Assembly: GCA_963774955.1 (NCBI GenBank)
Contig: CAVZGV010000006.1
Coordinates: 90,855-154,854, forward strand
Reading direction: 5' to 3'
Length of the DNA stretch: 64,000 nucleotides
Origin: Candidatus Falkowbacteria bacterium
GTDB lineage: Bacteria; Patescibacteriota; Patescibacteriia; CAIXNZ01
The notes under the pieces were generated by a model, which made no database searches, was not told where the DNA came from, and saw only the letters and a list, made by a program, of their open reading frames with translations. The translations under genes were made by a program, and so were the position numbers. Positions 1-64,000 of this stretch are shown here, in pieces. The number at the start of each line of letters is the position of its first letter. Positions within the stretch are counted from its first letter, which is position 1.

Positions 1-588
1 GTTACTTTATCTCCGACTCCCAGCTGTTGCGGCGGTATATAAGAAATATCCTTTATTTCCAGATTATATATTTCCTGATATAAGCTGGTATAATTAATTT
101 CTTTAACCCATTTAACGTTGCTAAAAACCAACTGATTGGCTTTATTGCCGGTCTCTACTGCCAAGGCTACAAAATATTTACTTTCAGCAGGCATAATAAA
201 GCCTGATCTTTTTATACTATACTTATCCCCCATTTGGAATTGATAATCAAAGGTTGCATACCAGGTCTTATTTGGATTTGACACACTGGCCACAATATCA
301 AAGCCTTTTGTGCTTGGATAGCTTGACAGTTGATTTACCTTTAAAGCTTGAGGCAAGGCTACTTGCTTATAATCAATGAGATCCTGTCTGGTGGTAATTA
401 AGCTATTAAGCGACTGCTGATAAGCAACCCTATAAATACCCAGATTTAAAATTAATAGATATAAATTCAAAGAGATAAAGAAAACAACAAAAATAATCAA
501 AAAAACAATAAATATGTCCTTTATTAAAAGCTTGTGCGTCACCAACCAATATGCCCGACCCAATTGTCTTTCTGATATATTATCCATA
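1..588 (-). CDS. hypothetical membrane-anchored protein, partial (C-terminus runs off the window start)
   Basis: Open minus-strand frame with ATG at 588 (MDNISERQLGRAYWLVTHKLL...) and an N-terminal hydrophobic helix. Absent from the ORF track because it is edge-truncated. Confidence 0.35.
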
Positions 589-778
589 TTATTCGTATTA
601 CTTAAATACGTCGGCAAATATTGCCAACCGATTAACAAATATCATTTTGTATATTATAACACAATTTAAAGCAGTAGTAAAAGCTTAAATTTACTCTAAA
701 AACTCTTGATGACTTAATTTTAAAATGCTATAATTAATTCAGACCTACACTCATCTGCTAGGCTAAATTTATTATTAA

Positions 779-2821
<2,043 letters not shown>

Positions 2822-2822
2822 A

Positions 2823-2857
2823 AAACCCCCCCGGAACCAATTGGTCCCGGGGGTTTA
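2823..2857. terminator. GC hairpin terminator after gyrB
   Basis: aaaaaCCCCCCGGAACCaattGGTCCCGGGGGttt: near-perfect stem flanked by A and T runs, so it could work in both directions. Confidence 0.6.
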
Positions 2858-2974
2858 AGTTAGGGTTTAGTTCCCTCTTTGAGAAATTTATTGACTCTGG
2901 CCATATGCCGTTTATTTCTGGCAATGGCTTTATCAGCCCAGTCCAATAAGGTCCTCAGCTTATACTCACGCATT

Positions 2975-3262
2975 TTATCCTCCTTGCTCTCCACCAGATA
3001 TCTGTCTGGCACCCTGAAGTTCCAAAATTATTAAATCGTGTTCCTGACCGTCCTTATCCCTCAGAATGAATTGGCCCCCATGTTTGTAATGATGATATAG
3101 CTTTATCACCAACTTGATGGCCAGCCGCATCAAAGAAGATAAAGACGTCCCCAATTCCTGCAAAATGTCATCGTAGGAACCTACTTCGCCCTCACCCAAT
3201 TTGAAAGTCACTGTCCGCCTGTCCGCTTTGTTACTGTTTCTGCTTGTCCCGCTTCCGCTCAT
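2975..3262 (-). CDS. hypothetical small protein (GC-rich islet gene)
   Basis: ORF with a GGAGG RBS 9 nt upstream of the ATG at 3262 (MSGSGTSRNSNKADRRTVTF...). Local GC is clearly above the flanks. Start chosen by RBS rather than the longest ORF. Confidence 0.4.
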   Translation of the reverse strand: MSGSGTSRNSNKADRRTVTFKLGEGEVGSYDDILQELGTSLSSLMRLAIKLVIKLYHHYKHGGQFILRDKDGQEHDLIILELQGARQISGGEQGG

Positions 3263-3503
3263 CTTCCGCTTCCTCCTTGCCCTCCGGAACTTTAGTGGAG
3301 GAGGGCTCTTTTGCGCTTGGTAAAAAAACAAATCCCACCACAAAACATCCCATTATTCCTTATTAAATAACATATTTTAATGTTTGTCAATCTGCCCACA
3401 ATCTACCCACTTGACTTTTTTAGCCAAAAGTATACAATATATATATAAAGACCCCGCAGGGTCTTTTTAAAATCGAAAAAACAAACCGATTTTCATTAAC
3501 TAT

Positions 3504-3710
3504 TTGCCTAATAATATGAACAACCCGGTTCAAAAAATCACTGATTACATTAAAGATTCAATAGCAGAACTGAAAAAAGTCACCTGGCCGACAAAAAAAC
3601 AGACAACAGAATATACACTTTTGGTTATTGGTATCAGCCTTGGCCTGTCTATTTTTATTGGTATTGTCGACTATATCCTGACTTTGGGAGTCGAACAAAT
3701 AATTAAATAA
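3504..3710 (+). CDS. secE: preprotein translocase subunit SecE
   Basis: 68 aa with a single C-terminal TM helix, placed immediately upstream of nusG (conserved secE-nusG-rplK-rplA order). Confidence 0.7.
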   Translation: MPNNMNNPVQKITDYIKDSIAELKKVTWPTKKQTTEYTLLVIGISLGLSIFIGIVDYILTLGVEQIIK

Positions 3711-3758
3711 AAATAAATATATGAATTACTAAAAAATTCGCAATAATTAGTTAATCCT

Positions 3759-4301
3759 ATGGCAAAACAAATCTCACGCGGCAAACGCTGGTATGTTATC
3801 CACACTTATTCAGGGTATGAAGAAAACGTAGCTGATAATTTAAAACAAAGAGTTGAATCCATGGACATGGCCGATAAAATTTTTGATGTTATTATTCCTA
3901 CTGAAAAGAAAATTAAAATTAAAAACGGCAAGAGGAAGTCCGTCATAGAAAAAATTTTTCCAGGCTACTTAATGGTTCAAATGATTGTTACCGATGATTC
4001 CTGGTATGTGGTGCGTAATACGCCCAATGTCACTGGCTTCGTGGGCTCAGGCACAACGCCCACCCCTGTTTCCGAAGACGAAGTGAAATCCCTGCTAAAA
4101 AGAATGGGCACCGATGAAGCCAAATTTAAAATTGATGTTTCTGAAGGTTCCCCTGTCAAAATCACTGACGGACCGTTTAAAAACTTCGAAGGTAAAGTTA
4201 CGACAGTTGATGAAGCCCGCGGCAAAATTAAAGTTCTGGTTTCCATGTTTGGTCGTGAAACCCCTGTCGAACTTGACTTTTTGCAGATAAAAAAGATATA
4301 A
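3759..4301 (+). CDS. nusG: transcription termination/antitermination factor NusG
   Basis: NGN domain (RWYVIHTYSGYE) and C-terminal KOW (GSPVKITDGPFKNFEGKV). Sits in the canonical operon position. Confidence 0.9.
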   Translation: MAKQISRGKRWYVIHTYSGYEENVADNLKQRVESMDMADKIFDVIIPTEKKIKIKNGKRKSVIEKIFPGYLMVQMIVTDDSWYVVRNTPNVTGFVGSGTTPTPVSEDEVKSLLKRMGTDEAKFKIDVSEGSPVKITDGPFKNFEGKVTTVDEARGKIKVLVSMFGRETPVELDFLQIKKI

Positions 4302-4421
4302 TCCATTAACGGTAAATTGCTTATTTCCTTATGTCCTAACAAGGAGCTTCTCATCAGGAAATAAAATATAAATAATTTCTAATTTTTGACTTTTGAATTC
4401 TGACTTTTTAGATATAAACAT

Positions 4422-4847
4422 ATGCCAAAACCAATAAAAACTATAATCAAATTACAAATCCCCGCCGGCGCGGCTAATCCAGCACCTCCGGTTGGTCCGG
4501 CTTTGGGTCAGCATGGTTTGAATATTCAGGAGTTTTGCAGCAAATTCAATGATGCGACCAAAGATAAAAGCGGCAGTATTATTCCGGTTGAAATTACTGT
4601 TTTTGATGACAGAACTTATGAAATCAAATATAAAACCCCGCCTGTTGCCGAACTGTTAAAAAAGGCTGCCGGTATTGAAAAAGGATCAGGCAAACCGTTG
4701 CAGGAAAAAGTCGGCAAAGTTACTAAGGCGCAACTCCGTGAAATAGCAGAACAAAAAATGGTTGACTTAAACACTGAAGATGTGGAAGCTGCCATGCGCA
4801 TGATCGCCGGTACTGCCCGCCAGATGGGCCTAACTGTTGAAAACTAA
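4422..4847 (+). CDS. rplK: 50S ribosomal protein L11
   Basis: [22 protein letters not shown] is a highly conserved L11 N-terminus; 141 aa. Confidence 0.95.
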
Positions 4848-4975
4848 CCGAACTTTAGACTTTTAACTTTATACTTTAAACTTATAAAAAGTGTGGGAGC
4901 TTCGGCGCCAAAACCACGCAATACTACTACCCTATTAAATAAAGACGGTGTATTGCGTATACATCGTTTTTTGTA

Positions 4976-5054
4976 TCTACAGATTACAGATAAGTACAGA
5001 TTTACAAATACATCAGCCGAAATCTGTATATCTGTATAGATCTGTAATCTGTAG
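4976..5054. repeat. long imperfect palindrome of 'tacaRat' units in the rplK-rplA spacer
   Basis: Left arm tacagattacagataagtacagatttac; the right arm is its near reverse complement (gaaatctgtatatctgtatagatctgtaatctgta). A related copy lies at 39898..39972. Confidence 0.6.
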
Positions 5055-5101
5055 AAGTATTGCAACCTAATTAACCTAATATAACCTAAATAAACCATCC
5101 T

Positions 5102-5803
5102 ATGAAAAGAAAACCAAAATCAGCTCCGCATTCCCAAAGATATGCTGGGTTGGTAAGCAAAGTCGACAACAATAAGACTTATTCTATCGAAGAAGCCATT
5201 AAACTGGCCAAAGAAACAGCCACAACAAAATTTGAATCATCCATCGAAGTAGCCATCAGAACTGGTATTGATCCCAGCAAAACCGATCAGCAAATTCGTT
5301 CAACTGCGCTTTTGCCTCATGGCACCGGTAAAAAAATAAAAATCGCGGTAATCGCTCCGGCCGACAAACAAAAAGAGGCCAAAGACGCTGGGGCAACCAT
5401 TGTCGGCGGCGAAGAACTGATTGATGAAATCGCCAAAACTCAAAAAACCAACTTTGATGTTTTGATTACGGTTCCTGAAATGATGAAAGATTTGGCTAAA
5501 GTAGCTAAAATTTTAGGACCTAAAGGTTTAATGCCTAATCCCAAGACTGAAACAGTAACCCCTAATATTAAAAAAGCTGTTGAAGAATTATCTAAAGGCA
5601 AAATCACTTTTCGCGCTGATGACACTGGTAATATTCATCTAAGCATCGGCAAAACCAAGTTTGACGACCAAAAGCTGATCGAAAACTATAAAACTTTCAT
5701 GGAAACTCTGCAAAAAGTTAGACCTAGTACCATAAAAGGAGACTATATTAAAAAAATCACCATCTCTTCCACCATGGGACCAGGCATAAAAGTTCAAATT
5801 TAA
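5102..5803 (+). CDS. rplA: 50S ribosomal protein L1
   Basis: 233 aa with L1 signature regions (KFDVLITVPEMMKDLAKVAKILGPKGLMPNPK), directly after rplK. Confidence 0.95.
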   Translation: MKRKPKSAPHSQRYAGLVSKVDNNKTYSIEEAIKLAKETATTKFESSIEVAIRTGIDPSKTDQQIRSTALLPHGTGKKIKIAVIAPADKQKEAKDAGATIVGGEELIDEIAKTQKTNFDVLITVPEMMKDLAKVAKILGPKGLMPNPKTETVTPNIKKAVEELSKGKITFRADDTGNIHLSIGKTKFDDQKLIENYKTFMETLQKVRPSTIKGDYIKKITISSTMGPGIKVQI

Positions 5804-5834
5804 ACTGAAAATTACTTCACATATGCGGGTGAGA

Positions 5835-5869
5835 AAAGCCCTCCGAAGCCTCGGCGCAGGAGGGTTTTT
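5835..5869 (+). terminator. rho-independent terminator after rplA
   Basis: aaaaGCCCTCCgaagcctcggcgcaGGAGGGtttttt. Confidence 0.7.
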
Positions 5870-5947
5870 TCATTGACAAGACTCTTTATTTTCTAACTAA
5901 GTCATGATAAAATACAACCAGTTTAAAAATTAATGATTTAAAAAAAT

Positions 5948-6484
5948 ATGGCTGAAGAACGTAAACATTATCGCCCAGGCTGGGATGATTATTTCATGGC
6001 AATTGCCAAAATAATTTCCAGCCGTAGTACTTGTGATCGACTCTATTCTGGTGCGGTATTAGTTAAAGATAACCGAATCATTGCCACTGGCTATAACGGA
6101 GCGCCGCCTGGATTGCCCCACTGTCATGACGCCGGACATTTATTGGAAGAAACTCACTGCATTAGAACAATCCATGGTGAGCATAATGCCTTGCTGCAAG
6201 CTGCGGTTTTAGGCGCAACTAGCACAGTAGGTTCAACAATGTACACCAAATATGTCCCCTGCATGCATTGTTCCAAATATGTGGTAGCCTGCGGAGTCAA
6301 ACGAATTGTCTCAGCCAGGGTCTATCGGGCAGCCCAGGCAATTGAATACTTGGAGCAAGCCGGTGTTCAAGTCGATATTTATCAGGAAAATCCAGAATGG
6401 AACGAAGAATTAGAACTGATTTTCTCTGAAGGGATCCCTGAAAGAATTAATCACGGCGCAATTAAATTAGAAGAAAAGAAATAA
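5948..6484 (+). CDS. comEB: deoxycytidylate (dCMP) deaminase, ComEB-type
   Basis: Cytidine/dCMP deaminase zinc motifs: HGEHNALLQAA (H-x-E) and YVPCMHCSKYV (PC..C). Confidence 0.8.
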   Translation: MAEERKHYRPGWDDYFMAIAKIISSRSTCDRLYSGAVLVKDNRIIATGYNGAPPGLPHCHDAGHLLEETHCIRTIHGEHNALLQAAVLGATSTVGSTMYTKYVPCMHCSKYVVACGVKRIVSARVYRAAQAIEYLEQAGVQVDIYQENPEWNEELELIFSEGIPERINHGAIKLEEKK

Positions 6485-6496
6485 CCATCACAGTTT

Positions 6497-7057
6497 ATGT
6501 CAACCAATAAAATAATTCTGGGCTTTGTCGGACCGATTGCCTCGGGCAAAGGTACTGTCTGCCAATATCTCAAAGAAACATATAACACGGATATTTTGCG
6601 CTTTTCGACCATGCTGCGCGATGTGTTAAACCGTTTTTACATCGAACAAAGCCGGGAAAATATGCAGGTCCTGTCTTCATCTTTGCGCCAGATTTTTGGC
6701 GATGATTTAATGGCTAAGACTATAGCCAATGATGTCAATCATTCTGAAGCAACAATTATTGTCTTGGACGGAGTGCGCCGCCAAGCAGATATAAAATACT
6801 TAAGGGAACTACCGGATTTTCATCTGGTGGAAATAAACGCTGACCAGAAAATTCGCTATGAACGAATTACCAAACGCGGTGAAAATTCAGACGATATCCA
6901 AAAAACCTTTGAGGATTTTCAGGCTGATGAGCTCAAAGAAGCCGAACTGCAAATTAAAGACGTGGCTAAAACCGCCGAATTTCACCTTGATAATAATGGC
7001 AGCAAAGAAAATCTTTATAAACAAATAGAAGACATTATTAAAAGACTTCAATCATAA
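6497..7057 (+). CDS. adenylate-kinase-family nucleoside monophosphate kinase (specificity unknown)
   Basis: P-loop GPIASGKGT and an NMP-binding-like VLDGVRRQADIKYL. Sits inside the dCMP deaminase / ThyA / tmk cluster. Confidence 0.5.
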   Translation: MSTNKIILGFVGPIASGKGTVCQYLKETYNTDILRFSTMLRDVLNRFYIEQSRENMQVLSSSLRQIFGDDLMAKTIANDVNHSEATIIVLDGVRRQADIKYLRELPDFHLVEINADQKIRYERITKRGENSDDIQKTFEDFQADELKEAELQIKDVAKTAEFHLDNNGSKENLYKQIEDIIKRLQS

Positions 7058-7061
7058 TTTC

Positions 7062-7781
7062 ATGTCCTGGCCCAAATATTATACCAACCAAATTCTGATC
7101 CCCTCCGCTGATGGCTTTATCGGCATAGTTTCTGGCTGGACCAAGAAAGAACATATTGAAGAATTAATAGCCAGCGAGAATAAAAGTAAAGTCGGCGCTA
7201 TCGGCCAATTATACAGCAAGGAAGGCATAAACTACATTATTCGCAATCTTTTTTTAAATCCCAAAATGACTCGGCTGATCGTGACCGGCAGAGATTTATC
7301 AGGCAGTGTGAAATTTTTCCAGGAATTTTTAACTAACGGCACGGGGCAAGAAATTATTCACCAAGAAATACCCGCTGAAAAAATTCAAACCTTTATTGAC
7401 TGGTTTAAAACAAATACCGATTTTATTGCCGAAGAGGACTTGAATAAAATATTAAATGAGATTCAGGCTCCGGCCAGCTCCTGGATTTCTGACATAACCG
7501 AATTTCCCGATCCGGCCCAGCGTGAAAACATTGATTTCCCTTCTGAAGCAATCTGTTTTCGTCTGGAAGATAAAAAAATTGCCGATCTCTGGCTGAAAGT
7601 TTTAGACCGAGTTCTAAAATTTGGCGTTAATAAAATGAGCCAGTATTCAGAGATGCAAAGAGAGCTGATCAATATTACGACAGTAATCAACGACGAAGAT
7701 CCGGACAACCCTTTTTTACCCGAGCATCTTTATTTTAATCTCACAAGATCTGGAAAATTATTATCCGCAATTAATGACTGA
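7062..7781 (+). pseudogene. N-terminal extension plus first part of a thymidylate synthase (ThyA)-family gene, ending at a frame break
   Basis: The last ~70 aa (ADLWLKVLDRVLKFG...) align to the ThyA N-terminus (YLELMQKVLDEG...). The ORF stops at a TGA overlapping the ATG of the next fragment (aATGACTGA). The first ~165 aa are an unassigned domain. Confidence 0.45.
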
Positions 7782-8450
7782 CCATGTTTTTGAAGGCGTA
7801 GAATATACTTATGGCAGCCGTTTTCGAAATTTTAACGGCATTAATCAGATTGAAGCCTTAATTAAGGATTTACAGGCCAATAATTACAGCCGCCGCGCCA
7901 TTGCTTTTACCTGGGATGTCATGAAAGATACCGGCAATCCCAAAAGCCCTGTATCAACCTGGTCAATGCCTTGGTCCAGGGAGATAAAGTCTATCTGACA
8001 ACCTATATCCGTTCCAATGATATGTACCGCGCCTGGCCGCAAAACGCCTTTGCCTTAAGAAAAGTTCAAAAGGAAATTGCTGATGCCTTGGGTATAAAAA
8101 TGGGCAAACTCTGTATAATTTCCAATTCAGCCCATATTTATGAACGCGATTTTTTGGCTGCTTCGGAAATGGTGGAAAAACACAAACCGCAGGCTGAATG
8201 CATCCAGGATCCGCGCGGCAGTTTCGCTCTGGCAGTTGAAGACGGAAAAATAGTCGCCAGCCATTTTTCTCCCGACGGCCAGTTTATCCAAAAATTTGAA
8301 GGTCAAACTGCCACTGAAATCAACAACCAAATTTTTACTTACATTTCCGAAATCCTGCATGCCCTGGACTTAGGCCGTGAATTAATGAAAGCGGAATTGG
8401 CCTTGAAAAATAATTTGTCTTACACCCAGGATCGGGAACTAAAAATTTAA
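7774..8450 (+). pseudogene. thyA: thymidylate synthase (ThyA)-family gene body, interrupted by a -1 frame change near 7935-7950
   Basis: Frame +1 gives YGSRFRNF...SRRAIAFTWD (ThyA YGKQWRAW...SRRIIVSAWN). The catalytic P-C (KPCINLVNALVQGDKVYLTTYIRSNDM, cf. APCHAFFQFYV...LYQRSCD) appears only after shifting to frame 0 around caatCCCAAAAGCCC. The gene is therefore read in frames 0, +1, 0 across three ORF fragments. Confidence 0.6.
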
Positions 8451-8459
8451 GTTAACATT

Positions 8460-9134
8460 ATGGCCCAAGGAAAATTTATTGTCATCGACGGTACTGACGG
8501 ATCTGGTAAAGCCACCCAGACCAAATTATTAGTGGACAAATTAAGCCAAAATAATTATCCGGTCAAAATGATAGATTTCCCCCAATACGGGCAAAAATCA
8601 GCAGGTTTAGTCGAAGAATATTTAAACGGCAACTATGGAGCAGCCCTTGAAGTCGGGCCTTATCGAGCCTCAATTTTTTATGCTTGTGACCGTTACGCAG
8701 CTGCCCCGCAAATAAACGACTGGCTAAATCAGGGCAATCTGGTAATTTCCAACCGCTATGTTTCCTCAAACATGGGGCATCAGGCCGGCAAAATTAAAGA
8801 CGAAACCGAAAGAGACAAATTTCTAGACTGGCTTTTTGATTTGGAATTTAACATTTTTAACATACCTAAACCAGATTTAAATATCTTACTTTATTTGCCT
8901 CCAGAAATCGGGCAGGAACTGGTTGATAAAAAAGGCAGCCGCGATTATGTCGGCGGCCAAAAACGGGATATTCACGAAGCTGATTTGCAACATTTAATCG
9001 ACGCCGCAGCAGCCTATAAATATGTAGCGGACAAATATAGCTGGAAGACCATAAATTGCGCGCCGGATAATGAATTAATGAGCATTGAAAACATTCACGA
9101 TTTGCTCTGGTCTGAAATAAAAAATATTCTCTAA
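8460..9134 (+). CDS. tmk: thymidylate kinase
   Basis: P-loop FIVIDGTDGSGKATQ and DRY motif (YACDRYAAAPQ); 224 aa. Confidence 0.85.
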   Translation: MAQGKFIVIDGTDGSGKATQTKLLVDKLSQNNYPVKMIDFPQYGQKSAGLVEEYLNGNYGAALEVGPYRASIFYACDRYAAAPQINDWLNQGNLVISNRYVSSNMGHQAGKIKDETERDKFLDWLFDLEFNIFNIPKPDLNILLYLPPEIGQELVDKKGSRDYVGGQKRDIHEADLQHLIDAAAAYKYVADKYSWKTINCAPDNELMSIENIHDLLWSEIKNIL

Positions 9135-9274
9135 GGTAACCCCTTCTTACTCTTATTACTCCTCTTCCCCTTCTCACGATTTTTTGCTAAACTTATACTA
9201 TATTTTGAACCGATAAAGCAACCCAATAAAACCTTATATAGCTTAATATAACCTTATATAACCTCTAAAATTTT

Positions 9275-9883
9275 ATGCAAACCAAACAAGGAAAATTCAT
9301 TGTCTTTTACGGCGTCAATAATCTCGGCAAATCTACTCAGGCCAAAATGACCGTGGAAAATTTAATTATAAAATCAGGAAAAGAGGCTGAATATCTCAAA
9401 TACGCTATTTATACACAGGAACCTTCCGGGACATTAATTACTTCTTATCTGCGCGAACGTAATCCTTACAATTTAACTGCGCGGGAATTTCAATTACTCC
9501 AGGTTTTAAACCGCACCCAATATGAACCAAAACTTAAAAATAAACTAGACAAAGGCACCTGGATTGTGGCTGAAGATTATATTGGTACCGGTGTAGCCTG
9601 GGGCATTGCTCAAGGCATGGAAAAAAGTCTGCTTTACAAACTCAATTCTCATTTAATAAAGGAAGATCTGGGTATTCTTTTCGAAGGTGAATCTTTCCAA
9701 AACAGTGAGGATAAAAAAAATATCCACGAAAGCGATCGGGCTTTACTGGCTAAAGTCAATGAATCATTCAAGGAAATTGCCCGTGATTTCGGCTGGCATA
9801 CGGTCAATGCCAATCAGCCGATTGCCACTGTCCAGCAAGAGATCATGGACATTATCAAAAGTAAAATAACATTTATTGAATAA
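9275..9883 (+). CDS. thymidylate-kinase-like paralog with the DRY motif replaced by EDY
   Basis: P-loop FIVFYGVNNLGKSTQ. The region aligning to the Tmk DRY motif reads IVAEDYIGTGVAWG (Arg replaced by Glu). Confidence 0.5.
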   Translation: MQTKQGKFIVFYGVNNLGKSTQAKMTVENLIIKSGKEAEYLKYAIYTQEPSGTLITSYLRERNPYNLTAREFQLLQVLNRTQYEPKLKNKLDKGTWIVAEDYIGTGVAWGIAQGMEKSLLYKLNSHLIKEDLGILFEGESFQNSEDKKNIHESDRALLAKVNESFKEIARDFGWHTVNANQPIATVQQEIMDIIKSKITFIE

Positions 9884-9894
9884 TTACTACATTA

Positions 9895-10626
9895 ATGGAA
9901 ACAAAATTAATTGACGTCTTCGATATTATAAAAAACGGCTGGAATCTATATCTGGAAAATTTTCACAAAGTCAGCGTGCCTATTTTTGTAACCTTAGGCA
10001 CCAGCGCTGCCGTTATTTTAATAGAATATTTTTTGCCCGGCTCTTTATTTTTATTTCTTTTTGCCACAGCCTTGATGATATTTATTAATATGTGGATGGT
10101 TATAACGCAGATACTCTTGGTCAATAAAATTTACCTCAAACAACCTGCCGATCTTGAAACTGCAGCCTCGCTCGGTTTTAGCAAAATACCTTCTTATTTA
10201 CTGATTGTAATCTTGAATTTTATAATTATTCTTATCGGGCTGGTACTTTTAATTATTCCCGGGCTAATTTTTACTGTCTGGTATCAATTTTCAATCTATA
10301 TAACTCTGCTGGATAAAGATGACCATAAAGGAGTCGCCGCGCTCAAAGCCAGTAAACAACTGGTTGACGGCCGCTGGTGGCCGACTTTTAGCCGCTTGAT
10401 TTTACCGCCTCTTTTTATTTGTCTGATTTTAGCGCCGATTGCCGTGGCCCTAATTTATATGCTGACATTAGGCGGTTATGATGCCACGGATTATAATAGT
10501 CTATTAATCTTCAGATCTGTGTCCTCCTTTATTTCCCTGCTTTTTGCTCCGTTATTTATTGCTTTTGTCATTATTTTATATTACAATCTTAAGGAAACTA
10601 AAAATCAAAACCCGGAAGAAAATTAA
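9895..10626 (+). CDS. polytopic integral membrane protein, unknown function
   Basis: About 6 predicted hydrophobic helices and a pyrimidine-rich, AT-rich composition. No recognisable catalytic motif. Confidence 0.45.
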   Translation: METKLIDVFDIIKNGWNLYLENFHKVSVPIFVTLGTSAAVILIEYFLPGSLFLFLFATALMIFINMWMVITQILLVNKIYLKQPADLETAASLGFSKIPSYLLIVILNFIIILIGLVLLIIPGLIFTVWYQFSIYITLLDKDDHKGVAALKASKQLVDGRWWPTFSRLILPPLFICLILAPIAVALIYMLTLGGYDATDYNSLLIFRSVSSFISLLFAPLFIAFVIILYYNLKETKNQNPEEN

Positions 10627-10627
10627 A

Positions 10628-12187
10628 ATGTTAATCCAGAACCCTATGGAATTAATTCCCGTTATCGGGCTGGAAATTCATGTCCAGCTAAAAACTAAAT
10701 CAAAAATGTTTTGCTCCTGTGATAATAGCGGTGAAAACCAACCGGCTAATACTTGTATTTGCCCGATTTGCCTGGGTCATCCGGGAACTTTGCCCGTGGC
10801 TAATAAACAGGCGATTGAGTGGTCGGCCAAAACATCATTGGCCTTAAATTGTACTATAGAGGAATATTCCAAATTTGACCGTAAGCATTACTTTTATCCT
10901 GACCTGCCAAAGGCTTATCAAATTTCCCAATTTGACCAGCCCATCGGCAACAACGGTTATCTGTATATATTAAATCCTGAAATCAACGAAGAAGAGAAAA
11001 TCCGCATCAACCGCCTGCACCTTGAAGAAGACGCGGCCAAGCTTTTGCACACTAATACCAAAGGCTCCAGTCTGATTGATTATAATCGCGGAGGCACGCC
11101 CCTGATGGAAATCGTAACTGAACCAGATATTAAAACCCCAGCCCAGGCAAAACAATTTTTACAAGAATTACGCCAGATTATGCGCTATCTTGATGTTTCT
11201 GAGGCTGATATGGAAAAAGGTCATTTGCGCTGTGATGCCAATATTTCCCTGCATCCGATCGGAGAAGAAAAATTATACCCGAAAACAGAAATAAAAAATC
11301 TCAATTCATTTAAAATGGTGGAGAAAGCTTTGGAATATGAAATCCAACGGCAGACTAAAGCTTGGCTAGAAGGCAATCCCCCCAAGGATTTGACCACCCG
11401 CGGCTGGAATGATGCCAAGGGCATAACCGAAGAACAACGAACCAAAGAAGAAGCCCATGACTATCGTTATTTTCCGGAGCCAGATATTCCGCCTCTCCAT
11501 TTCAAGATCAACCAGGATACTGTTTGCTCTGATAAAGAAATTGCCATTGAGCTGGCCTGTTTAAAAGCAAATATTCCGGAACTTCCGGATGATAAGCGTA
11601 AAAGATTTATAACTGAATATGATATAAATTTAGATGAAGCTAACTTATTGACTGAAGATAAGGCTACGGCTGAATTTTATGAACAGGTTATTTCGGAATT
11701 AAAAGCCTGGATAGAAAATATGGAAGAACCGACCGATAAAAAATATACCTGGGAAGCCAACCGGCTCCAACTGACCAAGCTGGTCAGTAATTGGATTATC
11801 AATAACTTACTCCCCCTCTTAACCGAAAAACAAGTCAAGATTAAAGACATGAAACTAACAGCTGAAAACATGGCTGAATTAGTTTCCCTGATATTCTCCA
11901 AAAAACTGAATTATACTTCAGCCGTACAAATTTTACCCGCTATGCTAGATACTGGCGCTGATCCTTCGCATTTGATGAAGGATCTGAATCTGGGTCAAAT
12001 CTCTGATACTAAAGAGCTGGAAAATATTATTGATCAGGTTATTGAGGCAAATCCCAAGCCCGTAGAGGACTATAAAAAAGGCAAAGAAGCAGCCTTGCAA
12101 GCCGTAGTTGGCAAAGTCATGGCCCAAACTAAAGGTAAAGCTAATGCAGAACTTGTCTTACAGATTTTAAAGCAAAAATTATCTTAA
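10628..12187 (+). CDS. gatB: aspartyl/glutamyl-tRNA(Asn/Gln) amidotransferase subunit B
   Basis: N-terminus MELIPVIGLEIHVQLKTKSKMFCSC (GatB signature), with GatB/YqeY-like C-terminal region. Start trimmed from 10544 (which overlaps the upstream gene) to the Met at 10628/10646. Confidence 0.9.
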   Translation: MLIQNPMELIPVIGLEIHVQLKTKSKMFCSCDNSGENQPANTCICPICLGHPGTLPVANKQAIEWSAKTSLALNCTIEEYSKFDRKHYFYPDLPKAYQISQFDQPIGNNGYLYILNPEINEEEKIRINRLHLEEDAAKLLHTNTKGSSLIDYNRGGTPLMEIVTEPDIKTPAQAKQFLQELRQIMRYLDVSEADMEKGHLRCDANISLHPIGEEKLYPKTEIKNLNSFKMVEKALEYEIQRQTKAWLEGNPPKDLTTRGWNDAKGITEEQRTKEEAHDYRYFPEPDIPPLHFKINQDTVCSDKEIAIELACLKANIPELPDDKRKRFITEYDINLDEANLLTEDKATAEFYEQVISELKAWIENMEEPTDKKYTWEANRLQLTKLVSNWIINNLLPLLTEKQVKIKDMKLTAENMAELVSLIFSKKLNYTSAVQILPAMLDTGADPSHLMKDLNLGQISDTKELENIIDQVIEANPKPVEDYKKGKEAALQAVVGKVMAQTKGKANAELVLQILKQKLS

Positions 12188-12237
12188 AACACCTAAACGC
12201 AATAAAATAGCTAATTTTAGCTACCAAGAACCAATCT

Positions 12238-12266
12238 ATTGACATTTTTTAATAATTATGTTATAA
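12238..12266 (+). promoter_or_regulatory. consensus sigma70-type promoter
   Basis: TTGACA, 17 nt, TATAAT (ttgacattttttaataattatgttataat), followed by an aaaggag RBS before the 12312 ATG. Confidence 0.6.
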
Positions 12267-12311
12267 TGCAAACAGAAAATTCAATCTTAATTATTAAAGG
12301 AGACTAAACAT

Positions 12312-12809
12312 ATGGAAACACCAAAAACTCAAAAAGCTGACATGACTTATGAAGAACATTTAGCCGAATTAGCCAAACAAGAGGCTATGGCCAGAGCTGA
12401 AGAAAAAAAATTCCGCGCTAGTCCTAATGCCCTAGCGACCCGAGAACTTATTAAACATCAGGTCTTAGCGGATCTGCCAAAATTGATTGAACAAATGGAC
12501 AAGATCCAAATAACACCAAGGGACGAATTCACCCAAACTTTTTTACAGGTTAAGAGTATCATTAAAGGCCAAAAAGACGTTTCCAGCGAAGATGAAACCA
12601 GACAATTTGTGCCTAATGATGTTCCGCTGGTCTATCCAAAAATACTCGAAGCCTTTGCCATGGCTCACAAAATACTTCAGGATCCTAAACTCCCCAGAGA
12701 GGAAAAAGAAGAGATAAACAAAATGGTTCAACTCCTGCAGTCATTTCAAAGCTTTATTGAAGAACAGCCTGCTTATGCCCTCCAAATTCCTAAAAGCACA
12801 CGCCAATAA
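12312..12809 (+). CDS. hypothetical protein
   Basis: 165 aa charged/helical ORF with a strong promoter and RBS. No recognisable motif. Confidence 0.5.
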   Translation: METPKTQKADMTYEEHLAELAKQEAMARAEEKKFRASPNALATRELIKHQVLADLPKLIEQMDKIQITPRDEFTQTFLQVKSIIKGQKDVSSEDETRQFVPNDVPLVYPKILEAFAMAHKILQDPKLPREEKEEINKMVQLLQSFQSFIEEQPAYALQIPKSTRQ

Positions 12810-12853
12810 TAAAAGAAAAAGAGCTCACAGATTCATTCGGTGAGCTCTTTGTT

Positions 12854-13222
12854 TTATCCCTGGGTTAGGGATGAAGATTTGTTGGCTGATTCCCAGATAG
12901 GGCAACTTTTTTCTTCCTGTCTCGTCCTGGGGGTGATTTCGAACTTTTGGCTTTGATTGTCACAGATAACCTCGAGTGAAGTCGGCTGTCGCAATTTGCC
13001 CTTTTCCAGATCGCTGATGTCCAGCAGAATATTAAGTTCGTCTGGCCCGTGTTTTTCCCCTGAATCTTCAAGTAATCCTTGTCCAGTGCCTTCTACCAGA
13101 CATTTGTCCTGGAAATAGATTTTTATCCAGCTCTGGTCAAAAATTTGACGGCTGGCTTTGTCTAGGAGTTTAACGAGGATCCAAGGACCCCGCCAAACTA
13201 CTTCATCAATGCGAGGTAGCAT
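12854..13222 (-). CDS. hypothetical protein (GC-elevated)
   Basis: ORF with an aaggagggagg RBS immediately upstream of the ATG at 13222 (MLPRIDEVVWRGPW...). GC is noticeably above the flanks. A hairpin terminator at 12817-12849 is shared with the 12312 gene. Confidence 0.45.
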   Translation of the reverse strand: MLPRIDEVVWRGPWILVKLLDKASRQIFDQSWIKIYFQDKCLVEGTGQGLLEDSGEKHGPDELNILLDISDLEKGKLRQPTSLEVICDNQSQKFEITPRTRQEEKSCPIWESANKSSSLTQG

Positions 13223-13332
13223 GATCCTCCCTCCTTTCACATCTTGACGTTGTTATGCTAATACTTTTATGTTTATGTTTTAACTATAATAAATTTTTTT
13301 TCTTTTGTCAATGTGTTTCACCACAAATATTA

Positions 13333-14244
13333 CTATTTGTCAAATAACCATTTTTTCACTATTTTTACACTTTTTATAGTATTTTTGGTCCATTGGATCT
13401 CTCTATCTCGTCTAAACCAAGTACCCTGGCGTTTAGCATATTGATTAATGGCTATTTCCAGCAATTTAACCATCTCAGATTGGTCATTTATTAGCCCTCT
13501 AAGGTACCTGGAAATGAAACGGTATTCCAGTCCAAAATCATCCAAACGCTTCCAGGAAACGCCTTTTTTATGCAAATTTGCCACTTCCAGAATCATGCCC
13601 TGCTTTATCCTTTCTATTAGGCGTAAATGAATCCTTTGCCTTAATTCTTGCTTATCCCTTAAGACCCCGATTTTCAAGACATCATACTTGGCCACCCTAT
13701 TCTGAGGCTTTAAGACCTTTTGTCCATTTAAGGCCATTTCCACAGCGCGAATAAGCCGCCTCTTGTTATTGGGATCAATATCTTTGGCACGTTCTGGCCA
13801 AAGTTTTTTTAGTCTGTTAAATAATTCTGAAGCACTTAACTTCTCCAATTCTTTACGCAACTTCCAATCTGGCGCCACAGTCTCGGGCAGACCATAAAGT
13901 AACGCATCTATCCAAAAGCCGGTACCGCCGCAAATGATCGGTAACTTTCCTTTTTTAAATATTTCCTTGATTGCCTTATCCCCCATCTTCACAAACTTAG
14001 CCGCGCTAAACTGGGTATTGGGGGAAACCACGTCCAAAAGATAATGCTTAATACCCTGCATTTCCTTTTTGGTCACTTTGCCACTGCCAATATCCATGCC
14101 TTTATAAACCTGGCGCGAATCAGCTGAAATCACTTCCCCGTTAAACTTTTTGGCCAGTTCAATCGAAAGACTGGTCTTACCGCTGGCAGTCGGCCCGACA
14201 ATGACTAAAATTTTGGGTAATTTTATTTGTTTGCTATTCGACAT
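13333..14244 (-). CDS. miaA: tRNA dimethylallyltransferase
   Basis: P-loop ILVIVGPTASGKTSLSIELA, then SADSRQVYKGMDIGSGK, the canonical MiaA N-terminus. Confidence 0.9.
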   Translation of the reverse strand: MSNSKQIKLPKILVIVGPTASGKTSLSIELAKKFNGEVISADSRQVYKGMDIGSGKVTKKEMQGIKHYLLDVVSPNTQFSAAKFVKMGDKAIKEIFKKGKLPIICGGTGFWIDALLYGLPETVAPDWKLRKELEKLSASELFNRLKKLWPERAKDIDPNNKRRLIRAVEMALNGQKVLKPQNRVAKYDVLKIGVLRDKQELRQRIHLRLIERIKQGMILEVANLHKKGVSWKRLDDFGLEYRFISRYLRGLINDQSEMVKLLEIAINQYAKRQGTWFRRDREIQWTKNTIKSVKIVKKWLFDK

Positions 14245-14374
14245 ATAATATTTTTTTTGTTAAGCTAATTATAGGAATTTATTTGATTTTAGTCAAAATA
14301 TATCATAAAACCTATTTTAAAATTAGTAAATAATTAGTGATAATTCGTGTCTAAAAATTAGTGTTTAAGACCTT

Positions 14375-15343
14375 ATGAAACCTAAATACTCATTTATAAA
14401 TGTGCTAACGGGTTCTGACTTATCCATCCGTCGTCTGGCCTTAATGGAAATAAAAAGTACCAATCCAGGTCCGGTTATCTGGCTGACTGGCGCAGTCCAC
14501 GGTGATGAAGTCGGCGGTATTATTATTATTCAAGAAATTGTCAAATTACTAAAGAAAAATCCATTACTTAAAGGTTCAATTTATTCGTTTCCACTAATGA
14601 ACCCTATAGGCTTTGAAACAGCCTCCAGGGGTATTACCTTAAGTTCAGAAGATCTAAACCGTTCTTTTCCCGGTGATCATGAAGGCACCTTAGCCCAAAG
14701 AATAGCCGCCAAAATTTTTAATACTATTATCAAAACCAAACCCACGTTGGTTTTAGATATTCATAATGACTGGTTAAATTCTATCCCCTACACTCTAATT
14801 GATCCCTATCCTGGGGTTAAACATAAACTGGCGTATGAACAAAGTAAAAAACTCAGTAGCGAACTGGGCTTTATAGTTATTAATGAAAAAGAAGGCGTCA
14901 AAGATACTGAAATCTTAAAAACAACATTGTCTGGCAGCCTGATTGCCAATGATGTCCCGGCTTTAACCCTGGAGATCGGGGGCGCCATTCAAACAAAGGA
15001 AAAGGATATTCACGACGGTGTTAAAGCGCTCTGGGATCTACTGGCATCATTAAATATGGTAAAACCGCAAATGCAAGAATTTAATTTCCAGGTGCCTGAA
15101 AATTATTTAAACAAAATTTTAAGTTATTCTCACCAGCCAGATGCATCTGTCAGTGGTATTATCAGATTCTTGGTTAAGCCTGGTCAGGAAATAAAAAAGG
15201 GTCAACCACTGGCTAAAATTTATAATGTATTTGGCAAACTTGAAGAGACCCTAATTTGTCAAAATAATGGTGTGGTTCTAGGACATGCAGATTCGGCTGT
15301 CGCCTACCCCGGAGCTGAAATCTTAGCCTTTGGCATTTTATGA
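14375..15343 (+). CDS. succinylglutamate desuccinylase/aspartoacylase (AstE/AspA) family zinc hydrolase
   Basis: GAVHGDEVGG zinc-binding N-terminal motif and ~320 aa, typical of the family. Confidence 0.65.
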   Translation: MKPKYSFINVLTGSDLSIRRLALMEIKSTNPGPVIWLTGAVHGDEVGGIIIIQEIVKLLKKNPLLKGSIYSFPLMNPIGFETASRGITLSSEDLNRSFPGDHEGTLAQRIAAKIFNTIIKTKPTLVLDIHNDWLNSIPYTLIDPYPGVKHKLAYEQSKKLSSELGFIVINEKEGVKDTEILKTTLSGSLIANDVPALTLEIGGAIQTKEKDIHDGVKALWDLLASLNMVKPQMQEFNFQVPENYLNKILSYSHQPDASVSGIIRFLVKPGQEIKKGQPLAKIYNVFGKLEETLICQNNGVVLGHADSAVAYPGAEILAFGIL

Positions 15344-17040
15344 ACGAATTAAGCTTAACCACAATTTATATTATTGCTCTGGCCAAGATCGTACTCTTTA
15401 TTTATTTTGGAGTGACAATCTTTTTAATCTGGAAACATAAAAAGACATATTGGCATTTACTGGCAATTACTGCGGCGATTTTTTCCTTTTACTTTATTTT
15501 AGCCTGGCCTCTGCAAAAAATGTGGTGGGCCAATAACGGTGATGAAATGTTTACCGGCGCATTTTTAACCAGAGTTTTACATGGCCAAATCTTTTCGGAT
15601 TTTTATTATGGCTGGCTGGCTCCATTTTATCCGCCGCTATATTTCTGGGTTACCGGGACAATTTCGCGCTTATTTACTTCAAATGCGATTACAGCAGCAA
15701 AAATCGGCGTCCTGGGTACAATTTTAATCTGGTTTTTAGGATCATACTTCTGGCAAAAATTATGGCGGCAAAAAATTGATCAAACTAAAGAAAGAATTGC
15801 TATTTATAAGTCGCCCTGGTTTTGGCTTTTATTGCCCGTAATTTATTTTATCAGTCTGGATTTTGATAATATTATTGTTAAACCATATGAAACAGTCACT
15901 GCCCTATTCTGCGTTATATTAATAGGCTTGATTGCTGAATCATTTGACTGGCAGAAATGGAACTGGAAAAATTATTTATTTCTGGGAATTTCCGGTGGCT
16001 TATTATTCTTAACCTACTATTTCTGGTGGATAATGCTAATCCCGGTCATGTTCTATCTGGCCTTAACATCACGTACAAAAACATTGAACTTAAAACGAAT
16101 AATATTACTGGGATTCGTCATATTCGCATGTTCCGCAATGTACTTAATACCTTTATTCCTAAATTATTCGCATTTCGGCCTTGAGAACTGGCAGGCTGTC
16201 TTTTTTACCCCGACTGATTTTGTGACATTTGCCCCCTGGCTGACTTTGTCTTTAAAATCCTTAATTTTAATTACTGGCTTAATCGGTCTGATCGCTTTTG
16301 CCAAAGAAAAATTCATTAAAGCCAACTTGCTGGTTTTGATTACTGCCTTTATTTACCAATTTATAAATATAGTTATTTTTGTTCTAGGGCATAAACCTGT
16401 CCAATGCCAAAAACCATTCTTATTCCTTGGTGGCGCAACTTTAGGCATTGGCGCAACATATTTATTGATTTATATTTTCAATACTTACTTTAAGACCTTG
16501 GAAATAAAAAAAATCGCAGCCATTTGTTCGATTGTTATATTCTTTCCGCTATTACCAATGATAAAATTCATTGATGATCCGGTTGCTCTAATGCAAATCG
16601 AAAAGGATTTAACGCCGTCCAAGGTAATAACTTTAGTTGATACGATCAAAACCCAAGTTCCTGATTATACTAAACAAATTTGGCTTTCATCCGGTGTACC
16701 TGAAATTAATCTTTATTTACCTTTAAATTACTATATTGCTCATAATCCTCATTTCTCACAACCAGCCTCGCTTTATTCCCAGAGAATGGCCTTAATAAAT
16801 GAGTTGAGCCAGGCAACTTCTGCTGAAAACTTCCAAGCAATTATTAATTCAGCACAACCTCAAATTACTGCTCTACTTTTAGCTCCAGATGGTGACAATT
16901 ACTCTTTATATTTCTGGCAGGACAATTACCCCAATGCGGGTAAAGAACTAGTCGTCAAAATCCCTCAAAATTTAATTTCAGATCAATACTGGCAAAGTGT
17001 TTACACTGACAGCCAATGGCAAATATTTATCAAAAAATAA
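15340..17040 (+). CDS. large polytopic membrane protein, possible GT-C-type glycosyltransferase
   Basis: 566 aa with >10 hydrophobic helices and a hydrophilic C-terminal domain. The family assignment is inference only. Confidence 0.4.
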   Translation: MNELSLTTIYIIALAKIVLFIYFGVTIFLIWKHKKTYWHLLAITAAIFSFYFILAWPLQKMWWANNGDEMFTGAFLTRVLHGQIFSDFYYGWLAPFYPPLYFWVTGTISRLFTSNAITAAKIGVLGTILIWFLGSYFWQKLWRQKIDQTKERIAIYKSPWFWLLLPVIYFISLDFDNIIVKPYETVTALFCVILIGLIAESFDWQKWNWKNYLFLGISGGLLFLTYYFWWIMLIPVMFYLALTSRTKTLNLKRIILLGFVIFACSAMYLIPLFLNYSHFGLENWQAVFFTPTDFVTFAPWLTLSLKSLILITGLIGLIAFAKEKFIKANLLVLITAFIYQFINIVIFVLGHKPVQCQKPFLFLGGATLGIGATYLLIYIFNTYFKTLEIKKIAAICSIVIFFPLLPMIKFIDDPVALMQIEKDLTPSKVITLVDTIKTQVPDYTKQIWLSSGVPEINLYLPLNYYIAHNPHFSQPASLYSQRMALINELSQATSAENFQAIINSAQPQITALLLAPDGDNYSLYFWQDNYPNAGKELVVKIPQNLISDQYWQSVYTDSQWQIFIKK

Positions 17041-17041
17041 A

Positions 17042-17068
17042 AGCGGTTCTCCAGGAACCGCTTTTAAA
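17042..17068. terminator. bidirectional hairpin terminator
   Basis: aaAGCGGTTCtccaGGAACCGCTttt, lying between convergent genes. Confidence 0.65.
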
Positions 17069-17076
17069 ATATCCGA

Positions 17077-17931
17077 CTATTTATTCGCTTTTTCAATCAT
17101 ACTCCGTACCTTGGCAATATGCTCATCGTATTTTGCCAGGATACGTTTTTTGTATTTGTCGGCATTTTGTACATTTTTCTTGGCAGCAATCAGGTAGCGC
17201 AGAGCGTTCTTCGGTTTAGCCTCGAAAAGAAAACTATGTACCAGCTCCTGATATAGTTCTACTATACGTAGCAGGTTAAAATTCTTTTCCTGCATGCGTA
17301 TCTCTAGTCTCAAGTCCTTACGACCGCTGCCAGAAGGCCATTTTGCTTTTTGTTCGTGCAGTTCCTCAATGTAGCATATTGTGCTATGCATCCGCTGCAA
17401 AAATTCTGTCGAGACTTTGCATCCCCGACGTCTTTTGGCAATTTCCTCTGCAATAAATGCCCTGGCAAGGTCTCTGTTTTCGGAAGACAACTGGTTTGTT
17501 TTTTTTGTTGACGCCACTATGCGTTCTAGAGGCTGAATCTGCCTGTCGAGCTGCGCCAGAAGTTTTTTTCTGTTCCAATCGCCATCTTGTATTTTGCTTC
17601 TATTTTTACGTAGAAACCTCAAAGCGCTTTCAGGCCTGCTTAGTTCTTCAAACTTATACGCGATCAGTTGCAAGTACGTGGCAACACGCGACAGGTCACA
17701 CTGTAACTCAGCCTCTTTAACCTGCTGCCAAAATTCTTTACGCTCCTTCTGGGAATACCGCTCCTTTTGGCTGGATGTGAGTCTCAAGGCAGCTTCTAAC
17801 TGTTTGTGAACTTCAGACACAAAACCGGCCGCCTGACCATTGCCCTTGAGTTTTTCCATCATCTCTTCAGTAAGATATAAAGCGCATAATTCCCGGTTGA
17901 ACCTTGCCTGGTCACCTTTTTTGCTCATCAC
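17077..17931 (-). CDS. hypothetical protein (GC-rich islet)
   Basis: 284 aa helical/charged protein. GC is clearly elevated and spurious opposite-strand ORFs appear, as is typical of GC-rich inserts. Confidence 0.5.
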   Translation of the reverse strand: MMSKKGDQARFNRELCALYLTEEMMEKLKGNGQAAGFVSEVHKQLEAALRLTSSQKERYSQKERKEFWQQVKEAELQCDLSRVATYLQLIAYKFEELSRPESALRFLRKNRSKIQDGDWNRKKLLAQLDRQIQPLERIVASTKKTNQLSSENRDLARAFIAEEIAKRRRGCKVSTEFLQRMHSTICYIEELHEQKAKWPSGSGRKDLRLEIRMQEKNFNLLRIVELYQELVHSFLFEAKPKNALRYLIAAKKNVQNADKYKKRILAKYDEHIAKVRSMIEKANK

Positions 17932-18047
17932 GACCTCCTTCTGAAAAAAATTAAAGAACCTAATTTAAAATTAACAATTTCAGAAACTAATGTCAATTAT
18001 AAAAGCGACCCCTCGCGTGGGACCGCTTTATGCAAATCATTCGACTT

Positions 18048-18251
18048 TCACTTGATCCATTTGTCTAATGGACTTTTCTTTTTACATTTTGGGCACTTGG
18101 CTTCCTGTCCGTAAGGAACCACAATGCCGCCTAAACTCCGAAATGACTCTTTTTCTGCCGATGTCAATTTTGATTCCGGAGTGAATACTAGGATTAAAAC
18201 CGTCTCCCCGCATTCACATTTGAGCTTAATAAACTTTATTTTCCAGTTCAT
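18048..18251 (-). CDS. small zinc-ribbon protein
   Basis: 67 aa with CxC...CxxC (KCECGE...CPKCKKK), flanked by hairpin terminators at ~18004-18035 and ~18325-18356. Confidence 0.4.
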   Translation of the reverse strand: MNWKIKFIKLKCECGETVLILVFTPESKLTSAEKESFRSLGGIVVPYGQEAKCPKCKKKSPLDKWIK

Positions 18252-18356
18252 CTCATCCTCCTTTTGTTTTACTAGTTTACTTTCACTATAGCTTACGTAA
18301 TAGATATTTTATTGTCAAATTATAAAAGCGGACCCGGCTGGGCCCGCTGGTTTTGT

Positions 18357-18938
18357 TCATTTCACTCTTTTTGACTTTTTCTTGGCCGTAACTTTTGGCC
18401 GTTTTAAAGCCGAAGTAACCATTCTTTTAATTTTCCTGAGATCACTTTTAGCTGCGACATCACCTGCCTTAGCCTTTTTGACCAAAGTCTTAATTTGGGC
18501 AAAAAACATCTCCCCGGATTTTTTCAGTAATAATTGCTCGGCGTTGATAGCCAATCTGTCCGAAGCGTCCTTGAGTTCCTGGACTCGCAACGAATATTGT
18601 ATCGCCTCCCGCTCAAGCCCCAATTTCATAAAAGACGAATATATAAGCTCATAAGCTTCGAGGCACTCGGGAGCGTAAGTTACAACGTTTTTTAAAATTC
18701 CAACTGCCTTGCTATAATAACCATCCTTAATGAATAATTTAGCGGCAGTCAGATGAGTGTCTTGGGCCAAAAGAAACTTGCCTTGTTCTTGATAAATATT
18801 AGCTAATTTAGTAAAAGCTAACACATCTTCCTTACCTTCACCTGCAAGATAATCCCGCAGCAAACCGACTGCTTCATTTAACCGTCTATCTCTTACTAAA
18901 CGCATAACCCGATATAATGTATCAGCACGATCTTTCAT
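18357..18938 (-). CDS. TPR-like repeat protein with a basic C-terminal tail
   Basis: Helical repeats (LAFTKLANIYQEQGKFLLAQDTHLTAAKLFIKDGYYSKAVGILKNV) and a lysine-rich C-terminus. Confidence 0.45.
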   Translation of the reverse strand: MKDRADTLYRVMRLVRDRRLNEAVGLLRDYLAGEGKEDVLAFTKLANIYQEQGKFLLAQDTHLTAAKLFIKDGYYSKAVGILKNVVTYAPECLEAYELIYSSFMKLGLEREAIQYSLRVQELKDASDRLAINAEQLLLKKSGEMFFAQIKTLVKKAKAGDVAAKSDLRKIKRMVTSALKRPKVTAKKKSKRVK

Positions 18939-19080
18939 TTGCCTACCTCCTGTAAAAGTTATTCTATCAAAAAAAACTATCTATGGACAACTTATCAAAA
19001 CATAATTATCTTGTCAATTAACGAAAAAATAATCTGGCGCATATATTAACATATCTAGTTTTTTAAAAATAAAAGCGACT

Positions 19081-20379
19081 TTATGGGATTAATTCACCCT
19101 CTAGTCCAAAACTCTTAGCCTTAATAACTTTTACCTTAACAAATTTTCCAAGTAATTTTTTTTCTGTGCAAAACTTAATAACCTTAAACGTCTTAGTTTT
19201 GCCCAACCATAAATCGCCTTTGCCCTTTCGTTCAACCAAAACCTCCACAACCTGACCGACTAACTTTTTATTATAAGCCAAGGCAGTCTGCTTTAAAATC
19301 TCATTCAATTCACGTCCCCGCCTCTCTTTTTCAGCGTGAGTAACTGTTTCTTTCATTTTAGCTGAGGCCGTGCCTTCACGCGGTGAATACTGGTTCAAAT
19401 ACGCCATGTCGTATTTTACATCCTTAAATAATTTAACTGAATTGGCAAAATGTTTCTTGGTTTCACCGGGAAAGCCGATAATTATATCTGTAGAAAGTGA
19501 TATTCCCGGAATATTTTTTCTAATTTTTTTAACCAAATCTTTATATTGCTTAACCGTATACTTACGATTCATCTTTTTCAAAATCATATCATCCCCTGCC
19601 TGCACCGGTAAATTTAAAAAAGGACAAATTTTTTTGTTATTGGCAATTACCTTTATTAATTTGTCAGATAAATCCTTGGGGTGACTGGTCATAAACGATA
19701 ACCAAAAATTTCCCGGCAACTTGGCAATATACTCCAGCAAATCCGGAAAGTCTTTAATGCCCACAGCTCTTAGCTTAGAGCCATGGGCTTTGGGCTGAGG
19801 GCCATAAGAATTAACGTTCTGACCAAGTAAAATAATTTCCTTATACCCTTTTTTAATCAGGTCTTTAACTTCTTTAATCACTTCCTCCGGAGGCCGTGAC
19901 ATTTCCCTACCGCGCACATAAGGCACAATGCAATAAGCACAAAAATTATTACAGCCGGTCATAATCGGCACATAGGCAGTAAATTTACTTTCATATTTAG
20001 GTTTAACAGATAAGTACGATTCAATTTCTTCCTTAGTCGGCTTTAAGCCCAAAAGCCGCGGCAATTTACCCAGGTCATTAATGTCCAAAAAAATATCCAC
20101 ACCGGTCATTTTCTTAACCACCTCCTTCCGTAACGCCATGCAACCGGTAAGAATAATTTTGAATTTTTTACCCTTGGCCTTAAGTCGCTTCAAATTATGA
20201 ACAATCCCCCAGACCCGATCCTCTGCAGACTGACGAACTGAACAGGTCACAAAAATTACCAAATCCGCTTCGTCGCGTAATTCGGTTCTATTATAGCCGA
20301 GATTGCCCAAAACCGACTCAATCCTCTCGGCATCGCTTTTGTTCATTTGGCAGCCGTATATGTAGAGAAAATATTTCAT
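19081..20379 (-). CDS. miaB: tRNA methylthiotransferase, MiaB family (radical SAM MTTase)
   Basis: N-terminal MTTase domain (IYGCQMNKSD), radical SAM CNNFCAYC and a C-terminal TRAM-like region. miaA is nearby. Confidence 0.8.
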   Translation of the reverse strand: MKYFLYIYGCQMNKSDAERIESVLGNLGYNRTELRDEADLVIFVTCSVRQSAEDRVWGIVHNLKRLKAKGKKFKIILTGCMALRKEVVKKMTGVDIFLDINDLGKLPRLLGLKPTKEEIESYLSVKPKYESKFTAYVPIMTGCNNFCAYCIVPYVRGREMSRPPEEVIKEVKDLIKKGYKEIILLGQNVNSYGPQPKAHGSKLRAVGIKDFPDLLEYIAKLPGNFWLSFMTSHPKDLSDKLIKVIANNKKICPFLNLPVQAGDDMILKKMNRKYTVKQYKDLVKKIRKNIPGISLSTDIIIGFPGETKKHFANSVKLFKDVKYDMAYLNQYSPREGTASAKMKETVTHAEKERRGRELNEILKQTALAYNKKLVGQVVEVLVERKGKGDLWLGKTKTFKVIKFCTEKKLLGKFVKVKVIKAKSFGLEGELIP

Positions 20380-20388
20380 AGACTAAAT

Positions 20389-20502
20389 GAGCGAAAACAG
20401 ACGCTCTTTGTCATTCAGAGTGTAACGAAGAATCCATGGATTCCAGGATTCCACGCTTTGCTCTGAATGACGATTACAGACAAAGAGCGTCTGTTTTCGC
20501 TC
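20389..20502. repeat. long palindromic intergenic element, family 1 (copy 1)
   Basis: gagcgaaaacagacgctctttgtc...cattcagagtg...ctctgaatgacg...gacaaagagcgtctgttttcgctc: nested perfect inverted repeats between thrS and miaB. The core cattcagag/ctctgaatg is shared with copies at 43905 and 61797. Confidence 0.8.
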
Positions 20503-20509
20503 TGTAAAT

Positions 20510-22267
20510 TTATTTTCTGTTTAAAATTTCGTCTTTAATATCAGCAATAAGCTTATCAACATCCTGCGCGCCCAAATCACCCTGACCACGCTGTCTGACC
20601 GCAACCTGTTTAGCAGTCACTTCTTTTTCACCGATAATTAAAAGATACGGAACTTTCTCCTTTTCACCGGCGCGTATTTTTTTACCTAAGGATTCCGCAG
20701 AATCATCAACTTCTACCCGAATGCCGTGTACAGCCAATTTAGTCTTTACTTCCATGGCATATTCCAAAAATTTATCAGAAACCGGTAAAATCTTAACCTG
20801 CACAGGCGCTAACCAAGTCGGAAAAGATCCGGCATAATGTTCGATTAAAAGCGCCATAAATCTTTCCGGAGAACCGGCAATTGCGCTGTGGATCATAACC
20901 GGGGTATATTTTTTACCGTCAGCTCCAGTATATTCCAGCTTAAACCTGACCGGCATATTAAAATCTAATTGTATCGTAGAAATCTGCCACTGGCGACCCA
21001 GCGCATCCTTAGCAATAATATCCATTTTCGGCCCATAGAATGCAGCCTCACCTTCAGCCTTAATAAATTCAAGCTTCTTCTCAATTAAAAGTTCTTCCAG
21101 TAACTTTTGCGATTTTTGCCAAACCGTATCATTACCCAAATACTTAGCTTTCTGAGCTTCGTCCCTTAATGACAAACGAATATAATAACTTAAACCATAA
21201 GTTTTCAAAGCTGTTTCAATGATACCAAGCAAATTGCCAAATTCTTCTTTAATTTGATCTTCAGTACAAAAACAATGCCCGTCATCTTGGGAAAATGCGC
21301 GCAAACGTGTCAGACCAGATAATTCCCCGGGGCGTTCATCCCTATATAAATTAGCACAATCAGCAATTCTGATCGGCAAATCCTTATAGCTTCGTGGTAA
21401 TGAGGCAAAAAGTTGAGTATGCTGAGGACAATTCATTGGCTTCAAAAAATATTCTTCATCTGTATAATTGGAAGTCACCTTAAACATATCTGCCTTATAC
21501 TTATCATAATGACCTGAAATCTTAAATAATTCAGCTTTATTAATCTGAGGAGTATGAACTTCCTTATAACCGATTTTTTCACGCAATTCGCGAGAAAAAT
21601 TTTGAATCTGGCTGCGAATTATAGCACCTCGATGAGTATAAAGCGGCAGACCAGGTCCGACTAAATCTGAAAACACAAACAAATCCTGTTCTTTGCCGAT
21701 TTTTCTATGATCCCTTTTTTCAGCCTCCTCGAGCATTTTCAAATAATCATCAAGTTCTTTTTGGGTTTCAAAAGCAGTGCCGTAAATTCTTTGCAGCATT
21801 TTGTTTTTTTCATCACCGCGCCAGTAAGCCCCTGACACGCGCAGTAATTTAAACAGACCGATTTCTTTGGTGGATTTAACATGAGGCCCACGGCACAAAT
21901 CATCAAAAATATCATCAATCTTATAAAAACTAACCTTCTTCTCACCCTGCGCTTCCAGGTCTTTAATTAATTCGGATTTATAAATCTGACCTTTAACCCG
22001 TTCCAACGCCTCTTTGATCGACACTTCCTCGCGTTCAATCTTTAAATTCTCCTTAATAATTTCCTGCATCTTGGCTTCAATTTTCGGCAGATCTTCGGAA
22101 CTCAAAGATTTTCCGCCTAAATCAAAGTCATAGTAAAACCCCTCGTCAATCGTCGGGCCAATGGCAAATTGAACGTCTTTAAATAAATCTTTTACTGCCG
22201 CAGCCATGACATGCGACGCCGAATGGCGCATAACATCTAATTTAGATTCTTTGTTCTCTTGACTCAT
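20510..22267 (-). CDS. thrS: threonyl-tRNA synthetase
   Basis: 585 aa class II aaRS with editing-domain motifs (HSASHVMAAAV), a catalytic core and a C-terminal anticodon-binding domain. Confidence 0.9.
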   Translation of the reverse strand: MSQENKESKLDVMRHSASHVMAAAVKDLFKDVQFAIGPTIDEGFYYDFDLGGKSLSSEDLPKIEAKMQEIIKENLKIEREEVSIKEALERVKGQIYKSELIKDLEAQGEKKVSFYKIDDIFDDLCRGPHVKSTKEIGLFKLLRVSGAYWRGDEKNKMLQRIYGTAFETQKELDDYLKMLEEAEKRDHRKIGKEQDLFVFSDLVGPGLPLYTHRGAIIRSQIQNFSRELREKIGYKEVHTPQINKAELFKISGHYDKYKADMFKVTSNYTDEEYFLKPMNCPQHTQLFASLPRSYKDLPIRIADCANLYRDERPGELSGLTRLRAFSQDDGHCFCTEDQIKEEFGNLLGIIETALKTYGLSYYIRLSLRDEAQKAKYLGNDTVWQKSQKLLEELLIEKKLEFIKAEGEAAFYGPKMDIIAKDALGRQWQISTIQLDFNMPVRFKLEYTGADGKKYTPVMIHSAIAGSPERFMALLIEHYAGSFPTWLAPVQVKILPVSDKFLEYAMEVKTKLAVHGIRVEVDDSAESLGKKIRAGEKEKVPYLLIIGEKEVTAKQVAVRQRGQGDLGAQDVDKLIADIKDEILNRK

Positions 22268-22295
22268 ATTGTTATAAATAAATTAATTAATATTT

Positions 22296-22371
22296 GTCCC
22301 GCGGAGCGGGATGCCGCTCTGCGGTATAGATTTGTATCATGCCGCGAAGCGGTATGCCGCTGCGCGGCATT
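22296..22371. repeat. array of four GC tri-loop hairpins in the thrS proximal 5' UTR
   Basis: gTCCCGCggaGCGGGAt, then three units of ATGCCGC-NNN-GCGG(C/T)AT (loops tct, gaa, tgc). Confidence 0.7.
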
Positions 22372-22625
22372 AAAAAAATCCCGTCCTAAAATATAATAAA
22401 AATTATATCTTGGGACGGGATTTCCCGTGGTTCCACCCAAGTTCCACAGTCCTCCGAAGCTCCAAAGGAGCGTAGGAGGGCCGAAGCACTCTTATTTAAG
22501 CTTAGAAAAATTTCAATTTAATGAAATTTATGCTCCGAAGCTCGAACTGAGTGAGAGCGTAGGAGCAAACGGTTGGTAGCCGTTTCAATCACTTTTTAGT
22601 AGTTATATTGTAAAACAATAAAATT
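22372..22625 (-). promoter_or_regulatory. candidate T-box riboswitch leader (threonine) for thrS
   Basis: On the minus strand: T-box-like ttGGGTGGAACCACGGG immediately 5' of a long terminator hairpin (aaatcccgtccc ... gggacgggattt) followed by a U-run. Upstream hairpin aaacggCTACCAAccgttt displays the Thr codon ACC. Confidence 0.5.
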
Positions 22626-22640
22626 TCAATGTCAAATTTA

Positions 22641-23768
22641 CTATTGAACAACCTGAATAATTATATGATCCTGAAAAAAAGGCATTTTCTTTGACCAGGA
22701 TGGAAAAAAGCTTATCTCGACTTTTTCAATATTGTCAAAATTTTCCAAATATGACTTCAAATCCTGCTGGCTCATACGAATTAATTTATCACGGTCCAAA
22801 ATCTGGCTATTTTCGCTGATTATCGTCATGCCCTTTATATTACTTTTGATTTGCACCAACTTATTGGCTAAATCCGTTTTTTCAATTTCATAAATCAACT
22901 GACCAGAAGAATCAGAGACTAATTGGTAATCAGAGGTTACCTGCCCATCCAGAGTTTTTTGGGCAAAAGTTTTAACCTGTCTTTCATCAAAGATTACGCC
23001 AATGACTTTTATCTTTAAATTTATTTTGAAATTAACCGCCTGGTCTCCTGCTTTTTGATTAAATTCCTTGGACACAACTTCTTTACTCAAGATTTTGGAC
23101 ATATTAAAATCAGCGTCTTTAACGGTCTGTTGCGCCAATTCATCCGAGTATGACACCACGGCCTTATCTAAATCTTCCTGGGTAATTACTTTAACTGACT
23201 GCCCCGAAGCCAAAAAGTCCGAAACAGCTTCTGCATAAACAAATTGCTGCATATTTTGGCTTAAGCCAGGAATAGTAAATTTAGTACCAGCAACTGCGGC
23301 TGTTTTTGTAAGATCATCAGGATAAACATCGGCGATAACACTGCCGTTGCCTGGGATGCCGACTTGATTTTTTAACCTAAATAAGATTCCGTCTGGTGAC
23401 AATAATCTGGTTTTAACTATCAAAATCTGATCAGCACTTAATTTATTAAAAAGCTTCACTTGACCTATAAACTCGCTGGACACCTGCTGACTGCCTGTAG
23501 CTATAAATTCTTTTTCTCCGCTCAAGGTTTCATTTATTATCTTGCCGGCAAAAATACCTTCTTCAGGCTTTTGGGCACTGGCATCTTCAACCATTATAAA
23601 ATTAAAGTCAGTACTGACTTCTTTGGCCCTTGGGGTAATAGTAATGTACGAATAGCTTAAGGTAAAATAAAAAACCACCCCGATTAAAATAACCGTCAAA
23701 ACTATAAAGCTGAAAGCTATTTTGCGATAAATGCTTAAAGGAGGATTAATGTGATGTCGATGAGGCAT
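22641..23768 (-). CDS. hypothetical membrane-anchored extracytoplasmic protein
   Basis: N-terminal TM (IAFSFIVLTVILIGVVFYF) and 375 aa. No recognisable catalytic motif. Confidence 0.5.
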   Translation of the reverse strand: MPHRHHINPPLSIYRKIAFSFIVLTVILIGVVFYFTLSYSYITITPRAKEVSTDFNFIMVEDASAQKPEEGIFAGKIINETLSGEKEFIATGSQQVSSEFIGQVKLFNKLSADQILIVKTRLLSPDGILFRLKNQVGIPGNGSVIADVYPDDLTKTAAVAGTKFTIPGLSQNMQQFVYAEAVSDFLASGQSVKVITQEDLDKAVVSYSDELAQQTVKDADFNMSKILSKEVVSKEFNQKAGDQAVNFKINLKIKVIGVIFDERQVKTFAQKTLDGQVTSDYQLVSDSSGQLIYEIEKTDLANKLVQIKSNIKGMTIISENSQILDRDKLIRMSQQDLKSYLENFDNIEKVEISFFPSWSKKMPFFQDHIIIQVVQ

Positions 23769-23889
23769 ATATTTATAGGGTTAATTACTCTGATTATCAC
23801 TGTATCGCGGGATACCGCTTTACAGCATAAATCTTTAGTTTATAAATCATCTATTATTATACCATATTTCTTCCAAAAACCCAAAAAGA

Positions 23890-26800
23890 TTACATCAATT
23901 TGACAAATCGAACCTCTACCAGGCTATTCAGTTCTTTCTGTAATTCCTGATTATCAAAATCAGCGTAAAAATTAGTCTCAATTTTACGGAATTTTTGATC
24001 ATCGATTGGCACGGCCAAAAACACCTTATTTTTGCCGTTGGTTGTGCTTAAAATTTTATTTAATTTGACGATACTTTCAGCAGTAATCACCTTTTTGAAA
24101 AAAATGAAAAGATTGTTGGCCTGCTTTTGGACCTGCAAATTTAACTTTTTTAGCCTATTTTTAAGGTCATTAATAATTTCCAAAGAAAGAGTTTTAACCT
24201 CATTGCAAATAATTTTATACTCCCCATCTTTATTGGAAATGGTGCCGCTGATGATAACTACGCTATTTTCAATCCATTCTTCCTTTGTGGAGCTGTAAAC
24301 GCTTGGAAAAACAATAGTTTCAACGCTGTCATAAGTATCCTCAATTTTTACAAACAACATCATTTCCCCTTTTTGGGTGATTATTTTTTTAATGCTATTA
24401 ATTACACCGGCTATCCTTACATTACCCGTGCCCATACCCAGGCCCTTTTTAATATGCTGAGAAGTCAGAATATAACCCTCAAGTTCCGCCTGAAAATCGG
24501 AAAATGGATGTTCCGAAATATATAAACCCAGCAATTCTTTTTCCCATAATAATTTCTCCCGTTTTGATGTCTGCGTATATTTATCTAACTGCAAAGTATG
24601 TTTAATTTTCGTTTCCCCAAAGGAAAAAAGACTATTTTGGTTAGTATTAGCCTCCTGGTTGACTATTTTTATAAAATTTAAAAGTTTTTCCATATTCATC
24701 AGCATTTCGTAACGTTCACCAAGCTGATCCAGGGCTCCGCATTTGATCAGACTCTCCAAAGATTTCTTATTTAAATCCTTATCATTTACTCTAGACAGAA
24801 AATCCACCAACGACTGAAAAGGTCCGTTTTGTTTACGTTCATGAATAACGGCTCTGGTTATATTCATCCCGACATTTTTTACAGCTGATAAGCCAAACCT
24901 GATTCTCGGTCTGGCATCTTTGAGAGTTTCAGCCACTACAGTAAATCTGGTGAAACTTTCATTGATATCAGGCGGCATAACTTCAATGCCCATATTACGG
25001 CATTCACTGACTTCCAGGGCAATCCTGTCAATATCATTCAAATCAGAAGTTAAAAGTGACGCCATAAATTCCACCGGATAATTGGCCTTTAAATAAGCTG
25101 TCTGATAAGCAATCCAGGCATAACAAGCCGCATGTGATTTATTGAAACCATATTCGGCAAATTTTTCCATGCCGCTAAAAGTCTTTTGGGCTATATCCTT
25201 AGAAATATTATTTTTCAGGCAACCGTCAATAAAGTCCTTTTTCATTTTTTCCATCAAATCGGCATTTTTTTTACCCATGGCTTTGCGTAATGTATCAGCC
25301 TGGCCGCCGGTAAAACCAGCCATATCTTTTGATAATTGCATTACTTGTTCCTGGTAAACTATGACTCCGTAAGTATTTTTCAGTGAATTTTCCATAATCG
25401 GGTGGTCATAGGAAATCTTTTTATCTCCGTGTTTTCTGGCGATAAACTCATCAACCATGCCTGAATTCAAAGGACCAGGACGATAAAGCGCCACCATGGC
25501 AATGATATCTTCAATATTGTTAGGTTTTAATTGTTTCAAATAACGTTTCATGCCGGATGATTCCAGCTGAAAGACGCCGGTTGTTTCTCCTTTTTGAAGC
25601 AGTTGAAAAGTTTTCTTATCTTCTAGAGGCAATTTTTCAATATCAATTTTCTGGCCATGAATTTTTTCAATCGTTTCCAGGGTATTTTCAATAATCGTCA
25701 AGTTACGCAAGCCCAAAAAGTCCATTTTCAATAGGCCTAAATCTTCTATCGGATGCAAAGAATATTGTGAGACTATGGAATTATCACCGCTGGAAGCATA
25801 TTGCAATGGCAGATATTCGGTTAAGGGCTGGGGCGTGATAACCACACCGCAAGCGTGTGTAGATGAATGACGACAGCAACCTTCAAGTTTCTTGGCATTG
25901 TCAATCAATTCCTTGCAGTCAGAGCTGTTTTTGTATTCAGATTTCAATTCGGGAACTTTTTCTAAAGCTTCTTTCAAATTCATAGCCATAGGAATCATTT
26001 TGGAAATCTTATCGCAATAGCTATAAGGCAAACCCAAAGCTCTGCCCACATCTCTGATAGCCGCACGAGCGGCCATTGTTCCAAAAGTTACAATCTGAGC
26101 CACATGATCACTGCCGTATTTTTCCGAAACATATTTAATGACTTCATCACGCCTGGTATCGGCAAAGTCAGTATCAATATCAGGCATGGATATACGTTCG
26201 GGATTTAAAAATCTTTCAAACAATAAATCATATACCAACGGATCAAGATTGGTAATATTGGTCAGATACGCCATTAAACTGCCAGCCGCAGAGCCTCTAC
26301 CCGGCCCGACCACTATACCGTTACTTTTTGACCAGTTGATAAAATCCGCCACAATTAAAAAATAGGAAACAAATCCGGTTCTGGCCACGACTGACATTTC
26401 AAAATCAAGCCTGGCCAGAACATCTTGTTTCCTAAATTCCTTATTTTGATTTTTTATTAAAATTTTATTTTCATCTATTGCCCAGTCACCATGATCATTC
26501 AGCTCACCCCCATAACGCGAAATCAAACCTTCTTTACATAATTTTTTTAAATACTCCAGATCAGTGTAGCCCGCAGGCACATCAAAAACAGGCAGGATAT
26601 TTTGGCCAAAAGATATGTCCACGTCACACATTTGGGCAATTTTTACAGTATTACTGACTGCCTCCGGCCAAGCTTTGAATTCCTTATACATCTGATCAGT
26701 TGTTTTCATAGAAAGATCAAAGCCCATAAGAGTCATACGATTGGTTTCTGTTATTTTACGATTAGTCTGAATGCAAATCAAAATATCATGAGCTTTATCA

Positions 26801-27444
26801 TCTTCAGTATTGACATAATGAGTATCATTAGTAGCCACAATACCAACATTATTGGCTCTGGCTAATTCAACTAATTTTTCATTGACGATTTGTTGATCCT
26901 GGCTATTGGCATGAGACTGCAATTCCAGGAAAAAGTTTTCTTTACCGAAAATATCCAAATACTTTTGCAAAACTGCTTCTGACTTGGCCATGTCTTTATA
27001 AGTTAAAATAGCATTTGGTATTTCACCTTCCACACAAGCTGACAAACCGATCAAACCGTCAGAATGCTTTTTTAAAATATCCAAATCAATTCTGGGCTTA
27101 TAATAAAAACCTTCCAAATGGGCAATAGTCACTAATTTTAACAGGTTTTGATAACCGGTATTATTTTTTGCCAACAAAATTAAGTGATATCTATCTTCAT
27201 CGATTCTGGAACGTTTATTTTGGCGTCCGTACGGCGCAACATAAGTTTCCACGCCTAAAATCGGCTTTATCCCGGCTTTTTTGGCCTTTTGATAAAACTC
27301 AATAATGCCATACATTGAGCCATGGTCAGTCAGAGCCATTGCCTCCATACCGTCGGCCTTTGCCTTGGCAACTAAATCATCAATTTTAGCCAAACCATCA
27401 AGCAGACTATAATGGGAGTGAACGTGAAGCGGGACAAACTTCAT
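23890..27444 (-). CDS. dnaE: DNA polymerase III alpha subunit
   Basis: PHP domain (FVPLHVHSHYSLLDG), polymerase core and OB-fold C-terminus, ~1180 aa. Start trimmed to the MKFVPLHVHS Met. Confidence 0.95.
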   Translation of the reverse strand: MKFVPLHVHSHYSLLDGLAKIDDLVAKAKADGMEAMALTDHGSMYGIIEFYQKAKKAGIKPILGVETYVAPYGRQNKRSRIDEDRYHLILLAKNNTGYQNLLKLVTIAHLEGFYYKPRIDLDILKKHSDGLIGLSACVEGEIPNAILTYKDMAKSEAVLQKYLDIFGKENFFLELQSHANSQDQQIVNEKLVELARANNVGIVATNDTHYVNTEDDKAHDILICIQTNRKITETNRMTLMGFDLSMKTTDQMYKEFKAWPEAVSNTVKIAQMCDVDISFGQNILPVFDVPAGYTDLEYLKKLCKEGLISRYGGELNDHGDWAIDENKILIKNQNKEFRKQDVLARLDFEMSVVARTGFVSYFLIVADFINWSKSNGIVVGPGRGSAAGSLMAYLTNITNLDPLVYDLLFERFLNPERISMPDIDTDFADTRRDEVIKYVSEKYGSDHVAQIVTFGTMAARAAIRDVGRALGLPYSYCDKISKMIPMAMNLKEALEKVPELKSEYKNSSDCKELIDNAKKLEGCCRHSSTHACGVVITPQPLTEYLPLQYASSGDNSIVSQYSLHPIEDLGLLKMDFLGLRNLTIIENTLETIEKIHGQKIDIEKLPLEDKKTFQLLQKGETTGVFQLESSGMKRYLKQLKPNNIEDIIAMVALYRPGPLNSGMVDEFIARKHGDKKISYDHPIMENSLKNTYGVIVYQEQVMQLSKDMAGFTGGQADTLRKAMGKKNADLMEKMKKDFIDGCLKNNISKDIAQKTFSGMEKFAEYGFNKSHAACYAWIAYQTAYLKANYPVEFMASLLTSDLNDIDRIALEVSECRNMGIEVMPPDINESFTRFTVVAETLKDARPRIRFGLSAVKNVGMNITRAVIHERKQNGPFQSLVDFLSRVNDKDLNKKSLESLIKCGALDQLGERYEMLMNMEKLLNFIKIVNQEANTNQNSLFSFGETKIKHTLQLDKYTQTSKREKLLWEKELLGLYISEHPFSDFQAELEGYILTSQHIKKGLGMGTGNVRIAGVINSIKKIITQKGEMMLFVKIEDTYDSVETIVFPSVYSSTKEEWIENSVVIISGTISNKDGEYKIICNEVKTLSLEIINDLKNRLKKLNLQVQKQANNLFIFFKKVITAESIVKLNKILSTTNGKNKVFLAVPIDDQKFRKIETNFYADFDNQELQKELNSLVEVRFVKLM

Positions 27445-27603
27445 AAAATGGATATTAAATAAATCCCAATTAAACAAATAGGGTTATTATATTTAAATTA
27501 TATCCCAATAATCAGTGTTTAACAACACTATTTAGTAATATATTAACAAATTTAATTACAAGGCTAAATTTAGCCATAAAAATATACAAAAATAATATAA
27601 TAT

Positions 27604-27630
27604 AAAACCCCCGCGAGGCGGGGGCATTTT
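27604..27630. terminator. GC tri-loop hairpin terminator
   Basis: aaaaCCCCCGCgagGCGGGGGcattttt. Confidence 0.7.
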
Positions 27631-27642
27631 TAATTTTTTGTC

Positions 27643-28146
27643 TCAACCATTCAGATTGTCCAACTCCTCTCGAAATGCCCAATATAGTGGTTCATCCTTG
27701 AAAGAATTCCTGAGAATAGATGACCACATCATTGTTGCCTCCAAAGGAGCAATATGGCACATATAAGCGATTAATTTAGCACGATTAATTACCAATTGCT
27801 TATAAATTGCCATATTAATGGCTTCAGAATTCGCTTGTGATCTCAAAATCATGGTTAAAATTACTGCAGTTACCGCTATTCTGTCGTCTTCAGTAGCTGG
27901 TGAAGGTAAAATGGTATAGGCCCTAAGCAAGGCCATCTCCATGGTGAAAAAATGTTCACCGTCTCCGCCCATGATCATATTGGCATGTTCCTGCAAATCA
28001 ACAGGACTGAGCTTATAACGTCTGTACAATCTTGTAAAAATTGGGGCGAGATTTTTTTGTGCGTAAAACACTTTTTTCATCATCTGACGATATATAATCT
28101 CCGCGATTATTATTCCGCCGAAAATAATGATTGCCCTAAACAGCAT
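27643..28146 (-). CDS. hypothetical membrane-anchored protein, paralog A of a duplicated cassette
   Basis: N-terminal TM. The C-terminal region (LIAYMCHIAPLEATMMWSSILRNSFKDEPLYWAFREELDNL) is paralogous to the 29084..29602 product (LIARILVMTNSYNVRLWNSYIDSTFKDPQLSADIRKEF). Confidence 0.5.
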   Translation of the reverse strand: MLFRAIIIFGGIIIAEIIYRQMMKKVFYAQKNLAPIFTRLYRRYKLSPVDLQEHANMIMGGDGEHFFTMEMALLRAYTILPSPATEDDRIAVTAVILTMILRSQANSEAINMAIYKQLVINRAKLIAYMCHIAPLEATMMWSSILRNSFKDEPLYWAFREELDNLNG

Positions 28147-28255
28147 TTGCTATCCTCCTTTTCTTCTTTTGCGTTATAAACCAAACTTAGCGGATTATCT
28201 CTTTAATGTCAAATAGAAAAGCCCCAAAAGTTGGGGCTTTAATTTGTTATTGTTA
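28147..28255 (-). promoter_or_regulatory. conserved hairpin + TTGACA promoter + AAGGAGG module (copy 1)
   Basis: Minus strand: agccccaacttttggggct hairpin, TTGACAttaaagagataatccgcTAAGTT, aaggaggatagcaaATG. Near-identical to 28982..29083. Confidence 0.55.
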
Positions 28256-28981
28256 TTATTTCATCACTCTTGCTTTGTTTTGCATAAGTCTGAGGATAAA
28301 TTTGGTTAATCTCTCAAACCAATAGCTGCTCAAAAACAAGAGGACAAAGCATCCTAGCCCCAAGGCTGAACCGAAGAAGAATTGCAAATGAAGGAAAACT
28401 ATGGCTACTCCTGCAAGCGGTAATAACATAAGCAGGTAAAACAAAACCTTTAGTAAGGGCCACGGAAGCTTGGTATCGACTACAAGTTTAATGCCAAATT
28501 TTTCCCGCAAATTTTGAATCAACATTCCCTGCAAAGGTTCAGGGGAATTAAAAGCTAAGTCTGGATTTTGGCAGCAGATCACCAAATGCAGACTCAGCAA
28601 ATCTAGGGCTGTTTGATCCCTGTGTGCCATTAAGGGCAAAACTTCGTTTATCAGCTTGCTCCATAAAGATTTATTGACGTAGATCAGAATGTCTATGACT
28701 GAAATTGCATACTCGATAGGCAGAGCATACAATTTTTCTAAAATGACTTGGAGGTCAGAAATTAGAAATATTTCGCCTTCTTCGAGTTTAGGAGCCAGCT
28801 CCCTCGCGTACCTCCACCGATCTCCATAGACGCTCTCGTGTTTTTTAGCCTCAGCCAAAACCCTGTTTCTGATAATATAATACGGCTTAAGAGTTACCAG
28901 CGCGTATATATATTCCAGTGGAGTGAATTTTGGCAGTTCCTCAGAGAAACGAAAAAGTTCCGCAAAAATCTTTCCCAGCAT
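28256..28981 (-). CDS. hypothetical protein with C-terminal TM helices
   Basis: 241 aa with a hydrophobic C-terminal third. Flanked on both sides by the duplicated intergenic module. Confidence 0.45.
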   Translation of the reverse strand: MLGKIFAELFRFSEELPKFTPLEYIYALVTLKPYYIIRNRVLAEAKKHESVYGDRWRYARELAPKLEEGEIFLISDLQVILEKLYALPIEYAISVIDILIYVNKSLWSKLINEVLPLMAHRDQTALDLLSLHLVICCQNPDLAFNSPEPLQGMLIQNLREKFGIKLVVDTKLPWPLLKVLFYLLMLLPLAGVAIVFLHLQFFFGSALGLGCFVLLFLSSYWFERLTKFILRLMQNKARVMK

Positions 28982-29083
28982 CTGTTATTCTCCTTTTCTC
29001 CTTTTTACTTTATAAACCAAACTTAACAAATTATCTCCTTAATGTCAAAAAAAAGCCCCGGATAAATCGGGGCTAAGAGATAA
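28982..29083 (-). promoter_or_regulatory. conserved hairpin + TTGACA promoter + AAGGAG module (copy 2)
   Basis: tataaaccaaacttaacaaattatctccttaatgtcaaaaaaaagccccggataaatcggggct: same architecture as 28147..28255. Confidence 0.55.
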
Positions 29084-29602
29084 TTACTTCTGCAATTGCA
29101 AGGCGAATTCTTTCCTGATATCCGCACTCAATTGTGGATCCTTGAACGTAGAATCGATATAGGAATTCCACAACCTTACATTATAAGAATTGGTCATAAC
29201 CAAAATTCTGGCAATAAGCCTTGCCTTATCAATTTGCTGTTGTTTATAGATTGCTTTCAGCAAAACTGCAGCAATATTTTTTTTATACAGCAATAAAACA
29301 TGTAGAAGCAAGGCGGCCATAGCCAGCATTGAGTCCTCATCTTCTTTTTGGCAAACGAAAGTAACTATTTTCTCTACCACTGCCTCAGCTTGATTTGCCT
29401 GCCCTTCATACTCTTTCCAGCCAGAAATAGCATATTGGTGTATTTGAGGCAGATCCATTCCATAAGATTCAGTCTCGGCAAATAGCCTTTTAAGATGCTT
29501 AATCCCTTGCTGCTCTTGTTTTTTGATACTAATCTTTATGAAAAGAGCTAGAACCAACAACCCCAGACAGACGCCTCCGACAATAAAAGCCATAGTAATC
29601 AT
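29084..29602 (-). CDS. hypothetical membrane-anchored protein, paralog B
   Basis: Same architecture as 27643..28146. Confidence 0.5.
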   Translation of the reverse strand: MITMAFIVGGVCLGLLVLALFIKISIKKQEQQGIKHLKRLFAETESYGMDLPQIHQYAISGWKEYEGQANQAEAVVEKIVTFVCQKEDEDSMLAMAALLLHVLLLYKKNIAAVLLKAIYKQQQIDKARLIARILVMTNSYNVRLWNSYIDSTFKDPQLSADIRKEFALQLQK

Positions 29603-29735
29603 CTGCTCCTCCTTCCCTTCCTTAAAGACTTGTTGAACTTAATAAATCTAACAAATTACCGTCTATAAGTCAAACCATAAATCTTTTCCCTCGATTGCCT
29701 CTATTTTCCTTTAATATTCTCCTTGTATTTTCCTA

Positions 29736-30587
29736 TCACAATCTCGAAACAATTTGAGCCAGTAGAAAACCCAAAAGTGTCCCCAATACTATCGGAGGCA
29801 AACCTGGCGTTGGGTGTCTTTCCTTTTGAGTAATAAAAATTATATACAAAAATATAAAACCCAAAATTGCGCCCAACCCTGTAATCAGACTGGTCAACAA
29901 ACTAATTTGCAGGCAGGAAACCACAAAAATGGCCGGGATGGCCAGATCGCCGGTGCCTAAGAACATAAATTCAGTTTCCGGACTGACAGTCTTTAATTTT
30001 AAAAATAAACCATGGTATTTTTGAGGAATAATGATGGTAAAATACACTTTAGATTCAGCCAGACCGTGAAACATCGTAACCATATGTTTGGTTTTATATA
30101 CCGCCCAATAATCATAAACTGCCAAAAACAAGAGAATGAAGATAGCGGCGCTGGGAGAAATATTAAATCCAAAAATCACGGCAATTGCTGCCAGAGAAAA
30201 AATAATTAAAATATTGTGAATCAGCACATTTTTATAAATCAGCCAATACAATAACAATATAGCCAGCCAGACTAAATTGTAAGGATAAACAAAATAAGCC
30301 TGGCCAAAAAGCCAGAGGCCTTCCAAAATCGCCAGATAAAATAAAACTTTAACCAGCCAGGACTTTTTTATGTATTTTAAAATCAAAAACAAAATTAAAG
30401 AGGCCAGAAGGAATGTAATGATAAATTCCCAGGCTGCCCAGCCATTCGCCCTTGTCTGAACTGACATTGCCGGTACCAATTGGCCTAAATTCAAAGCCAC
30501 GCCAATGGCCAAAAACATAGTCAAGGCATAGCAAAAAAGTTCAAATATAAAACTGAAATTTAAAAAATGTCGCCAGGTTAATTTCAT
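29736..30587 (-). CDS. presenilin/signal-peptide-peptidase-like (A22 family) intramembrane aspartyl protease homolog
   Basis: Polytopic membrane protein with FLAVYDYW (YD motif), MFLGTGDLAIPAIF (cf. SPP GLGDIVIPGIF, the GxGD motif) and a C-terminal PGLPP (PAL-like). Confidence 0.5.
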   Translation of the reverse strand: MKLTWRHFLNFSFIFELFCYALTMFLAIGVALNLGQLVPAMSVQTRANGWAAWEFIITFLLASLILFLILKYIKKSWLVKVLFYLAILEGLWLFGQAYFVYPYNLVWLAILLLYWLIYKNVLIHNILIIFSLAAIAVIFGFNISPSAAIFILLFLAVYDYWAVYKTKHMVTMFHGLAESKVYFTIIIPQKYHGLFLKLKTVSPETEFMFLGTGDLAIPAIFVVSCLQISLLTSLITGLGAILGFIFLYIIFITQKERHPTPGLPPIVLGTLLGFLLAQIVSRL

Positions 30588-30630
30588 ATCTTAATTATAA
30601 CAAATAATAAAAAAATGATATAATATAAAT

Positions 30631-31410
30631 ATGAATTTAATTACTGAAGAAAAAGAAAAATTTTCATATATCCCCTATATTATTTTTACTCTAGTTTTAG
30701 TTACAACCACTACGCTGGCTGCCTTTGTTTTGGCGGATAATGCTGATAAACTCATGGATTCCGACAATGACGGGCTTAGCGATTATGCTGAAAATAATAT
30801 TTATTATACGGCCTGGGACAATCCCGATACTGATAATGACGGCATTAATGACGGTCTGGAAGTAAAAAACGGTTATTCGCCCAAACAACCGAAACTAAAG
30901 ATGGACAAGGTTGATTCCGATGGTGATGGTCTTAATGATGAATGGGAAATAAGACTTGGTTCAGATTTAATGAAAAAAGATACCGATAATGACGGCTATT
31001 TCGATGGCACCGAAGTCATGAATAATTTTTCGCCTACAAGTCCTAAAACTAATAAAATTGAAAAGCGAATAGAGGTAAGTACAAAAACCTTGCGCTTAAG
31101 TTTTTATTTCGGTGATATTTTACTGGATAATTATCCTGTTTCCACCGGTAGAATAACGACGCCTACTCCTTTGGGCGAATTTTCCATTATTGCCAAATAT
31201 CCTCTGAAAAATTATAACAATCTGCCCAATACCAAATGGAACATGCATTTTGCCACAGTCAAAGGCCTAAGATATTATATCCACGGCGCTTATTGGCATA
31301 ATAATTTCGGGTTGGCCACTGTTTCCGGCGGCTGTGTTAATCTGCGTTATGAAGATGTGGAGAATCTGTATAACTTCACTCCAATAGGCACCAAAGTAAT
31401 TGTGGAATAA
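30631..31410 (+). CDS. L,D-transpeptidase (YkuD domain) with N-terminal thrombospondin type-3-like Ca-binding repeats
   Basis: Four DxDxDG-like repeats (DSDNDGLSDYAE, DTDNDGINDGLE, DSDGDGLNDEWE, DTDNDGYFDGTE). Catalytic region HGAYWHNNFGLATVSGGCVNL (cf. H...SHGC). Confidence 0.7.
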   Translation: MNLITEEKEKFSYIPYIIFTLVLVTTTTLAAFVLADNADKLMDSDNDGLSDYAENNIYYTAWDNPDTDNDGINDGLEVKNGYSPKQPKLKMDKVDSDGDGLNDEWEIRLGSDLMKKDTDNDGYFDGTEVMNNFSPTSPKTNKIEKRIEVSTKTLRLSFYFGDILLDNYPVSTGRITTPTPLGEFSIIAKYPLKNYNNLPNTKWNMHFATVKGLRYYIHGAYWHNNFGLATVSGGCVNLRYEDVENLYNFTPIGTKVIVE

Positions 31411-31442
31411 TTATAAAAGGAAGCCAAATTTACTATCTACAC

Positions 31443-31478
31443 ATAAAAAACGCTCTCTGTCTTTTACAGAGAGCGTTT
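31443..31478. terminator. bidirectional hairpin terminator
   Basis: aaaaACGCTCTCTGTcttttACAGAGAGCGTttt, lying between convergent genes. Confidence 0.7.
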
Positions 31479-31486
31479 TGGGTTGT

Positions 31487-33091
31487 TTACCCCCACTCAA
31501 TGGTAGCCGGCGGTTTATCGGATATATTATAAACTACCCTGCCGACTTCCCGAATTTCATTGGTCAAACGGCGAGAAACTACCATAAGAAAGTCATCCGG
31601 CAGTTTAGCCCATCGGGCTGTGAAGCCATTCACACTCCAAATAGCCCATAAAGCTAAAACATAACCGCTATTAGCGTCGTCACCCTTGGTACAAGTGGTT
31701 TCTGATTTGGTTACCACTGCTCCTGCTTGCCAAATACCGTTATAAAGTTGCCATTTATGCAACTCTTCGATGTAAATGGCATCAGCCTGACGAGCAATTG
31801 CTAATTTTTCCGCAGTAATTTCACCTTCAATCCTGACCACCAAACCCGGACCGGGAAAAGGATGACGGGTTAGCAATTCCTCTGGCACATCGATTTCTCG
31901 TCCGATATTGCGGCCGCTGTCTTTGACGCAATCGGCCAAGGGCAAAATTTCCTGAAATTCATCGCTAAATTTCAGATTGACATTGTGATGCAATTTAATT
32001 TGCGCTTTGGTCGCACCCGAAGCATAGCCGCCGCCGCTTTCAGAAATATCAGTGTAGAGAGTGCCCTGCACAATAAAAATTGCACCAAATTTACGGGCTT
32101 CAGCTTCCAGGATGTCTTTGTAAACACTACGCATAGCGACCCGCTTTTCCTTCATCGAGATTTTACCTTTTAAAACTTCCAGAAAACTGTCAGTGGCATC
32201 GACTATCAGCAATTCCAGCCAATCTTCCTGACCGAAATACTTAAGCACGTAAGCCTCATCATCAGGACGATCAATGCCTTTAATGTAAATGGCCCTGATT
32301 TGACAGTATTTACCCTGAACTGCTTCTTTCAGCAAGTAAGCAACAGAGGAAGAGTCTGAACCTCCGGAAAGAGCCAAAAGTACTTTCTGCGAACCGATTT
32401 GCTGACGCAATGACTTGATTTTTTGTTGAGCTACTTTGCCGGCTGGAAATTTGTCATTGGCTTCACAAATTTTAAAGCAGAAATTGGCAAAAATCTGCTG
32501 CCCATATTCTGTCTCAGTTACCTCAGGATGAAATTGTACTCCCCAAAGATGCCTATAGTTACCAGCGGCGACAGGTGCATTATCTGTTTCGGCTAAGACA
32601 ACCAGTTTTTGAGCGATTACTTTGTCGCCATGGCTCTCTAAAACAGGCATGGCTGTCGGGCAATTCAAAAACAATACCGACTGATTTTGAGTCTTAAGAA
32701 CATGAGTGCCAAACTCACGTTTTTTAGAACCGATGACAGAATCACCAAGATGTTTAGCCCAGAGCTGAAAACCCAGGCAAATGCCTAAAATTGGAATGCC
32801 CAAATCAAAAATCTGGCTGTCAAAAGGTGGCGGCTGTTCATAGACTGAAACCGGTCCCCCTGAAAGAATAATGCCCTTGGGGTTTACTTTGCAAACATCT
32901 TCGGCTGTGACGCTGGCTGGATCAGCCACCAGGCAAAAGACACCCAGTTTATCCAAAGCCTGTTTGATTAGATGATCAAACTGGCTGCCAAGCACAAAAA
33001 GCAAAAAGATTTCATGGGTTTGTCTGACTTTCATTTCCTCATTGATTTCAGTCAGCGACTTCTCATCCGCATGTTTCAGGGTATAAAGCAT
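31487..33091 (-). CDS. guaA: GMP synthase (glutamine-hydrolysing)
   Basis: GATase1 (GICLGFQ), PP-loop LALSGGSDSSSVAYLL and a C-terminal ...ATIEWG. Confidence 0.95.
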   Translation of the reverse strand: MLYTLKHADEKSLTEINEEMKVRQTHEIFLLFVLGSQFDHLIKQALDKLGVFCLVADPASVTAEDVCKVNPKGIILSGGPVSVYEQPPPFDSQIFDLGIPILGICLGFQLWAKHLGDSVIGSKKREFGTHVLKTQNQSVLFLNCPTAMPVLESHGDKVIAQKLVVLAETDNAPVAAGNYRHLWGVQFHPEVTETEYGQQIFANFCFKICEANDKFPAGKVAQQKIKSLRQQIGSQKVLLALSGGSDSSSVAYLLKEAVQGKYCQIRAIYIKGIDRPDDEAYVLKYFGQEDWLELLIVDATDSFLEVLKGKISMKEKRVAMRSVYKDILEAEARKFGAIFIVQGTLYTDISESGGGYASGATKAQIKLHHNVNLKFSDEFQEILPLADCVKDSGRNIGREIDVPEELLTRHPFPGPGLVVRIEGEITAEKLAIARQADAIYIEELHKWQLYNGIWQAGAVVTKSETTCTKGDDANSGYVLALWAIWSVNGFTARWAKLPDDFLMVVSRRLTNEIREVGRVVYNISDKPPATIEWG

Positions 33092-33181
33092 GACTTGTTC
33101 CTCCTTGATAGATTTGCAGTTTTAAATAACAAAAAACATGGCTTAAAATTAACAAGCCATGGCTATTTTGTCAATTTTAAT

Positions 33182-33919
33182 TCAACCAAAAACCATATCC
33201 TGAGTTGGCAGGAAATTTAAGCCCATGCTTTTATCTTTAGCTTTATTGAATGAATCACGAATATATTCCTGGTCAATCTGTGCCAAGAGCTTTGCTAAAC
33301 TAATATTTTTATCAAAATTCTCAGCTGGCCAAATAACAATTTTTTCATTATAGCTTAAATAAATAAACTTGGGAGTCCTTAAAAGAAAGTTATAACCATA
33401 ATATTTTAATTGCAAATTTTCCAGGACCAGATCACCGATATTACTTTCTTCATTATATTCACCTAATAAAAATTTATCCTTGTTATTATTAGCAGGCAGT
33501 AAATTTATATAGCCAACAGCTGAAGTAATTTCATATTTAACCTGCCTTATAATATTAAGCCAATATTTAATTTCCTCAGAATCATTAGCTTCTATATTCT
33601 TTAGCCCGTATTTAATCACTGCCTTAATAACATCAATAACAATTTTATACTTAAACGGCTGCCAAAAACGTAATGCCAAATTTATATCATCTCGGAATTT
33701 AAAAAAATGTTTATTATTATTAAACCATTTAATTTCACCAAATTTACGATTGTGTTCATTAACTATTTGGTTCAAATTAGTTTTATCAATATCAATAAAT
33801 TCCTCTTCTTCAAATAATCCTAGCGGTTGTGTTTTAGGCACCAAAAAATAGCCGGTTATATTTGCGCATAAAACCGCGTAAAATATAGATTCAAATTTGT
33901 CAGAATATTTAATGATCAT
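33182..33919 (-). CDS. hypothetical protein (very AT-rich)
   Basis: 245 aa, lysine/asparagine-rich. No recognisable motif. Confidence 0.45.
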   Translation of the reverse strand: MIIKYSDKFESIFYAVLCANITGYFLVPKTQPLGLFEEEEFIDIDKTNLNQIVNEHNRKFGEIKWFNNNKHFFKFRDDINLALRFWQPFKYKIVIDVIKAVIKYGLKNIEANDSEEIKYWLNIIRQVKYEITSAVGYINLLPANNNKDKFLLGEYNEESNIGDLVLENLQLKYYGYNFLLRTPKFIYLSYNEKIVIWPAENFDKNISLAKLLAQIDQEYIRDSFNKAKDKSMGLNFLPTQDMVFG

Positions 33920-34321
33920 AAGACTAGAACTCGGCTGGAATCAATAACCGCAAATGCCCATAATATTCGCAGAGTAAATTCCAGCCGGTTGTAATTATTT
34001 AATTTCCCCCTATTTAATATAATAGGGTCCATTTATGTTTATTAAATTGTTCTTGTAAAAAAAATCAATTCAAAAAAACTTACTAATACTTTACGATAAA
34101 TTGCTTTTTGTTTTCGGCTCATAATATATATTGATTAATAATTAATAAACTGTTATATTAATAAAAAGAGAGGCTTATTGCAAAATAAGTTTAGTCACTG
34201 GGTCCTAACCAGATGACTATTAATTCTCGACGAACGAAATTCACTCCGGAAACGGGGTGAGTTTTGTTTTGGGAGGGGGAAAACTTAACTCACCCGTTAT
34301 TCCAAAGTTATCTTAATAATA

Positions 34322-34927
34322 TTAAGCGTAACTATATTTTCTAATTACGGCTCTGACAACGCCCTGAACAGTAACATTTTTGGCGAAAATCGGTTTCATC
34401 GTGGAATTGGCCGGCTGTAACCTGATCCGATTAGCTTCTTTATAAAATTTCTTCAGGGTGGCAAAAGAATTATCCAGCAAAGCCACAACTACTTGTCCGT
34501 TAGCCGGATGTTCATTTTTTTCCACCACCACATAATCGCCATCAAATATACCTTCATCTATCATTGACTGGCCTTTAACCTTCAAAACATAAGATTGGGA
34601 CTCATTTTTTACCAAATCAGCAGGCACCGCAATTTTATCCTTCTGTTCCACTGCCTCAATCGGCTGACCAGCGGTAATTAAACCGGCTAAAGCTAGAAAC
34701 ACGGCTGAAGCCTTTTCATTTTCTATAACTTCAATAGATCTGGCTTCATTAGGATCGATTTTTAAATAGCCCTTTTCTTGTAAAGTCTGGATATGCTCAC
34801 AAACGGTGGCCGTTGAAGATAGTCCGAAGTGATCGCCGATTTCACGATAACTCGGTGAATATCCATATTCGGCCACAAAGGCGTTAATGTAATCGATTAT
34901 TTCTTTTTGTCTTTTGGTAAGGCTCAT
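34322..34927 (-). CDS. lexA: LexA repressor
   Basis: N-terminal wHTH, Ala-Gly cleavage site (ALAGLI) and S24 Ser/Lys dyad (KVKGQSMIDEGIFDGDYVVV ... TLKKF). Confidence 0.85.
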   Translation of the reverse strand: MSLTKRQKEIIDYINAFVAEYGYSPSYREIGDHFGLSSTATVCEHIQTLQEKGYLKIDPNEARSIEVIENEKASAVFLALAGLITAGQPIEAVEQKDKIAVPADLVKNESQSYVLKVKGQSMIDEGIFDGDYVVVEKNEHPANGQVVVALLDNSFATLKKFYKEANRIRLQPANSTMKPIFAKNVTVQGVVRAVIRKYSYA

Positions 34928-34966
34928 AATTTTATTGGTTATGATATAAGGATTTAATTATTGATT

Positions 34967-34993
34967 CTAGGTTTTAGATTTTAGGTTTTAGAG
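34967..34993. repeat. 'ttttagat'-unit repeat, left inverted repeat of the four-helix-bundle gene cassette; also the lexA upstream region
   Basis: ctaggttttagattttaggttttagag. Inverted partner at 35365..35392. Confidence 0.6.
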
Positions 34994-35000
34994 TGTTTCT

Positions 35001-35357
35001 TTATTTAACCGAGCGAATCCACGCATTTAACATTTTACCTGCTTCATTCGCTAATCCAATTGCTTTATTATAATTTTCTTTTAGTAGATAGTTTAAATCG
35101 AAACTTAACAACAATTGGTATTTCAATTCCTCCAAAGAACCCATTGAGTATGAATAAAATACAAATTTATCTTTTCCCCTACGTCTAAATCCTTCGGAAA
35201 TATTTGACGGTACAGACACCGCAGCTCTTCTCATTTGTGAAACCAAGCCAAATTGTTCATCCTTAGGAAATTCCATAGTTATTTTATATACCAGTAAGGT
35301 TAACTCGTGCGCCCGTTGCCAAACTCTTAAATTTTGAATTGAGTTTAAATCAGTCAT
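35001..35357 (-). CDS. four-helix-bundle protein (family commonly found in 23S rRNA intervening sequences)
   Basis: 118 aa: LRVWQRAHELTLLVYKITMEFPKDEQFGLVSQMRRAAVSVPSNISEGF, typical of the four-helix-bundle / 'S23 ribosomal' family. Confidence 0.7.
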   Translation of the reverse strand: MTDLNSIQNLRVWQRAHELTLLVYKITMEFPKDEQFGLVSQMRRAAVSVPSNISEGFRRRGKDKFVFYSYSMGSLEELKYQLLLSFDLNYLLKENYNKAIGLANEAGKMLNAWIRSVK

Positions 35358-35364
35358 ATTTTAC

Positions 35365-35392
35365 TAAGATCTAAAATCTAGAATCTAAAATC
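35365..35392. repeat. 'ttttagat'-unit repeat, right inverted repeat of the cassette
   Basis: ctaagatctaaaatctagaatctaaaatcc. The 17-mer ctaagatctaaaatcta recurs exactly at 57511..57527, upstream of thiI. Confidence 0.6.
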
Positions 35393-35678
35393 CAATCACC
35401 AACCGAACAACAACCGAATGATTTTATACTGGTAGTATAACCGAACAAAAACCGAGTGTCAAGAGTCAGTTATCCACAACGGACTAGAACTCGCCTTTGC
35501 TCGTTCAGTCCGCTGCACGCATAATAAAAAACCGGTCAATTACGACCGATTTTTATTCCCTATTTCTTCTTCTTTTTAGCTACTTTCTTTTTGGGAGCGC
35601 ATTTCATTTTTGCGCCGCAACAACCACATGGCATAAGCTTTAAGTTAAAAGTTAAAAATCAAAAATTATAGTAAATAT

Positions 35679-36383
35679 TTAAACTTGTCCCTTGGAGTCT
35701 TTTTTTACTTCCTCAAATTGTTTTTCCTCTGCCTTTAACTCTTGTTCAGCAACCTTTTTGACCGGATAAAAACCAAAGAGTGAAAAAAGAACCAAACTCC
35801 CGAGTAAAATACCGGCCAGGTTAACTAAAAAAAGAGATAAAGATCCGGCCAAAATATCCCAGCGAAAATAGGCCACACCAATACCCATGACTGACAAAGG
35901 TGGTAATAAGGCAATAGCTACGGCGACACCGACAATTCTTTCTGACAGTTCTTCCTTGGAAAAAGACATGGCCGCGGCGATACCTGAGGCCAAAGCAACA
36001 GCAAAATAAATCAGGTTAGGAGTAGCCCGAGATACGATTTCATTATTTATTTCCTTATTAACTATAAAAACACCGATTACAAAACCGATTACTACTACAA
36101 AAATTAAAGCCAACAAAAGAACCCTTAATGATCTTAAAATTAATTTGGAATCAGCCATAACAATGCCCATGCTAATGGCTAAAATCGGTGAAAGCAATGG
36201 TGAAACCAGCATACCGCCGATCACAATCGGAATATTATCTATAATAATGCCAAAAGTCGTAATCAGGGCTGAAATAATTAAAACCAGGAAAAAAGACTGA
36301 GTTGGCGAACTAGAATTGATCAGTTTTTCAATAACCAGTTTTTTTTGTTCCGGGGTTATACTTAATAAAGAAATATTTATCAT
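35679..36383 (-). CDS. integral membrane protein (DUF389-like hydrophobic domain)
   Basis: 234 aa with ~6 TM helices and glycine-rich repeated segments (VIGGMLVSPLLSPIL... / VAVAIALLPPLSVMGIGVA). Confidence 0.45.
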   Translation of the reverse strand: MINISLLSITPEQKKLVIEKLINSSSPTQSFFLVLIISALITTFGIIIDNIPIVIGGMLVSPLLSPILAISMGIVMADSKLILRSLRVLLLALIFVVVIGFVIGVFIVNKEINNEIVSRATPNLIYFAVALASGIAAAMSFSKEELSERIVGVAVAIALLPPLSVMGIGVAYFRWDILAGSLSLFLVNLAGILLGSLVLFSLFGFYPVKKVAEQELKAEEKQFEEVKKDSKGQV

Positions 36384-36477
36384 AATTTCAAGTTATTTTT
36401 AGACTTTCTTTAATTATAGCAAAAATCTTGACAAAGTACTATTTTTCAGCTAACTTATATATATTAAGGGGGTAAAG

Positions 36478-36696
36478 ATGGCCACGAAAAGTAAAAAAAA
36501 CAGGCCTAAAAGTAATGAGTTCAAAAAACCAGGCAAAAAACGGCGTAAATCAAAAAAGGGTTGTTTGCGCTGTGATAAAGATTTTAAATCTCAGGGTATT
36601 TACAACCGGATTTGTCCTGAATGCCGCACCAGCAATGAAAAAGTATCTCCTTATGCCTTGCCGGAAAATTATCCGGTGCATCAACCTGAAAAATAG
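36478..36696 (+). CDS. small lysine-rich zinc-ribbon protein (paralog 1)
   Basis: 72 aa with a basic N-terminus, then KKGCLRCDKDFKSQGIYNRICPECR (CxxC...CxxC). TTGACA promoter at ~36431 and RBS aagggggtaaagATG. Confidence 0.55.
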   Translation: MATKSKKNRPKSNEFKKPGKKRRKSKKGCLRCDKDFKSQGIYNRICPECRTSNEKVSPYALPENYPVHQPEK

Positions 36697-36704
36697 GAGG
36701 AGTT

Positions 36705-36941
36705 ATGCCACGCGGCCGTAAACCGAAAAGAAAAAACTGGGTCGAGAAAAAACAACCTCCCAGCCAAACTTGCCAAAACTGTGGCCGAAAATTCTGGCCC
36801 AAAACCGACAGTGATACCTGCTTATTGTGCTTGAATGGGATCATTAAACCACAGGGTAAAAATATTCCTGTACTCACAGAATTAGACAAGGCTAAACAGG
36901 AAAATCAAAAAGACAAACGCCCCTGCCTGCGTTGTCAAAGG
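36705..36941 (+). pseudogene. small lysine-rich zinc-ribbon protein (paralog 2), 5' part, interrupted by the IS insertion
   Basis: MPRGRKPKRKNW...KRPCLRCQR, then the IS left inverted repeat begins. The ORF-track tail (ELMIFEMNIPAKVIVSVIFA) is read-through into IS sequence. Confidence 0.7.
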
Positions 36942-37998
36942 GGGTATAAGGGGTCCAAACTGGTTGGTGAATTAATGATTTTTGAAATGAATATACCAGC
37001 TAAAGTAATTGTTTCTGTTATCTTTGCTTAATCCTGAATGCTGGCGATACAATCTTTTTAAACGAGAAAAATATCCTTCAAGTTTATTCGTTGATTTGGC
37101 GATATTCGGATTATCTAAATAATGGAACATGTCGGGCAAGGCATGAATTACTAAGCTTCTAGTTCTTTGCAAATCACTAAAGACTTTGTGGTTACAGTCG
37201 AGTCTTGAAACCGCTTTGCCGAATTTTCTTTCCCACTTATGAAAATCTGAAATAAATTTATGTTTTTCCGGATAATTGTTAATGTTTGTTACCGCCAGTA
37301 ATATCTTGCGTAATTGTATCGATGGCTCCAGTTTAGGACGCATTCTTAACCAAGATAATCCCTGCCTCTGGATATGAACGATACAGCGCTGTATTACGAT
37401 ATTCGGCCATGCGTCCTTTAAGGCTCTAATTACGCTAGTATTACCGTCAATTGTAATGGCTGTAGGCTTGATTCCTTTATCTGACAGCTCCTTGAACAGC
37501 TCAAGGGCGGCAAAGTAATTTTCACGCCTTAAATACCTATTTGTGATGATTTGGCCATTGGCATTATTCATTGCCAGCATTAAGCAATTCATGCGGTGGA
37601 AATATGTACCATCAAAAAGCAGATATTTTATTCCGGTTTGTACGTTTAAAGGGCTCGGTAATTTTGCGAGCCAATAACTGATTATTCCCTTAATTGTTTT
37701 CCTGCTGTGGTGGCTAATTCCCGAAATTTGCCTGACTGAATATCCTTCGGCTATCCATAATTTAAACCATTTAAGTTGGCGGTTCAATTTATTCTTTGCA
37801 TTGCGGAAAACAAACAGTCGATTGCACTTCCCGCACTTGAATCTTTGCCGTCCGCAATCATTTTGGCCATAAAAAATTACATTATTAGAGGAGCAATCTG
37901 GACAAGTTTTTTTTCATAATATTGAACCAGTTTAATATTAAGTATCAATTTTAATCTAACCTTAACAGAAATTTTGTCTTTTCACCAACCAGTTTGGG
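36942..37998 (-). mobile_element. IS1595-family-like insertion sequence (1057 bp)
   Basis: 29-bp imperfect terminal inverted repeats (GGTATAAGGGGTCCAAACTGGTTGGTGAA at 36942-36970; reverse complement of 37970-37998 is GGTAAATGGTACCCAAACTGGTTGGTGAA). Flanking 7-bp direct repeat CAAAGGG (36935-36941 and 37999-38005). Single transposase gene inside. Confidence 0.85.
36972..37916 (-). pseudogene. IS transposase: N-terminal zinc ribbon plus DDE domain, with a frame change in an A8 run
   Basis: ATG at 37916, then A8 (37906-37913). Frame +1 continues KKTCPDCSSNNVIFYGQNDCGRQRFKCGKCNRLFVF (IS1/IS1595-type zinc finger) in frame with the 271-aa ORF. C-terminus NKLEGYFSRLKRLYRQHSGLSKDNRNNYFSWYIHFKN resembles the IS1595 DDE tail (N.xEG.wS.LKR...G.yH..S...L..Y..Ef.fryN). 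Confidence 0.8.
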
Positions 37999-38141
37999 TA
38001 CCATTTACCCAAAGGGACTTTGACTCCGAAGGCATATATAATCGCATTTGTCCTGCTTGCCGCGAAACCAACAGCCACAAAGCTGATGATTTCAATGATT
38101 CTGCAGCGGCCGAATCATTATTTAACCGCTGGCAAAGGTAA
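37999..38141 (+). pseudogene. 3' part of zinc-ribbon paralog 2, downstream of the IS
   Basis: Reads DFDSEGIYNRICPACRETNSHKADDFNDSAAAESLFNRWQR*. Joining 36941 to 38006 (removing the IS and one TSD copy) restores an in-frame gene ...CLRCQRDFDSEGIYNRICPACR..., parallel to paralog 1. Confidence 0.7.
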
Positions 38142-38210
38142 GCTCCTCAATTAACTGATTGAGGAGCTTTTTTATTTTTGGTTACAAAAAAGTAAGAACC
38201 GTCAGGCTTA

Positions 38211-39881
38211 TTAATTAACCGATGCAATAGAATTAAGATGCTGCAACTCACCCGCATTAAAAATCAAGACTTCCATTGGTTCCTCCCCTGTCTTAATAAA
38301 ATTATCGGCCTGATCCTTAAAAATGAGTCTGATAGTGTTTGAAGTGTAATTTCGGTAATTGTAATTCCAAAGTTCAACAATATGATCATTTGTTTCCCGA
38401 CGGTCAAAGCCAGTCACCCAATTTTTATGATCAAAGGTCTCGGCAATATAACCGCCGGTTGGATATGATCCCCAATATAAAATTTTACTCTGATAATTTT
38501 TCAAAGTTAACCGCAGATAAGCATTTAAATGTTCTGCGCTGATTTGCTTGTCCGGATAAAATAACTCAATCGCCAGTTCAATGCCATTGCGTAAAACCTG
38601 AGCGCCTTCCAAATTATCAGGCAGGCCAACAAAAAGCAACTTTTGTTCCGATTGATTCAGATTAACTGCCCGTGGTAAATCATGGCGGATAATTTTTTCC
38701 GATAAATCAGCCGCAGTCTGCCAATTATAATTTTTATTGATCAAATTAGCCGTAAAATATAACAACAACAACGCTAAAATAATTTTTCCAGCTATTTTAT
38801 ATCTTTGCAACTGCCAAATCAAAAGACTCAACAAAATACAAAAAATTACCGAGGCCAGATAGACATAGCGCTCCCCCTCATCGCTTAAGTCATTATAATT
38901 CAATAGAAGTACCGGCAGAATTATTATTAAAAAAACGTCAAAGAGCAAAGCAACTTTAAACCCATATTTTTTAAGCGCCAACCAAATTAAACCCATAACT
39001 AACATTAGCACAGAACAAAAAATCAAGGCGTTATACGTAAAAAAGTCCGTTAGATAAACGCGCGCCTGGCCATAGAAGCCTAAATTAACAATTAAAGAAA
39101 CAAACATTTTGAACAGCTTAAACGCATGCAATTGAAATTTTTCCTGGGCATAATAACCGAACGCCAAGCCAATAGCATTATATCTGACAAAAAAATAACC
39201 AATAACCAAGGCCCAATAACCAAATGGCTTTAATATTATATCCTGCCAGCGGAATTTATTAACCGTAATTGCTTCATACAATTCCCAAACTACGATTAAC
39301 AGCGGCAAAGTGATTACAAATTCCTTAGTTAACAAACCGACAATAAAGCTAGCCACGGAAATCAAAAGCCAGGAAAATTTCAATTTTTGCCTGAACAAGA
39401 TATAACCGTAAAACGCCAATAAGTAAAAAAAAGTTGCCATGGGATCAGCCACGGCCGCAATCCAGATCACGGCTTCGGAGTGATTGGGCAAAAGACTGAA
39501 AAATAAGGCCGCTAAAATCCCGATTTTTTGTTTATGTTCAGATTGTTCAAACAAAAGTAAAACCAGCAAATAAACCAAGAAGCAAACGCCGATATGAAAT
39601 ATTAAATTAGTCAGATGATAAGGTAAGGGATTCAAACCACCAATTTGATAGTTAAGCCAGAAAACCACATTAACCATGGGCCTGTAACTGCCGCCCACGC
39701 CCTGCTCACCATAGTAATTGGCTGTAAAATAGTCTCCCAGGCTATGCTGGCTGGTCTGGGTATTATATAGCCAGTCAAAGTCGTCGGACACGAAAAAATC
39801 GTTCAGATTAACAAAATAAAGGCCTAAATTAATGACAATAAGACCTAAGAGTACCCAAAGATGGATTTTGTTGAATTTCAT
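38211..39881 (-). CDS. large polytopic membrane protein, possible GT-C-type glycosyltransferase (PMT/ArnT-like)
   Basis: 556 aa with >10 TM helices and an acidic first loop (NLNDFFVSDDFDW). Family is inferred; no SD sequence upstream. Confidence 0.45.
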   Translation of the reverse strand: MKFNKIHLWVLLGLIVINLGLYFVNLNDFFVSDDFDWLYNTQTSQHSLGDYFTANYYGEQGVGGSYRPMVNVVFWLNYQIGGLNPLPYHLTNLIFHIGVCFLVYLLVLLLFEQSEHKQKIGILAALFFSLLPNHSEAVIWIAAVADPMATFFYLLAFYGYILFRQKLKFSWLLISVASFIVGLLTKEFVITLPLLIVVWELYEAITVNKFRWQDIILKPFGYWALVIGYFFVRYNAIGLAFGYYAQEKFQLHAFKLFKMFVSLIVNLGFYGQARVYLTDFFTYNALIFCSVLMLVMGLIWLALKKYGFKVALLFDVFLIIILPVLLLNYNDLSDEGERYVYLASVIFCILLSLLIWQLQRYKIAGKIILALLLLYFTANLINKNYNWQTAADLSEKIIRHDLPRAVNLNQSEQKLLFVGLPDNLEGAQVLRNGIELAIELFYPDKQISAEHLNAYLRLTLKNYQSKILYWGSYPTGGYIAETFDHKNWVTGFDRRETNDHIVELWNYNYRNYTSNTIRLIFKDQADNFIKTGEEPMEVLIFNAGELQHLNSIASVN

Positions 39882-39897
39882 AGGGAGGTTACAAATC

Positions 39898-39972
39898 TAC
39901 AAATATTATACAAATGATTACAAATACATCACTAATTTATATTTATTTGTAACTGATTTGTATATTTGTAGC
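39898..39972. repeat. 'tacaaat'-unit palindrome (family 2, copy 2)
   Basis: ctacaaatattatacaaatgattac ... gtaactgatttgtatatttgtagc. Shares the centre ttacaaatacatca with the rplK-rplA spacer copy. Confidence 0.6.
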
Positions 39973-40201
39973 TATATTATACCAAATCCTTGCCTTTTCC
40001 CCTACTTTATATTCAGGCAGGCTTCTTGTAGTAATAATTGACAATTGCATTAAAATGTGTTATGATTAGGGGAAATAGTTAATTTGAGCAAGATTTTAAA
40101 ATAGAGAAAGTTGTTTTTCCACTAGAATTACAGACAAAGTCATTGAATAGCGCATATGAGCGCCAATCAGCAAAACCTCGAAAAAGCCAATTGAAAGGAG
40201 C

Positions 40202-40813
40202 TTGAGAATGAATACCGCGGAAGATACGATGAAAAAGCTGGACAGACTGCTTGAAGATACCCTGCCTGATGATTGTACGGCAAGGGGTATAGGGGCTTCC
40301 ATTATTGTTAATGAGTGCCTAGACGCTTTCTTGCAAGAAAAAGGCTGGGCTCGTGATAGCATGGGAGCAGTGACCCTGTTCGCTTCAATCATCAACCAGG
40401 GCGGGTGGAAAATCCCGAAACACATTCATGATCGAGTCTGTCGTTGTCAGCAACAGCGTCAACCTAGGACCCGCGAGCAGATCATGGCGCCGATGTGGTC
40501 TCTAATCGAAGAGTGGGGTCTCCCGACCAAGGAAGAGCCGAAAACCGAAAACGGCGTTACCTATTACACGGAAGCCGCCGGAAGCAGGAAAACCCCATTA
40601 ATCGAGATCAAGTTTTTCAAAGGTGGACAGGCGTATCACCAGGCAAAATACAATGGTATGGCCACTTTTTATCCGGAAGAAGGAACCTGGCATACGTACG
40701 TCTCCTATCCGGATCCAACGGATGAAAATTACCGCAAGGGAGATTATCTGCCTTCAACCAAAGATCGTGAAGAAGCCATTCGGATCGTTCTCGAAGCGGT
40801 CCAAAAAATGTAA
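40202..40813 (+). CDS. hypothetical protein (GC-rich islet)
   Basis: 203 aa. Local GC is clearly elevated. Hairpin terminator at 40823-40853. Confidence 0.5.
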   Translation: MRMNTAEDTMKKLDRLLEDTLPDDCTARGIGASIIVNECLDAFLQEKGWARDSMGAVTLFASIINQGGWKIPKHIHDRVCRCQQQRQPRTREQIMAPMWSLIEEWGLPTKEEPKTENGVTYYTEAAGSRKTPLIEIKFFKGGQAYHQAKYNGMATFYPEEGTWHTYVSYPDPTDENYRKGDYLPSTKDREEAIRIVLEAVQKM

Positions 40814-41011
40814 ACAACAAGGGTGTCTGTCAGGCGACAGGCACCCTTTTCAATTTTTAATATTATTAAGGCATAAAGCGTGATTGAATAATAAGATGGT
40901 GAGTTTAGAATTCCGTGCTGGCTTGACAAAAATCAAATAAATTGATATATTTAATAGTCCAAAAAAGGATGTAATTTTTAAATTCAAAACTGAAACGAGG
41001 AGGAGAAAAAA

Positions 41012-41875
41012 ATGTCAAAATCGGCAACGGTTTACACTCTTATGGCTGCATTGCGCGAGGCCGAGGATATCCTGGGTAAAGGCAGAAAGTGGCAGGCGAA
41101 AAATCCTATGCAAGCCAAGCTGATCACTGACTTTTTGAAGTACATCAGTGAAGCCGGCCAGATCAAGGAAATTGAGAGCATTGCCTCGCGTGACGCCAAA
41201 AAGATCAATGACTTTCTGGCTCAGCGCGGCTTTTCCATCCAGCTCAATCCCTTTGCTCCGACTGAATTCGGAGTGGCGGCCGTGCTGGACCTGCTGGTCA
41301 AATGGTTTCAACCCGGCAAAAAGATCCAGATCACGACCCCGAACAACCAAAAATATCCGGGTGTGCATCTGAAGCAGGGCGTGCAGTTTTTCAATGTGAA
41401 CGGTGACATGAACAAGCCCGTCGCCAAAATCAGAACCCAAAGCGACGACGAAGTCTTTATGACCATGATCGACCAGGTACCGGACGGTCTGGACCTGCTC
41501 GAATTCGCCGCCACCTTGGTAGCTCAGCTCCAGTACGGCAGAGAGGAATACGAGGGCCTGCATTTCCCCATGGTTGATTTCAAAAACCAGCCGGACATTT
41601 CCTGGCTCTTGGGCATGGCTACGACTGACAGCTCGGGCGTACCGGCTTGGATCTCCCAAGCCAAACAGGAAACCAAGTTGCGCATGAATGAGATCGGCGC
41701 CAGAGTCCAGGATGCTGTGGCCATGGCTACCATGAGATGTGCAATGATGCCGAAACAACCCCTGATCATCAATAAGCCTTTCTTGTGCATCTTCACCAGA
41801 CCGGGCCTGACCTTCCCACTGGCCGTGTTCTTTCTGGATCCCGACTGCTGGAAAAACCCGGGCAGCCTGGATTAA
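41012..41875 (+). CDS. serpin-like protein (short; C-terminal serpin motifs)
   Basis: GGAGGAG RBS. C-terminus KLRMNEIGARVQDAVAMATMRCAMMPKQPLIINKPFLCIFTRPGLTFPLAVFFLDP (cf. serpin hinge EEGTEAAAAT and FNKPFVFLMIE...SPLFMGKVVNP). LHFPMVDFKNQPDISWLLGM resembles serpin LPKFK...LGI. Only 287 aa, shorter than any canonical serpin. Confidence 0.4.
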   Translation: MSKSATVYTLMAALREAEDILGKGRKWQAKNPMQAKLITDFLKYISEAGQIKEIESIASRDAKKINDFLAQRGFSIQLNPFAPTEFGVAAVLDLLVKWFQPGKKIQITTPNNQKYPGVHLKQGVQFFNVNGDMNKPVAKIRTQSDDEVFMTMIDQVPDGLDLLEFAATLVAQLQYGREEYEGLHFPMVDFKNQPDISWLLGMATTDSSGVPAWISQAKQETKLRMNEIGARVQDAVAMATMRCAMMPKQPLIINKPFLCIFTRPGLTFPLAVFFLDPDCWKNPGSLD

Positions 41876-41942
41876 AAGTCAAAGCTTAAAAAGCTGACCC
41901 CAAAATAAACCCCAAAGGGCCCCACATCGTGGCGGCCCTTTT

Positions 41943-42824
41943 TTAATTCTCAGTTTTTAATTTATCCAGCAATTTAACTATATTCAATTCCGGATAGATG
42001 CTTATACGCTTTAAAGCCAATAAATCATCCGGATCCTGCCAGGCATCCTGATCATAGGTTAACCCGGCTTGATAACCGGCTTGTCCGGCTAATTCCTTTA
42101 TCTGGTCATTATATAAACCAAAAGGATAGCAGATCACGGTAATATCCTTACCCAATAAATCCGCCAGCATTTTTTTACTGTCTGTCAGTTCCTTAAGGGC
42201 TTCAGCACTGCTGATTTTGGTCAGCTTGGGATGCCAGACTGTATGCGAGCCGATTTCCACTAAACCGCTTTCAGCCAGTTCAATTATCTGGTCCTTGGAT
42301 AAATAATTTGATCCGCCCACGCCGGTCATGATATATATTGAGGTCTTAATATTGTATTTTTGCAAAATCGGCCAAGCCTGGGTATAAAAATCCTCATTGC
42401 CGTCATCAAAAGTAATAGCCATTATTTTTTCCTGAGGCAATTGCTTCTTAGACAAATAATCGACAACTTCGCTGACAAAAAACGGGCGGTAATCATTGTC
42501 TAATAAATCCTTTAAAATCTGCTCAAATTTCAGCGGTTCAATAAAATAACTTCTGGTAATTTTGTCGGCATTAGCGGGTGCAGTGCCGATATGATGAAAA
42601 TCCAAAATCGGCACAAAAGCCCTTTCTCCAACCTTGAGTTGGTAATACCCTTTTTTCCCCTCTTGCCCATTTTCCCCTTCTTGCTCTTCAATATTTTCCC
42701 GATTCCAAACATCATCCGCAGGCTTTGACCGCAAATCAACAAACAAATGGTCAATCAAAATAATGACCGCCACCACTAAAATTGCGATTAAAATATCAAT
42801 AGCTAATTGGTGTCTTTTCTCCAT
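41943..42824 (-). CDS. polysaccharide deacetylase (NodB/CE4 domain) with N-terminal TM anchor
   Basis: MAITFDDGNEDFYTQAWPILQKYNIKTSIYIMTG and HTVWHP (NodB motifs). Start trimmed to MEKRHQLAIDIL...; the longer ORF extension overlaps the neighbouring GC-rich gene. Confidence 0.7.
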   Translation of the reverse strand: MEKRHQLAIDILIAILVVAVIILIDHLFVDLRSKPADDVWNRENIEEQEGENGQEGKKGYYQLKVGERAFVPILDFHHIGTAPANADKITRSYFIEPLKFEQILKDLLDNDYRPFFVSEVVDYLSKKQLPQEKIMAITFDDGNEDFYTQAWPILQKYNIKTSIYIMTGVGGSNYLSKDQIIELAESGLVEIGSHTVWHPKLTKISSAEALKELTDSKKMLADLLGKDITVICYPFGLYNDQIKELAGQAGYQAGLTYDQDAWQDPDDLLALKRISIYPELNIVKLLDKLKTEN

Positions 42825-43053
42825 ATGATTTGTCTCTATTTTAGCACTGTTTGAATTATATTGACAAGAAAGTCTCAACTCGTTTCTAGGATTTGCGTGC
42901 TCCTTGACAAAACATAAAAAAAATGATATTGTTATATATTGTAAACCCATTAAGGCAGGGGGACTAAATACTGCCCAGGCTGCCACGTTCGTGGCAACCG
43001 ACAACCTTTACCACCCCGCAGTGCGGGGCCAAATCCGGAAAGGGAGGAAGAAC

Positions 43054-43791
43054 ATGAGAGCGAAAGATTTGATGTGTGCCAAGGCTAAGGACGGAATCCT
43101 ATTGATCGAAGGATTAAAGGATTACCACTTGAGAGTGCTGGGCGCAACCATGCCCTGCAGTTCACATGGGACTGATACGGTCAATTCATTTTACCTGACA
43201 CCGATTAAAGACCAGAAAGGTCTGGTGTCTGTCCATGTTTGCGCAGCTAACCACGCTAAAGTAGCATGTTTTTTCCTGAACGTTGATTTTAGCGGTCAGG
43301 AACCGATCATTGACCTGGAAAATCAATGGCTGCCTCAAGCGGACCGGTTGGGTCAGGTCTATGACAGGGGCATCGAGGTAATGATTGAGAGTATCCTTTT
43401 CTCCTCGCGGCTGTGCTTTGATAGCCGACTGCCCGAGAACTATGTGGCGGGTGATGTTCTCTGTCGCTACCTGATCGGCGAAATCAGCGCCGAGGATGTC
43501 CACCAAGCAGTCACCAACTTGGCTGATGAAATCAGCGCCCGGGCCAAACTGCCTGAGCTGGAAGAATCAGTCAAACGCTATCAGACTGAACTTGAAACCG
43601 TCACCGCGGATCGAGATGAATTCAAACACGTAATCCATGAGAAAACCCAAAAACTCGATTTAATGGCCGACTTCACCAATCACTTACGCGATTTGGTCAA
43701 ACAACTCGAAAAAAGTCTGGCCTCAAAGTGGTTCCTGAGCAAAAAAGACAAGCAACTGCTGGAATCTTTGAACCAGGTAAGCTGGCGCTAA
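43054..43791 (+). CDS. hypothetical protein with C-terminal coiled coil (GC-rich islet)
   Basis: GGGAGG RBS before MRAKDLMCAKAKDG. TTGACA promoter at ~42944. Structured GC-rich 5' leader containing the cccgcagtgcgggg hairpin. Terminator at ~43824-43857. Confidence 0.5.
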   Translation: MRAKDLMCAKAKDGILLIEGLKDYHLRVLGATMPCSSHGTDTVNSFYLTPIKDQKGLVSVHVCAANHAKVACFFLNVDFSGQEPIIDLENQWLPQADRLGQVYDRGIEVMIESILFSSRLCFDSRLPENYVAGDVLCRYLIGEISAEDVHQAVTNLADEISARAKLPELEESVKRYQTELETVTADRDEFKHVIHEKTQKLDLMADFTNHLRDLVKQLEKSLASKWFLSKKDKQLLESLNQVSWR

Positions 43792-43904
43792 GGCCAGAAA
43801 TCTAACCAAAACAAATAAAAGCGCGAGCCAATCCTGGTTCGCCTTTTTTTATATAAATTTTTATGGCTGCGGTAAAAACAACGTAGTTGTAACTTTTTCT
43901 AAAC

Positions 43905-44003
43905 AAAAAAGACAAACCGTCTGTAAGTCATTCAGAGCGCAGCGTGGAATCCATGAAGTCCTGGATTCTTCGTTTCACTCTGAATGACGATTTGTCTTTT
44001 TTT
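43905..44003. repeat. long palindromic intergenic element, family 1 (copy 2, inverted relative to copy 3)
   Basis: aaaaaagacaaaccgtctgtaagtcattcagagcgcagcgtggaatccatgaagtcctggattcttcgtttcactctgaatgacgatttgtcttttttt. Confidence 0.8.
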
Positions 44004-44466
44004 ATTTCTCAGTTTTTAATTTATCAATCAGCTCCTGATAATCCATGGTGATCACGTGCAGGTCATGAATAATATTAGTACAATTTTGCGTATATTTTCG
44101 CCTGGGGATTAATTGCCAGTGCAGATGAGCTATGGAACAGCCGGAAAACTTACCGACATTAATGCCGAAATTAAATGATTCAGTGGCAAATAAATCTGCC
44201 AAGGCTTTCTTGCTTTTAGCAAATATTGTAAAAAACTCCGCCTTTTCTTGATCATTAAGGTCCTCCACCTGACAGACATGCCTTTTGGGGACCAGCATTA
44301 AATTACCGTCCAGATACGGATATTTATTGGCTATTACTAACCAATGCTCCCCTTCTAAGCTTTTTACCGACTGGGCCTGTAAATTTTCAGGATCACAAAA
44401 CTGGCAGGTTTTGATTTTATCTTTTACTTTCCGGTATTGAGCCCGGCTTGGTTCTAATACTTTCAT
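44002..44466 (-). CDS. HIT-superfamily protein (GalT/Ap4A-phosphorylase-like variant)
   Basis: CQFCDPE...LVPKRHV...AHLHWQLIP: HIT-like triad with the third His replaced by Gln. Confidence 0.6.
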   Translation of the reverse strand: MKVLEPSRAQYRKVKDKIKTCQFCDPENLQAQSVKSLEGEHWLVIANKYPYLDGNLMLVPKRHVCQVEDLNDQEKAEFFTIFAKSKKALADLFATESFNFGINVGKFSGCSIAHLHWQLIPRRKYTQNCTNIIHDLHVITMDYQELIDKLKTEK

Positions 44467-44528
44467 ATTTTAGAAAATTAATTTAAAACAGCCACCTATA
44501 TTTAATATAGCATGGCTGTTAAGAATTG

Positions 44529-45002
44529 TCAGGAAGCTTTGATTTTGGCGATTATTTTGCTGGTGCTGACATCGGGGTGAGAATCTGCAAATTCAACCAC
44601 TTCAATCTCTAATTTGGCTGCCAACTGACGTTTTTCCTCGTTGCGGGACGACTTTGTCGTTTGGGAAATGACCAGAACGTGTGGTTTTACCTGCGTTATT
44701 AATTCCCCGATATCATCAAAAATCGTCACCAGATCAACCCCATGGATGTAAGAAATCAGCTCGGCTCGGTATTGCTCCGGAATGATCGGACGACTCGGTC
44801 CTTTCATTTTTCTGACTAATGAATCCGAATTGACACCGACGACCAGGACGCTGCCCAGTCTGACACAATCATCAAGATAGATTGCATGACCGATGTGAAA
44901 CAGGTCAAAAACGCCTGCGGTTAAAACGATGTTATGGCCCATTTTTTTCAGCAGGTCACAATCCGCGCCAATTTTATCCAAAGCAACAATCTTCATTGCC
45001 AC
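44529..45002 (-). CDS. cytidylyltransferase-like nucleotidyltransferase (RfaE domain II / TagD-like)
   Basis: TAGVFDLFHIGHAIYL (HxGH motif) and 157 aa. Confidence 0.7.
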   Translation of the reverse strand: MAMKIVALDKIGADCDLLKKMGHNIVLTAGVFDLFHIGHAIYLDDCVRLGSVLVVGVNSDSLVRKMKGPSRPIIPEQYRAELISYIHGVDLVTIFDDIGELITQVKPHVLVISQTTKSSRNEEKRQLAAKLEIEVVEFADSHPDVSTSKIIAKIKAS

Positions 45003-45124
45003 CTCCTTTGTTTGGTTTTGATATCTGAATTTTATAAACAGAAACCAAATATGTCAAGTAAATAAAAAACACCTACATAAAGCGGATGTTTTTAACGTCT
45101 GAACAGTCAAGTCTTGGACCTTAG

Positions 45125-45514
45125 TTATTGGGATTTTTTTCTTTTCTTAGCTTCCAGCGCACGAATTTCTTTTTCATTAAGCCCTAAGTGGTGGCCGACT
45201 TCGTGCCATACGACTTCATAGATTAATTTTTTCAATTTATCCTCGTTACGACCGGCGAATGCCTCTATTGATTTTTGAAAAATGGTAATTTTATCCGGTA
45301 ATACGCCAAAATATCCGGAATCGCGTTCTATCCGCGGAATACCCTCATAGAGCCCTAAGAGCGTTTCGTCAACTCTGATTCCGATTTCTTGCGCTTTTTT
45401 CCTACGCGGATTTTGTTCAATTACAAAAGAAACATTATCCATAGCTTCTTGGATATGGCGCGGCATTAAGGCAATAGCATCGCACACTAATTTTTCGAAT
45501 TCAAATCTCGTCAT
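45125..45514 (-). CDS. small zinc-metallopeptidase-like protein (HExxH)
   Basis: VVWHEVGHHLGLNE near the C-terminus. Start trimmed to MTRFEF because the longer ORF overlaps the upstream transporter gene. Confidence 0.45.
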   Translation of the reverse strand: MTRFEFEKLVCDAIALMPRHIQEAMDNVSFVIEQNPRRKKAQEIGIRVDETLLGLYEGIPRIERDSGYFGVLPDKITIFQKSIEAFAGRNEDKLKKLIYEVVWHEVGHHLGLNEKEIRALEAKKRKKSQ

Positions 45515-45609
45515 AATAATTTCCGACGATTCACAAATTTTTACATTTTTTCCTTGGAAGATTAAAAAATGCAAACATCTACCAATCAAACTAGTGATAA
45601 TTATAATTC

Positions 45610-46572
45610 TTAGCCTCTGATAATAAGAGTAATAATATAAATTAAATAAATTGCGATAAAGCCAGCGCCTTGCCAACGTTCCAGGATTCTTTTTTGGCCT
45701 ACAAACATGGCCAGAAAAAGCAAAACAGTCGCTAAAATCGCCATTAAAATATCTTGATTTAAAGCAGGAGTAAATGGCAATGGTTTGATAATAGAACTTA
45801 AACCTAAAATCCAAAAAATATTAAATATATTAGAACCGACAATGTTGCCAATAGCAATGTCGGCATTTTTTTTGTAAGCAGCCATGGCAGAAGTGGCAAG
45901 TTCAGGCAAGGAAGTACCAATAGCCACTATGGTTAAACCAATCAAAGATTGGCTGACACCTAAACTAGTAGCAATGCTGACTGCTCCATCAACGATCCAT
46001 TTACCGCCGATTGTTAAACAAAGTAAACCTCCAATAATCATCAGAATTGAAGTTGATATTTTATGTTCTTTTACACCTTGTTTTTCTGTTTCAACTCCCT
46101 TACTAATACCATGAGTATAATAAAGAAAGATCGCAAAAAAGCCGATTAAGATTAAACCATCAATTCTTGTTATGACTGAAAAATTAAAACCGTCTATCAG
46201 CGCGTCATTTGCCATTAAAGCCATAGCAATAACAGCTAAAAGGGCCAATGGGATTTCTTTCCAAGTAGTATTATTTTTAACAGCTAAAGGATATATTATA
46301 GCTGATATCCCAAGGATTAAAAGAATATTGGCGATATTACTGCCTAAAATATTGCCAATGGCAATATCCGTATTGCCCTGGATGCTGGCAAAAATATTTA
46401 CAATCAGTTCTGGGGCAGACGTGCCAAAAGCCACAATTGTTAAGCCAATCGCTAGCGCAGAAATGCCAATTCTTTTTGCCAAAGAAGACGCGCCATCAAC
46501 CAGCCAATCAGCACCTTTGATTAAAACAACAAAACCGAAAACAAAAAGAATGTAAGTTAAGAGTTGGTACAT
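45610..46572 (-). CDS. Ca2+/cation antiporter (CaCA family)
   Basis: Two alpha-repeat signatures (GTSAPELIVNI..., GNILGSNIANILLILG, GTSLPELATS..., GNIVGSNIFNIFWILG). Confidence 0.8.
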   Translation of the reverse strand: MYQLLTYILFVFGFVVLIKGADWLVDGASSLAKRIGISALAIGLTIVAFGTSAPELIVNIFASIQGNTDIAIGNILGSNIANILLILGISAIIYPLAVKNNTTWKEIPLALLAVIAMALMANDALIDGFNFSVITRIDGLILIGFFAIFLYYTHGISKGVETEKQGVKEHKISTSILMIIGGLLCLTIGGKWIVDGAVSIATSLGVSQSLIGLTIVAIGTSLPELATSAMAAYKKNADIAIGNIVGSNIFNIFWILGLSSIIKPLPFTPALNQDILMAILATVLLFLAMFVGQKRILERWQGAGFIAIYLIYIITLIIRG

Positions 46573-46714
46573 AAAAGTTTATAGAGTTTACTTCAGCCGT
46601 AAGGCCATCGGTCTTGAAATTATTAATTTTAATTACAGTGGCCTGAGAGTTTATTCGAGGGTCGATTTATGGGGTACTCTGAGGGCACCCAAGTCGCTCG
46701 ATAAAAAAGTCTTG

Positions 46715-46789
46715 TGGCTGGGGAGATAGGATTCGAACCTATGAATGCCGCCTCCAAAGGGCGGTGCCTTACCGCTTGGCGACTCCCCA
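46715..46789 (-). tRNA. tRNA-Gln (anticodon UUG), CCA encoded
   Basis: Minus-strand cloverleaf tggggag tc gcc-aagcggtaa-ggc a ccgcc CTTTGGA ggcgg cattc atagg ttcgaat cctat ctcccca g cca. G at position 37 is atypical, so the isotype call is moderate. Confidence 0.6.
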
Positions 46790-47075
46790 AAAATTAAAGT
46801 TACTAATTGTTTAACCGCGTGCTTGCCTGCCGAAGCTTTAGCGAAGGCAGGGCGACTCCCCAAAAATTTAAAACTACTAATTGTTTAACCGCTTGCTTGC
46901 CCGCCAGAGCCTGAAAGGCGTAGGCGGGGCGACTCCCCAAAGGTGTTAATGACCAATAATCAATAACCAATAACCAAATAATTTTCAAATCTCAAATACC
47001 AAAATTATTTTACTAACTTTCAACCGCTTGCTTGCCCGCCAGAGCCTGAAAGGCGTAGGCGGGACGACTACCCAA
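46785..47075 (-). repeat. three tandem ~75-nt pseudo-tRNA-like repeats, each starting with the tRNA-Gln 5' acceptor segment
   Basis: On the minus strand each unit begins ttGGGGAGTCGCC (identical to the tRNA 5' end), then a GC hairpin (ccgcctacgcctttcaggctctggcggg or ctgccttcgctaaagcttcggcagg), a D-loop-like aagc(ac)gcggttaaac and an AT-rich tail. Units 2 and 3 are near-identical. Confidence 0.7.
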
Positions 47076-47326
47076 GGATATCGTGATTAGTTAAACGGTT
47101 TCGTTAAGCGTTAATCGATAATCGTACTACTATTGTATGCGAAAATGGGGCTAAAGTCAGAGAATAATGTGCCATTGTTTAGATAATAAAAGTCGTTCCT
47201 AATTTCGGAACGGCCTTTGTTTGTGATTAAACCATATTGAATAAAGATATAAGAAGATAAATACATCAAAATATTTTATAATAAATGAAACAGCCTATCG
47301 TCATGGCAGACAATAGGCTGTAATTT

Positions 47327-48055
47327 TTAGGAAAAAAATCCAGATTTAGACGCTTCGGGGCAGATGATTTTATAAATTTCACTGCTCTCTTTTTTAAGGA
47401 TGTTCAGAATTTCAACCTCCTTATCCTTGTGGTTTGCCAGGATTTCAGTAGCAATCCGTTTAACGTCATCATTATGGATGCCTCGTGCTGTTCTAGTTTC
47501 AAATACTTCACAGCCATAAACTCGAGCTTTATTAAAACTATAGGTTTCGAGATATGACTCTGTTTTTACCAAAGTAGCTAAGGCCATAGCCACATATCGG
47601 GGAGATACGCTGGGATCTTTGGCTTTTGCCTGGACTTGTTCGTAAAATCCTTCCAATTCGGGATTAAGAGCTATTTCCCAGGTCCTTAGTTGGGAAAAAT
47701 TTAGCGGAGTATCTTCTCCTCTTTCCAGTTTTCTCAGATTAGCAATCAATTCCCTACAATATTGATCGGAATCGAGTTTTCTACCGATGGCTTCTTTAAG
47801 TTCTCTTCGGATAAAAAGAACCAAGACGATTAAAGAAGCTACCAGAGAAATTATTAAGGTTATGACCGCAAAATCTTTTCTGGATAAAGCGGTGTGCCAA
47901 AATATTGTGTACCCAAAATAAACTAAGTTTGGCACACCTAAAATCCACCAAATGCAGGATAAAACTTGAATATCAAAATTCTCGCGACGACGGTCAAGAA
48001 ACATTGAAATAATCTCATCCATTTTCCAAACCCAATCAATCTTTTTTACGCTCAT
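47327..48055 (-). CDS. hypothetical membrane protein
   Basis: 242 aa with two N-terminal TM helices and a hairpin terminator directly after the stop (acagcctat...ataggctgt). Confidence 0.45.
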   Translation of the reverse strand: MSVKKIDWVWKMDEIISMFLDRRRENFDIQVLSCIWWILGVPNLVYFGYTIFWHTALSRKDFAVITLIISLVASLIVLVLFIRRELKEAIGRKLDSDQYCRELIANLRKLERGEDTPLNFSQLRTWEIALNPELEGFYEQVQAKAKDPSVSPRYVAMALATLVKTESYLETYSFNKARVYGCEVFETRTARGIHNDDVKRIATEILANHKDKEVEILNILKKESSEIYKIICPEASKSGFFS

Positions 48056-48215
48056 TTTTCTCCTCCTTGTTGAGCGGTTAGTTTTAAAAACCAGTTCTTT
48101 TTATAACTTAACACTATCGTTTGAAGATGTCAAAATATCCATTAAATTACGAGGCAATCTCCTTATAACTAAGGTTCTAAACCTTACTGTTCAGCCAAAT
48201 TTAAAAGCAGTGGCG

Positions 48216-50112
48216 TTAACCACTGCTTTTAAAGTTAGTTTTTTCAGGTTTTAAATTTCCAAACCCCTGATCTTGTGCCAAGGCCCTGAAGGTCGGCGAA
48301 ATCGCTGCCAACTCATCAAAACTACTGGCAATCGCTGTCACATGACCGCAGGAATCTCCGTTGGAATCGATCATGATGAATTTGTCGCAGATTCTTCTGA
48401 CCGTGTTCAAACGGTGAGTGACAATCAGTGCGCCTCTGTCTTTGGTCAACACTTTTGCCAGACCAGTCCTGAACCAGCTTCTCGGTGGTGGAATCTAGCG
48501 AGCTGGTCGCCTCGTCAATGATCATGAACTTCGGCGCTTTCATGACTGCGCAACCAATGCCCAGACGCTGGGATTGACCGCCGGAAAGTTTAATGCCGTT
48601 ACGACCGACTTTGGTGTCCAGACCTTCAGTCAACCTTTCGCCAAAATCAATCTGCAGCATTTTCATGGTTTGCCAGACCTGATCATCACTGATCTGCAGT
48701 TTGGCTGCATCAGGCAGGCCATAAAGCATGTTGTAGCGGATAGTGCCGTCAAGAATCTGCGCCTGCTGAGGCACATAGCCGATTAAAGACAGCCAATTTT
48801 GCAGATCCAAATCGCACAGATTTTGGCCGTTGATCCGGATCATGCCCTGACTCGGATCCATATAGCGCAGCAATAAACGCATGATCGTGGTTTTGCCCAC
48901 GCCACTGGAACCGATGAGAGCGACTTTTTCACCAGGAGCGATCTTGAAGGAAATCCGGGAAATAACCGATTTGGTCTGTTCAGCTTCCTTGTGCGGATAG
49001 CTGTAACCGACCGCGTCAAATTCCACTTCAATTGGCTGATCTGGCTCAATCTTTTTAGTTTGGGACGCATACTCAAGTCCTACCGGCAACGTCAGAGCTT
49101 CTTTCATGGCCAGGATGGACGGGGTGACGAAATTAATCTGATGTTCCAGATGTCCGATCCGCCACAGGTTATCGACTATTTGCCGACTCCAGCCAAACAA
49201 GGGATAAAGCAGCCCCAGGGCCATATGTCCATGATAAACCTGATACGCTCCCCAGCTGATTAATCCTAGCAGTAAACCGTAATCGACAAAACCGCGCCAG
49301 ATTACCTGGTAAATAAACCAGAGCCAAAAAGTCCTGTCCGGAACAATCGCCTCCTGAAACTTGTCACAGATGGTCGAAACTTCCTCGTCTTCCTTGGCAA
49401 AATTTTTCACCTTTTCAACGTTATCCAATCTTTCAACCAGATAACGATGAAGGTCACGCCATTTTTTATCAATCGGCAGGCAGACCTGTAAAACTTTCCG
49501 GTTTAAAACCAGACTCCAGGTCAGATGAATGGCCAGCATAACCGTGACGATCAAACCGGCATAGGGACTTAGAAACCATAAGGCGCCAAAGGGTAAAAAC
49601 AGCATCAAGATTGCTTCCACGCCTTCAAACAGCATCATGGCTTCCAGCTGAAAAACTCTTTCCCGGCCCTTTTTGATATTGGCTTCATTAAGCTGGTTAT
49701 GCTCGTCAATATGAGTGCCCAATGATTTTTCGAAAAAAAGTTCGGCCGTGCGCTTATCCAGCTGGCCAATATTTTCCCCGAAAAGATACTCCCGGGCCCG
49801 CATGCTGATCAGCTGGATCAGTTGACTGACAATAACGGTGACTGCATAAAGGCAGATGCCCAAGATGACCAGATTAGCATTCATGGCCTTGGGGTTTAAA
49901 CCATTGAAAACGTAACTTAACGTCCAGGGACCGACAACCATGACGGCGCTGCCAATGGCTTTGACAATTGCCATTTTCTTGGCATACTTTTTCCCCGCAG
50001 GGTTGATCAATTCTTGCCAAACCCAGGTGAACATCGCCTTCATAGCGCGGACTTCTTTGAAATAGTCCCGCAAATTTGTGGCTGCCGCACGATCCAGTTC
50101 TACGTCTTTCAT
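48216..50112 (-). pseudogene. fused TMD-NBD ABC exporter (MsbA-like), frame-disrupted near 48455-48475
   Basis: Walker A GSSGVGKTT, signature LSGGQSQR and Walker B FMIIDEATSSLD in one frame. The D-loop/H-loop tail ALIVTHRLNTVRRICDKFIMIDSNG is in the +1 frame (ORF 48216..48452). RBS gggaggaaaaaATG at 50112. Confidence 0.7.
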
Positions 50113-50591
50113 TTTTTCCTCCCTTTGCCCGCCAAAGCCTTGTGCGAAGGCGGGCTTTTCAAGGTACAACCTAGTTTGCTTTAAATCAGGATAAACAAAG
50201 ACTCTCTTAGCCTGATTTGGCCGAGAGAGTCTTTAACAATATATTTAAACCTAATTTTAGCTTTAAAAATATTATCCGCACAAAAAACTCCTATGGCCAT
50301 ATTTAACCCAAGCCCCGCCAAAAACTGGTGTTACTGTATAAAAAGTTAAATTTTTATGACAATTAAACATAATATTATTGGATTTAAATCTTAAGAATTC
50401 ATTTCACTATAACATATTAACAAGAATATGTCAAGTAAGCGCTGAAAACTTATTACTTAATATAAGACGGCTAAACATTTTAAATATTACACTTCAAATC
50501 GTCCTTAGCCGTTGACAAAAATAAATTTTAGTGTTAAAATTGCATCAAGCTTTAAACATCAAATCGTAAGACACTTTCAAGGAGGACAAAA

Positions 50592-50906
50592 GTGGCCAGA
50601 AAGCAAGCAATAATCAGGGTGACCAAAAACAATTATCAGCAGGTGATCACCACTCTGCCTGAAAGCAGATTGGAACAGATTTTAAAAAATCTCTTGGTTG
50701 GGATCATCGGCAACTATCTGTACAATCTCAAACACCCGGATAACAGACTGATCCCGCCGATGTTGCCCTCCGGCCAAAGCCTCGAAAAACTCAATGAAGC
50801 TGTGGGCAGCCTGGTTCTCTCCGGAAAGAAAATGAAAATTGTCGATGCCTACGAACATATACCAGACCGAGAAATCATCAGGCTGACACTGGCAGCAAGC
50901 GAATAA
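50592..50906 (+). CDS. hypothetical small protein (GTG start, GC-elevated)
   Basis: aaggaggacaaaaGTG RBS; 104 aa. Terminator hairpin plus T8 at ~50925-50960. Confidence 0.4.
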   Translation: MARKQAIIRVTKNNYQQVITTLPESRLEQILKNLLVGIIGNYLYNLKHPDNRLIPPMLPSGQSLEKLNEAVGSLVLSGKKMKIVDAYEHIPDREIIRLTLAASE

Positions 50907-50998
50907 ATTCTATCATCAAGCAGTCCTGCTCAGCGGGACCGCTTTTTTTTATAACAAAAAAAGCCCGTCGTCACGAGCCATTTTTATACTAACTGATC

Positions 50999-51910
50999 TT
51001 ACACTTTTACATACCGTTTGACCGCAATATAACTGCTGATTAAATTTAAAATCATGGCCACCAGGAACTCCAACCCAAATATAAAAATAAAATTCTGATT
51101 GAAATAATTAACAATATTAAAATTATTTTCCAGAATAATCTGCAGATACGGCCGCATAAAGCCTAAAAGCGGATAAATAATTATAATCGTAATAATTATC
51201 GATAAAAAAGCAAAAATTATTCCCTGGAGTAAAAAAGGCACCTCTACAAACCAGTCCGTGGCGCCAACCAGCTTCATGGCAATTATTTCCTCGCGATGAG
51301 TGTAGATCGCCATTCTGATCGCGTTAAAAATAATCAGAATAGAAATTAAGGCAAAAATGATAGCGACTAAAATTACTCCCCGACTGACTTTTTGCGTAAT
51401 ACTGGTGATTCTCTCAATGACAATTTTATGATCATCAAAATCCTTGCTTTCAATCAGATTATTATACTGGGGTGTCTGTAAATTCTCCAATATTACCGGG
51501 TAATCCCCTGAATTCTTGGCTTTAATTAATAAACTGGCGCCTAAAGGATTTTTATTAATTTCTTCAAGCGACTGTAAAATCTTAGGATTATCCTGATGTT
51601 TTAATTTAAAAGCTTCCAACGCCTGGTCCTTGGATATGTAATTTACCTCCTTGACGGTTGACATTGATTGCAGATATTTTTGCACATCCTGCACCTGGTC
51701 TTCAGAGATATCAGCTTTAAAATAAACATTAATATCGACTCTATCTTCAATGGAGGTTATAGCTGTATTGGTAACTAAATTAAAGACGATCAAAAGATTC
51801 ACGGTAAAAAACGCCAAAACTAAAATAGTCAGCGTCACAATAGACAGCCAAAAATTACGGAAAAAATCCTGCCAGGCGAATTTAATTACTCTGAAGATTG
51901 AAGTGAACAT
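50999..51910 (-). CDS. ftsX: cell-division ABC permease FtsX
   Basis: 303 aa with a 1 TM / large loop / 3 TM topology, immediately downstream of ftsE. Confidence 0.75.
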   Translation of the reverse strand: MFTSIFRVIKFAWQDFFRNFWLSIVTLTILVLAFFTVNLLIVFNLVTNTAITSIEDRVDINVYFKADISEDQVQDVQKYLQSMSTVKEVNYISKDQALEAFKLKHQDNPKILQSLEEINKNPLGASLLIKAKNSGDYPVILENLQTPQYNNLIESKDFDDHKIVIERITSITQKVSRGVILVAIIFALISILIIFNAIRMAIYTHREEIIAMKLVGATDWFVEVPFLLQGIIFAFLSIIITIIIIYPLLGFMRPYLQIILENNFNIVNYFNQNFIFIFGLEFLVAMILNLISSYIAVKRYVKV

Positions 51911-52079
51911 ATGTCTGGAATTAAATCGATAACTATATTGAAAATTCTAAAAAAACAAAGCTCAAACTACAAGCCACAAATAAACCACAGACTTCAATTG
52001 CCAAATTACAAATTTTATTTTGAGTTTTAAAATTTGATATTTGAAATTTATTTGTTATTTGTCATTTGCTATTTGGAAT

Positions 52080-52769
52080 TTATAGAATGTACTTACCTTC
52101 TTCCTGATCACTGATTATTTCCCCCTGATCCATGAGAACCACTCTTTTCCTGATATTATTAACGACATCTTTATTATGAGTAACTAACAAAATAGTAGTC
52201 CCAAATTCATTGATCTTTAAAAGTAAGTCAATAATGTCATTGGTGTTTAAACTGTCCAAATTGCCGGTCGGCTCATCAGCCAGTAAAATTTTGGGGCGAT
52301 GAACCAAGGCGCGGGCAATTGCTGCCCTCTGTGTCTCACCTCCGGAAAGCTGATGGGGATAACGGTCAGTTTTGTCTTTTAAGCCCACAATTTTTAATAC
52401 TTGAGGCACAACATTTTTTATCCGCCGGCTGCTGACTCCGCAAACTTCCATAGCAAAAGCGACATTTTCATAAACGGTTTTTTTGGGCAACAATTTAAAA
52501 TCCTGATGAACTATGCCAAGCTGTCTTCTTAATAATGGGATTTCCCTTTGTTTAATATCGGTAATATCCCAACCGCCAATAATAACCCGACCGTTATCAG
52601 GTCGTTCCTGCACATTTAAGAGCTTAATCAGCGTGCTTTTACCGGCTCCGCTCTGTCCCACTACAGAAACAAACTCTTTGGGCGCAATATGCAAATTCAA
52701 ATCTTTAACCGCGGTTGTTTTTGGAAAAAATATTTTATTGACTTTTTTAAAATGAATCATAGAGCTCAA
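52080..52769 (-). CDS. ftsE: cell-division ATP-binding protein FtsE
   Basis: Walker A GQSGAGKST, signature LSGGETQR and Walker B ILLADEPTGNLD; 229 aa. Confidence 0.9.
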   Translation of the reverse strand: MSSMIHFKKVNKIFFPKTTAVKDLNLHIAPKEFVSVVGQSGAGKSTLIKLLNVQERPDNGRVIIGGWDITDIKQREIPLLRRQLGIVHQDFKLLPKKTVYENVAFAMEVCGVSSRRIKNVVPQVLKIVGLKDKTDRYPHQLSGGETQRAAIARALVHRPKILLADEPTGNLDSLNTNDIIDLLLKINEFGTTILLVTHNKDVVNNIRKRVVLMDQGEIISDQEEGKYIL

Positions 52770-52817
52770 CCACTAAATTTAATCACAAAACTACACAAAA
52801 AAATAATGAAAAATTTG

Positions 52818-53336
52818 TTATTGGATGGCGGCTTTGACCGGTTCTACCAATTCAACCTTAACCTTGCATAAGCCGGCTGATTTACTGGCTATTTGCTTAA
52901 AAGCGACCACGTCCAAATCAATCACCCGATCCGGCACAACACTGCGGTCAGGCCCCCAGTCATTTACCTTCACCACCACTATCTTACCATTATCAAGATT
53001 AGTTACCTTTAATTTTGTGCCTTTAGGATAATCAGGTGAAGCGGCGCAATTACAACCCTTGTACTTATACCAAGAAGCAACTCCTTCGGTCATAATGCTG
53101 ATCTCTTTCAAAAGGGCGAGCTTGGCAAAAGACAAAGGAAATTGAGAAATAACCTTGCTGGCTCCGTCACTGATTATTGAAGGTAAGCCTTTCCATTCAG
53201 CCTTATTATCATCATAAAAGTAAAGATTTTTACGGAAATAATCCGTATCGTCATATTTAATGGAAAACCAAAAATTTTTCTCAAACTTTACGCCCGGCTC
53301 TGTTTTGATGGCATATTCATAAATCTTACTGGCCAT
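52818..53336 (-). CDS. RlpA-like double-psi beta-barrel (DPBB) protein
   Basis: ASWYKYKGCNCAASPDYPKGTKLKVTNLDNGKIVVVKVNDWGP matches the RlpA/3D/expansin-like DPBB core. Confidence 0.65.
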   Translation of the reverse strand: MASKIYEYAIKTEPGVKFEKNFWFSIKYDDTDYFRKNLYFYDDNKAEWKGLPSIISDGASKVISQFPLSFAKLALLKEISIMTEGVASWYKYKGCNCAASPDYPKGTKLKVTNLDNGKIVVVKVNDWGPDRSVVPDRVIDLDVVAFKQIASKSAGLCKVKVELVEPVKAAIQ

Positions 53337-53811
53337 CTGAACACCCGAGCTTAGGCTGCATGGTACTGGCCGGTGCCAGCATAAATTCTTTTAAGACTAA
53401 AGTTGCATCGGCCTTTAAAGTTTCTTTATCAATCTGAAATACAAATTTACTGTCAAAAACTTTAAATTTCTTACCAGCCCAAACCTCAGCCTTTTTCAAA
53501 TCAAAAGTCTGAGTGTTTAATAAAATTAAAGGTTCACCCGGCTCAATCACGGATGGTGTAACGCTAGTTAATTCCGGATTAACCGGAATTTGTGAATCAG
53601 TAATCACAGTCGCATCACTAGTTGTGGCCGGCTGGCTGACTGCTGCGGTTGGTACGGCAAATTCAATATTGCTTAAATCAGGCTGTCTGACCACTTCCTG
53701 ACTAAAAACAATATCCGCAGCCAAAACAGAATTGACGTTTAAGCCCAAAATTGCTAAACTAACTAAGAATAAAGTTGTAACCTTAATTTTTTTCATCATT
53801 ATAAAATTCAA
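53326..53811 (-). CDS. secreted hypothetical protein
   Basis: Signal peptide (MKKIKVTTLFLVSLAILGLNVNSVLA) and 161 aa. Confidence 0.4.
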   Translation of the reverse strand: MNFIMMKKIKVTTLFLVSLAILGLNVNSVLAADIVFSQEVVRQPDLSNIEFAVPTAAVSQPATTSDATVITDSQIPVNPELTSVTPSVIEPGEPLILLNTQTFDLKKAEVWAGKKFKVFDSKFVFQIDKETLKADATLVLKEFMLAPASTMQPKLGCSDGQ

Positions 53812-53923
53812 TTAATTAAAGTGCTTGCCCAGTTAAAAGTTTGTGTAATCTATAGATTAACAGGATAAAGAGAATTTAAGAATCCAACCATTTTACATAA
53901 TTTTTACATAGACTTTTAACTGG

Positions 53924-53994
53924 GCGGGATTAGTATAGTGGTAGTACGCGACCTTCCCAAGGTCATAGCGCCGGTTCGATTCCGGTATCCCGCT
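53924..53994 (+). tRNA. tRNA-Gly (anticodon CCC)
   Basis: gcgggat ta gtat agtggta gtac g cgacc TTCCCAA ggtca tag gccgg ttcgatt ccggt atcccgc t. Discriminator is U. Confidence 0.7.
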
Positions 53995-53999
53995 TAGAT

Positions 54000-54072
54000 G
54001 CCCCTTTAGCTCAGTTGGTAGAGCGACGGTATCGTAAACCGTAGGTCGCCGGTCCAATCCCGGCAGGGGGCT
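54000..54072 (+). tRNA. tRNA-Thr (anticodon CGU)
   Basis: gcccctt ta gctc agttggta gagc g acggt ATCGTAA accgt aggtc gccgg tccaatc ccggc agggggc t. Confidence 0.75.
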
Positions 54073-54076
54073 AAAT

Positions 54077-54128
54077 CTTTAGGGGTTTCCCGCGCAGCGG
54101 GACTTCGCTCCGCGGAGCGATCCCCCTT
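54077..54128. terminator. nested GC tri-loop hairpin structure after the tRNA pair
   Basis: AGGGGtttCCCGCgcaGCGGGacttCGCTCCgcgGAGCGatCCCCT. Confidence 0.55.
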
Positions 54129-54137
54129 CTCGGCTAA

Positions 54138-55103
54138 TTAGTCGGAAAGAGCGTAAATTTTTATTTGCGCTTTTTCTTTAACTTCTTTAACCACCTCATC
54201 AACATTTTTTATCTTAGCTGATATCGCACTCAAAGTTAAGACTCCCTTATCTTCATCCTTTTTATCCAATCGAAGGATCTGTAACGTATTTTTGATGTTT
54301 AAAATACCGGTATATTCGCCTTCTTTTAGACTAAAAAGATTATCTTCGATGTCTTTGGGCAATTCACCACGTAAAAAATTACCAATAAGGCCGCCTTGGT
54401 CTGCAGTTTCTCCCTCACTATATTGTTTAGCTGTGGCTTCAAAACTTTTACCGTTTTGCAAATCATTAAGCGCGTCCTGAATCTTTATATTAGCCGGTCC
54501 ATTGATAGCTTGATCAGCTTGGATCGCCTGATCAGTTTTGCTATACCATAAATTCGGCTCTATAAATTCATATTCGTAGGTTTTAATATCTATGCCGTAA
54601 AAATCTTCTAGAAATTTCTCGGTTTCTTCCCGACTACCCTTATTTTTGATTATTTCCTCCATCTTATCGCTAATTTCCTGTTTAGTCACATTTAAATTAT
54701 ATTTTTTTGCCAAATTTATAATAATTTTATCATCAATCAAGCGGTTAATCACTTTTGTTTTAACATCTTCATCTGAAGGTAAACCTTTAATCCCGTTTTT
54801 TGCCTGGGACTCGTAATATTTCCGGCTGATATTCAAAGTATTAATATAATCTTTATATAAAACAGTCTGACCATCAACTTTGGCAGCCGCAAGCGGCAAA
54901 ACCTGGGCGATTTTCAGCATAAAATCATTACGCCAATCTAAAACATAATACCCCCAGTAAATAACCCCGACGAACACAGCCACCAGCAATAAGACACTGA
55001 TTAAACTGCCAATAATTAAAGCTTTAATATTTACCGAAGTTTTTATTTTTTTTGCCCGTTTAAATATTTCCATATATATTAGTTGAAGAAATAAGCCCAC
55101 CAT
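54138..55103 (-). CDS. membrane-anchored parvulin-type peptidyl-prolyl isomerase (PrsA/SurA-like foldase)
   Basis: N-terminal TM and a C-terminal parvulin domain (KSFEATAKQYSEGETADQGGLIGNFLRGELPKDIEDNLFSLKEGEYTGIL). Confidence 0.6.
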   Translation of the reverse strand: MVGLFLQLIYMEIFKRAKKIKTSVNIKALIIGSLISVLLLVAVFVGVIYWGYYVLDWRNDFMLKIAQVLPLAAAKVDGQTVLYKDYINTLNISRKYYESQAKNGIKGLPSDEDVKTKVINRLIDDKIIINLAKKYNLNVTKQEISDKMEEIIKNKGSREETEKFLEDFYGIDIKTYEYEFIEPNLWYSKTDQAIQADQAINGPANIKIQDALNDLQNGKSFEATAKQYSEGETADQGGLIGNFLRGELPKDIEDNLFSLKEGEYTGILNIKNTLQILRLDKKDEDKGVLTLSAISAKIKNVDEVVKEVKEKAQIKIYALSD

Positions 55104-55465
55104 TTAGCCGGGTTAGATAAAACCTGCACGTCTTTTTGCGTGTCGGTTTGGGTTGGCAGCGCCTGATCCGGAATCACCACTAAATTTTCGCCCTCCTTTT
55201 TTAAACCTAATTTCAGCTTGGCTTCTTGTTCGATAAAAATATCGGAATTTAGGTATTTTACCAATTGACCGAAATCCTGATTTTGTTTTTCCAAGCGGGC
55301 AATTTCAGTCTGCAAGCCTGCAACTTCGGAATTAACCTTATAATTCTTAACAGTACCGTTTACCACGCCTACCAGAATAATAATTAAAATGAATAAACAA
55401 AAAACCAGAAAGAATTTGGAAAAAATTAAATCCGGAAAGATATTTTTCTTTCGTCGTTCAAACAT
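55079..55465 (-). CDS. FtsB/DivIC-like septum formation initiator
   Basis: 128 aa with a single TM followed by a coiled coil (VAGLQTEIARLEKQNQDF). Confidence 0.4.
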   Translation of the reverse strand: MFERRKKNIFPDLIFSKFFLVFCLFILIIILVGVVNGTVKNYKVNSEVAGLQTEIARLEKQNQDFGQLVKYLNSDIFIEQEAKLKLGLKKEGENLVVIPDQALPTQTDTQKDVQVLSNPAKWWAYFFN

Positions 55466-55494
55466 ATGTTATATTATACCACAATTTTAGCAAA

Positions 55495-56280
55495 TTATAT
55501 ACTCTTTTTACGAAAACTTTCCTCCACATTATCTTCAGCCTTCTTTACCCCCAAAGAAGTAGCTTTTGGCTTGCCTTCCTCATCATTGCCTTCTTTTTCC
55601 TCCAGCTCATCTACGATCAGCTTTTTAAGGCTTAATTCACCGAAAGTCTCTTTGTACTCGGCAATTAATTCATCTAAATTATAATCTTCGTATTCTGCCA
55701 ATTCATCCTGATTAACAAAGTCATCTATTAATTTCTCCTTAATTTGCGGGCTTAAATCGGTCACCTTTTTAATTTCAATATTATGACCGGTTTGCTCTTT
55801 GATTAAATCTGCTAACAGCTGATTGACTTTGCCTGGCTGCTGAATATTGCGCAAAACCAAGGTTGCACCCGCAGCCTGAACTTTGATTGTGCCAATATGA
55901 AAAATGGTCTGCCAAACACCATGAACTGAATAGGATATGTCCAGAAATTTTTCAAAACTGATATCAGAAACGGTTTTATGAAAAAAGCCGATTTGATCAA
56001 TATCAACCAAACGCTGATTGGTTATAATCACAGAATTGGCATACCAGATAAAAAACTCCCGTCCCCCGTAAAATAGTCCGGTAATAATTATGGCGCAAAA
56101 CAAGGCAACGCCAAGCTCACCCAGGCTGAATAAATAAAACATCATAAAAAAAGAACCCAAAATCAAAACCGTAGTTATAGCTATCTGTTTGGCATAGGTT
56201 ATCGGGTGATGATGCAAGACTCCGATTATTTCCTCACCTGCATGCAAATTTATTTTCTTGGCAAAATATTGGTCAGACAT
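55495..56280 (-). CDS. membrane protein with a bacterial PH domain (YdbS/YdbT-like)
   Basis: Two TM helices flanking a bPH-like segment (GEEIIGVLHHHPITYAKQIA ... VIITNQRLVDID). Confidence 0.5.
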   Translation of the reverse strand: MSDQYFAKKINLHAGEEIIGVLHHHPITYAKQIAITTVLILGSFFMMFYLFSLGELGVALFCAIIITGLFYGGREFFIWYANSVIITNQRLVDIDQIGFFHKTVSDISFEKFLDISYSVHGVWQTIFHIGTIKVQAAGATLVLRNIQQPGKVNQLLADLIKEQTGHNIEIKKVTDLSPQIKEKLIDDFVNQDELAEYEDYNLDELIAEYKETFGELSLKKLIVDELEEKEGNDEEGKPKATSLGVKKAEDNVEESFRKKSI

Positions 56281-56310
56281 AGAAATATTTAAATTAAAAA
56301 GTAAAAGCCG

Positions 56311-56340
56311 CGGAGCGGCTTCCCGCTACGCGGGAAAATT
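56311..56340. terminator. paired GC tri-loop hairpins
   Basis: aaGCCGCggaGCGGCtTCCCGCtacGCGGGAaaa. Confidence 0.55.
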
Positions 56341-57486
56341 AAAAGTTTGAGAATTTACTAGCGCGGCTTGTAATAAATTATCAAAATCCCAGTTTTTTTC
56401 AGTATCCTTAATTAAATTCAAATCAGCGCGGGTGACCGGATGTTTGGGCACGTAAAGCGAACAGCAGTCGGCAAAAGGCTGGGCTGAAAGTTTAAAAGTT
56501 CGAATCTGTTCCGCAATATTAACTATCTCTTCCTTATTAAAGCCGATTAAAGGCCTTAAAATCGGCAAATCAATAACTTGGGAAATTGCCCGGATATTGG
56601 CCACTGTCTGAGAAGCTACTTGCCCCAAGCTCTCCCCCGTGACCAGAGCTGAAATATTTTCTTTTTGGGCAATCAAGGCGGCAATTCTTAACATCATCCG
56701 GCGGTAAAAAATTACGCGATAATCCTCAGGTACTTTTTTAATTACTTCCTGCTGAATTGGCAAGAAAGGAACCAGATATAATTTTGAACCATTTTGGTAT
56801 TCAGACAAAACTTTAACCAGATCCTTGACCTTTTCCTGATTGGCTTTCGGCGTAGCCGGATAAGCGTCAAAATTCACAAAGACAATTTCGGCTCCCCGCT
56901 TTTGCATCAGATTGGCCGCCACCGGGGAATCAATACCGCCGGAAATCAAACACAGTAATTTATCAGAAACTCCCACTGGCAAACCGCCGCGGCATTTAAT
57001 TTTTTCAAAATATATAAATGCATGACTGGCCACCAAATCAATCCGGCAATTAATATCGGGAGTATGCAGGTCAACTTTCTTTTTTAGTTTAGTCATCACC
57101 AGCTCACCCAATTGTTCGCTGATCTGCTGGGAAGTCAGAGCAAAATTTTTATTGGCTCGTCTGGTCGTTATCCGAAATGACTTAAACTTTTCTTTTTTAA
57201 GCAAAGCTAAAAGATCCTGACCGATCTTTTTAATGTCTGGCTCAGAATTCCAGACCAAAGCAAAATATTCAATGCCAAAAACCTTAAGTAATTGCTCTTT
57301 CACTTTAGCCAAATCCCAACCGTCTCCAATATCAATTATAATCCGGCCCTGAATATGTTTCAGCTTCAGCTGACCAAAATCAGCCAGAGACTTTTGAATA
57401 TTGTGAATCAATTTATTCTCAAAAAACTGCCTGTTACCCCCTTTCAAAGCAATTTCCCCATAATGTATCAATATATACCTATCCAT
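56326..57486 (-). CDS. thiI: tRNA 4-thiouridine synthase ThiI (THUMP + PP-loop)
   Basis: N-terminal ferredoxin-like/THUMP and PP-loop LCLISGGIDSPVAA; 386 aa. Confidence 0.8.
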   Translation of the reverse strand: MDRYILIHYGEIALKGGNRQFFENKLIHNIQKSLADFGQLKLKHIQGRIIIDIGDGWDLAKVKEQLLKVFGIEYFALVWNSEPDIKKIGQDLLALLKKEKFKSFRITTRRANKNFALTSQQISEQLGELVMTKLKKKVDLHTPDINCRIDLVASHAFIYFEKIKCRGGLPVGVSDKLLCLISGGIDSPVAANLMQKRGAEIVFVNFDAYPATPKANQEKVKDLVKVLSEYQNGSKLYLVPFLPIQQEVIKKVPEDYRVIFYRRMMLRIAALIAQKENISALVTGESLGQVASQTVANIRAISQVIDLPILRPLIGFNKEEIVNIAEQIRTFKLSAQPFADCCSLYVPKHPVTRADLNLIKDTEKNWDFDNLLQAALVNSQTFNFPA

Positions 57487-57570
57487 AAAGTTTAAACTAA
57501 AACCTAATATCTAAGATCTAAAATCTATTTATATTTTAACAAATTTTTGAAATTCAGACAAACTTCTATC

Positions 57571-57599
57571 TTGACATATTTATTATTTTAAGCTATACT
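57571..57599 (+). promoter_or_regulatory. consensus-like promoter of the small-protein operon
   Basis: TTGACAtatttattattttaagcTATACT, then an aggaggag RBS. Confidence 0.55.
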
Positions 57600-57639
57600 A
57601 AAATATCGCTCAAATTTGTAATTATAGGAGGAGAAAGCA

Positions 57640-57915
57640 ATGGATTTTTGGGTTGCGCATCCCGGTTTTGGGGGAATCATTTTCCTGGTGTGTATCGCGT
57701 GTTTTCCGCGCCTTACCACGCTCTTCGCCGTGGCCACGCCATTCGGCTGTCTGGCCTGGATCGGCTGGGTCTTTGCCCCGCATCTGCTGGTCGCCATCCT
57801 GGCCACCTACATGTACTGGCACACCAATCCGGTCCTCTGCGTCATCGCCTGGTTCTTCGCCTTAGCCGGCACCGGAGCTGAGGCATCGACAGCATCAAAA
57901 AAATCAGGGGGTTAA
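57640..57915 (+). CDS. small membrane protein (very GC-rich)
   Basis: 91 aa with 2-3 TM helices. Clearly GC-rich in an AT-rich genome; terminator hairpin plus T7 follows (cgagccg...cggctcgttttttt). Confidence 0.5.
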   Translation: MDFWVAHPGFGGIIFLVCIACFPRLTTLFAVATPFGCLAWIGWVFAPHLLVAILATYMYWHTNPVLCVIAWFFALAGTGAEASTASKKSGG

Positions 57916-58051
57916 AAACCCAAAGACACATCGAGCCGCGGCACCTGCCACGGCTCGTTTTTTTACCTAACTATTTTACTTTCGCCAACTCTTGACTTAA
58001 TCACAAAATCGTGTTAATTTATTTGATAAGCATAGCCCAAGGAGGAAGAAA

Positions 58052-58297
58052 ATGGAATATGTTACTTTGGAAATTATCAGCCAAGTAGGCATAAGCGTCT
58101 TTGGCGTTTTGGCCATCATTCTTGTTTCGCGCAAGAATAAGTGGGGTTTTGTTTTCGGCCTGGCTTCACAGCCCTTTTGGTACATAACAGCCTATTTACA
58201 CAGCCAATGGGGCATCATGTTTTTGAATGTTATTTACACAGGCAGCTGGCTTTACGGATTTTACCAGTGGTTCTACAAAAAGGAGGAAAAGCCATGA
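58052..58297 (+). CDS. small membrane protein
   Basis: 81 aa with two TM helices. Own TTGACT promoter at ~58004 and an aaggagg RBS. Confidence 0.5.
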   Translation: MEYVTLEIISQVGISVFGVLAIILVSRKNKWGFVFGLASQPFWYITAYLHSQWGIMFLNVIYTGSWLYGFYQWFYKKEEKP

Positions 58298-58578
58298 GCC
58301 GATCAGACATCAGAAATATATTCGAAGAGCTGGAAAAGACGCACCCAAAGGATGACTTAAAACTCAAGGTTTTTGACTGTTTTCTCGGTCACCCGACAGA
58401 AATCAGACGTATCGGTTTTATGCCGCAATTGATGAACCTTAAACGGCCAGACCATCTGGAAATTTTCATGGCCGCGGTTCAGGAAAAATTCCGTTGGCTA
58501 AAAGAAGAACTGTCCTGGGATAAGATCCCGGCAGCCGAAGCATATTTCACTGAAGCCTGCTCTTTATTGCAGTCGTGA
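58294..58578 (+). CDS. hypothetical small protein
   Basis: aaggaggaaaagccATG; overlaps the upstream stop (ATGA). 94 aa. Confidence 0.45.
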   Translation: MSRSDIRNIFEELEKTHPKDDLKLKVFDCFLGHPTEIRRIGFMPQLMNLKRPDHLEIFMAAVQEKFRWLKEELSWDKIPAAEAYFTEACSLLQS

Positions 58579-58592
58579 TCAAGGAGGCTACC

Positions 58593-58805
58593 ATGTATTG
58601 TCCTTTTTGCCGGAGTAACAAGCACACCATAAAGAACTGTCCCCAAACATGTTCGGGTAATCTTAACAGAAGCAAAATGTCCTGTAAATTCTGCGGCAGC
58701 AGAAACCATAATATAGAAGCCTGTCCGCAAACATTTTCTGGGAACGCAGCGCGGGCGTGGCATCCGGAAACCGTTGCTGATCATTTTGTCAAAGATAAAG
58801 ATTAA
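58593..58805 (+). CDS. small protein with two CCHC zinc knuckles
   Basis: caaggaggctaccATG. CPFCRSNKHTIKNC and CKFCGSRNHNIEAC both fit C-x2-C-x4-H-x4-C, each followed by PQT(C/F)SGN. Confidence 0.5.
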   Translation: MYCPFCRSNKHTIKNCPQTCSGNLNRSKMSCKFCGSRNHNIEACPQTFSGNAARAWHPETVADHFVKDKD

Positions 58806-58824
58806 AAAACAGAGGAGGTAATTC

Positions 58825-59112
58825 ATGTCTGAGCCAAGATTTCAGTGTCGAGCCTGCATGAAGGAACTGACCAAAGAAGAAGCCACCAAGGGCAAGCTTC
58901 AACTGAAAGGTGCCGGTTTTTGGGGACATTGCCCAAAATGCAATCGGAAAGCACTTTTCTTTTCCATCCCGGAGCCTCAAACAGTCGCAGTGCAAAACCA
59001 GGAATTTCAAAGACCACTCCCCTCAAAATGTCCTAAGGGACATGAAGGTAAGATTGAAAGATGGGGCCTGGCTTTCAGGTGCCATACCTGTACCACTATT
59101 TTTTCATCCTGA
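58825..59112 (+). CDS. small zinc-ribbon protein
   Basis: agaggaggtaattcATG. CRAC...CPKC and CPKGH...CHTC. Confidence 0.5.
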   Translation: MSEPRFQCRACMKELTKEEATKGKLQLKGAGFWGHCPKCNRKALFFSIPEPQTVAVQNQEFQRPLPSKCPKGHEGKIERWGLAFRCHTCTTIFSS

Positions 59113-59142
59113 TCTAAAAACTCAAAGAGTCCCGCGTCGCGG

Positions 59143-59163
59143 GACTCTTTTTCTTTTTAAACT
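59143..59163. terminator. GC hairpin terminator
   Basis: aGAGTCCCGCGtCGCGGGACTCttttt. Confidence 0.7.
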
Positions 59164-60477
59164 TTATATTTCCTTTAAAATTTCTCTAGTAGCGATTCTA
59201 TCATCCCATGGGTATTCCTGACCATTAGATTTAATGCTCTGTTCTGTCCCCTTGCCCGTAACTAAAACCAAATCACCGGGCTGGGCCAGCTGACAAGCAT
59301 ATTTAATTGCCTCTCGGCGATCAATAATTTTAAATAAATTCTTATTTTCGACTTTACCTGCGCTAATTGCTCCGCTAGCAATCTCGTTCAAAATTTTTGA
59401 AGTTTGTTCATCATAAGAGTCTTCGTCAGTAACAATACTGATATCTGCCTGTTCTCCTGAGATTCTGCCTAAAAGCGGACGCTTGGCATGATCCCTGACC
59501 CCGCCGGCTGAACCAAAAACATGAATTATACGATTTTGGGGAAACATTTTTATGGTTTTAAAAAGATTATCAAAAGAAACAGGGTCATGAGCATAATCAA
59601 CCAACACGCTAAAGTCCTGACCTTCATCAATAACTTCCATGCGTCCGGGCACACCGGTTACTTTGACTAAAGCCTGTTTACACTGATTTAAATTCAGACC
59701 AAGCTGCAAACCGACACAAATTGCTGCCAGGCAATTATATACATTAAATCTGCCAATTAATTTTGTCTTTATATCTTCAGTGCCTACCCGAAAAAAAGAT
59801 CCATTAACCTGCAAATTTATATCCCCGGCTAAAACCACCCGGGCCTCAGGCAATTTGCTGACAAAACTGATGCCGTACCCGAATTTCTGATCCGCCGAAA
59901 AATTAAAATAATACTGCCAATGCTGATCATCCAAATTAACGACCAAAGCCTTGGGAATTTCTTTACCGTTAATTTTCTTTCTGGGAAATTTGCTTAAACC
60001 AGCAAAAAGCTGCCCCTTGGCTTTTTTATAATTCTCAAATGAGCCATGGGCTTCAATGTGTTCTGGCGTCAAATTAGTAAATACCGCCACATCATAATTT
60101 ATGCCCCAATTACGGTTTTGCATAATGCCTTCTGACGAGGTTTCCACGACGGCATATTTACAACCGGCTTTAACCATCTGTTTCAGCATTTTCTGCAAGG
60201 TTAAACGGCCCTGCATGGTTTTATGAGTATCGTTGATCCATTCTTTATCAGCTATTTTAAAATTAACCGTGGTCATCAAACCGACTTTGGCTCCAGACTC
60301 TTCCAAGACCTTAGCAATCAAATTGCTGGTTGTTGATTTGCCGTTGGTGCCGGTAACCCCGATAACAATCAGCTTTCTTGATGGAAAGCCATAAATGTAA
60401 TTAGCCAAAACCGCCCAACACTTATGGTAAAATAAGAGTAACTTTTGGGGAATTAGTTTTTTGATAAATGATTTCAT
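59164..60477 (-). CDS. murE: Mur ligase family, likely UDP-N-acetylmuramoyl-tripeptide synthetase MurE
   Basis: ATP-binding GVTGTNGKSTT and Mur ligase middle and C-terminal domains; 437 aa. Confidence 0.75.
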   Translation of the reverse strand: MKSFIKKLIPQKLLLFYHKCWAVLANYIYGFPSRKLIVIGVTGTNGKSTTSNLIAKVLEESGAKVGLMTTVNFKIADKEWINDTHKTMQGRLTLQKMLKQMVKAGCKYAVVETSSEGIMQNRNWGINYDVAVFTNLTPEHIEAHGSFENYKKAKGQLFAGLSKFPRKKINGKEIPKALVVNLDDQHWQYYFNFSADQKFGYGISFVSKLPEARVVLAGDINLQVNGSFFRVGTEDIKTKLIGRFNVYNCLAAICVGLQLGLNLNQCKQALVKVTGVPGRMEVIDEGQDFSVLVDYAHDPVSFDNLFKTIKMFPQNRIIHVFGSAGGVRDHAKRPLLGRISGEQADISIVTDEDSYDEQTSKILNEIASGAISAGKVENKNLFKIIDRREAIKYACQLAQPGDLVLVTGKGTEQSIKSNGQEYPWDDRIATREILKEI

Positions 60478-60561
60478 AATTTAAGCTTATTATGCAAGAA
60501 TTTTATCATATTTATAATCTAATCACAATGACTTCATCAGTTACATCTACGGCACAAAACC

Positions 60562-60596
60562 TTGACAAATAAATAAAAACATGATAGAATTACGAA
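60562..60596 (+). promoter_or_regulatory. promoter of the VWA gene
   Basis: TTGACAaataaataaaaacatgaTAGAAT. Confidence 0.5.
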
Positions 60597-60677
60597 TCGA
60601 AATTAAATTATTTAAGGGAAATAGCCAAAAGATAACGAACCTTAAAATCCCAGAAATCTGAAACAAAGGAGAAAGTA

Positions 60678-61340
60678 ATGGCGGATGAACTGATGGTGCG
60701 GCAATTGTCTGAATTGGCCAAAACCAAAAAGGTCACCTTGACGGTCATGGTTCTGGACAAATCAGGGTCCATGGCCAATTTCGGCACTGCCCCGATGGAC
60801 ATGGTCAATGAGATTATCAGCAAACTCAAAGCTGAAAATAATGACCAAAACGAATACTATTTCGGACTGGTCAGTTTCGCAGACATGATGAAACTCGAAA
60901 TCCCCATTAACAAAGTTGACCAAATCGACCCATTGCTGAGTTACAACCCCGACGGCAACACCCAGCTCTATAAGACGGCGAGAAACGTCATTTCCTCCCT
61001 GCTGAATCTGGTGCATGATCTGCCCGAGGAACTACAAAGCAACATTAAGGTCGTAGTCGGCGTCGTCTCTGACGGAATGGACAATCGCTCGCCCCGCGAC
61101 CGATATCCCGAGAAACTCCAGCAGACCAGCAAACGAGCCCTGAAACACGGGTTTGAACTACTGGCCTACGGTATCGGCATCGATGCCACTCGTCTGGCTT
61201 ATGCTATGGGATTCCTCGAAGCCAAGGGATTTACCCTTTCGGGGCAGGCCAGAAGCTTCGTAGATGTGGGCGCCTCAGTGTGCGAATTCTCCACCTGCGG
61301 AGGATGGAGAAAAAATTCCACCCCGCCCAGCAATCCGTAA
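60678..61340 (+). CDS. von Willebrand factor type A (VWA) domain protein (GC-rich)
   Basis: MIDAS motif VMVLDKSGSM (DxSxS) and downstream SDGMDN; 220 aa. Strong terminator at 61345-61380. Confidence 0.65.
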   Translation: MADELMVRQLSELAKTKKVTLTVMVLDKSGSMANFGTAPMDMVNEIISKLKAENNDQNEYYFGLVSFADMMKLEIPINKVDQIDPLLSYNPDGNTQLYKTARNVISSLLNLVHDLPEELQSNIKVVVGVVSDGMDNRSPRDRYPEKLQQTSKRALKHGFELLAYGIGIDATRLAYAMGFLEAKGFTLSGQARSFVDVGASVCEFSTCGGWRKNSTPPSNP

Positions 61341-61507
61341 TCAAACACAAAAGGGCCGATGGTTTTACCATCAGGCCCTTTTTTTATATTATCAGTAAAT
61401 ATCTTGACATTTGCCATAAAAGATATTACAATACAGCTAATATACAAATTTAATTGATTTTGCTATAATTAGCTTAACCAAAACATGGTTATTTTTTATT
61501 TAAACAT

Positions 61508-61581
61508 CGCGGGGTAGAGCAGTCTGGCAGCTCGTCGGGCCCATAACCCGAAGGTCGTTGGTTCAAATCCAACCCCCGCAA
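61508..61581 (+). tRNA. initiator tRNA-fMet (anticodon CAU)
   Basis: C1:A72 mismatch (cgcgggg...ccccgca) and three G-C pairs closing the anticodon stem (tcGGG CCCATAA CCCga). T-arm gttgg ttcaaat ccaac. Confidence 0.7.
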
Positions 61582-61716
61582 CAAGACGACTTAGTAGCTC
61601 CCGCCTACGCTCCGGCTTCGGCGGGCAGGCAGTACTGGAAGAAAAGATTTGAAAGAACGGCCTACCGACTTCGCTAGTAACTTTAAAAATAAAATTTAAT
61701 AGATTTTACAATACAT

Positions 61717-61789
61717 GACTCGGTAGCTCAGTCGGTAGAGCAACTGCCTTTTAAGCAGTGGGTCCCGGGTTCGAGCCCCGGCCGGGTCA
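61717..61789 (+). tRNA. tRNA-Lys (anticodon UUU)
   Basis: gactcgg ta gctc agtcggtag agc a actgc CTTTTAA gcagt gggtc ccggg ttcgagc cccgg ccgggtc a. Confidence 0.8.
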
Positions 61790-61796
61790 CAAAAAT

Positions 61797-61894
61797 AAAA
61801 AAGACAAACCGTCATCCAGAGCGGAGCGAAGAATCCAGGACTTCATGGATTCCACGCCTTGCTCTGAATGACTTACAGACGGTTTGTCTTTTTT
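61797..61894. repeat. long palindromic intergenic element, family 1 (copy 3)
   Basis: aaaaaagacaaaccgtcatccagagcggagcgaagaatccaggacttcatggattccacgccttgctctgaatgacttacagacggtttgtctttttt. Confidence 0.8.
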
Positions 61895-61897
61895 ATT

Positions 61898-62533
61898 TTA
61901 TTTAACTTTTTCCTCAAACTCCAAAATATCCTTTTTTGTATTTAAAGGTTGCCAAAAACCTTCATGCTTATAGACTTTTAATTTCATTTTGGGAAAAACA
62001 TCATATTCCAGACTACCTTTAACAGGCAAGAGACTGATCAAATCGTCTTTTTTAAATAAGTACCAGCCGCAACTGACCCAATCATTCAAAATTGGTTTTT
62101 CAATGAACTTAGCCAAGCCGTCTTGTTCTTGGACCAAACCAAACGGTAACTGCGGGTGAGCCACGCAAATAGCATTCGGTCCCAGCGCTGCCAACAGTGT
62201 CAGATCAATATCCGTAATATCATCGCAATTTAAACACAGGACATTGTCAGATTGAACCGGCTCCAAAGCCTGACGCAAGGCACCGGCCGTGCCCAGCGGT
62301 TCTTTTTCAATCACAAATTCAATGGGATAATCGGGATAATTTACTTTTACATACTCGATTATCTCATCAGCCTTATAGCCTAAAGACAAAACTATTTTTG
62401 CTAACTTTTTGGTACCAAGCAACCAATCCAGCTGATGTCCTAAAATCGCCTTGTCCTTAACTTTGACCAGTGATTTGGGCAAAACATCTTCCATGCGATT
62501 GCCTTTGCCACCGGCTAAAATAATAGCTTCCAT
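61898..62533 (-). CDS. sugar-phosphate nucleotidyltransferase (NTP_transferase family)
   Basis: MEAIILAGGKGNRMEDVLPKSLVKV is the G-x-G-x-R nucleotidyltransferase N-terminus; 211 aa. Confidence 0.7.
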   Translation of the reverse strand: MEAIILAGGKGNRMEDVLPKSLVKVKDKAILGHQLDWLLGTKKLAKIVLSLGYKADEIIEYVKVNYPDYPIEFVIEKEPLGTAGALRQALEPVQSDNVLCLNCDDITDIDLTLLAALGPNAICVAHPQLPFGLVQEQDGLAKFIEKPILNDWVSCGWYLFKKDDLISLLPVKGSLEYDVFPKMKLKVYKHEGFWQPLNTKKDILEFEEKVK

Positions 62534-62535
62534 AA

Positions 62536-62793
62536 TTATTGGACTTCATTTACCTTCCACGTTTCTACAATCTCCTTCAACAAAGTAGAGGCTATCTTGC
62601 GGTCAATTGCGCCGGCTACTTTTTCAACTTCAGCCCACTTAGTCAATAACTTTTGGGAAAATTCCACTTTTTGGTCAACAGGCGCCGCTTCATACTGCTG
62701 ATACAGCCTTTTTCTTTCCATCATTAAATTATGCATCCGCATTAATAATACCGGAATTTCCCTATCCCCTTGGGCCAAATTTTCCTCAATCAC
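62536..62793 (-). CDS. hypothetical small protein (GTG start); possible frame link to an upstream 50-aa ORF
   Basis: 85 aa. An ORF at 62788-62940 (MEMQNMESGFGQQPEKKPIEVEGRTDEEIL...) ends in TGA overlapping this start in another frame. Confidence 0.35.
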   Translation of the reverse strand: MIEENLAQGDREIPVLLMRMHNLMMERKRLYQQYEAAPVDQKVEFSQKLLTKWAEVEKVAGAIDRKIASTLLKEIVETWKVNEVQ

Positions 62794-62959
62794 CTCTCGT
62801 AACCCCTCCCTCTTTTGCTGCGGGAAAATCTTCTAAAAGCTGATTTAAAATCTCTTCATCTGTTCTGCCTTCAACTTCAATCGGTTTCTTTTCCGGTTGC
62901 TGGCCGAAACCGCTTTCCATATTTTGCATTTCCATATATGTTCAAATTAATATTTAATA

Positions 62960-64000
62960 TTATAATTTATAAACCGGTGGTATCGGCTTAATAAAATTCT
63001 GCGCCCAGGTATACGTATAGGCGCCCTGGTTAGGTATGATTATTATATCACCTTCTTTCATTTTCTTAGCATAGCAATAATTGCCCCAGGAATCTTCAGG
63101 CAAACACAAGGTCCCCTGCAAAAGTACTTTAATTTCCTTAAATGCCGGCCGGGTCAAATTTATAACCGGATAATAATTGGTCTGATAATACTCCCAGCCT
63201 GCCATATTTATACCACCGTCCAATATTACCATATCCTCAGCCTTAACATCAACTACTTTCATCACCAGATGCATGGCTTTAGTGGAAATAATACGGCCCG
63301 GTTCGAAAAAATAATGGCAATTAACCAGCGGTTTCAAATAACGATTAATTGACCAGCTGATTGTGTCAACATAATCTTTCAAAGTCGGCGGTTTAAAAAT
63401 ATAATACTTTGCTGTAAAATTTGGATTTTGGTTATAAAAATCAGCCGCAGTTTTAATCACATCGCCTTGCGGCATGTCCCAGGGATAATAGCCGTCAACC
63501 AAGCGCGGACAAAATCCGCCGCCCAGATCAATAAATTTAATTTCTGTTAATTCTTCTTTACTAAAATTATAACGCAGATATTTTCCTAAAAGTTTAATCA
63601 AATCATGATAAGGCTTTTCCGTTTCATTCAAACTCATATGACATTGGATGCCTTCAAGTTTTATCCGTGGGTATTTTCTGGCCAAGCGCCAAAATTCATT
63701 TAACTCTTTCAAATCAATGCCGAATTTGCGCCAGCTACCGTGCAATTTAGTATGAACCCTGACTCCTGCCCTGATTTTTTCACCGTGTTTCAAAAGTTCT
63801 CCCAGCCGCTTTAATTCACCGAAACTGTCCAGCTGAATTAAAACTTTATGTCTATGCTTAATTGCCAGCTTAAGTTCAGCCGGTGTTTTACCCGGTCCGG
63901 AAAAAATAATATGTTTAGCTTTAGTTGCCAACGCTAGCTGCAATTCCCTGCCGCTGGAAACGTCCAGACCCAAACCGTTTTTAACAACTCCCTTTAAAAC
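62960..64000 (-). CDS. fold-type III PLP-dependent decarboxylase (DAP/ornithine/carboxynorspermidine decarboxylase-like), N-terminus beyond the window
   Basis: TIM-barrel then beta-domain organisation with C-terminal GAYTYTWAQNF. The reading frame stays open through position 64000. Confidence 0.5.
   Translation of the reverse strand, partial: VLKGVVKNGLGLDVSSGRELQLALATKAKHIIFSGPGKTPAELKLAIKHRHKVLIQLDSFGELKRLGELLKHGEKIRAGVRVHTKLHGSWRKFGIDLKELNEFWRLARKYPRIKLEGIQCHMSLNETEKPYHDLIKLLGKYLRYNFSKEELTEIKFIDLGGGFCPRLVDGYYPWDMPQGDVIKTAADFYNQNPNFTAKYYIFKPPTLKDYVDTISWSINRYLKPLVNCHYFFEPGRIISTKAMHLVMKVVDVKAEDMVILDGGINMAGWEYYQTNYYPVINLTRPAFKEIKVLLQGTLCLPEDSWGNYCYAKKMKEGDIIIIPNQGAYTYTWAQNFIKPIPPVYKL

Follow-up and report, generated by a model that had tools for sequence, protein, structure and literature searches.

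A probable dTTP-synthesis operon of a Parcubacteria-type bacterium with two private frame changes in its three-domain thyA homologue

Five co-directional genes lie on the + strand at positions 5948-9883 of the window, the 64-kb stretch of DNA analyzed here. On balance, we regard this cluster as an ordinary, conserved dTTP-synthesis operon of a Parcubacteria-type (Patescibacteria/CPR) bacterium, in which thyA carries two private indels with an artefact as their likeliest cause. In order, they specify dCMP deaminase, a dNMP-kinase-like protein, a split ThyA homologue, a canonical Tmk, and lastly a second, divergent Tmk-like protein.

The gene cluster and its conservation

The first-pass annotation had described five co-directional pyrimidine deoxynucleotide genes, and both the open reading frames and the family profile matches across the cluster (PF00383, AAA_17/ADK-type kinase, PF00303 plus PF14251, and PF02223 twice) bear this out. 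The features are as follows.

5948-6484, + strand: ORF of 178 aa, dCMP deaminase (ComEB/Dcd type); HGE and PCMHC zinc motifs; PF00383, 76.6 bits
6497-7057, + strand: ORF of 186 aa, P-loop protein resembling (d)NMP kinases, archaeal UPF0200/AdkA-like type; PF13207/PF00406; PRK08356, 78 bits
7062-8450, + strand: thyA homologue (MtrA-like + ThyA + DUF4346) with two single-base indels; 462 codons once repaired
7062-7781, + strand: thyA fragment 1, ORF of 239 aa, frame 0
7774-7998, + strand: thyA fragment 2, ORF of 74 aa, frame +1
7971-8450, + strand: thyA fragment 3, ORF of 159 aa, frame 0
8460-9134, + strand: ORF of 224 aa, Tmk1, canonical M. tuberculosis-type dTMP kinase; PF02223, 70 bits; NF005923, 121.6 bits; PDB 1g3u, E 2.3e-18
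9275-9883, + strand: ORF of 202 aa, Tmk2, divergent Tmk-family paralogue; P-loop GVNNLGKST; EDY replaces DRY

The surrounding genes are housekeeping genes, with secE/nusG/rplK/rplA upstream of the cluster and gatB downstream. The order rplA-dcd-kinase-thyA-tmk1-tmk2-membrane protein-gatB was identical in the seven closest relatives (L001/L002, L003-L006, and L082), all of which carry an intact thyA with 67-85% ThyA identity, and a similar order was found in L030, L060, L068, and L076. In every one of the 81 relatives examined (Patescibacteria and DPANN archaea), thyA came out as a single HSP in a single frame. Of the two readings offered earlier, one was ordinary dTTP synthesis with thyA in decay or mis-sequenced; operon conservation, the intact gene in all 81 relatives, and the retention of conserved residues support it.

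In the proposed pathway, the deaminase would convert dCMP to dUMP, and the methanogen-type ThyA, whose N-domain is MtrA-like and whose C-domain is the pterin-associated DUF4346, would convert dUMP to dTMP with a presumed one-carbon carrier. The dTMP would then be phosphorylated by Tmk1, while the dNMP-kinase-like protein and Tmk2 probably serve other (d)NMPs. Neither folA nor folC was present in the 64-kb window, and the Mur-ligase ORF at 59164-60477 is MurE.

The deaminase scored 144 bits against TIGR02571 (ComEB), under the cut-off of 219, and matched phrog_174 (dCMP deaminase) with an E-value of 1.5e-46. The kinase-like protein matched PDB 3lw7/3h0k (E 4e-14) and phrog_139, deoxynucleoside monophosphate kinase (E 6.7e-20). 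Each of the two proteins matches one half of the anti-phage dCTP deaminase, a kinase-deaminase fusion (NF041025; PADLOC dCTPase). In the window, however, the genes are separate and in the reversed, deaminase-kinase order, with no single polypeptide. This identity was rejected, as the scores were 66 and 44 bits against an NF041025 cut-off of 400; the deaminase is nearer to the ComEB-type dCMP deaminase.

The three-domain ThyA homologue

When the thyA fragments were spliced, they matched intact proteins of 461-463 aa over 100% of their length (best 85% identity, E 1.8e-271), which indicates that the fragmentation is a real property of the window sequence and not a chance ORF pattern. The repaired protein comprises three domains.

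7062-7490, + strand: N-terminal MtrA-like domain, approximately aa 1-143
7566-8156, + strand: catalytic domain of thymidylate synthase (aa 169-366 after repair), covering both frame changes
8205-8432, + strand: C-terminal PterinBD-DUF4346 domain; PF14251, 59.8 bits, E 4.5e-16

The repaired protein has the ThyA fold and scores 65.4 bits against PF00303 (cut-off 24.3). The best family was TIGR03283 (thy_syn_methano), with 154.4 bits, an E-value of 2.7e-45, and 196 of 201 model positions covered, narrowly under the curated cut-off of 174.55. The likeness to these methanogen/archaeal-type enzymes lies in the ThyA fold, the catalytic Cys, the Arg, the Asn, and the His-x-Tyr. The CPR/DPANN protein differs from them by its added MtrA-like N-domain and DUF4346 C-domain and by its bacterial host, and the window's frame is broken twice. 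Set against canonical ThyA (E. coli/B. subtilis type), the window's protein, once repaired, retains YG..R, SRR, P-C, R-S-x-D, the uracil-specifying Asn, and H-x-Y, and B. subtilis ThyA (1bko) aligns with SRR, PC, RSNDM, P.N, and H.Y conserved. Identity to the canonical enzyme is, however, only about 27% across the domain's C-terminal two thirds, and the window protein has a much shorter N-terminal portion of the fold. Across the family the catalytic and dUMP-phosphate residues are invariant or nearly so: the Pro and Cys of the catalytic motif are found in all 81 homologues, and the Asn of the WPQN motif is invariant in a 71-sequence alignment. Fusions of ThyA with Tmk also exist (P0013, P0019, and P0020).

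An N-terminal extension of about 165 aa with unknown function had been noted before. The extension is indeed present and appears to be an MtrA-like domain, although the window's own sequence scored only E 0.066 (MtrA PF04208, PDB 5laa). MtrA is the corrinoid-binding subunit of methyl-H4MPT:CoM methyltransferase and uses a His ligand to bind the corrinoid; the window domain is instead fused to ThyA, outside any Mtr complex. As no invariant His was found in this domain across the 71-sequence alignment, MtrA-style corrinoid binding appears doubtful. The C-terminal domain of about 76 aa had escaped the first-pass annotation; this stretch also matched the C-terminal parts of two other models, NF002128 (a long MtrA model) and TIGR00284 (archaeal, DHPS-like).

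In the searched literature, no biochemical data on the enzyme activity of the three-domain family were found. A few relatives carry another ThyA or ThyX beside the three-domain gene, namely a canonical ThyA (L037), ThyA-fold paralogues (L040 and L053), and a Tmk-Tmk-ThyX fusion (L065), and for this reason it is not certain that the three-domain family acts as the sole thymidylate synthase.

The two frame changes and their likely cause

The spread of the ThyA-like gene over three ORFs in frames 0, +1, and 0, as annotated at first pass, was reproduced by the ORFs and by the alignments. An uninterrupted frame was obtained only with a +1 and a -1 correction.

7740-7743, + strand: frame change 1, CTCA where six relatives have one codon; one extra base, frame 0 to +1
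7744-7946, + strand: middle segment of thyA, conserved only in frame +1 (QDLENYYPQLMTD...SRRAIAFTWD...GNPKS)
7779-7781, + strand: TGA, first in-frame stop of frame 0, met after the extra base; ORF boundary of the first-pass annotation
7945-7949, + strand: frame change 2, AG-CCC against AG[T/C]CC[C/G/T] in relatives; one missing base, back to frame 0
7947-7952, + strand: Pro-Cys codons CCC TGT in frame 0, with the catalytic cysteine codon at 7950-7952

At site 1, DNA and protein alignments placed AAT CTCA CAA of the window against AAT AAA CAA-type codons in the six relatives. There is no homopolymer at this site, and the change from AAA, AAG, AGA, or GAA to CTCA amounts to more than one simple change. 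The first break had been put at the ATGACTGA overlap (7774-7781), but this is merely where frame 0 reaches its first stop, the extra base lying about 35 nt upstream. The second break, expected near 7935-7950 just before the P-C, was located as proposed: AAAAG-CCCTGT in the window corresponds to AAAAG[T/C]CC[C/G/T]TG[C/T] in relatives, immediately before the invariant Pro-Cys. As written, translation would end at the TGA, and the ORFs would yield no active enzyme because the catalytic Cys codon, together with the Pro codon, lies ahead of the TTG at 7971, where the third ORF has its first start codon.

Beyond the two indels, thyA showed no sign of decay. In a DNA alignment with six relatives, the only gaps not divisible by three were the window's two. 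The repaired protein retains the conserved residue in each of the 44 columns whose conservation among the 81 homologues is 95% or more, and dN/dS against L001 was 0.054, 0.052, and 0.065 in the three segments, compared with 0.03-0.12 in neighbouring genes. No other broken gene was visible in the 64 kb, where GyrB (676 aa), DnaE (1195 aa), ThrRS (585 aa), GuaA (534 aa), GatB, MiaB, ThiI, and MurE are all intact. It is therefore improbable that random errors arose twice, independently, at a distance of 205 nt, and one local cause is the better fit. Because further signs of decay are lacking in thyA and the indels are of opposite sign and bracket one stretch of about 205 nt, the most likely explanation would be a local sequencing or assembly artefact, with the gene intact in the organism. 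The complex change at site 1 is less typical of a plain base-calling error.

The main rival to the artefact reading is that the indels are real and that thyA was very recently inactivated, leaving a young pseudogene, with thymidine or dTMP supplied by a host or by an enzyme encoded outside the window. We consider this a serious possibility, though one we would not expect to be true. Relaxed selection acting on one dead gene would leave just this pattern, with two lesions in that gene and none elsewhere in 64 kb. The change at site 1 resembles a complex change and not a homopolymer slip, the ORFs as written give no active enzyme, and CPR bacteria are host-dependent nucleotide scavengers. Against recent inactivation stand the intact thyA in all 81 relatives and the retained residues and uniform dN/dS of about 0.06 in the three segments, which on a rough estimate have little power for a very young pseudogene. 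A search for thyX or thymidine kinase, as had been suggested, was also negative within the window; no ThyX or Tdk motif occurred in any of its long ORFs or in its Pfam survey, which likewise speaks against inactivation.

Tmk paralogues and less probable readings

Tmk1 has the features of a dTMP kinase: a profile match, a P-loop (DGTDGSGKAT) that contains an acidic residue, and a retained Arg in the DRY-type motif, where its NRY aligns with DRY. Its scores are nevertheless under the equivalog cut-offs (73 against 83.25 for TIGR00041; 121.6 against 193 for NF005923). Tmk2 likewise has the TMPK fold and matches PF02223, but it lacks the catalytic DRY Arg and the P-loop Asp (GVNNLGKST against G(V/L)DR(A/S)GKST in alignments to P. 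falciparum and human TMPK) and reaches 59.9 for TIGR00041, again under 83.25. Compared with type I, eukaryote-like TMPKs (P. falciparum 2wwf, human 1e2d, and vaccinia 2v54), Tmk2 has Asn-Asn in place of the P-loop Asp-Arg and EDY in place of DRY. Both substitutions are maintained across a large subfamily of Patescibacteria, and the altered active site is under strong purifying selection.

The three-domain protein of CPR bacteria and DPANN archaea might not be an ordinary folate-dependent thymidylate synthase. It might use another one-carbon carrier, possibly a domain-bound one of the pterin/corrinoid type, or might give a modified pyrimidine product, with the conserved Tmk2 subfamily that lacks the DRY Arg as dedicated or partner kinase. 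We consider this unlikely; it keeps some weight because TIGR03283 was narrowly missed, a ThyA or ThyX stands beside the gene in L037 and L065, and the site of Tmk2 is under selection. Still less probable is the narrower proposal that the three-domain protein acts as a hydroxymethylase of dUMP, or as a comparable enzyme, to which Tmk2, the extra kinase, or both are dedicated, a proposal independent of whether the indels are real. It could draw on the conserved non-canonical active site of Tmk2, on the 20 bits by which the TIGR03283 cut-off was missed, and on the additional ThyA, ThyA-fold, or ThyX proteins of L037, L040, L053, and L065. We know of no accepted sequence signature for dUMP hydroxymethylase chemistry, in which water is added instead of hydride being transferred. 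On the other side, the uracil-specifying Asn and the full thymidylate synthase catalytic set are invariant, the canonical Tmk1 directly follows thyA, and some species have ThyA and Tmk as a fusion. Members of the family are cellular, occur widely in CPR/DPANN, with a homologue (L028) in the cultured Minisyncoccus archaeiphilus, and sit in a housekeeping operon beside ribosomal protein genes. In a sequence comparison, thymidylate synthases scored 41.9 bits against the window protein, compared with 27.3 bits for hydroxymethylases.

The likeness to phage thymidine-hypermodification modules proposed at first pass thus found no support, given the cellular CPR/DPANN family, the housekeeping context, and the best match to the methanogen type. 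The T4 gp42 dCMP hydroxymethylase with gp1 dNMP kinase and the SPO1-type dUMP hydroxymethylase belong to phage modules, whereas the window holds a cellular housekeeping locus with Asn, not Asp. Viral contigs contained no three-domain ThyA, only ThyA-domain-only proteins of at most 40% identity. Two candidate assignments were rejected: dCMP hydroxymethylase, as the base-specifying position holds an invariant Asn and not Asp, and a phage or mobile-element context, as the operon, flanked by rplA and gatB, is conserved in cellular MAGs. The three-domain ThyA and the Tmk paralogue without the DRY arginine are of modest side interest.

Programmed recoding, in which ribosomes would shift +1 near 7740 and -1 near 7947 and so translate the unaltered sequence into the full-length enzyme, is extremely improbable. 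None of the 81 relatives has either shift, a lack of conservation that brings recoding close to refuted. By reading of the sequence, the incoming frame at site 2 contains no X_XXY_YYZ heptamer, and site 1 has no known +1 shift motif. Downstream of both sites, folding of the next 87 nt was no stronger than in shuffled sequence (z +0.27 and -0.17), and no Rfam frameshift element was hit. In favour of recoding, the opposite-sign shifts would restore exactly the conserved protein, and at site 2 a tRNA-Pro on CCU could in principle re-pair on CCC one base back. Any deletion inside the C-run would create the same possibility of CCU/CCC re-pairing.

Structure of the gene cluster and position of the frame breaks

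The ORF list, translations of the three forward frames, and Pfam and NCBIfam searches confirmed five co-directional genes at 5948-9883:

5948-6484, + strand: dCMP deaminase (ORF list and translations; Pfam/NCBIfam)
6497-7057, + strand: protein with P-loop NMP-kinase fold (ORF list and translations; Pfam/NCBIfam)
7062-8450, + strand: ThyA homologue in three pieces (7062-7781, frame 0; 7774-7998, frame +1; 7971-8450, frame 0)
8460-9134, + strand: Tmk, here Tmk1 (ORF list; Pfam/NCBIfam)
9275-9883, + strand: second Tmk-family protein, here Tmk2 (ORF list; Pfam/NCBIfam)

The first four genes are separated by 12, 4, and 9 nt, and 140 nt precede the fifth. The reading of thyA over frames 0, +1, and 0 was likewise reproduced in the ORF list and the translations. 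The spliced pieces aligned over their full length with intact proteins of 461-463 aa (best match P0001, 85% identity, E 1.8e-271), indicating that the fragmentation belongs to this sequence itself and did not arise from a chance arrangement of ORFs.

The break sites were placed by three alignments that gave the same result: one of proteins, one of the window DNA against its closest relative, and one of seven DNA sequences. The first frame change is one extra base at 7740-7743, where the DNA and protein alignments set AAT-CTCA-CAA in the window against AAT or ACC, a single codon (AAA, AAG, AGA, or GAA), and CAA in the relatives. The first-pass annotation had put this break at the ATGACTGA overlap; the alignments move it upstream, as the overlap holds the first frame-0 stop (TGA, 7779-7781), about 35 nt downstream of the extra base. 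Fragment 1 ends with 12 out-of-frame residues. The second frame change is one missing base at 7945-7949 (window AAAAG-CCCTGT, relatives AAAAG[T/C]CC[C/G/T]TG), immediately 5' of the invariant Pro-Cys, where the DNA alignments agree with the earlier placement.

We compared the gene with 81 relatives, 80 of them loci from Patescibacteria and DPANN archaea returned by a one-genome-per-species scan, and one from a metagenome scan. In 81 of 81, thyA was a single tblastn HSP in a single frame, and the two indels were the only gaps not a multiple of three in the DNA alignment with six relatives. The twice-broken thyA is private to the window sequence. No second copy of this sequence turned up when the 239-aa fragment, the kinase, and Tmk1 were each looked up for exact matches. 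The best match in the species-representative genome scan had 85% identity, and the sole match in a 38-mer scan of metagenome contigs was a 79%-identical relative. Tmk2 was recorded at 100% identity on a 294-kb contig (P0121).

Origin of the frame breaks

Stop-to-stop tiling and a Pfam survey of about 50 ORFs revealed intact GyrB, DnaE (1195 aa), ThrRS, GuaA, GatB, MiaA, MiaB, ThiI, MurE, and others in the window; the only overlapping ORF pair that raised suspicion (45125-46572) proved to be two different genes. The window sequence does not appear to be error-prone in general. As the 64 kb held no other broken gene, two independent random errors 205 nt from each other would have to coincide by chance, which we estimate at well under 1%, and a single local cause of both indels fits better. 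A mis-joined, read-sized assembly unit may be such a cause; with one indel at each of its ends, it would explain their opposite signs. A local sequence or assembly artefact is the reading that we favor, with slightly better than even confidence.

The other single local cause that fits both indels is a thyA just released from selection, in which case the indels would be real and the gene a very young, recently inactivated pseudogene. No decay of thyA was detectable, which argues against this reading, though with little power where a pseudogene is very young: of the 44 alignment columns with 95% or more conservation among 81 homologues, the frame-corrected protein kept all 44, and dN/dS relative to relative L001 was 0.054 before, 0.052 between, and 0.065 after the indels, similar to the neighboring genes (0.03-0.12). 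We regard the young pseudogene as possible but the less probable explanation. The private breaks are a cue to check the assembly or, at most, a sign that a host-dependent bacterium has a thyA pseudogene of very recent date. A recombination patch or assembly chimera as the origin of the 205-nt middle segment found no support; this segment is the most conserved part of thyA in all pairs of relatives, not just in comparison with one donor, and its higher nucleotide identity, being common to all pairs, gives no recombination-patch signal.

Programmed frameshifting that yields full-length ThyA is close to excluded. The shifts were absent in 81 of 81 relatives, the window sites carried no slippery heptamer and no known +1 motif, folding downstream of both sites was no better than that of shuffles (z +0.27 and -0.17), and no Rfam frameshift element was found. 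An alternative code with TGA as sense fails because, in the 160 nt that follow, frame 0 meets more stops that are not TGA, one of them TAA at 7833-7835; the long housekeeping ORFs of the window, intact under table 11, also count against it. Expression as three separate polypeptides was rejected because the third ORF has its first start at 7971, downstream of the catalytic Cys codon (7950-7952), and because fragment 1 closes with out-of-frame residues.

Domains of the ThyA homologue and function of the cluster

The repaired protein consists of three domains. Its N-terminal extension, noted in the first-pass annotation as of unknown function, is indeed present and appears to be MtrA-like: PF04208 gave no better than E 0.066 on the window's own domain, but 1.9e-15 and 1.5e-13 on the full-length homologues P0101 and P0113. 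The core (aa 169-366) matched PF00303 and the methanogen-type thymidylate synthase TIGR03283 (154.4 bits, E 2.7e-45), narrowly missing the cut-off of the latter (174.55). At the C-terminus (aa ~383-458) lies a previously overlooked PterinBD-DUF4346 domain (PF14251, E 4.5e-16). The catalytic set of YG..R, SRR, Pro-Cys, R-S-x-D, the uracil-specifying Asn, and H-x-Y is present, and is invariant or nearly so in the family. Natural fusions of three-domain ThyA with a Tmk domain, of about 690 aa, occur among the relatives (P0013, P0019, and P0020).

Archaeal UPF0200/AdkA-like proteins (3lw7 and 3h0k, E 4e-14) are similar to the kinase at 6497-7057, as are PRK08356 and phage dNMP kinases of phrog_139 (E 6.7e-20). 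Tmk1 is canonical, of the M. tuberculosis type. Tmk2 represents a distinct subfamily and is no simple duplicate. It and P0122-P0240 are members of a large subfamily of TMPK-fold proteins in Patescibacteria, in which YGxNNLGK(S/T)TQ and (A)EDY(I/V)GTG are conserved and the P-loop Asp/Arg and the DRY arginine are missing. Its members are named 'hypothetical protein' at NCBI and 'thymidylate kinase' at JGI.

The closest relatives (L001/L002, L003-L006, and L082) share the full order rplA-dcd-kinase-thyA-tmk1-tmk2-membrane protein-gatB, and a shorter version occurs in L030, L060, L068, and L076. As judged from its sequence, the locus probably serves ordinary dTTP synthesis, as a conserved operon of a Parcubacteria-type bacterium. 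The conserved operon and the privacy of the indels support the proposal in the first-pass annotation of ordinary dTTP synthesis with a mis-sequenced or decaying thyA. In some relatives, another thymidylate-synthase-type gene adjoins the three-domain thyA (coordinates of each relative's locus):

L037, 6906-7841, - strand: canonical 311-aa ThyA
L040, 6817-7770, - strand: divergent ThyA-fold paralogue (PPCLQR...RSRD...SLHLY)
L053, 486-1694, + strand: divergent ThyA-fold paralogue (PPCLQR...RSRD...SLHLY)
L065, 5412-8426, + strand: 1004-aa Tmk-Tmk-ThyX-like fusion

The presence of this additional gene in a few relatives and the narrowly missed TIGR03283 cut-off would suit the analogy, drawn in the same annotation, with phage pathways of thymidine hypermodification. 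However, the operon sits in a housekeeping context, the three-domain family is spread across cellular genomes, the uracil-specifying Asn is invariant, and thymidylate synthases outscored hydroxymethylases by sequence (41.9 vs 27.3 bits). The three-domain protein was not found in viral contigs, which held single-domain ThyA only, at no more than 40% identity, so that a phage origin of the cluster is not supported. The cellular distribution, the conserved order, and these viral contigs indicate that a CPR lineage carries this operon as a cellular housekeeping locus rather than as a phage-like module, and we consider hypermodification improbable. To our knowledge, no sequence test distinguishes dUMP methylation from hydroxymethylation. 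An anti-phage dCTP deaminase was also rejected, since the two halves of that kinase-deaminase fusion were each matched only in part.

An alternative source of dTMP, raised as a check in the first-pass annotation, was not found in the 64-kb window: the ThyX (RHRx7S) and Tdk P-loop motifs were absent from every long ORF, and the Pfam survey of about 50 ORFs contained no ThyX, Tdk, or DHFR. The window also held no FolC; a candidate at 59164-60477 was MurE.

The cofactor specificity of methanogen ThyA clades has been noted as unknown (PMC9012536), and thyA-folA coupling and folate exchange of CPR bacteria with their hosts have been discussed (PMC11974145). The searched literature contained no mention of DUF4346 or an MtrA-ThyA fusion in CPR/DPANN, nothing relevant on Patescibacteria thyA with dCMP deaminase or on a flavin/dCMP ThyA-like monooxygenase, and no biochemical study of three-domain ThyA or a Tmk2-type kinase. 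CPR/DPANN organisms mostly lack cofactor biosynthesis, yet they retain a protein in which two pterin/corrinoid-associated domains are joined to a thymidylate synthase of archaeal type, as well as another Tmk-like kinase whose active site has been rebuilt. The wider family is thus of some interest for the study of their metabolism. More work on the locus is merited only by the three-domain ThyA and by the Tmk2 subfamily; for the window itself, where the conserved housekeeping operon has the twice-broken thyA as its sole oddity, the finding is of little significance.

Further observations in relatives and in the window

The first two operon genes were mosaic among L001-L006 and L082 when compared with window 5948-7057. 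The window deaminase had 90% identity to that of L003 but only 42-45% to those of L001, L004, L005, and L082, whereas the kinase had 65-72% identity to those of the latter four and only 24% to that of L003. These identities suggest in-place gene displacement of the two genes.

P0095, found on three 2-5 kb contigs from ENA sample ERZ1426652, is a 260-aa ThyA homologue that is family-like up to '...FLYFNK', which ends within 1-2 codons of the window's first indel. The protein then continues for 34 unrelated residues before a stop that lies about 217 nt short of the contig end; an insertion element, a chimera, or coincidence may lie behind this. A search with the 34-residue tail gave no match.

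A hairpin at 4971-5062, in the interval from rplK to rplA, is long and almost perfect (MFE -38.5 kcal/mol, z -8.3 vs shuffles). It is a single local inverted repeat with no other copy in the window, matched miRNA-precursor models only, at sub-threshold scores, and might be an rplA leader/attenuator or a palindromic element. A Mutator-family transposase at 36972-37787 (- strand) is partial, covering profile positions 197-315 of 379, and is accompanied by short ORF fragments at about 36476-37031. Near it, a 23S-rRNA-intervening-sequence/bAvd-like protein (35001-35357, - strand) adjoins lexA (34322-34927).

Follow-up and report, generated by a model that had tools for sequence, protein, structure and literature searches.

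Paired GTC-tagged hairpins at gene 3' ends in a Candidatus Falkowbacteria genome, probably a new family of REP-type repeats

REP-type repeats are best known from Proteobacteria. Among them, the superfamily of CGTC-tagged REPs includes Neisseria dRS3 and Rickettsia RPE-4 and RPE-6 and has been reported in five phyla, namely, Proteobacteria, Chlorobi, Bacteroidetes, Spirochaetes, and Thermotogae (Di Nocera, De Gregorio & Rocco 2013, PMC3733652). Its units are defined by a CGTC or TGTC tag (variant CCTC), a stem opening with A-T then T-A, and a CCA tail; they have 8 to 9 clean stem pairs and a 4- to 5-nt loop, and occur mostly as head-to-head dimers, often heterodimers, between tandem or convergent ORFs (PMC3733652). 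In Neisseria, the NTS reads CGTCATTCCCGCGMAVGCGGGAATCYRG; for the GIY-YIG nuclease SsnA to bind and cut it, the positions that matter most are a GTC immediately preceding the palindrome and the C that directly follows it (Nat Commun 2025, PMC11893778). The E. coli repeat REP325 is both a terminator and a stabilizer. REPINs flanked by an A run and a T run have been interpreted as co-opted terminators (PMC3116915, PMC3337134).

Here, we describe Family 1, a palindromic repeat present three times in a 64-kb stretch of Candidatus Falkowbacteria DNA (hereafter, the window). Altogether, our analysis favors its being a new family of a known repeat type, i.e., non-coding, non-autonomous, dispersed pairs of REP-type hairpins that have probably been co-opted to stop transcription in both directions. 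A sequence-only reading had located three copies, and pattern search, palindromes, and a covariance model all recovered them at the same places, as maximal palindromes at 20389-20502 (114 nt), 43905-44002 (98 nt), and 61792-61899 (108 nt), at a density of ~1 per 21 kb. A 62-nt core is common to the three. The pattern CATTCAGAG-N40-70-CTCTGAATG has two exact matches in the window, copy 3 differing by one mismatch (GTCATCCAGAG), and 0 of 100 dinucleotide-preserving shuffles contained a match. With filters off, the core covariance model scored the three copies at 79 to 92 bits against 11 bits for the next-best match in the 64-kb window, where it found no fourth copy. The window also held no "empty" type-A outer hairpin devoid of a core, and a structural search for extra GTCA-hairpin units returned 8 matches for 4.4 expected, i.e., noise. 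As that reading had also noticed, copy 3 matches the reverse complement of copy 2 (90% over 107 nt, A6/T6 flanks included), whereas copy 1 has an outer stem of its own, perfect over 24 nt, and a 10-nt loop in the opposite orientation. The features of the three copies are listed in Table 1.

Table 1. Coordinates of the Family 1 features, numbered from the first nucleotide of the window
Feature	Position	Strand	Remark
Copy 1, outer left arm GAGCGAAAACAGACGCTCTTTGTC	20389..20412		Perfect complement of 20479-20502; unique in window
Copy 1, final GTC of outer left arm	20410-20412		Overlaps core
Copy 1, 62-nt core	20410..20471	-	Covariance model 78.8 bits, minus strand
Copy 1, hairpin units	20410-20435 and 20446-20471		Inverted about 10-nt loop 20436-20445
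Copy 1, one-sided bulge GATTACA	20472..20478		Junction of core and outer right arm
Copy 1, outer right arm GACAAAGAGCGTCTGTTTTCGCTC	20479..20502		
Copy 2, A6 tract and outer left arm AAAAAAGACAAACCGTC	43905..43921		
Copy 2, one-sided bulge TGTAA	43922..43926		
Copy 2, 62-nt core	43927..43988	+	Covariance model 92.2 bits, plus strand
Copy 2, hairpin units	43927-43952 and 43963-43988		Loop 43953-43962
Copy 2, outer right arm and T tract (GATTTGTCTTTTTT)	43989..44002		Reaches HIT-family stop codon
Copy 3, A6 tract and outer left arm AAAAAAGACAAACCGTC	61797..61813		Starts 7 nt past tRNA-Lys
Copy 3, 62-nt core	61811..61872	-	Covariance model 81.6 bits, minus strand
Copy 3, core arm GTCATCCAGAG			Gives U-G wobble on minus strand
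Copy 3, one-sided bulge TTACA	61873..61877		
Copy 3, outer right arm and T6 (GACGGTTTGTCTTTTTT)	61878..61894		4 nt from nucleotidyltransferase stop

The core consists of two slightly different hairpin units of ~26 nt arranged head to head with their tags outward, and the tags are outside in all 22 copies now at hand (3 in the window and ~19 elsewhere). Each unit comprises an NGTC tag, a stem ATTC...GAAT, an interior AGAGCGAAGCG(A/T)(A/G) or AGAGTGTAACG.., and a CC(A) tail. In the tag, GTC is invariant; of the six units in the window, three have C before it, one has T, and two have A, and the tag is TGTC in the diverged relatives and likewise in 104 of the 117 units from a viral collection. Read directly from the sequence, the unit stem has nine positions and six Watson-Crick pairs: A-T, T-A, T-A, and C-G, then three non-Watson-Crick positions (A.G, G.U or G.A, and A.G), then G-C and C-G closing a 3-nt loop. 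The tail is GAAT-CCA in five of the six window units and CCT in one unit of copy 1. The two units within a copy differ from each other in a conserved fashion (CGTGG versus CGAAG; TGTAA versus CGAAG). Moreover, arm-to-arm pairing was 85.8% as observed and 89.2% +/- 0.6 when arms were shuffled; since shuffling raises pairing above the observed value, the arms are kept different from each other.

Constraint was measured as the per-site pairwise difference among 11 type-A copies. It was 0.000 in the middle stem, 0.032 in the inner stem, and 0.059 in the outer stem, i.e., the paired parts, and 0.105 in the loop, 0.229 in the 5-nt internal loops, and 0.582 in the bulge, which is one-sided in every copy of the family. 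The covariation check proposed by the sequence-only reading gave a split answer: the core is too conserved for any covariation within it to be measurable, whereas the outer stems vary by subfamily with both arms changing jointly (GACAAACCG/CGGTTTGTC, CAGGCGG/CCGCCTG, GACAAGCAG/CTGCTTGTC, and AACGCCTTTTG/CAAAAGGCGTT). Related units show compensatory changes as well (ATTCT/AGAAT, ATTTC/GAAAT, ATACC/GGTAT, ATCCC/GGGAT, ACCCT/AGGGT, and ATCC/GGAT). As for further copies, ~19 were found, in a Candidatus Falkowbacteria genome (L001) and in metagenome contigs; both further copies and paired outer-stem changes thus exist, the lack of which it had taken as the mark of a chance local duplication.

Interior segments are inverted between copies. 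Two loci, L003 and L018, differ only in that the 30 nt at their center are exactly inverted, and in L004 and L017, where the element lies 3' of the orthologous efp stop codon, the entire interior is inverted between the two. These comparisons show that interior segments invert in place, via the perfectly paired stems.

The family has spread within a narrow Parcubacteria/Falkowbacteria-related lineage. In relatives whose flanking proteins are 70 to 84% identical, unrelated small hairpins occupy the same sites: the thrS-MiaB spacer carries unrelated hairpins in four of them, and unrelated simple terminators follow the tRNA-Lys 3' end. Across ~145 kb of relatives' DNA, we found no canonical copy and one diverged copy. 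Since the orthologous sites of relatives hold unrelated hairpins, the gain or replacement of the element is placed in this lineage. Phage and plasmid collections gave no blastn match to copy 3, and viral contigs no match to the family-specific pattern. The translated element, used as a protein query, retrieved no candidate from the protein database, hence gene callers have not usually reported it as an ORF there. Literature searches by sequence or peptide returned primers only, or nothing, and no paper linking the Candidate Phyla Radiation to such repeats was found in the literature. Several contigs end inside a copy; such elements break assemblies and mark rearrangement points.

A short, palindromic, multi-copy sequence at which contigs often break could be a classical MITE, i.e., an insertion sequence that has lost its internal part and depends on a DDE transposase supplied in trans, which acts on its terminal inverted repeats, and a Mutator/IS256-like transposase fragment is present in the window (36972-37787). 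However, no target-site duplication was detected at 17 copies, shared flanking bases amounting to 0 to 2 nt, the chance level. The 30-nt inverted repeats of the IS256-like sequence (36942-36971 and 37981-38010) are unrelated to the ends of the element, and no full-length insertion sequence sharing its termini was found, the Mutator/IS256-like remnant at 36942-38010 being the sole one in the window. Moreover, the outer ends vary by subfamily while the interior stays constant, the opposite of what preservation by a terminal-repeat-binding transposase would give. We therefore regard the MITE reading as very improbable. The earlier description as a "dispersed bidirectional terminator/MITE-like element" holds for a dispersed palindrome at gene 3' ends with A/T-tract flanks in copies 2 and 3; its "MITE-like" part is too loose, because there is neither a target-site duplication nor an insertion sequence with the same ends.

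Mobilization as a REPIN, i.e., as a REP doublet moved by a RAYT (an IS200-like Y1 transposase) whose single-copy gene is located elsewhere in the genome, accords with the architecture, in which two imperfect palindromes in inverted orientation form one long hairpin, and with the extragenic location, the two orientations, and the A/T-run flanks described for REPINs. The head is nevertheless of the GTC type (NGTC, then A) and not the GTAG typical of RAYT-associated REPs, and Pfam found no Y1 transposase among the scanned window ORFs (66 of 67 predicted ORFs plus a 295-aa ORF) or among 10 ORFs adjoining copies elsewhere. More broadly, a search of the window and of the neighborhoods of copies elsewhere for a RAYT, Y1 transposase, TnpB, or GIY-YIG gene gave nothing relevant. 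On these grounds, RAYT-driven mobilization seems improbable.

The genomic context agrees with what had been reported from the sequence, i.e., thrS/MiaB for copy 1, convergent genes for copy 2, and tRNA-Lys for copy 3. Copy 1 is bounded by the thrS stop (20510, minus strand) and the MiaB-like start (20379, minus strand), its minus-strand end being 9 nt ahead of that start codon. Copy 2 sits between convergent genes, adjoining the HIT-family gene (44002-44466, minus strand), and copy 3 between tRNA-Lys (61717-61790) and a convergent nucleotidyltransferase gene (61898-62533, minus strand); both are 1 to 8 nt from stop codons or the tRNA end. All 22 copies are intergenic, none lying inside an ORF. 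The 13 copies with both flanks resolved all adjoin at least one gene 3' end, 5 in convergent and 8 in tandem spacers; their absence from divergent spacers (0/13) is suggestive only (roughly p = 0.05). In one public assembly, the MiaB-like start is placed 33 nt too late, an example of how such elements can mislead gene callers.

Being intergenic and abutting gene 3' ends, the element is probably transcribed as part of a 3' untranslated region or an intercistronic spacer. In copies 2 and 3, a run of U6-7 directly follows the stem on both strands, and the anatomy suggests that a long hairpin then a U-tract could bring about intrinsic termination in both directions where the flanking genes converge. 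Copy 1 is different: its U4 lies inside the outer arm, and AUUUAGU, which is no U-tract, comes after the stem. No promoter hexamers were seen by eye between this hairpin and the MiaB-like start codon. Given the AUUUAGU, the 9 nt to the start codon, and the lack of visible hexamers, copy 1 cannot be an efficient terminator; in the thrS/MiaB-like spacer, it might rather serve as an attenuator or an mRNA-stabilizing hairpin, as with E. coli REPs. Elsewhere in the genome, ordinary sigma-70-like promoters and hairpin-plus-T terminators are found, and a terminator scan made no call at the element. Termination or stabilization by the element is predicted from its anatomy.

On either strand, each copy forms a single long hairpin (z-scores from -7.7 to -12), and the folding energies of copies 2 and 3 range between -43 and -58 kcal/mol. 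Such very stable folding, together with conserved paired and variable unpaired segments, would also suit a gene for a stable structured RNA, which the sequence-only reading had offered as its other option. Rfam, in gathering and permissive modes, matched no family to the element; for the window, five element loci, and 14 viral loci, its output was tRNAs and sub-threshold microRNA-hairpin noise only. Moreover, no promoter of its own was seen, the element abuts stop codons, both orientations relative to neighboring genes are found, the interior inverts freely, and neither strand is consistently better folded. A small RNA gene is accordingly scarcely credible, and we dropped this option in favor of REP-type hairpin pairs.

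The spread of the element was probably through an enzyme that recognizes the units as single-stranded DNA hairpins. One candidate explanation, tentative and on the unlikely side, is an NTS/SRM-like system, in which the units, as hairpins of single-stranded DNA, would be the cognate sites of a single-domain GIY-YIG nuclease of the Ssn family whose gene is located elsewhere in the genome. Such a nuclease would bind the units, cut a little upstream of the GTC tag (by a few bases), and thereby affect the recombination of incoming DNA, which is compatible with a terminator role. Family 1 units and Neisseria NTS/dRS3 have an identical head (CGTCATTC) and tail (GAATCCAG), and every Family 1 unit reads GTC-ATTC...GAAT-C, i.e., keeps both SsnA-critical positions. 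A second unit type in L027, GTCATACC...GGTATCC, parallels NTSvar (CGTCATAC...GTATC), and the hypervariable bulge is located immediately 5' to a GTC tag, at the position of SsnA cleavage. Moreover, a near-identical 25-mer, GTCATTCWGAGCGNAGCGWRGAATC, occurs 117 times in 96 stretches of the viral collection, at 32 to 69% GC, and one unrelated contig, L138, carries a 101-aa single-domain GIY-YIG gene (PF01541, E = 3e-12) with units on both sides, as in the NTS-ssnA-NTS layout. Several observations weigh against the nuclease. As a regular expression, the SRM pattern HGTCWYN(0-2)YYVSBRHN(0-5)WNVSBRGN(0-2)RNCYNB matched the NTS control and none of the Family 1 units or diverged relatives. Searches of the 64-kb window with Pfam (66 of 67 predicted ORFs plus the 295-aa ORF at 42904-43791) and with tblastn returned no GIY-YIG ORF, the single-domain cd10448 type included. 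The unit-flanked GIY-YIG gene of L138 is a single case from a different organism, and a search for its relatives retrieved only L138 itself. The sole GIY-YIG gene on a contig bearing Family 1, in L004, is truncated and has no flanking units. Lastly, the main text of PMC11893778 makes no mention of Patescibacteria.

A wider proposal, which we hold to be rather doubtful, is that the units of Family 1, together with the near-identical 25-mer TGTCATTCTGAGCGNAGCGAAGAATC of contigs at 32 to 69% GC, would be recognition hairpins of an uncharacterized branch of Ssn, the single-domain GIY-YIG nucleases. Patescibacteria are thought to be dependent on DNA uptake. If the proposal were true, an NTS/SsnA-like system would edit incoming single-stranded DNA in these bacteria, and the one-sided hypervariable bulge upstream of GTC would be the scar of repeated cleavage and repair. 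In any case, the core halves belong to a hairpin unit highly conserved across unrelated contigs and found once beside a GIY-YIG gene, which constitutes a lead for the newly described Ssn nucleases. As for the REP-type reading that we favor, it implies that even very reduced, tightly packed genomes of the Parcubacteria type (roughly the 1-Mb class) keep and turn over REP-type repeats at gene ends.

Compared with known systems, copies 2 and 3 resemble bidirectional Rho-independent terminators in having an A-tract, a stable stem, and a T-tract between convergent 3' ends. Unlike such terminators, the hairpin spans ~86 to 100 nt with internal loops, far beyond the usual length, Family 1 is a multi-copy sequence family and not locus specific, and copy 1 lacks a proper U-tract. 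As in REPINs, the unpaired parts vary while pairing is kept (Bertels & Rainey 2011, PMC3116915, PMC3337134), and E. coli REP/BIME sequences likewise form 3'-UTR hairpins serving as terminators and stabilizers. However, REPIN units stand at the outer ends with a long spacer, whereas Family 1 units are central and nearly abutting, inside an extra stem. With NTS, Family 1 shares an almost always extragenic hairpin repeat with the head CGTCATTC and a tail GAATCC(A)G; it differs by an inner stem that is not the GC-rich CCGC/GCGG, by the lack of clustering around particular genes, and by a window without an ssn gene.

The closest relatives are the CGTC-tagged REPs, from which Family 1 departs in several respects. 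Only the outer four pairs of the unit stem are continuous Watson-Crick pairs, followed by mismatches, G-C, C-G, and a 3-nt loop; two of the six units in the window are tagged AGTC; no more than ~8 to 10 nt separate the units of a dimer; and the dimer is wrapped in an outer stem with A/T tracts and a one-sided 4- to 7-nt bulge. The Parcubacteria/Patescibacteria host is, moreover, outside the five phyla reported for these repeats. CGTC-tagged REPs are likewise without a known dedicated transposase, and the two families have in common the CCA-type tail, the stem opening with A-T then T-A, the outward tags, the heterodimers of two unit variants foldable separately or as one long hairpin, and the location downstream of coding regions, between tandem and convergent ORFs.

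The window holds exactly three copies of Family 1. A repeat search grouped those first noticed in the sequence-only reading, at the same places, into a single family (direct family D1, 62 to 66 nt, with inverted pairs I1 to I3), and the pattern CATTCAGAG-N40-70-CTCTGAATG had two exact matches in the window and matched 0 of 100 shuffles, copy 3 carrying a single mismatch to it (GTCATCCAGAG). A covariance model built from 21 Family 1 copies and scanned across the entire window with filters off scored the three copies at 79 to 92 bits and the next match at only 11 bits, so that no more than these three exist in the window. Copies 2 and 3, which had been taken as mutual reverse complements, are 90% complementary across 107 nt. 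On both strands, each copy folds into one long hairpin (-43 to -69 kcal/mol; z-scores of -7.7 to -12).

Oriented alike, the copies run from the outer left arm through a one-sided 4- to 7-nt bulge, GTCATTCAGAG, N5, CG(TG/AA)GAATCC, and a 10-nt loop to GGATTC(TT/CA)CG, N5, CTCTGAATGAC, and the outer right arm. The core is almost invariant across copies, and the outer stem falls into subfamilies: AAAAAAGACAAACCGTC/GACGGTTTGTCTTTTTT (copies 2 and 3 and nine others), AAAAAACAGGCGG/CCGCCTGTTTTTT, GACAAGCAGTC/GACTGCTTGTC, and a second type (e.g., AAACGCCTTTTGTC/GACAAAAGGCGTTT) that includes the 24-nt arm of copy 1, whose outer stem had rightly been singled out as unlike that of copies 2 and 3. The two arms differ in concert between subfamilies, i.e., the compensatory changes between copies that the same reading had envisaged do exist. 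Among 11 copies of the first outer-stem type, the per-site pairwise difference was 0.000 in the middle stem, 0.032 in the inner stem, and 0.059 in the outer stem, versus 0.105 in the loop, 0.229 in the N5 internal loops, and 0.582 in the bulge; thus, paired segments are far more constrained than unpaired ones. Moreover, the arms of each copy are asymmetric with mismatches conserved at fixed positions, and shuffling arms among copies raised the pairing (85.8% observed versus 89.2% +/- 0.6), so that every copy joins two half-sequences that differ from each other, a combination that is conserved.

Interiors can also be inverted in place. Among loci on other contigs, L003 is L018 with the central 30 nt exactly inverted, L004 has the N5 arms swapped relative to L018, and in L025 and L038b, the middle stem, not the loop, is inverted; in copy 1, only the loop is inverted, as had been noticed. 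In L004 and L017, the element lies immediately 3' of the orthologous efp stop codon with a common outer stem, and the entire interior, including the bulge, has opposite orientations in the two. From these flipped interiors, we infer that inversion through perfectly paired stems is an ongoing process at the DNA level.

A scan of 185,579 species genomes with a 24-base symmetric pattern gave one match, in a Candidatus Falkowbacteria bin, 3' of a gene stop codon. With a slightly looser pattern, 43 stretches were retrieved from the metagenome collection, of which 16 held genuine elements (a single JGI sample supplied most), and the others were GC-rich chance matches. After fuzzy and model searches, ~22 copies were known, the window's included, which bears out the expectation of further copies. 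All are intergenic, and each of the 13 with both flanks resolved adjoins at least one gene 3' end (5 convergent, 8 tandem, 0 divergent), the 3'-end position described for the three window copies (thrS, convergent genes, and tRNA-Lys) being upheld. Several contigs break off within a copy, which a repeat would lead one to expect.

In syntenic thrS-MiaB loci of relatives with ThrS 70 to 84% identical, Family 1 was absent from the spacer of all fetched loci, each having its own different hairpin: a small GC hairpin and TTTT located 6 nt upstream of the ATG of the MiaB-like gene; a GAAGAAGCGATT hairpin (L048); a plain two-way terminator with an inserted gene; or a GC-rich palindrome. Unrelated simple terminators follow the relatives' tRNA-Lys, and window ORF 33182-33919, which is followed by a plain terminator, has an orthologue in L029 with a copy at its 3' side. 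Across ~145 kb of DNA from relatives, there was no canonical copy; a single diverged one lies at the stop of the MiaB-like gene in L048. Judging by these loci, the element was gained, or replaced other hairpins, in this lineage. No empty common outer hairpin devoid of the core was seen in the window, and no target-site duplication around 17 copies.

The window (39% GC) carries housekeeping genes (gyrB, nusG, L11, L1, gatB, dnaE, guaA, lexA, thrS, MiaB-like, murein ligases, and thiI); its gyrB belongs to a 90%-identity cluster named "Candidatus Parcubacteria bacterium," and relatives of its thrS bear the names Parcubacteria or Patescibacteria. Elsewhere in this genome, promoters, Shine-Dalgarno sites, and terminators (a hairpin plus T) are of the ordinary kind. 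Since the UPF0004 domain starts at residue 2, the true start of the MiaB-like gene is MKYFLYIYGCQMN, so that the end of copy 1 precedes the start codon by 9 nt; one public assembly places this start 33 nt too far downstream, beside the repeat. The gene lacks a Shine-Dalgarno site in the window genome and in relatives, and the promoter position in L047 suggests a leaderless mRNA.

Copies 2 and 3 lie between convergent 3' ends, 1 to 8 nt from a stop codon or tRNA end, and their stable stem runs directly into U6-7 in both directions, the form of a predicted two-way intrinsic terminator. Copy 1 has only an internal U4, followed by AUUUAGU, and stands where relatives have a small hairpin just ahead of the MiaB-like start; it would more probably attenuate transcription or protect the thrS mRNA, in the manner demonstrated for REP325 of E. 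coli. REPINs bearing runs of A and T have been interpreted as terminators arisen by co-option (PMC3116915, PMC3337134). Of the proposed dispersed bidirectional terminator or MITE-like element, dispersal and the terminator-like form of copies 2 and 3 thus stand, and the lack of target-site duplication speaks against the MITE-like part; the alternative of a structured small RNA found no support.

Other repeats and irregularities of the window and of related loci are listed with the copies.

Features of the window and of other loci (L-numbers)
Feature	Locus	Positions	Remarks
Copy 1, maximal palindrome	window	20389-20502	between thrS stop (20510) and MiaB-like start (20379), both minus strand
Copy 2, maximal palindrome	window	43905-44002	adjoins HIT-family gene stop (44002), minus strand
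Small terminator	window	43823-43850	own terminator of plus-strand ORF facing copy 2
Copy 3, maximal palindrome	window	61792-61899	between tRNA-Lys (end 61790) and nucleotidyltransferase gene stop (61898), minus strand
tRNA-Met/tRNA-Lys/VWA-domain gene block	window	~60478-61899	inverted versus close relatives L050, L051, L052 (tRNAs after nucleotidyltransferase gene, same strand); copy 3 at one junction
Promoter TTGCCA-17-TATTAT	L047	13930-13976	ends 7 nt ahead of MiaB-like ATG
Second repeat family, 99-102 nt, 16-19-nt terminal inverted repeats GCCCAGTTAAAAGTTT...AAACTTTTAACTGGGC	window	53827-53925	each copy directly touches a tRNA gene 5' end; here tRNA-Gly
Same	L004	10773-10874, 12358-12459	
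Same	L051	~10835-10930	tRNA-Met/tRNA-Lys spacer
Insertion-sequence remnant	window	36942-38010	30-nt inverted repeats 36942-36971 and 37981-38010; 271-aa ORF (36972-37787, minus strand), partial Mutator/IS256-family transposase match; unrelated to Family 1
GC-rich 26-nt palindromes CCGCGGAGCGGGATGCCGCTCTGCGG	window	22299-22324, 22342-22367, 54090-54115, 56308-56333	intergenic; two tandem copies just after thrS start
GC-rich hairpin repeats (…CTGCCCGCCGAAG…GGCGGG…)	window	46810-47075, ~61600-61650	three tandem-spaced 57-nt copies beside tRNA-Gln; one between tRNA-Met and tRNA-Lys
Same	L050	~11110-11290	similar sequence interrupts duplicated tRNA-Lys 3' fragment
Hairpin GAAGAAGCGATT...AATCGCTTCTTC	L016; L048	1074-1158; 11770-11800	intergenic spacers, two different genomes; thrS-MiaB position in L048
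Thymidylate synthase region	window	7062-8450	three ORFs: 7062-7781, no Pfam match; 7774-7998, ThyA positions 91-136; 7971-8450, ThyA 159-227 plus pterin-binding domain; one fused 486-aa gene in relative L049; could be frameshifts, pseudogene, or sequencing errors
80-nt palindrome	window	4976-5055	repeated TACAGAT-like units, between L11 and L1 ribosomal protein genes
Repeated 31-72-nt segments	window	28167-28238, 29003-29074, 29644-29674	terminator in each; 3' of three tandem ORFs without Pfam match (27643-28146, 28256-28981, 29084-29602); looks like local gene triplication
GIY-YIG gene	L138	10844-11149, minus strand	101 aa, single domain (PF01541, E = 3e-12)
TGTCATTCTGAGCGAAGCGAAGAATCTC units	L138	10731-11228	flank GIY-YIG gene; head-to-head dimer one side, single unit other side

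Each half of the core reads NGTC-ATTC-AGAG-(CGAAG or TGTAA)-CG(TG/AA)-GAAT-CCA. On contigs with Family 1, other elements join identical outer stems to different halves: GTCATTTCGAGCGTAGCCGAGAAATCCC and GTCATACCGACCGAAGCGGAGGTATCCC (L027), GTCATCCCGAATGAAATGAGGGATCTC (L003), GTCACCCTGAGGCTCTCGAAGGGTGA (L001, a Candidatus Falkowbacteria genome), GTCATTCTGAATTTAATAAAGAATCT and GTCATCCAGAGCATTGCGAAGGATCC (L048), and GTCATTCTGAGCGGAGCGAAGAATCC (L014). In all of these variant halves, the 4 to 5 bases after GTCA pair with the bases preceding the tail, a pairing within the half that the long hairpin does not need, which points to the halves being local hairpin units under compensatory change.

In the viral-contig collection, the pattern GTCATTCWGAGCGNAGCGWRGAATC, which specifies 23 bases, matched 117 times across 96 stretches, mostly as single units, on contigs of 32 to 69% GC; T precedes GTC in 104 of the 117, and 5 are identical to one Family 1 half. 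These loci also carry units with a GAGCGNAGCGA loop and the compensatory stems ATCCT, ACCCT, ATTTT, and ATGCT, such hairpins numbering 199 versus 29 in shuffles. No description of the 25-mer TGTCATTCTGAGCGAAGCGAAGAATCTC, which occurs in these 96 stretches, was found in the searchable literature. In Neisseria, SsnA binds single-stranded DNA folded as the NTS hairpin and cleaves it a few bases 5' of GTC, and NTS-ssnA-NTS is a repeat-gene-repeat layout (PMC11893778); the GIY-YIG gene of L138 (IMGVR_UViG_3300041409_000894), a viral-collection contig, and its flanking units show a like layout, as one case in a different organism. Pfam searches of 66 of the 67 predicted ORFs and of one further 295-aa ORF, together with tblastn, found no GIY-YIG gene in the 64-kb window, and the sole such gene on a contig with Family 1 is truncated and has no units beside it. 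We therefore keep a tie of Family 1 to Ssn nucleases as a rather doubtful hypothesis and a testable side lead.

The closest published description is that of CGTC-tagged REPs, which carry a CGTC or TGTC tag, a stem opening A-T then T-A, and a CCA tail, form mostly head-to-head dimers with tags outside, often heterodimers, and lie between tandem and convergent ORFs with no known dedicated transposase (Di Nocera, De Gregorio & Rocco 2013, PMC3733652). Family 1 halves fit it in tail, dimer layout, and location, and in part in tag and stem; the 8 bases at either end are common to them and Neisseria dRS3/NTS, CGTCATTCCCGCGMAVGCGGGAATCYRG, a member of this superfamily (PMC11893778). They differ in a mismatched inner stem, in an AGTC tag in two window units, and in not matching the published degenerate motif of Ssn-related repeats. 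Altogether, Family 1 is most aptly classed as a new family of GTC-tagged hairpin dimers of the REP type, enclosed by an outer stem that resembles a terminator and residing in the genome of a member of Patescibacteria.

Follow-up and report, generated by a model that had tools for sequence, protein, structure and literature searches.

A putative threonine T-box riboswitch with an ultrashort Stem I upstream of thrS in a Patescibacteria/CPR genome

Results

The thrS locus and its leader

The window that we analysed, a 64-kb stretch of DNA, carries on its minus strand a thrS gene (20510..22267) encoding a 585-aa threonine--tRNA ligase that has no TGS domain. The protein matches the TIGR00418 equivalog at 693.5 bits (cutoff 383.65) and contains the Pfam domains tRNA_SAD, tRNA-synt_2b and HGTP_anticodon; thrS is the only aminoacyl-tRNA synthetase gene among the 15 ORFs of the window that we annotated. 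An initial annotation had proposed that the thrS leader is a threonine T-box riboswitch comprising a T-box core, a terminator hairpin and a hairpin that displays the codon ACC, and all three features are found at that place on the minus strand. They go beyond what chance would produce, as judged from a whole-leader fold z-score of −6.2 against dinucleotide shuffles and from the covariance-model matches described below. The element as we delimit it occupies 22595-22372, minus strand.

Immediately upstream lies a putative sigma-70-type promoter (22607..22635, minus strand), with TTGACA at 22635-22630, a 17-nt spacer and TACAAT at 22612-22607, which matches the consensus at 11 of 12 positions. 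The −10 box ends 16 nt 5′ of GAUUG (22586..22590, minus strand), a motif that adjoins Stem I and varies little or not at all in alignments A1 and A2 and in the unfiltered set of loci found through ThrRS homology. Promoters matching at 9 or more of 12 positions occur in 33 of 36 related leaders, with a median of 14 nt between the end of the −10 box and GAUUG. Because the promoter is only about 16 nt upstream, a long Stem I cannot fit in this leader.

An ultrashort Stem I presents a threonine codon

The first structure of the leader is a 6-bp hairpin, AAACGG/CCGUUU (22567..22585, minus strand), that folds in every prediction. Its apical loop CUACCAA (22579-22573) has 7 nt in the anticodon-loop-like layout C-U-ACC-A-A, and the putative specifier ACC (22577-22575), followed by the purine A22574, matches threonine, the substrate of the synthetase encoded downstream. 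The hairpin is present as the initial annotation described it, although 139 nt rather than about 150 nt upstream of the core; the classical Stem I that the annotation implied is not what the 5′ half contains, as this ultrashort stem with its apical ACC stands in its place. ACC is the sole triplet that the 14 unfiltered loops of the relatives all share, the next nucleotide is a purine in 14/14, and the loop is 9 nt long in five relatives (7 nt in the window).

Comparative evidence for this stem is strong. Compensatory changes occur on both sides in 6/6 pairs, and the covariation score over 30 sequences is 0.686 vs 0.216 in shuffles, with 0/500 shuffles as high and slid registers reaching at most 0.18. 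Ten held-out sequences, which were outside the model seed and passed through no hairpin filter, likewise show compensatory changes in 6/6 pairs and give 0.705 vs 0.225 (again 0/500). When the window was left out, RNAalifold still recovered both Stem I and the antiterminator. On inspection of the base of Stem I for a K-turn we found no GA partner strand, because the next hairpin starts within 0-1 nt of the stem. More generally, no Class I-type Stem I of about 80-100 nt, with K-turn, internal specifier loop and distal IDTM, was found in the window.

Plain hairpins and a CUAAR motif occupy the middle region

At the position of Stem II, the predicted fold contains a GC-rich hairpin, GCUCC-UAC-GCUC...GAGC-UUC-GGAGC (22532..22566, minus strand). 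It is a window-specific expansion, read as a 32-nt insertion by a covariance model of the relatives; these carry a short plain hairpin or none there, and a hairpin directly follows Stem I in 21/34 leaders (11.5 expected). At the position of Stem IIA, a conserved AU hairpin, AAAUUUCA-UUAAAU-UGAAAUUU (22508..22529, minus strand), precedes single-stranded CUAAG (22501..22505, minus strand), an instance of a CUAAR motif that lies at the place of the F-box and is present in 34/36 leaders. A hairpin of at least 5 bp adjoins CUAAR in 21/34 leaders vs 6.7 expected, with a maximum of 13 in 200 shuffles. We also asked whether CUAAR might form an internal loop or a bulge within a longer Stem II, in the manner of the 11-nt tetraloop receptor, and rejected this because the closing helix is not above shuffle frequency.

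The motif-level signature of the S-turn, GAA..AGUA, occurs in 0/36 short-type leaders vs 13/21 of the canonical leaders; the F-box pattern is matched by 3/36 short-type leaders. By eye, no consistent loop-to-downstream complementarity of the kind expected for a IIA/B pseudoknot could be seen. The middle region thus appears to hold plain hairpins only, without a Stem II S-turn or IIA/B pseudoknot; these motif and shuffle tests are crude and a non-canonical analogue is possible.

Further downstream, the purine motif AAGAGUG (22487..22493, minus strand), an instance of RRRNG (defined in PMC7778990), lies directly 5′ of Stem III (22444..22486, minus strand; base CUUCGG/CUGUGG), which is followed by AA at 22443-22442. 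At least 23/36 leaders have RRRNG directly before Stem III, and at least 30/36 have AA after it. The tip of Stem III is a GC-rich hairpin (CCUCC-UAC-GCUCC-UUU-GGAGC-UUC-GGAGG, 22479-22451) that the model of the relatives reads as a 23-nt insertion, and the same module is found in the A2 loop of relative L006; in that model, insertions are confined to hairpin tips or to positions of variable length. As a widespread module, a GC-rich UAC/UUC hairpin was a rejected candidate, with 2 copies in 1.4 Mb under strict criteria.

Mutually exclusive antiterminator and terminator folds

The T-box sequence and antiterminator occupy 22409..22441 on the minus strand. Helix A1 (CUUGGG 22441-22436 with CCCAAG 22414-22409) and helix A2 (ACGGG 22428-22424 and CCCGU 22419-22415, closing AAAU) are separated by the 7-nt bulge UGGAACC (22435-22429), within which UGGA (22435-22432) is complementary to a tRNA 3′ UCCA; both helices covary among the relatives. 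The core uuGGGUGGAACCACGGG lies at 22440-22424 on the minus strand, as the initial annotation had reported for the thrS strand, and includes the only exact GGTGGNACC of the window; with one mismatch, 21 copies were found vs 19.7 expected, which is the chance level.

The intrinsic terminator (22372..22423, minus strand) consists of a 5′ arm (22423-22402), a loop (22401-22398), a 3′ arm (22397-22376) and a U-run (22378-22372), with 20 pairs, a predicted dG of about −24.5 kcal/mol and a U7 tail. Within it, AAAUCCCGUCC (22423-22413) pairs with GGACGGGAUUU (22386-22376), and an inner 10-bp AU helix follows a C/A mismatch at 22412/22387. The hairpin and U-run of the initial annotation hold, with trivial errors in detail: the 3′ arm quoted as 'gggacgggattt' reads 'aggacgggattt', and the spacer measures 25 nt instead of 24. 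The 5′ arm overlaps 10 of the 11 nt of the antiterminator 3′ strands, such that the two folds are mutually exclusive, and an equivalent terminator with U-run overlapping the antiterminator is present in at least 28/36 relatives. Folding of the full leader favours the terminator; once the terminator 3′ arm is omitted, the alternative foreseen in the initial annotation emerges in textbook form with its UGGAACC bulge.

The distance from the end of the terminator to the thrS ATG is 105 nt. Four small GC-rich hairpins (22293..22371, minus strand) lie between the terminator and the start codon; they are missing in the closest relative, L001, and are probably part of a genome-wide hairpin family, not of the switch.

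The sole tRNA-Thr gene of the window is tRNA-Thr(CGU) (54000..54072, plus strand), which has the discriminator U73 and no encoded CCA. U73 complements the A of UGGA, the pairing on which the initial annotation had counted. This tRNA is not the ACC-reading isoacceptor; it shows that threonine tRNAs of this genome fit UGGA. No gene for tRNA-Thr(GGU), the expected reader of ACC, was found in the window or in 32 related loci, and we assume its U73 by analogy with the CGU isoacceptor.

Covariance-model scores and relatives

At the gathering threshold, an Rfam scan of the whole 64-kb window reports no T-box. A permissive local scan (521-nt region) returns the T-box model RF00230 as the top local match, at 34.7 bits and an E-value of 4.2e-6, with a posterior probability near 1 across the antiterminator. 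The match that the initial annotation predicted therefore exists, though far below the threshold of 93 bits, a shortfall due to the Stem I and Stem II region. Firmicute thrS leaders score 76-112 bits, and short-type leaders as a group score 35-52 bits vs 59-112 for canonical ones. MicroRNA and sRNA matches in the permissive scan are spurious and merely reflect the terminator hairpin.

We built a covariance model of the CPR short-Stem-I thrS subclass from 22 relatives, excluding the window. It matches the window leader at 74.7 bits (E 1e-14), full length and exactly at 22595-22407, and the second-best match within the window scores 8.3 bits; this model finds no further T-boxes in the 64 kb. The same model gives 46-77 bits for held-out members and 25-44 bits for canonical T-boxes.

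About 40 relatives located upstream of thrS, from CPR genomes and metagenomes, share the short-Stem-I design with strong Stem I covariation. Their common layout is GAUUG-hairpin(YUACCRN)-...-CUAAR-...-RRRNG-Stem III-AA-GGGUGGAACC-terminator. It is found in 14-17 CPR genome loci that were identified solely through ThrRS homology, in 0 Firmicute loci and in 23-24 metagenome loci. Of the 22 metagenome loci retained by the hairpin filter, 21 have ThrRS downstream. Because the metagenome members were pre-selected with a pattern that fixes both the loop and the core, they are silent on variation in these two parts; among the first 100 pattern matches in metagenomes, about 80 were chance hits lacking a model match. 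Across the roughly 40 diverged CPR lineages, ThrRS identity is 42-69%, and ACC plus purine, UGGA and GGG/CCC are invariant, with compensatory changes in every helix tested. In seven relatives a whole GNAT gene lies between the terminator and thrS; the window has no homologue of it. The same architecture with other specifiers was not found in 1.4 Mb, all gathered around thrS.

Discussion

We propose that the thrS leader is a threonine-specific T-box riboswitch that acts by transcription attenuation in a Patescibacteria/CPR host, and we give this predicted function a probability of about 0.88. The reading draws on the sequence and on predicted folds: the elements themselves, two exclusive structures, the location of the promoter, the association with thrS, and conservation and covariation across about 40 relatives. 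From these we infer tRNA binding, the direction of regulation and a loop-loop mode of anticodon recognition. The threonine switch on thrS thus comes out as the initial annotation had it, with a positive result in each check that the annotation named. Of the context that it had drawn from Firmicutes, control of thrS stands, but the lineage does not, as the host belongs to the Patescibacteria/CPR. The predicted architecture is that of a minimal T-box: an ultrashort Stem I with ACC in its apical loop places the element in an atypical class, and its 3′ part comprises a discriminator that is canonical throughout and a terminator.

Regulation could proceed as follows. Transcription would start a few nucleotides before GAUUG, and the first structure to emerge would be the 6-bp hairpin, whose 7-nt loop would display the threonine codon ACC in the manner of an anticodon loop, for pairing with the anticodon of tRNA-Thr(GGU). 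If this tRNA is uncharged, its free U73-C-C-A end would pair with UGGA in the bulge and stack on the discriminator formed by Stem III and A1/A2, stabilising the antiterminator and tying up 22419-22409 such that RNA polymerase reads into thrS. With charged or absent tRNA, the terminator (22423-22376 plus U7), by far the more stable fold, would form and transcription would stop 105 nt before the start codon.

Could this be an ordinary Class I (tyrS-type) T-box in which the long Stem I, K-turn and S-turn have diverged too far to be recognised? The Rfam model does align end to end (1-219), pairing GUGAU... with ...CGGAGC as the base of Stem I, and the window has an additional 35-nt hairpin right after the ACC hairpin. 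However, the aligned Stem I region is 46 nt vs 82 in the model and has low posterior probability, the extra hairpin is an insertion that is not in the closest relatives, and the specifier lies in the apical loop of a covarying stem. Promoters in the relatives leave just about 14 nt upstream, the S-turn signature is missing from all 36 short-type leaders, and both the subclass model and Rfam separate short-type from canonical T-boxes; we regard this explanation as extremely unlikely. A translational, Class III-type T-box, in which the 3′ hairpin sequesters the ribosome-binding site and no terminator exists, would agree with the observation that known short-Stem-I T-boxes mostly regulate translation (PMC10482949). 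Yet this hairpin has 20 bp at −24.5 kcal/mol with U7 immediately after it, and it cannot occlude the start region because it ends so far before the thrS ATG; the GNAT gene that intervenes in seven relatives and the hairpin with U-run kept in at least 28 of 36 also speak against sequestration, and make this reading very unlikely.

E. coli thrS is autoregulated through ThrRS, which binds an anticodon-arm mimic, and the size of the ACC hairpin and its 7-nt loop are those of an anticodon arm, so a ThrRS-bound operator with an incidental T-box-like 3′ part might be imagined. The loop, however, bears the codon ACC and none of the threonine anticodons (GGU, UGU, CGU), and the hairpin therefore complements the tRNA instead of mimicking it; moreover, the 3′ half forms an entire T-box discriminator, which covaries and is conserved along with the hairpin. 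The chance of such an operator seems close to nil. A decaying, non-functional remnant, or a chance resemblance, would account for the score below the Rfam threshold and for the repeat-like GC-rich hairpins that have invaded the leader, but it is hard to reconcile with an architecture kept across lineages so diverged in ThrRS, with compensatory changes in every helix tested alongside invariant functional nucleotides, or with insertions restricted to hairpin tips and variable-length positions, and we consider it highly improbable. A threonine-specific, transcriptional T-box remains the reading that we adopt.

Whether these leaders constitute a new class is a separate question. Transcriptional T-boxes are said to depend on an elbow-binding IDTM to capture tRNA quickly, and short-Stem-I T-boxes, which are mostly translational, are said to need a Stem II S-turn (PMC7583486, PMC10482949). 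The CPR leaders, conserved and widespread, combine an ultrashort apical specifier with an intrinsic terminator and neither device is seen, so they offer a direct test of this rule. Since neither IDTM nor S-turn is visible, either a substitute exists, for which GAUUG, CUAAR or the GC-rich inserts are candidates, or the tRNA is bound less tightly than by known T-boxes. Tentatively, and at slightly less than even odds, we suggest a new T-box class, seen so far only in Patescibacteria/CPR (Parcubacteria, ABY1-type), that makes its co-transcriptional decision without IDTM or S-turn and relies instead on the 7-nt kissing loop, GAUUG, CUAAR and the discriminator.

T-boxes are a model system for RNA-RNA recognition of tRNA, and such a class, if real, would contain the smallest natural T-box aptamer, would make the elbow contact dispensable for transcriptional T-boxes and would bring a regulatory RNA of Terrabacteria type into the CPR. 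In relatives, the stretch from the 5′ end to the antiterminator is about 150 nt, a small aptamer for structural and engineering work. To our knowledge, few regulatory RNAs are known from CPR bacteria, and we found no description of T-boxes in them in the literature (searched under CPR, Patescibacteria, Parcubacteria and Saccharibacteria). CPR genomes are annotated without T-boxes because these elements are invisible at the Rfam gathering threshold; a dedicated covariance model recovers them. T-boxes are otherwise reportedly concentrated in Firmicutes, Actinobacteria, Chloroflexi and Deinococcus-Thermus, so their presence in the CPR would fit placements of the CPR near these four phyla.

Known T-boxes share parts of this design to different degrees. 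Some CPR thrS leaders (L071, L079, L020, L024, L029, L032 and L038) are of the canonical type; they come from the same radiation, precede the same gene and share the UGGA bulge, but their core is GAGUGGAACC, they score 59-68 bits with Rfam and 27-44 bits with the short-type model, and L071 and L079 have a 5′ region resembling a long Stem I (agaguag...gggag...cugaaag). Class I T-boxes such as Bacillus subtilis tyrS and thrS (RF00230) follow the same logic, with specifier-anticodon pairing, UGGN-NCCA pairing and competition between antiterminator and terminator, and have in common with the window the T-box sequence, RRRNG-Stem III-AA, the ACC specifier and the thrS target. Apart from their long Stem I, they differ in a Stem II with S-turn and IIA/B pseudoknot. 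The Class II glyQS T-box also regulates transcription, and its middle region is likewise reduced and lacks a Stem II with S-turn, but it responds to glycine, has a long Stem I with IDTM and replaces the Stem II domain with a single-stranded linker, whereas the window element has no long Stem I and keeps its hairpin-CUAAR unit.

Among known T-boxes, the nearest match is the Class III ileS T-box of Actinobacteria, exemplified by ileS of Nocardia farcinica and Mycobacterium tuberculosis (Sherwood et al. 2015, as cited in PMC7583486; PMC10482949). Like the window leader, it has a short Stem I without IDTM and with the specifier in the apical loop, and insertions in Stem III or A2, such as those of the window and L006, are frequent in it. 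Its apical loop is 5-6 nt long (PMC10482949), compared with the 7-nt, anticodon-loop-like loop here. Class III also has a K-turn, a long Stem II and a IIA/B pseudoknot, none of which is detectable in the CPR type with its one or two plain hairpins and CUAAR, and its Stem II S-turn, required for tRNA binding, has no detectable counterpart. Finally, Class III is specific for isoleucine, belongs to Actinobacteria and mostly controls translation through a sequestrator, whereas the CPR type is predicted to respond to threonine, belongs to CPR bacteria and carries an intrinsic terminator with a U-run.

A threonine T-box leader upstream of thrS

The initial annotation proposed a threonine T-box riboswitch before thrS at 22268-22640, and all the features that it named are present on the minus strand. 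Inspection places the T-box core uuGGGUGGAACCACGGG at 22440-22424; it is followed by a terminator whose outer helix pairs AAAUCCCGUCC (22423-22413) with GGACGGGAUUU (22386-22376) around an inner 10-bp AU helix, and by a U-run that extends to 22372. This hairpin had been described correctly apart from one base of the 3′ arm and the length of the spacer (25 nt, not 24), slips that are immaterial. Upstream, the Stem I hairpin AAACGG-CUACCAA-CCGUUU (22585-22567) presents ACC at 22577-22575, and a near-consensus promoter, TTGACA-17-TACAAT (22635-22607, minus strand), precedes the leader. The purine motif AAGAGUG, Stem III (22486-22444, minus strand) and the AA after it conform to the RRRNG-Stem III-AA rule (PMC7778990). 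The downstream ORF (20510-22267, minus strand) is assigned as threonine--tRNA ligase by the curated equivalog TIGR00418 (693.5 bits, cutoff 383.65), and its Pfam domains concur.

At the Rfam gathering threshold, a scan of the whole window returned only five tRNAs and no T-box. In a permissive scan of 22200-22720, the T-box model RF00230 was the best match, though below gathering (34.7 bits, E 4.2e-6, model positions 1-219); the posterior probability of the alignment is near 1 over the antiterminator and low along Stem I, in which 46 nt face 82 model positions. The full leader (ΔG of the whole -80.5 kcal/mol, z = -6.2) folds into the terminator. With the terminator 3′ arm left out, it folds into a textbook antiterminator, CUUGGG[UGGAACC]ACGGG-AAAU-CCCGU-CCCAAG, and 10 of the 11 nt of the antiterminator 3′ strands are also used by the terminator 5′ arm. 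Because both a covariance match and antiterminator pairing were found, the interpretation as a Thr T-box stands.

The tRNA side is consistent with this pairing scheme. The 3′ end of the window's tRNA-Thr(CGU) reads ...AGGGGGC-U and the CCA is not encoded, which makes U73 the discriminator, complementary to the A of UGGA. CGU is the only Thr isoacceptor in the 64 kb, in which the cognate GGU was not seen. Among the window's tRNA genes (46715-46789, 53923-54072, 61508-61790), which include tRNA-Met and tRNA-Lys, 3′ flanks were inspected for Thr, Gly and Gln, and none of these three encodes the CCA; tRNA-Gly(CCC) and tRNA-Thr(CGU) lie just 4 nt apart. We propose that uncharged tRNA-Thr(GGU) would pair through its anticodon with ACC and through its UCCA end with UGGA, stabilising the antiterminator and allowing read-through into thrS; the terminator would form with charged tRNA because this could not stack on the discriminator. 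In predicted folds, AAGU of the RRRNG motif (22493-22490) can also pair with ACUU (22442-22439) at the 5′ end of antiterminator helix A1, lengthening Stem III, as it can in the related thrS loci L001, L004, L007, L012 and L159; this pairing might help to lock the OFF state.

The host and its thrS region

When relatives of the window's ThrRS were searched among one genome per GTDB species, the nearest were Patescibacteria/CPR MAGs (at most 64% identity), including Parcubacteria, Falkowbacteria, Magasanikbacteria, Komeilibacteria, Buchananbacteria and others, with Firmicutes next at about 50%; by protein similarity, the source is thus a CPR bacterium and not a Firmicute. This ThrRS (20510-22267) is short, at 585 aa, and begins at the editing/second additional domain, without the N-terminal TGS domain; CPR and several Firmicute relatives align with it over its full length. 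A 375-aa ORF (22641-23768, minus strand) without a Pfam or NCBIfam match stops just before the thrS promoter. By eye, its C-terminal coding part appears to be kept upstream of the T-box in loci L004, L012 and L018, which suggests conserved synteny. In seven relatives, the gene for a GNAT acetyltransferase (about 185 aa; Pfam Acetyltransf_3, RimJ/RimL-like) lies between the Thr T-box and thrS in one operon (L011 2433-2975, L013 2349-2915, L019 2447-2992, L027 2438-3013, L058 2338-2895, L151 and L168, the last with two copies); no homologue was found in the window.

A layout shared among CPR thrS leaders

The CPR leaders have a common layout, in which a promoter is followed after about 14 nt by GAUUG and a 5-9-bp hairpin with the apical loop YUACCRN (7 nt, sometimes 9 nt), then by zero or one plain hairpin, by a further hairpin with CUAAR directly after it, and by an A-rich linker; RRRNG, Stem III, AA, GGGUGGAACC inside the A1/A2 antiterminator, and a terminator with U-run complete it. 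In the set gathered solely through ThrRS homology, GAUUG with the ACC-loop hairpin was seen at 14 CPR loci and at none from Firmicutes; L011, L027 and L058 were added later by the covariance model. A metagenome scan with the pattern CTACCAA-N66-96-GGGTGGAACC yielded at least 120 stretches, 22 of which have a stem around the loop, with ThrRS downstream in 21; of the first 100, 20 matched the model and about 80 did not, and were set aside as chance occurrences. This set was selected on loop and core and says nothing on variation in those two. The A1/UGGAACC/A2 antiterminator is present in all 36 leaders analysed, and in at least 28 it is overlapped by a strong terminator with U-run (median -25 kcal/mol, about 20 bp). 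In 33 of 36, the promoter matches at 9 or more of 12 positions, and a median of 14 nt separates the end of its -10 box from GAUUG, too short a stretch to accommodate the 5′ strand of a long Stem I.

Covariation supports these helices. Across 30 sequences aligned with MAFFT, all six Stem I pairs changed on both sides (98% of cells paired), and Stem I, A1 and A2 together scored 0.686 against 0.216 when shuffled (0/500 as high) and at most 0.18 in slid registers. Because the metagenomic sequences had been pre-filtered for a stem, we repeated the count on 10 sequences, the window and nine ThrRS-homology loci, neither stem-filtered nor in the model seed: double changes occurred in 6/6 Stem I, 4/6 A1 and 5/5 A2 pairs, and the score was 0.705 against 0.225 (0/500). 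Applied to 22 relatives without the window, RNAalifold arrives at just the Stem I hairpin and the antiterminator with its bulge. ACC, always followed by a purine, is the sole triplet common to all 14 unfiltered loops, so that other reading registers are excluded.

A covariance model of the short-Stem-I subclass, R1, seeded with 22 relatives and leaving the window out, matched the window over its full length at 22595-22407 (74.7 bits, E 1e-14), the next match in the 64 kb reaching 8.3 bits. R1 gave 46-77 bits for held-out short-type leaders, 27-44 for canonical-type CPR leaders and 25-39 for Firmicute thrS T-boxes; the Rfam T-box model reversed this order (Firmicutes 76-112, canonical-type CPR 59-68, short-type 35-52). 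In Moranbacteria and other CPR lineages, thrS T-boxes have the core GAGUGGAACC and no short ACC hairpin (L071 2611-2806, L079 1454-1675, and L020, L024, L029, L032 and L038); L071 and L079 have a long, canonical-looking Stem I and score 59-68 bits, under the Rfam threshold. Because of these leaders, we recognise two predicted T-box architectures side by side in the CPR radiation, both missed by standard annotation.

The middle region and GC-rich hairpins

A hairpin of at least 5 bp adjoins CUAAR in 21 of 34 leaders (6.7 expected, maximum 13 in 200 shuffles), and one of at least 4 bp begins within 2 nt of Stem I in 21 of 34 (11.5 expected, maximum 19). These hairpins are short and plain. CUAAR as the internal loop of an extended helix, analogous to Stem II, was tested and found unsupported. 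A motif search found the S-turn signature GAA...AGUA in none of 36 short-type leaders, against 13 of 21 canonical thrS leaders, and inspection of the leaders revealed no apparent K-turn partner strand or IIA/B-type pseudoknot. Complementary 7-nt U-turn loops bind far more tightly than free trinucleotides, as in tRNAs with complementary anticodons, and such loop-loop binding could be a partial substitute for the missing S-turn.

The window (39% GC) holds a family of small GC-rich intergenic hairpins, often after tRNA genes or gene ends (22293-22371, 54081-54136, 56303-56338, 61593-61641, 46898-46946, 47033-47066, 50126-50156, 5835-5867), many with the design (GC stem)-UAC-(inner hairpin)-UUC/UCU-(GC stem) or a CCGC-NNN-GCGG triloop. 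Mobile or REP-like hairpins are one possible explanation, and modules that stabilise RNA or bind protein another. Four occupy the gap between the T-box terminator and the thrS ATG (22293-22371). Two more lie inside the leader (22532-22566 and 22451-22479) and are 32-nt and 23-nt insertions under R1, at the Stem II position and the Stem III tip, where length also varies among relatives. The Stem III tip (22451-22479, minus strand) carries the module CC-UAC-GCUCC-UUY-GGAGC-UUC-GG, and a near-identical copy lies in the antiterminator A2 loop of a Magasanikbacteria MAG (L006 2798-2828); under strict criteria, 1.4 Mb contained no further copy. T-boxes without a long Stem I often have insertions at Stem III and A2, the module's two sites (PMC7583486).

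Comparison with known T-box classes

A full-text literature search found no paper linking T-boxes with CPR lineage names, and the short-type CPR class is not described in the literature examined, a statement whose firmness is limited by incomplete coverage of primary papers. The TBDB applies its translational model solely to Actinobacteria and to Class I matches with a truncated Stem I (PMC7778990), so truncated forms have already been seen in bulk. Four classes are distinguished: Class I shows a long Stem I bearing the IDTM, a specifier placed within an internal loop, and an S-turn Stem II; Class II (glyQS) has a single-stranded linker instead of Stem II; in Class III (N. farcinica ileS), Stem I is short and lacks the IDTM, a 5-6-nt apical loop carries the specifier and Stem II is required; and in Class IV, Stem I is of intermediate length (PMC10482949). 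Aptamers use IDTM, S-turn "or both", and transcription termination is "generally" the target of Classes I and II, translation initiation "mostly" that of III and IV (PMC10482949). Since every core defining feature is present, the window's element is filed as a T-box, yet its sequence places it outside all four. It resembles Class III in its short Stem I, although its loop has 7 nt in the anticodon-loop layout C-U-NNN-A-A. Unlike in Class III, no S-turn, K-turn or pseudoknot is recognisable, and the element ends in an intrinsic terminator, is Thr-specific and is hosted by CPR bacteria.

Follow-up and report, generated by a model that had tools for sequence, protein, structure and literature searches.

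The 64,000-nucleotide stretch of Candidatus Falkowbacteria DNA analysed here (the window) encodes a member of the presenilin family of intramembrane aspartyl proteases (MEROPS A22, Pfam PF06550, PSH-type). Judged by its sequence and by a structure model, this protein is very probably an active enzyme. The window is part of a bacterial chromosome with a GC content of ~38%; it carries the housekeeping genes for DnaE, GuaA, LexA, ThrRS, MiaA, a MiaB-like protein, FtsX and ThiI, together with five tRNAs. The protease gene, the features within it and its immediate neighbours are listed in Table 1.

Family assignment and catalytic motifs

The open reading frame of the window protease begins with an ATG codon, which is considered the right start because homologs begin at the same methionine (MKL...). 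When its 283-aa product is compared with Pfam, the only family matched at E<=10 is PF06550, which Pfam names "Signal-peptide peptidase, presenilin aspartyl protease". The match scores 79.3 bits (E 4.6e-22; gathering score 23.9) and covers positions 25-282 of the 283-position profile. At the same threshold there is no match to PF04258 (Peptidase_A22B, the eukaryote-type SPP/SPPL family), which is present in relatives only as 'faint' precomputed matches, and Pfam gives no match to PF01080 (presenilin proper, A22A). Among solved structures, sequence search reaches only PSH (4HYC/4HYD/4HYG/4Y6K): PSH of Methanoculleus marisnigri (PDB 4HYC) is found with E 1.2e-17 in a single-sequence search and with E 2.4e-35 by a family profile of 42 homologs. 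Together with the fold matches described below, these results bear out the earlier note, which had proposed a homolog of the presenilin/signal peptide peptidase (SPP) type and had named an HMM search as a check.

Although PSH/MCMJR1 (from M. marisnigri JR1) belongs to the same Pfam family, it is just 26% identical to the window protease. It is also longer (301 vs 283 aa), and the window protease differs from it in having a bacterial host and shorter TM3-4 and TM7-8 connections. On NCBIfam NF041679, the archaeal PSH equivalog model, the window protease scores 91.3 bits, which is under the 125-bit cutoff, whereas PSH itself scores 353 bits. On this model, scores are 67-92 bits for CPR and DPANN homologs and 344-353 bits for PSHs of Methanomicrobia. 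Thus, the window protease and the characterised PSH fall into different subfamilies, and the former is not an equivalog of the latter.

The three motif strings that the earlier note had quoted, FLAVYDYW, FLGTGDLAIPAIF and PGLPP, are all present in the translation. The first contains Y158-D159, which aligns with Y161-D162 of PSH, and the second contains G211-T-G-D214, which aligns with G217-M-G-D220; the predicted catalytic residues D159 and D214 therefore align with PSH D162 and D220. The PAL-like motif that had been noticed near the C-terminus also holds up, as PGLPP (residues 261-265 of 283) aligns with AGLPP of PSH. PSH loses its activity on substitution D162A/N/E or D220A/N/E and works more slowly with G219A (PMC2947513). 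Within PF06550, Asp-dependent intramembrane proteolysis has been demonstrated solely for archaeal PSH (PMC2947513). In a set of 42 homologs of the window protease, with identity down to 25%, the invariant positions are G140, Y158, D159, A162, V163, M169, G211, G213, D214, P218, G243, L263 and P264; T166, H168 and P261 are conserved in at least 90%. The invariance of the two Asp residues, the flanking Gly and the PAL motif therefore argues, at the level of sequence, for an active enzyme.

Table 1. Features of the protease locus, in coordinates of the window
Feature	Position	Strand	Basis or remarks
Presenilin-family (PF06550, PSH-type) intramembrane aspartyl protease gene, 283 aa	29736..30587	(-)	ORF, Pfam, PDB match, model
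TM helix 6 (residues 145-166), bears YD motif	30090..30155	(-)	Model secondary structure (DSSP), hydrophobic segment
YD motif Y158-D159, predicted first catalytic Asp D159	30111..30116	(-)	Codons tat gat
TM6-TM7 loop (residues 167-206), predicted cytoplasmic	29970..30089	(-)	Model, conservation, Lys/Arg count
Beta-strand 207-211 and TM helix 7 (212-227), bears GxGD motif	29907..29969	(-)	Model
GxGD motif G211-T-G-D214, predicted second catalytic Asp D214	29946..29957	(-)	Codons ggc acc ggc gat
PAL-type motif P261-G-L-P-P265, just before TM helix 9 (263-282)	29793..29807	(-)	Codons cca ggt ttg cct ccg
YkuD-type L,D-transpeptidase gene	30631..31410	(+)	N-terminal membrane anchor, three bacterial thrombospondin-type-3 (Ca-binding) repeats
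Three small genes between protease and dnaE	29084..29602, 28256..28981, 27643..28146	(-)	No Pfam match

Structure model and membrane orientation

An AlphaFold2 model of the window protease, built on the 42-sequence alignment (mean pLDDT 90.7, pTM 0.88), contains nine TM helices. Helices 1-5 comprise residues 11-37, 52-72, 76-98, 103-118 and 121-142; helices 6-9 comprise residues 145-166, 212-227, 230-253 and 263-282. The YD motif lies in TM6, and the GxGD motif lies at the junction of strand 207-211 with the adjacent TM7, so the placement of the two motifs in consecutive helices, which the earlier note had wanted checked by topology prediction, is confirmed in the nine-helix model. That note had also named two findings that would count against it: a topology with the two Asp residues outside the membrane, or a match to an unrelated transporter family. 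Since YD is within helix 6 and GTGD opens helix 7, the former objection fails, and neither finding was seen in the model, in Pfam or in Foldseek.

A Foldseek comparison of the model with the PDB returned PSH first, with the same nine-TM fold and a TM-score of 0.63-0.74, followed by human SPPL2a (9K92; E 7.9e-6) and then by presenilin-1 (PS1) in many gamma-secretase structures (for example, 6IYC chain B, with E 1.8e-4 and a TM-score of about 0.55-0.68). All 15 matches with E<=0.001 are PSH, SPPL2a or PS1, and matches beyond the presenilin family all have E >1. The fold is shared although identity is low, at 16% for human SPP/SPPL2a and ~15-17% for presenilin-1. The YD motif, the GxGD motif, the K/R-T-K-H-M sequence after TM6 and xGLPP of PSH all align with the window protease; presenilin-1 has the YD/GxGD/PAL logic in common with it, and the GxGD-xxxP stretch of SPP/SPPL2a resembles its own. 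Unlike presenilin-1, the window protease lacks a long cytoplasmic autoproteolysis loop. Its TM6-TM7 loop is modelled as a short helix (168-178) and strands 184-188 and 207-211. A conserved K-T-K-H-M-V motif is found at this loop, with T166, H168 and M169 invariant or nearly invariant, and Lys/Arg residues number 6 in the loop of the window protease and 7.7 on average in the family.

Orientation was assessed by counting Lys+Arg in the loops of the 42 aligned sequences, using the model helices as boundaries. The side that includes the N-terminus and loops L2-3, L4-5, L6-7 and L8-9 has a mean of 15.5 such residues vs 2.0 on the opposite side, and the bias has the same sign in 42/42 sequences. Under the positive-inside rule, this bias predicts a cytoplasmic location for the N-terminus and the TM6-7 loop and an outside location for the C-terminus. 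Such an N-in/C-out arrangement with a cytoplasmic TM6-7 loop is the orientation of presenilin, and that of SPP is the opposite. The same rule predicts, then, that the window protease is oriented like human presenilin-1 and opposite to human SPP/SPPL2a. This bears on the likeness of the GxGD region to SPP that the earlier note had found striking: as a shared stretch it stands, but because PSH is the closest relative and the predicted orientation is that of presenilin, it is not read as signal-peptide-peptidase function.

Taken together, these features suggest how the window protease would work. It would be a stand-alone di-aspartyl protease that spans the membrane nine times. The TM helix of a substrate would enter it laterally and unwind near the cytoplasmic face. 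In presenilin-substrate complexes the unwound substrate pairs with beta-strands of the enzyme; by analogy, the unwound substrate of the window protease would probably dock on strands 184-188 and 207-211. D159, near the cytoplasmic end of TM6, would face D214, at the start of TM7, in a water-accessible cavity, and the pair would act as the general acid and base that hydrolyse a peptide bond inside another protein's membrane-spanning helix, with the PGLP motif before TM9 helping to shape the active site. Like PSH, which works without cofactors (PMC9282858), and unlike presenilin, the enzyme would be expected to work alone, with no need of partner subunits; human SPP/SPPL2a is also cofactor-free.

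Distribution and genomic context

The earlier note had considered bacterial members of this family to be rare and essentially uncharacterised. The former view is wrong for the Patescibacteria/CPR. In a search of the family profile against 1.84 billion cluster representatives (clusters at 50% identity), 2040 clusters were found at E<=1e-3 and 492 at E<=1e-30. A species-level search, with one genome per GTDB species, found relatives encoded in at least 515 genomes, and the best 80 of these are almost all from Patescibacteria/CPR (Parcubacteria, Buchanan-, Uhr-, Yanofsky-, Nealson-, Staskawicz-, Azam- and Falkowbacteria as well as Paceibacteria), plus two DPANN archaea. Thus, the family is not rare within the CPR. 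The term "uncharacterised" still applies: no study of bacterial or CPR presenilin homologs was found in the full-text literature, a search that did not cover the 2021 survey by Raut, Glass and Lieberman (Proteins 89:232). Public databases do name such proteins; close relatives are called "presenilin family intramembrane aspartyl protease" by NCBI, and relatives are called "presenilin-like A22 family membrane protease" by JGI. A sequence identical to the window protease is present in NCBI/ENA, on a 294-kb contig, with no assigned protein name, and the nearest named relatives, at up to 78% identity, come from MAGs of Candidatus Parcubacteria, Buchananbacteria and Patescibacteria.

The two archaea among the best 80 genomes, an Undinarchaeota MAG (L067) and archaeon UBA543 (L064), are genuine archaea. 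At both loci (L064 3842-4750; L067 3959-4840) the protease gene is located within a shared block of genes for TBP, MCM, the protease, an OB-fold protein and aIF2beta. The DPANN homologs are 30-32% identical to the window protease, which places them about as near to it as homologs from other CPR classes (31-37%). Like the window protease they fall under the NF041679 cutoff (83-89 bits), but they differ from it in their archaeal gene context and in having IPALPP where it has TPGLPP. In a neighbour-joining tree rooted on Methanomicrobia, a crude tree without support values whose taxon sample is biased to CPR-like sequences, both DPANN sequences branch inside the CPR radiation. This nesting may reflect gene exchange between CPR and DPANN. 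Six further loci (L012, L014, L016, L019, L023 and L038) are TPA MAG records of an 'uncultured Gammaproteobacteria bacterium' with a CPR-type protein, and the first three of these (61-63% identity) share the CPR protease-dnaE neighbourhood as well. The 'Gammaproteobacteria' labels look like placeholders or errors.

In the window, the ykuD gene is divergent from the protease gene, from which it is separated by 43 bp (30588..30630). This intergenic region contains no Shine-Dalgarno sequence for the protease gene. A perfect TATAAT on the (-) strand (30599..30594) ends 6 nt ahead of the protease ATG, a spacing that would fit a leaderless protease mRNA. A generic promoter scan performed at chance level, with 14 sites vs 12.3 expected. 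On the 3' side of the protease gene, the three small genes and then dnaE follow on the same strand. A strong hairpin and T-run lie 3' of each small gene, and a strong GGAGG accompanies the gene for the 172-aa protein. Two of the products, of 172 and 167 aa, are paralogs that share 30% identity over 93 aa, and each has one N-terminal hydrophobic helix followed by Lys/Arg. From this layout, both probably have an N-out/C-in topology, leaving just a few residues as a stub outside. A presenilin-oriented protease could cut proteins of this topology, but any connection with the window protease is pure speculation. The 172-aa protein (unk172) has only 1-2 homologs among 5.8 billion proteins, and the small genes are missing from L003, whose protease is 61% identical; the idea that the three small genes encode conserved substrates was accordingly rejected and is no more than speculation.

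Close relatives (53-78% identity) keep the order lexA, a 245-aa gene, ykuD, protease, zero to three small genes, dnaE. Adjoining lexA in the window is a 118-aa ORF (35001..35357, (-) strand); the 118-125-aa gene at the equivalent position in relatives is tagged 23S_rRNA_IVP/bAvd (four-helix-bundle), a tag that comes from the relatives alone. Elsewhere in the window, there is a fragment of a Mutator-family transposase (36972..37787, (-) strand), and GC content is raised to 46-47%, vs ~38%, at 40001..42000 and 48001..50000. The first patch contains two ORFs without a Pfam match, at 40202..40813 and at 41012..41875, and an antisense ORF overlaps the second of them; the other patch contains an ABC exporter (48322..50169). 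The transposase fragment and the two patches may be acquired DNA.

A wider survey took in 82 non-redundant loci: after ORF calling, three genes to either side of the protease gene were clustered, and neighbours were named by sequence reading or by Pfam tags from other loci. Several neighbours recur: an Elp3-like gene (at 21 loci), a 375-aa family (at 16 loci), archease, RtcB, a LOG-like gene, DnaE, YkuD and secY/adk. The ykuD-protease pairing occurs at 7/82 loci, all in the close clade, and a LOG-like gene and mgtC occur as neighbours among more distant relatives. At six loci (L009 5001-5825, L010, L028, L038, L050 and L085) from a clade centred on Uhrbacteria, the protease gene is flanked by secY and adk where the ribosomal-protein spc operon ends; at L009, L010 and L028 a soluble-looking ORF of 74-78 aa is present just upstream of the protease gene, after secY. 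A conserved operon partner or substrate was sought among these neighbours and rejected, as they form clade-specific synteny blocks of unrelated functions, none of which is family-wide in the 82 loci. This lack of a family-wide neighbour fits a cofactor-independent housekeeping enzyme. There was likewise no sign of partners like nicastrin, APH-1 or PEN-2, and by analogy with PSH, and given that no neighbour is conserved, cofactor independence should hold for the window protease.

Substrates, alternative roles and meaning

We know of no native substrate for archaeal PSH. For the window protease, the presenilin orientation makes the likely substrates N-out/C-in single-pass proteins with short outside stubs, and not signal peptides. 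The substrates of presenilin are type I proteins and those of SPP, whose orientation is opposite, are type II proteins; opposite enzyme topologies have been suggested as the reason (PMC2947513), a link that stems from eukaryotic enzymes and is applied here to a prokaryote protein. On balance, then, the predicted orientation favours action on N-out/C-in TM segments. The role would be to clear membrane stubs or to release cytoplasmic domains, rather than to degrade signal peptides, but this remains uncertain.

The protein could instead do the job of an SPP, clearing N-in/C-out signal peptides in place of SppA or RseP in a reduced genome. Pfam names PF06550 after SPP, an archaeal annotation review lists this family as a candidate signal peptide peptidase (PMC8305020), and the six loci from Uhrbacteria and relatives with the gene between secY and adk would fit a secretion-linked role. 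However, the secY neighbourhood occurs in just one clade of the tree and not in the window, PF04258 is unmatched, and all 42 homologs are predicted to be oriented opposite to SPP, the very difference suggested to explain the choice between type I and type II substrates. A role as SPP is therefore rather unlikely, although it deserves more weight than the two explanations that dispense with presenilin-type proteolysis. Eukaryotic presenilins have been proposed to have non-proteolytic roles too, and the window protease could be a catalytically inert scaffold, channel or leak pore; the invariance of both Asp residues, the flanking Gly and the PAL motif among homologs as distant as 25% identity makes this highly improbable. 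Least probable of all is that it is a GxGD protease of the A24 type, a type IV prepilin or preflagellin peptidase (PilD/FlaK); like these, it carries the GxGD signature and is a polytopic membrane protein. Its YD and PAL motifs and its nine-TM layout are presenilin features, and the Pfam result, with PF06550 alone, and the Foldseek result, with no A24 structure among the matches, refute an A24 identity.

A bolder extension of the presenilin-type reading, which we consider improbable, is that CPR and DPANN share a distinct subfamily of stand-alone presenilin homologs, with exchange between the domains, that acts as a minimal 'gamma-secretase' cutting N-out/C-in proteins with short stubs. In this subfamily reading, exchange would be implied because the DPANN sequences lie inside the CPR radiation. 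Substrates might be, for example, the orphans encoded downstream in the window or remnants of C-terminal anchors. Cleavage would serve to free cytoplasmic domains or to clear the membrane in host cells that may be without other proteases for clearing stubs.

The kind of enzyme described here is already known, a homolog has been solved, and close relatives are already annotated correctly by public pipelines; the window protease adds no new type of system. To our knowledge, work on presenilin-type proteolysis has dealt almost wholly with eukaryotes and with one archaeal model enzyme. The window presents a well-conserved and, judging from sequence and model, probably active member of the family in a CPR bacterium, and the family occurs widely among bacteria of this reduced-genome group and has close counterparts in DPANN archaea. 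Its CPR members offer small enzymes, predicted to be cofactor-free, for mechanistic work. The relationship between CPR and DPANN and the presenilin-type orientation are the aspects of most value for follow-up, and the family raises the question of how membrane stubs are cleared, or used for signalling, in ultra-small cells.
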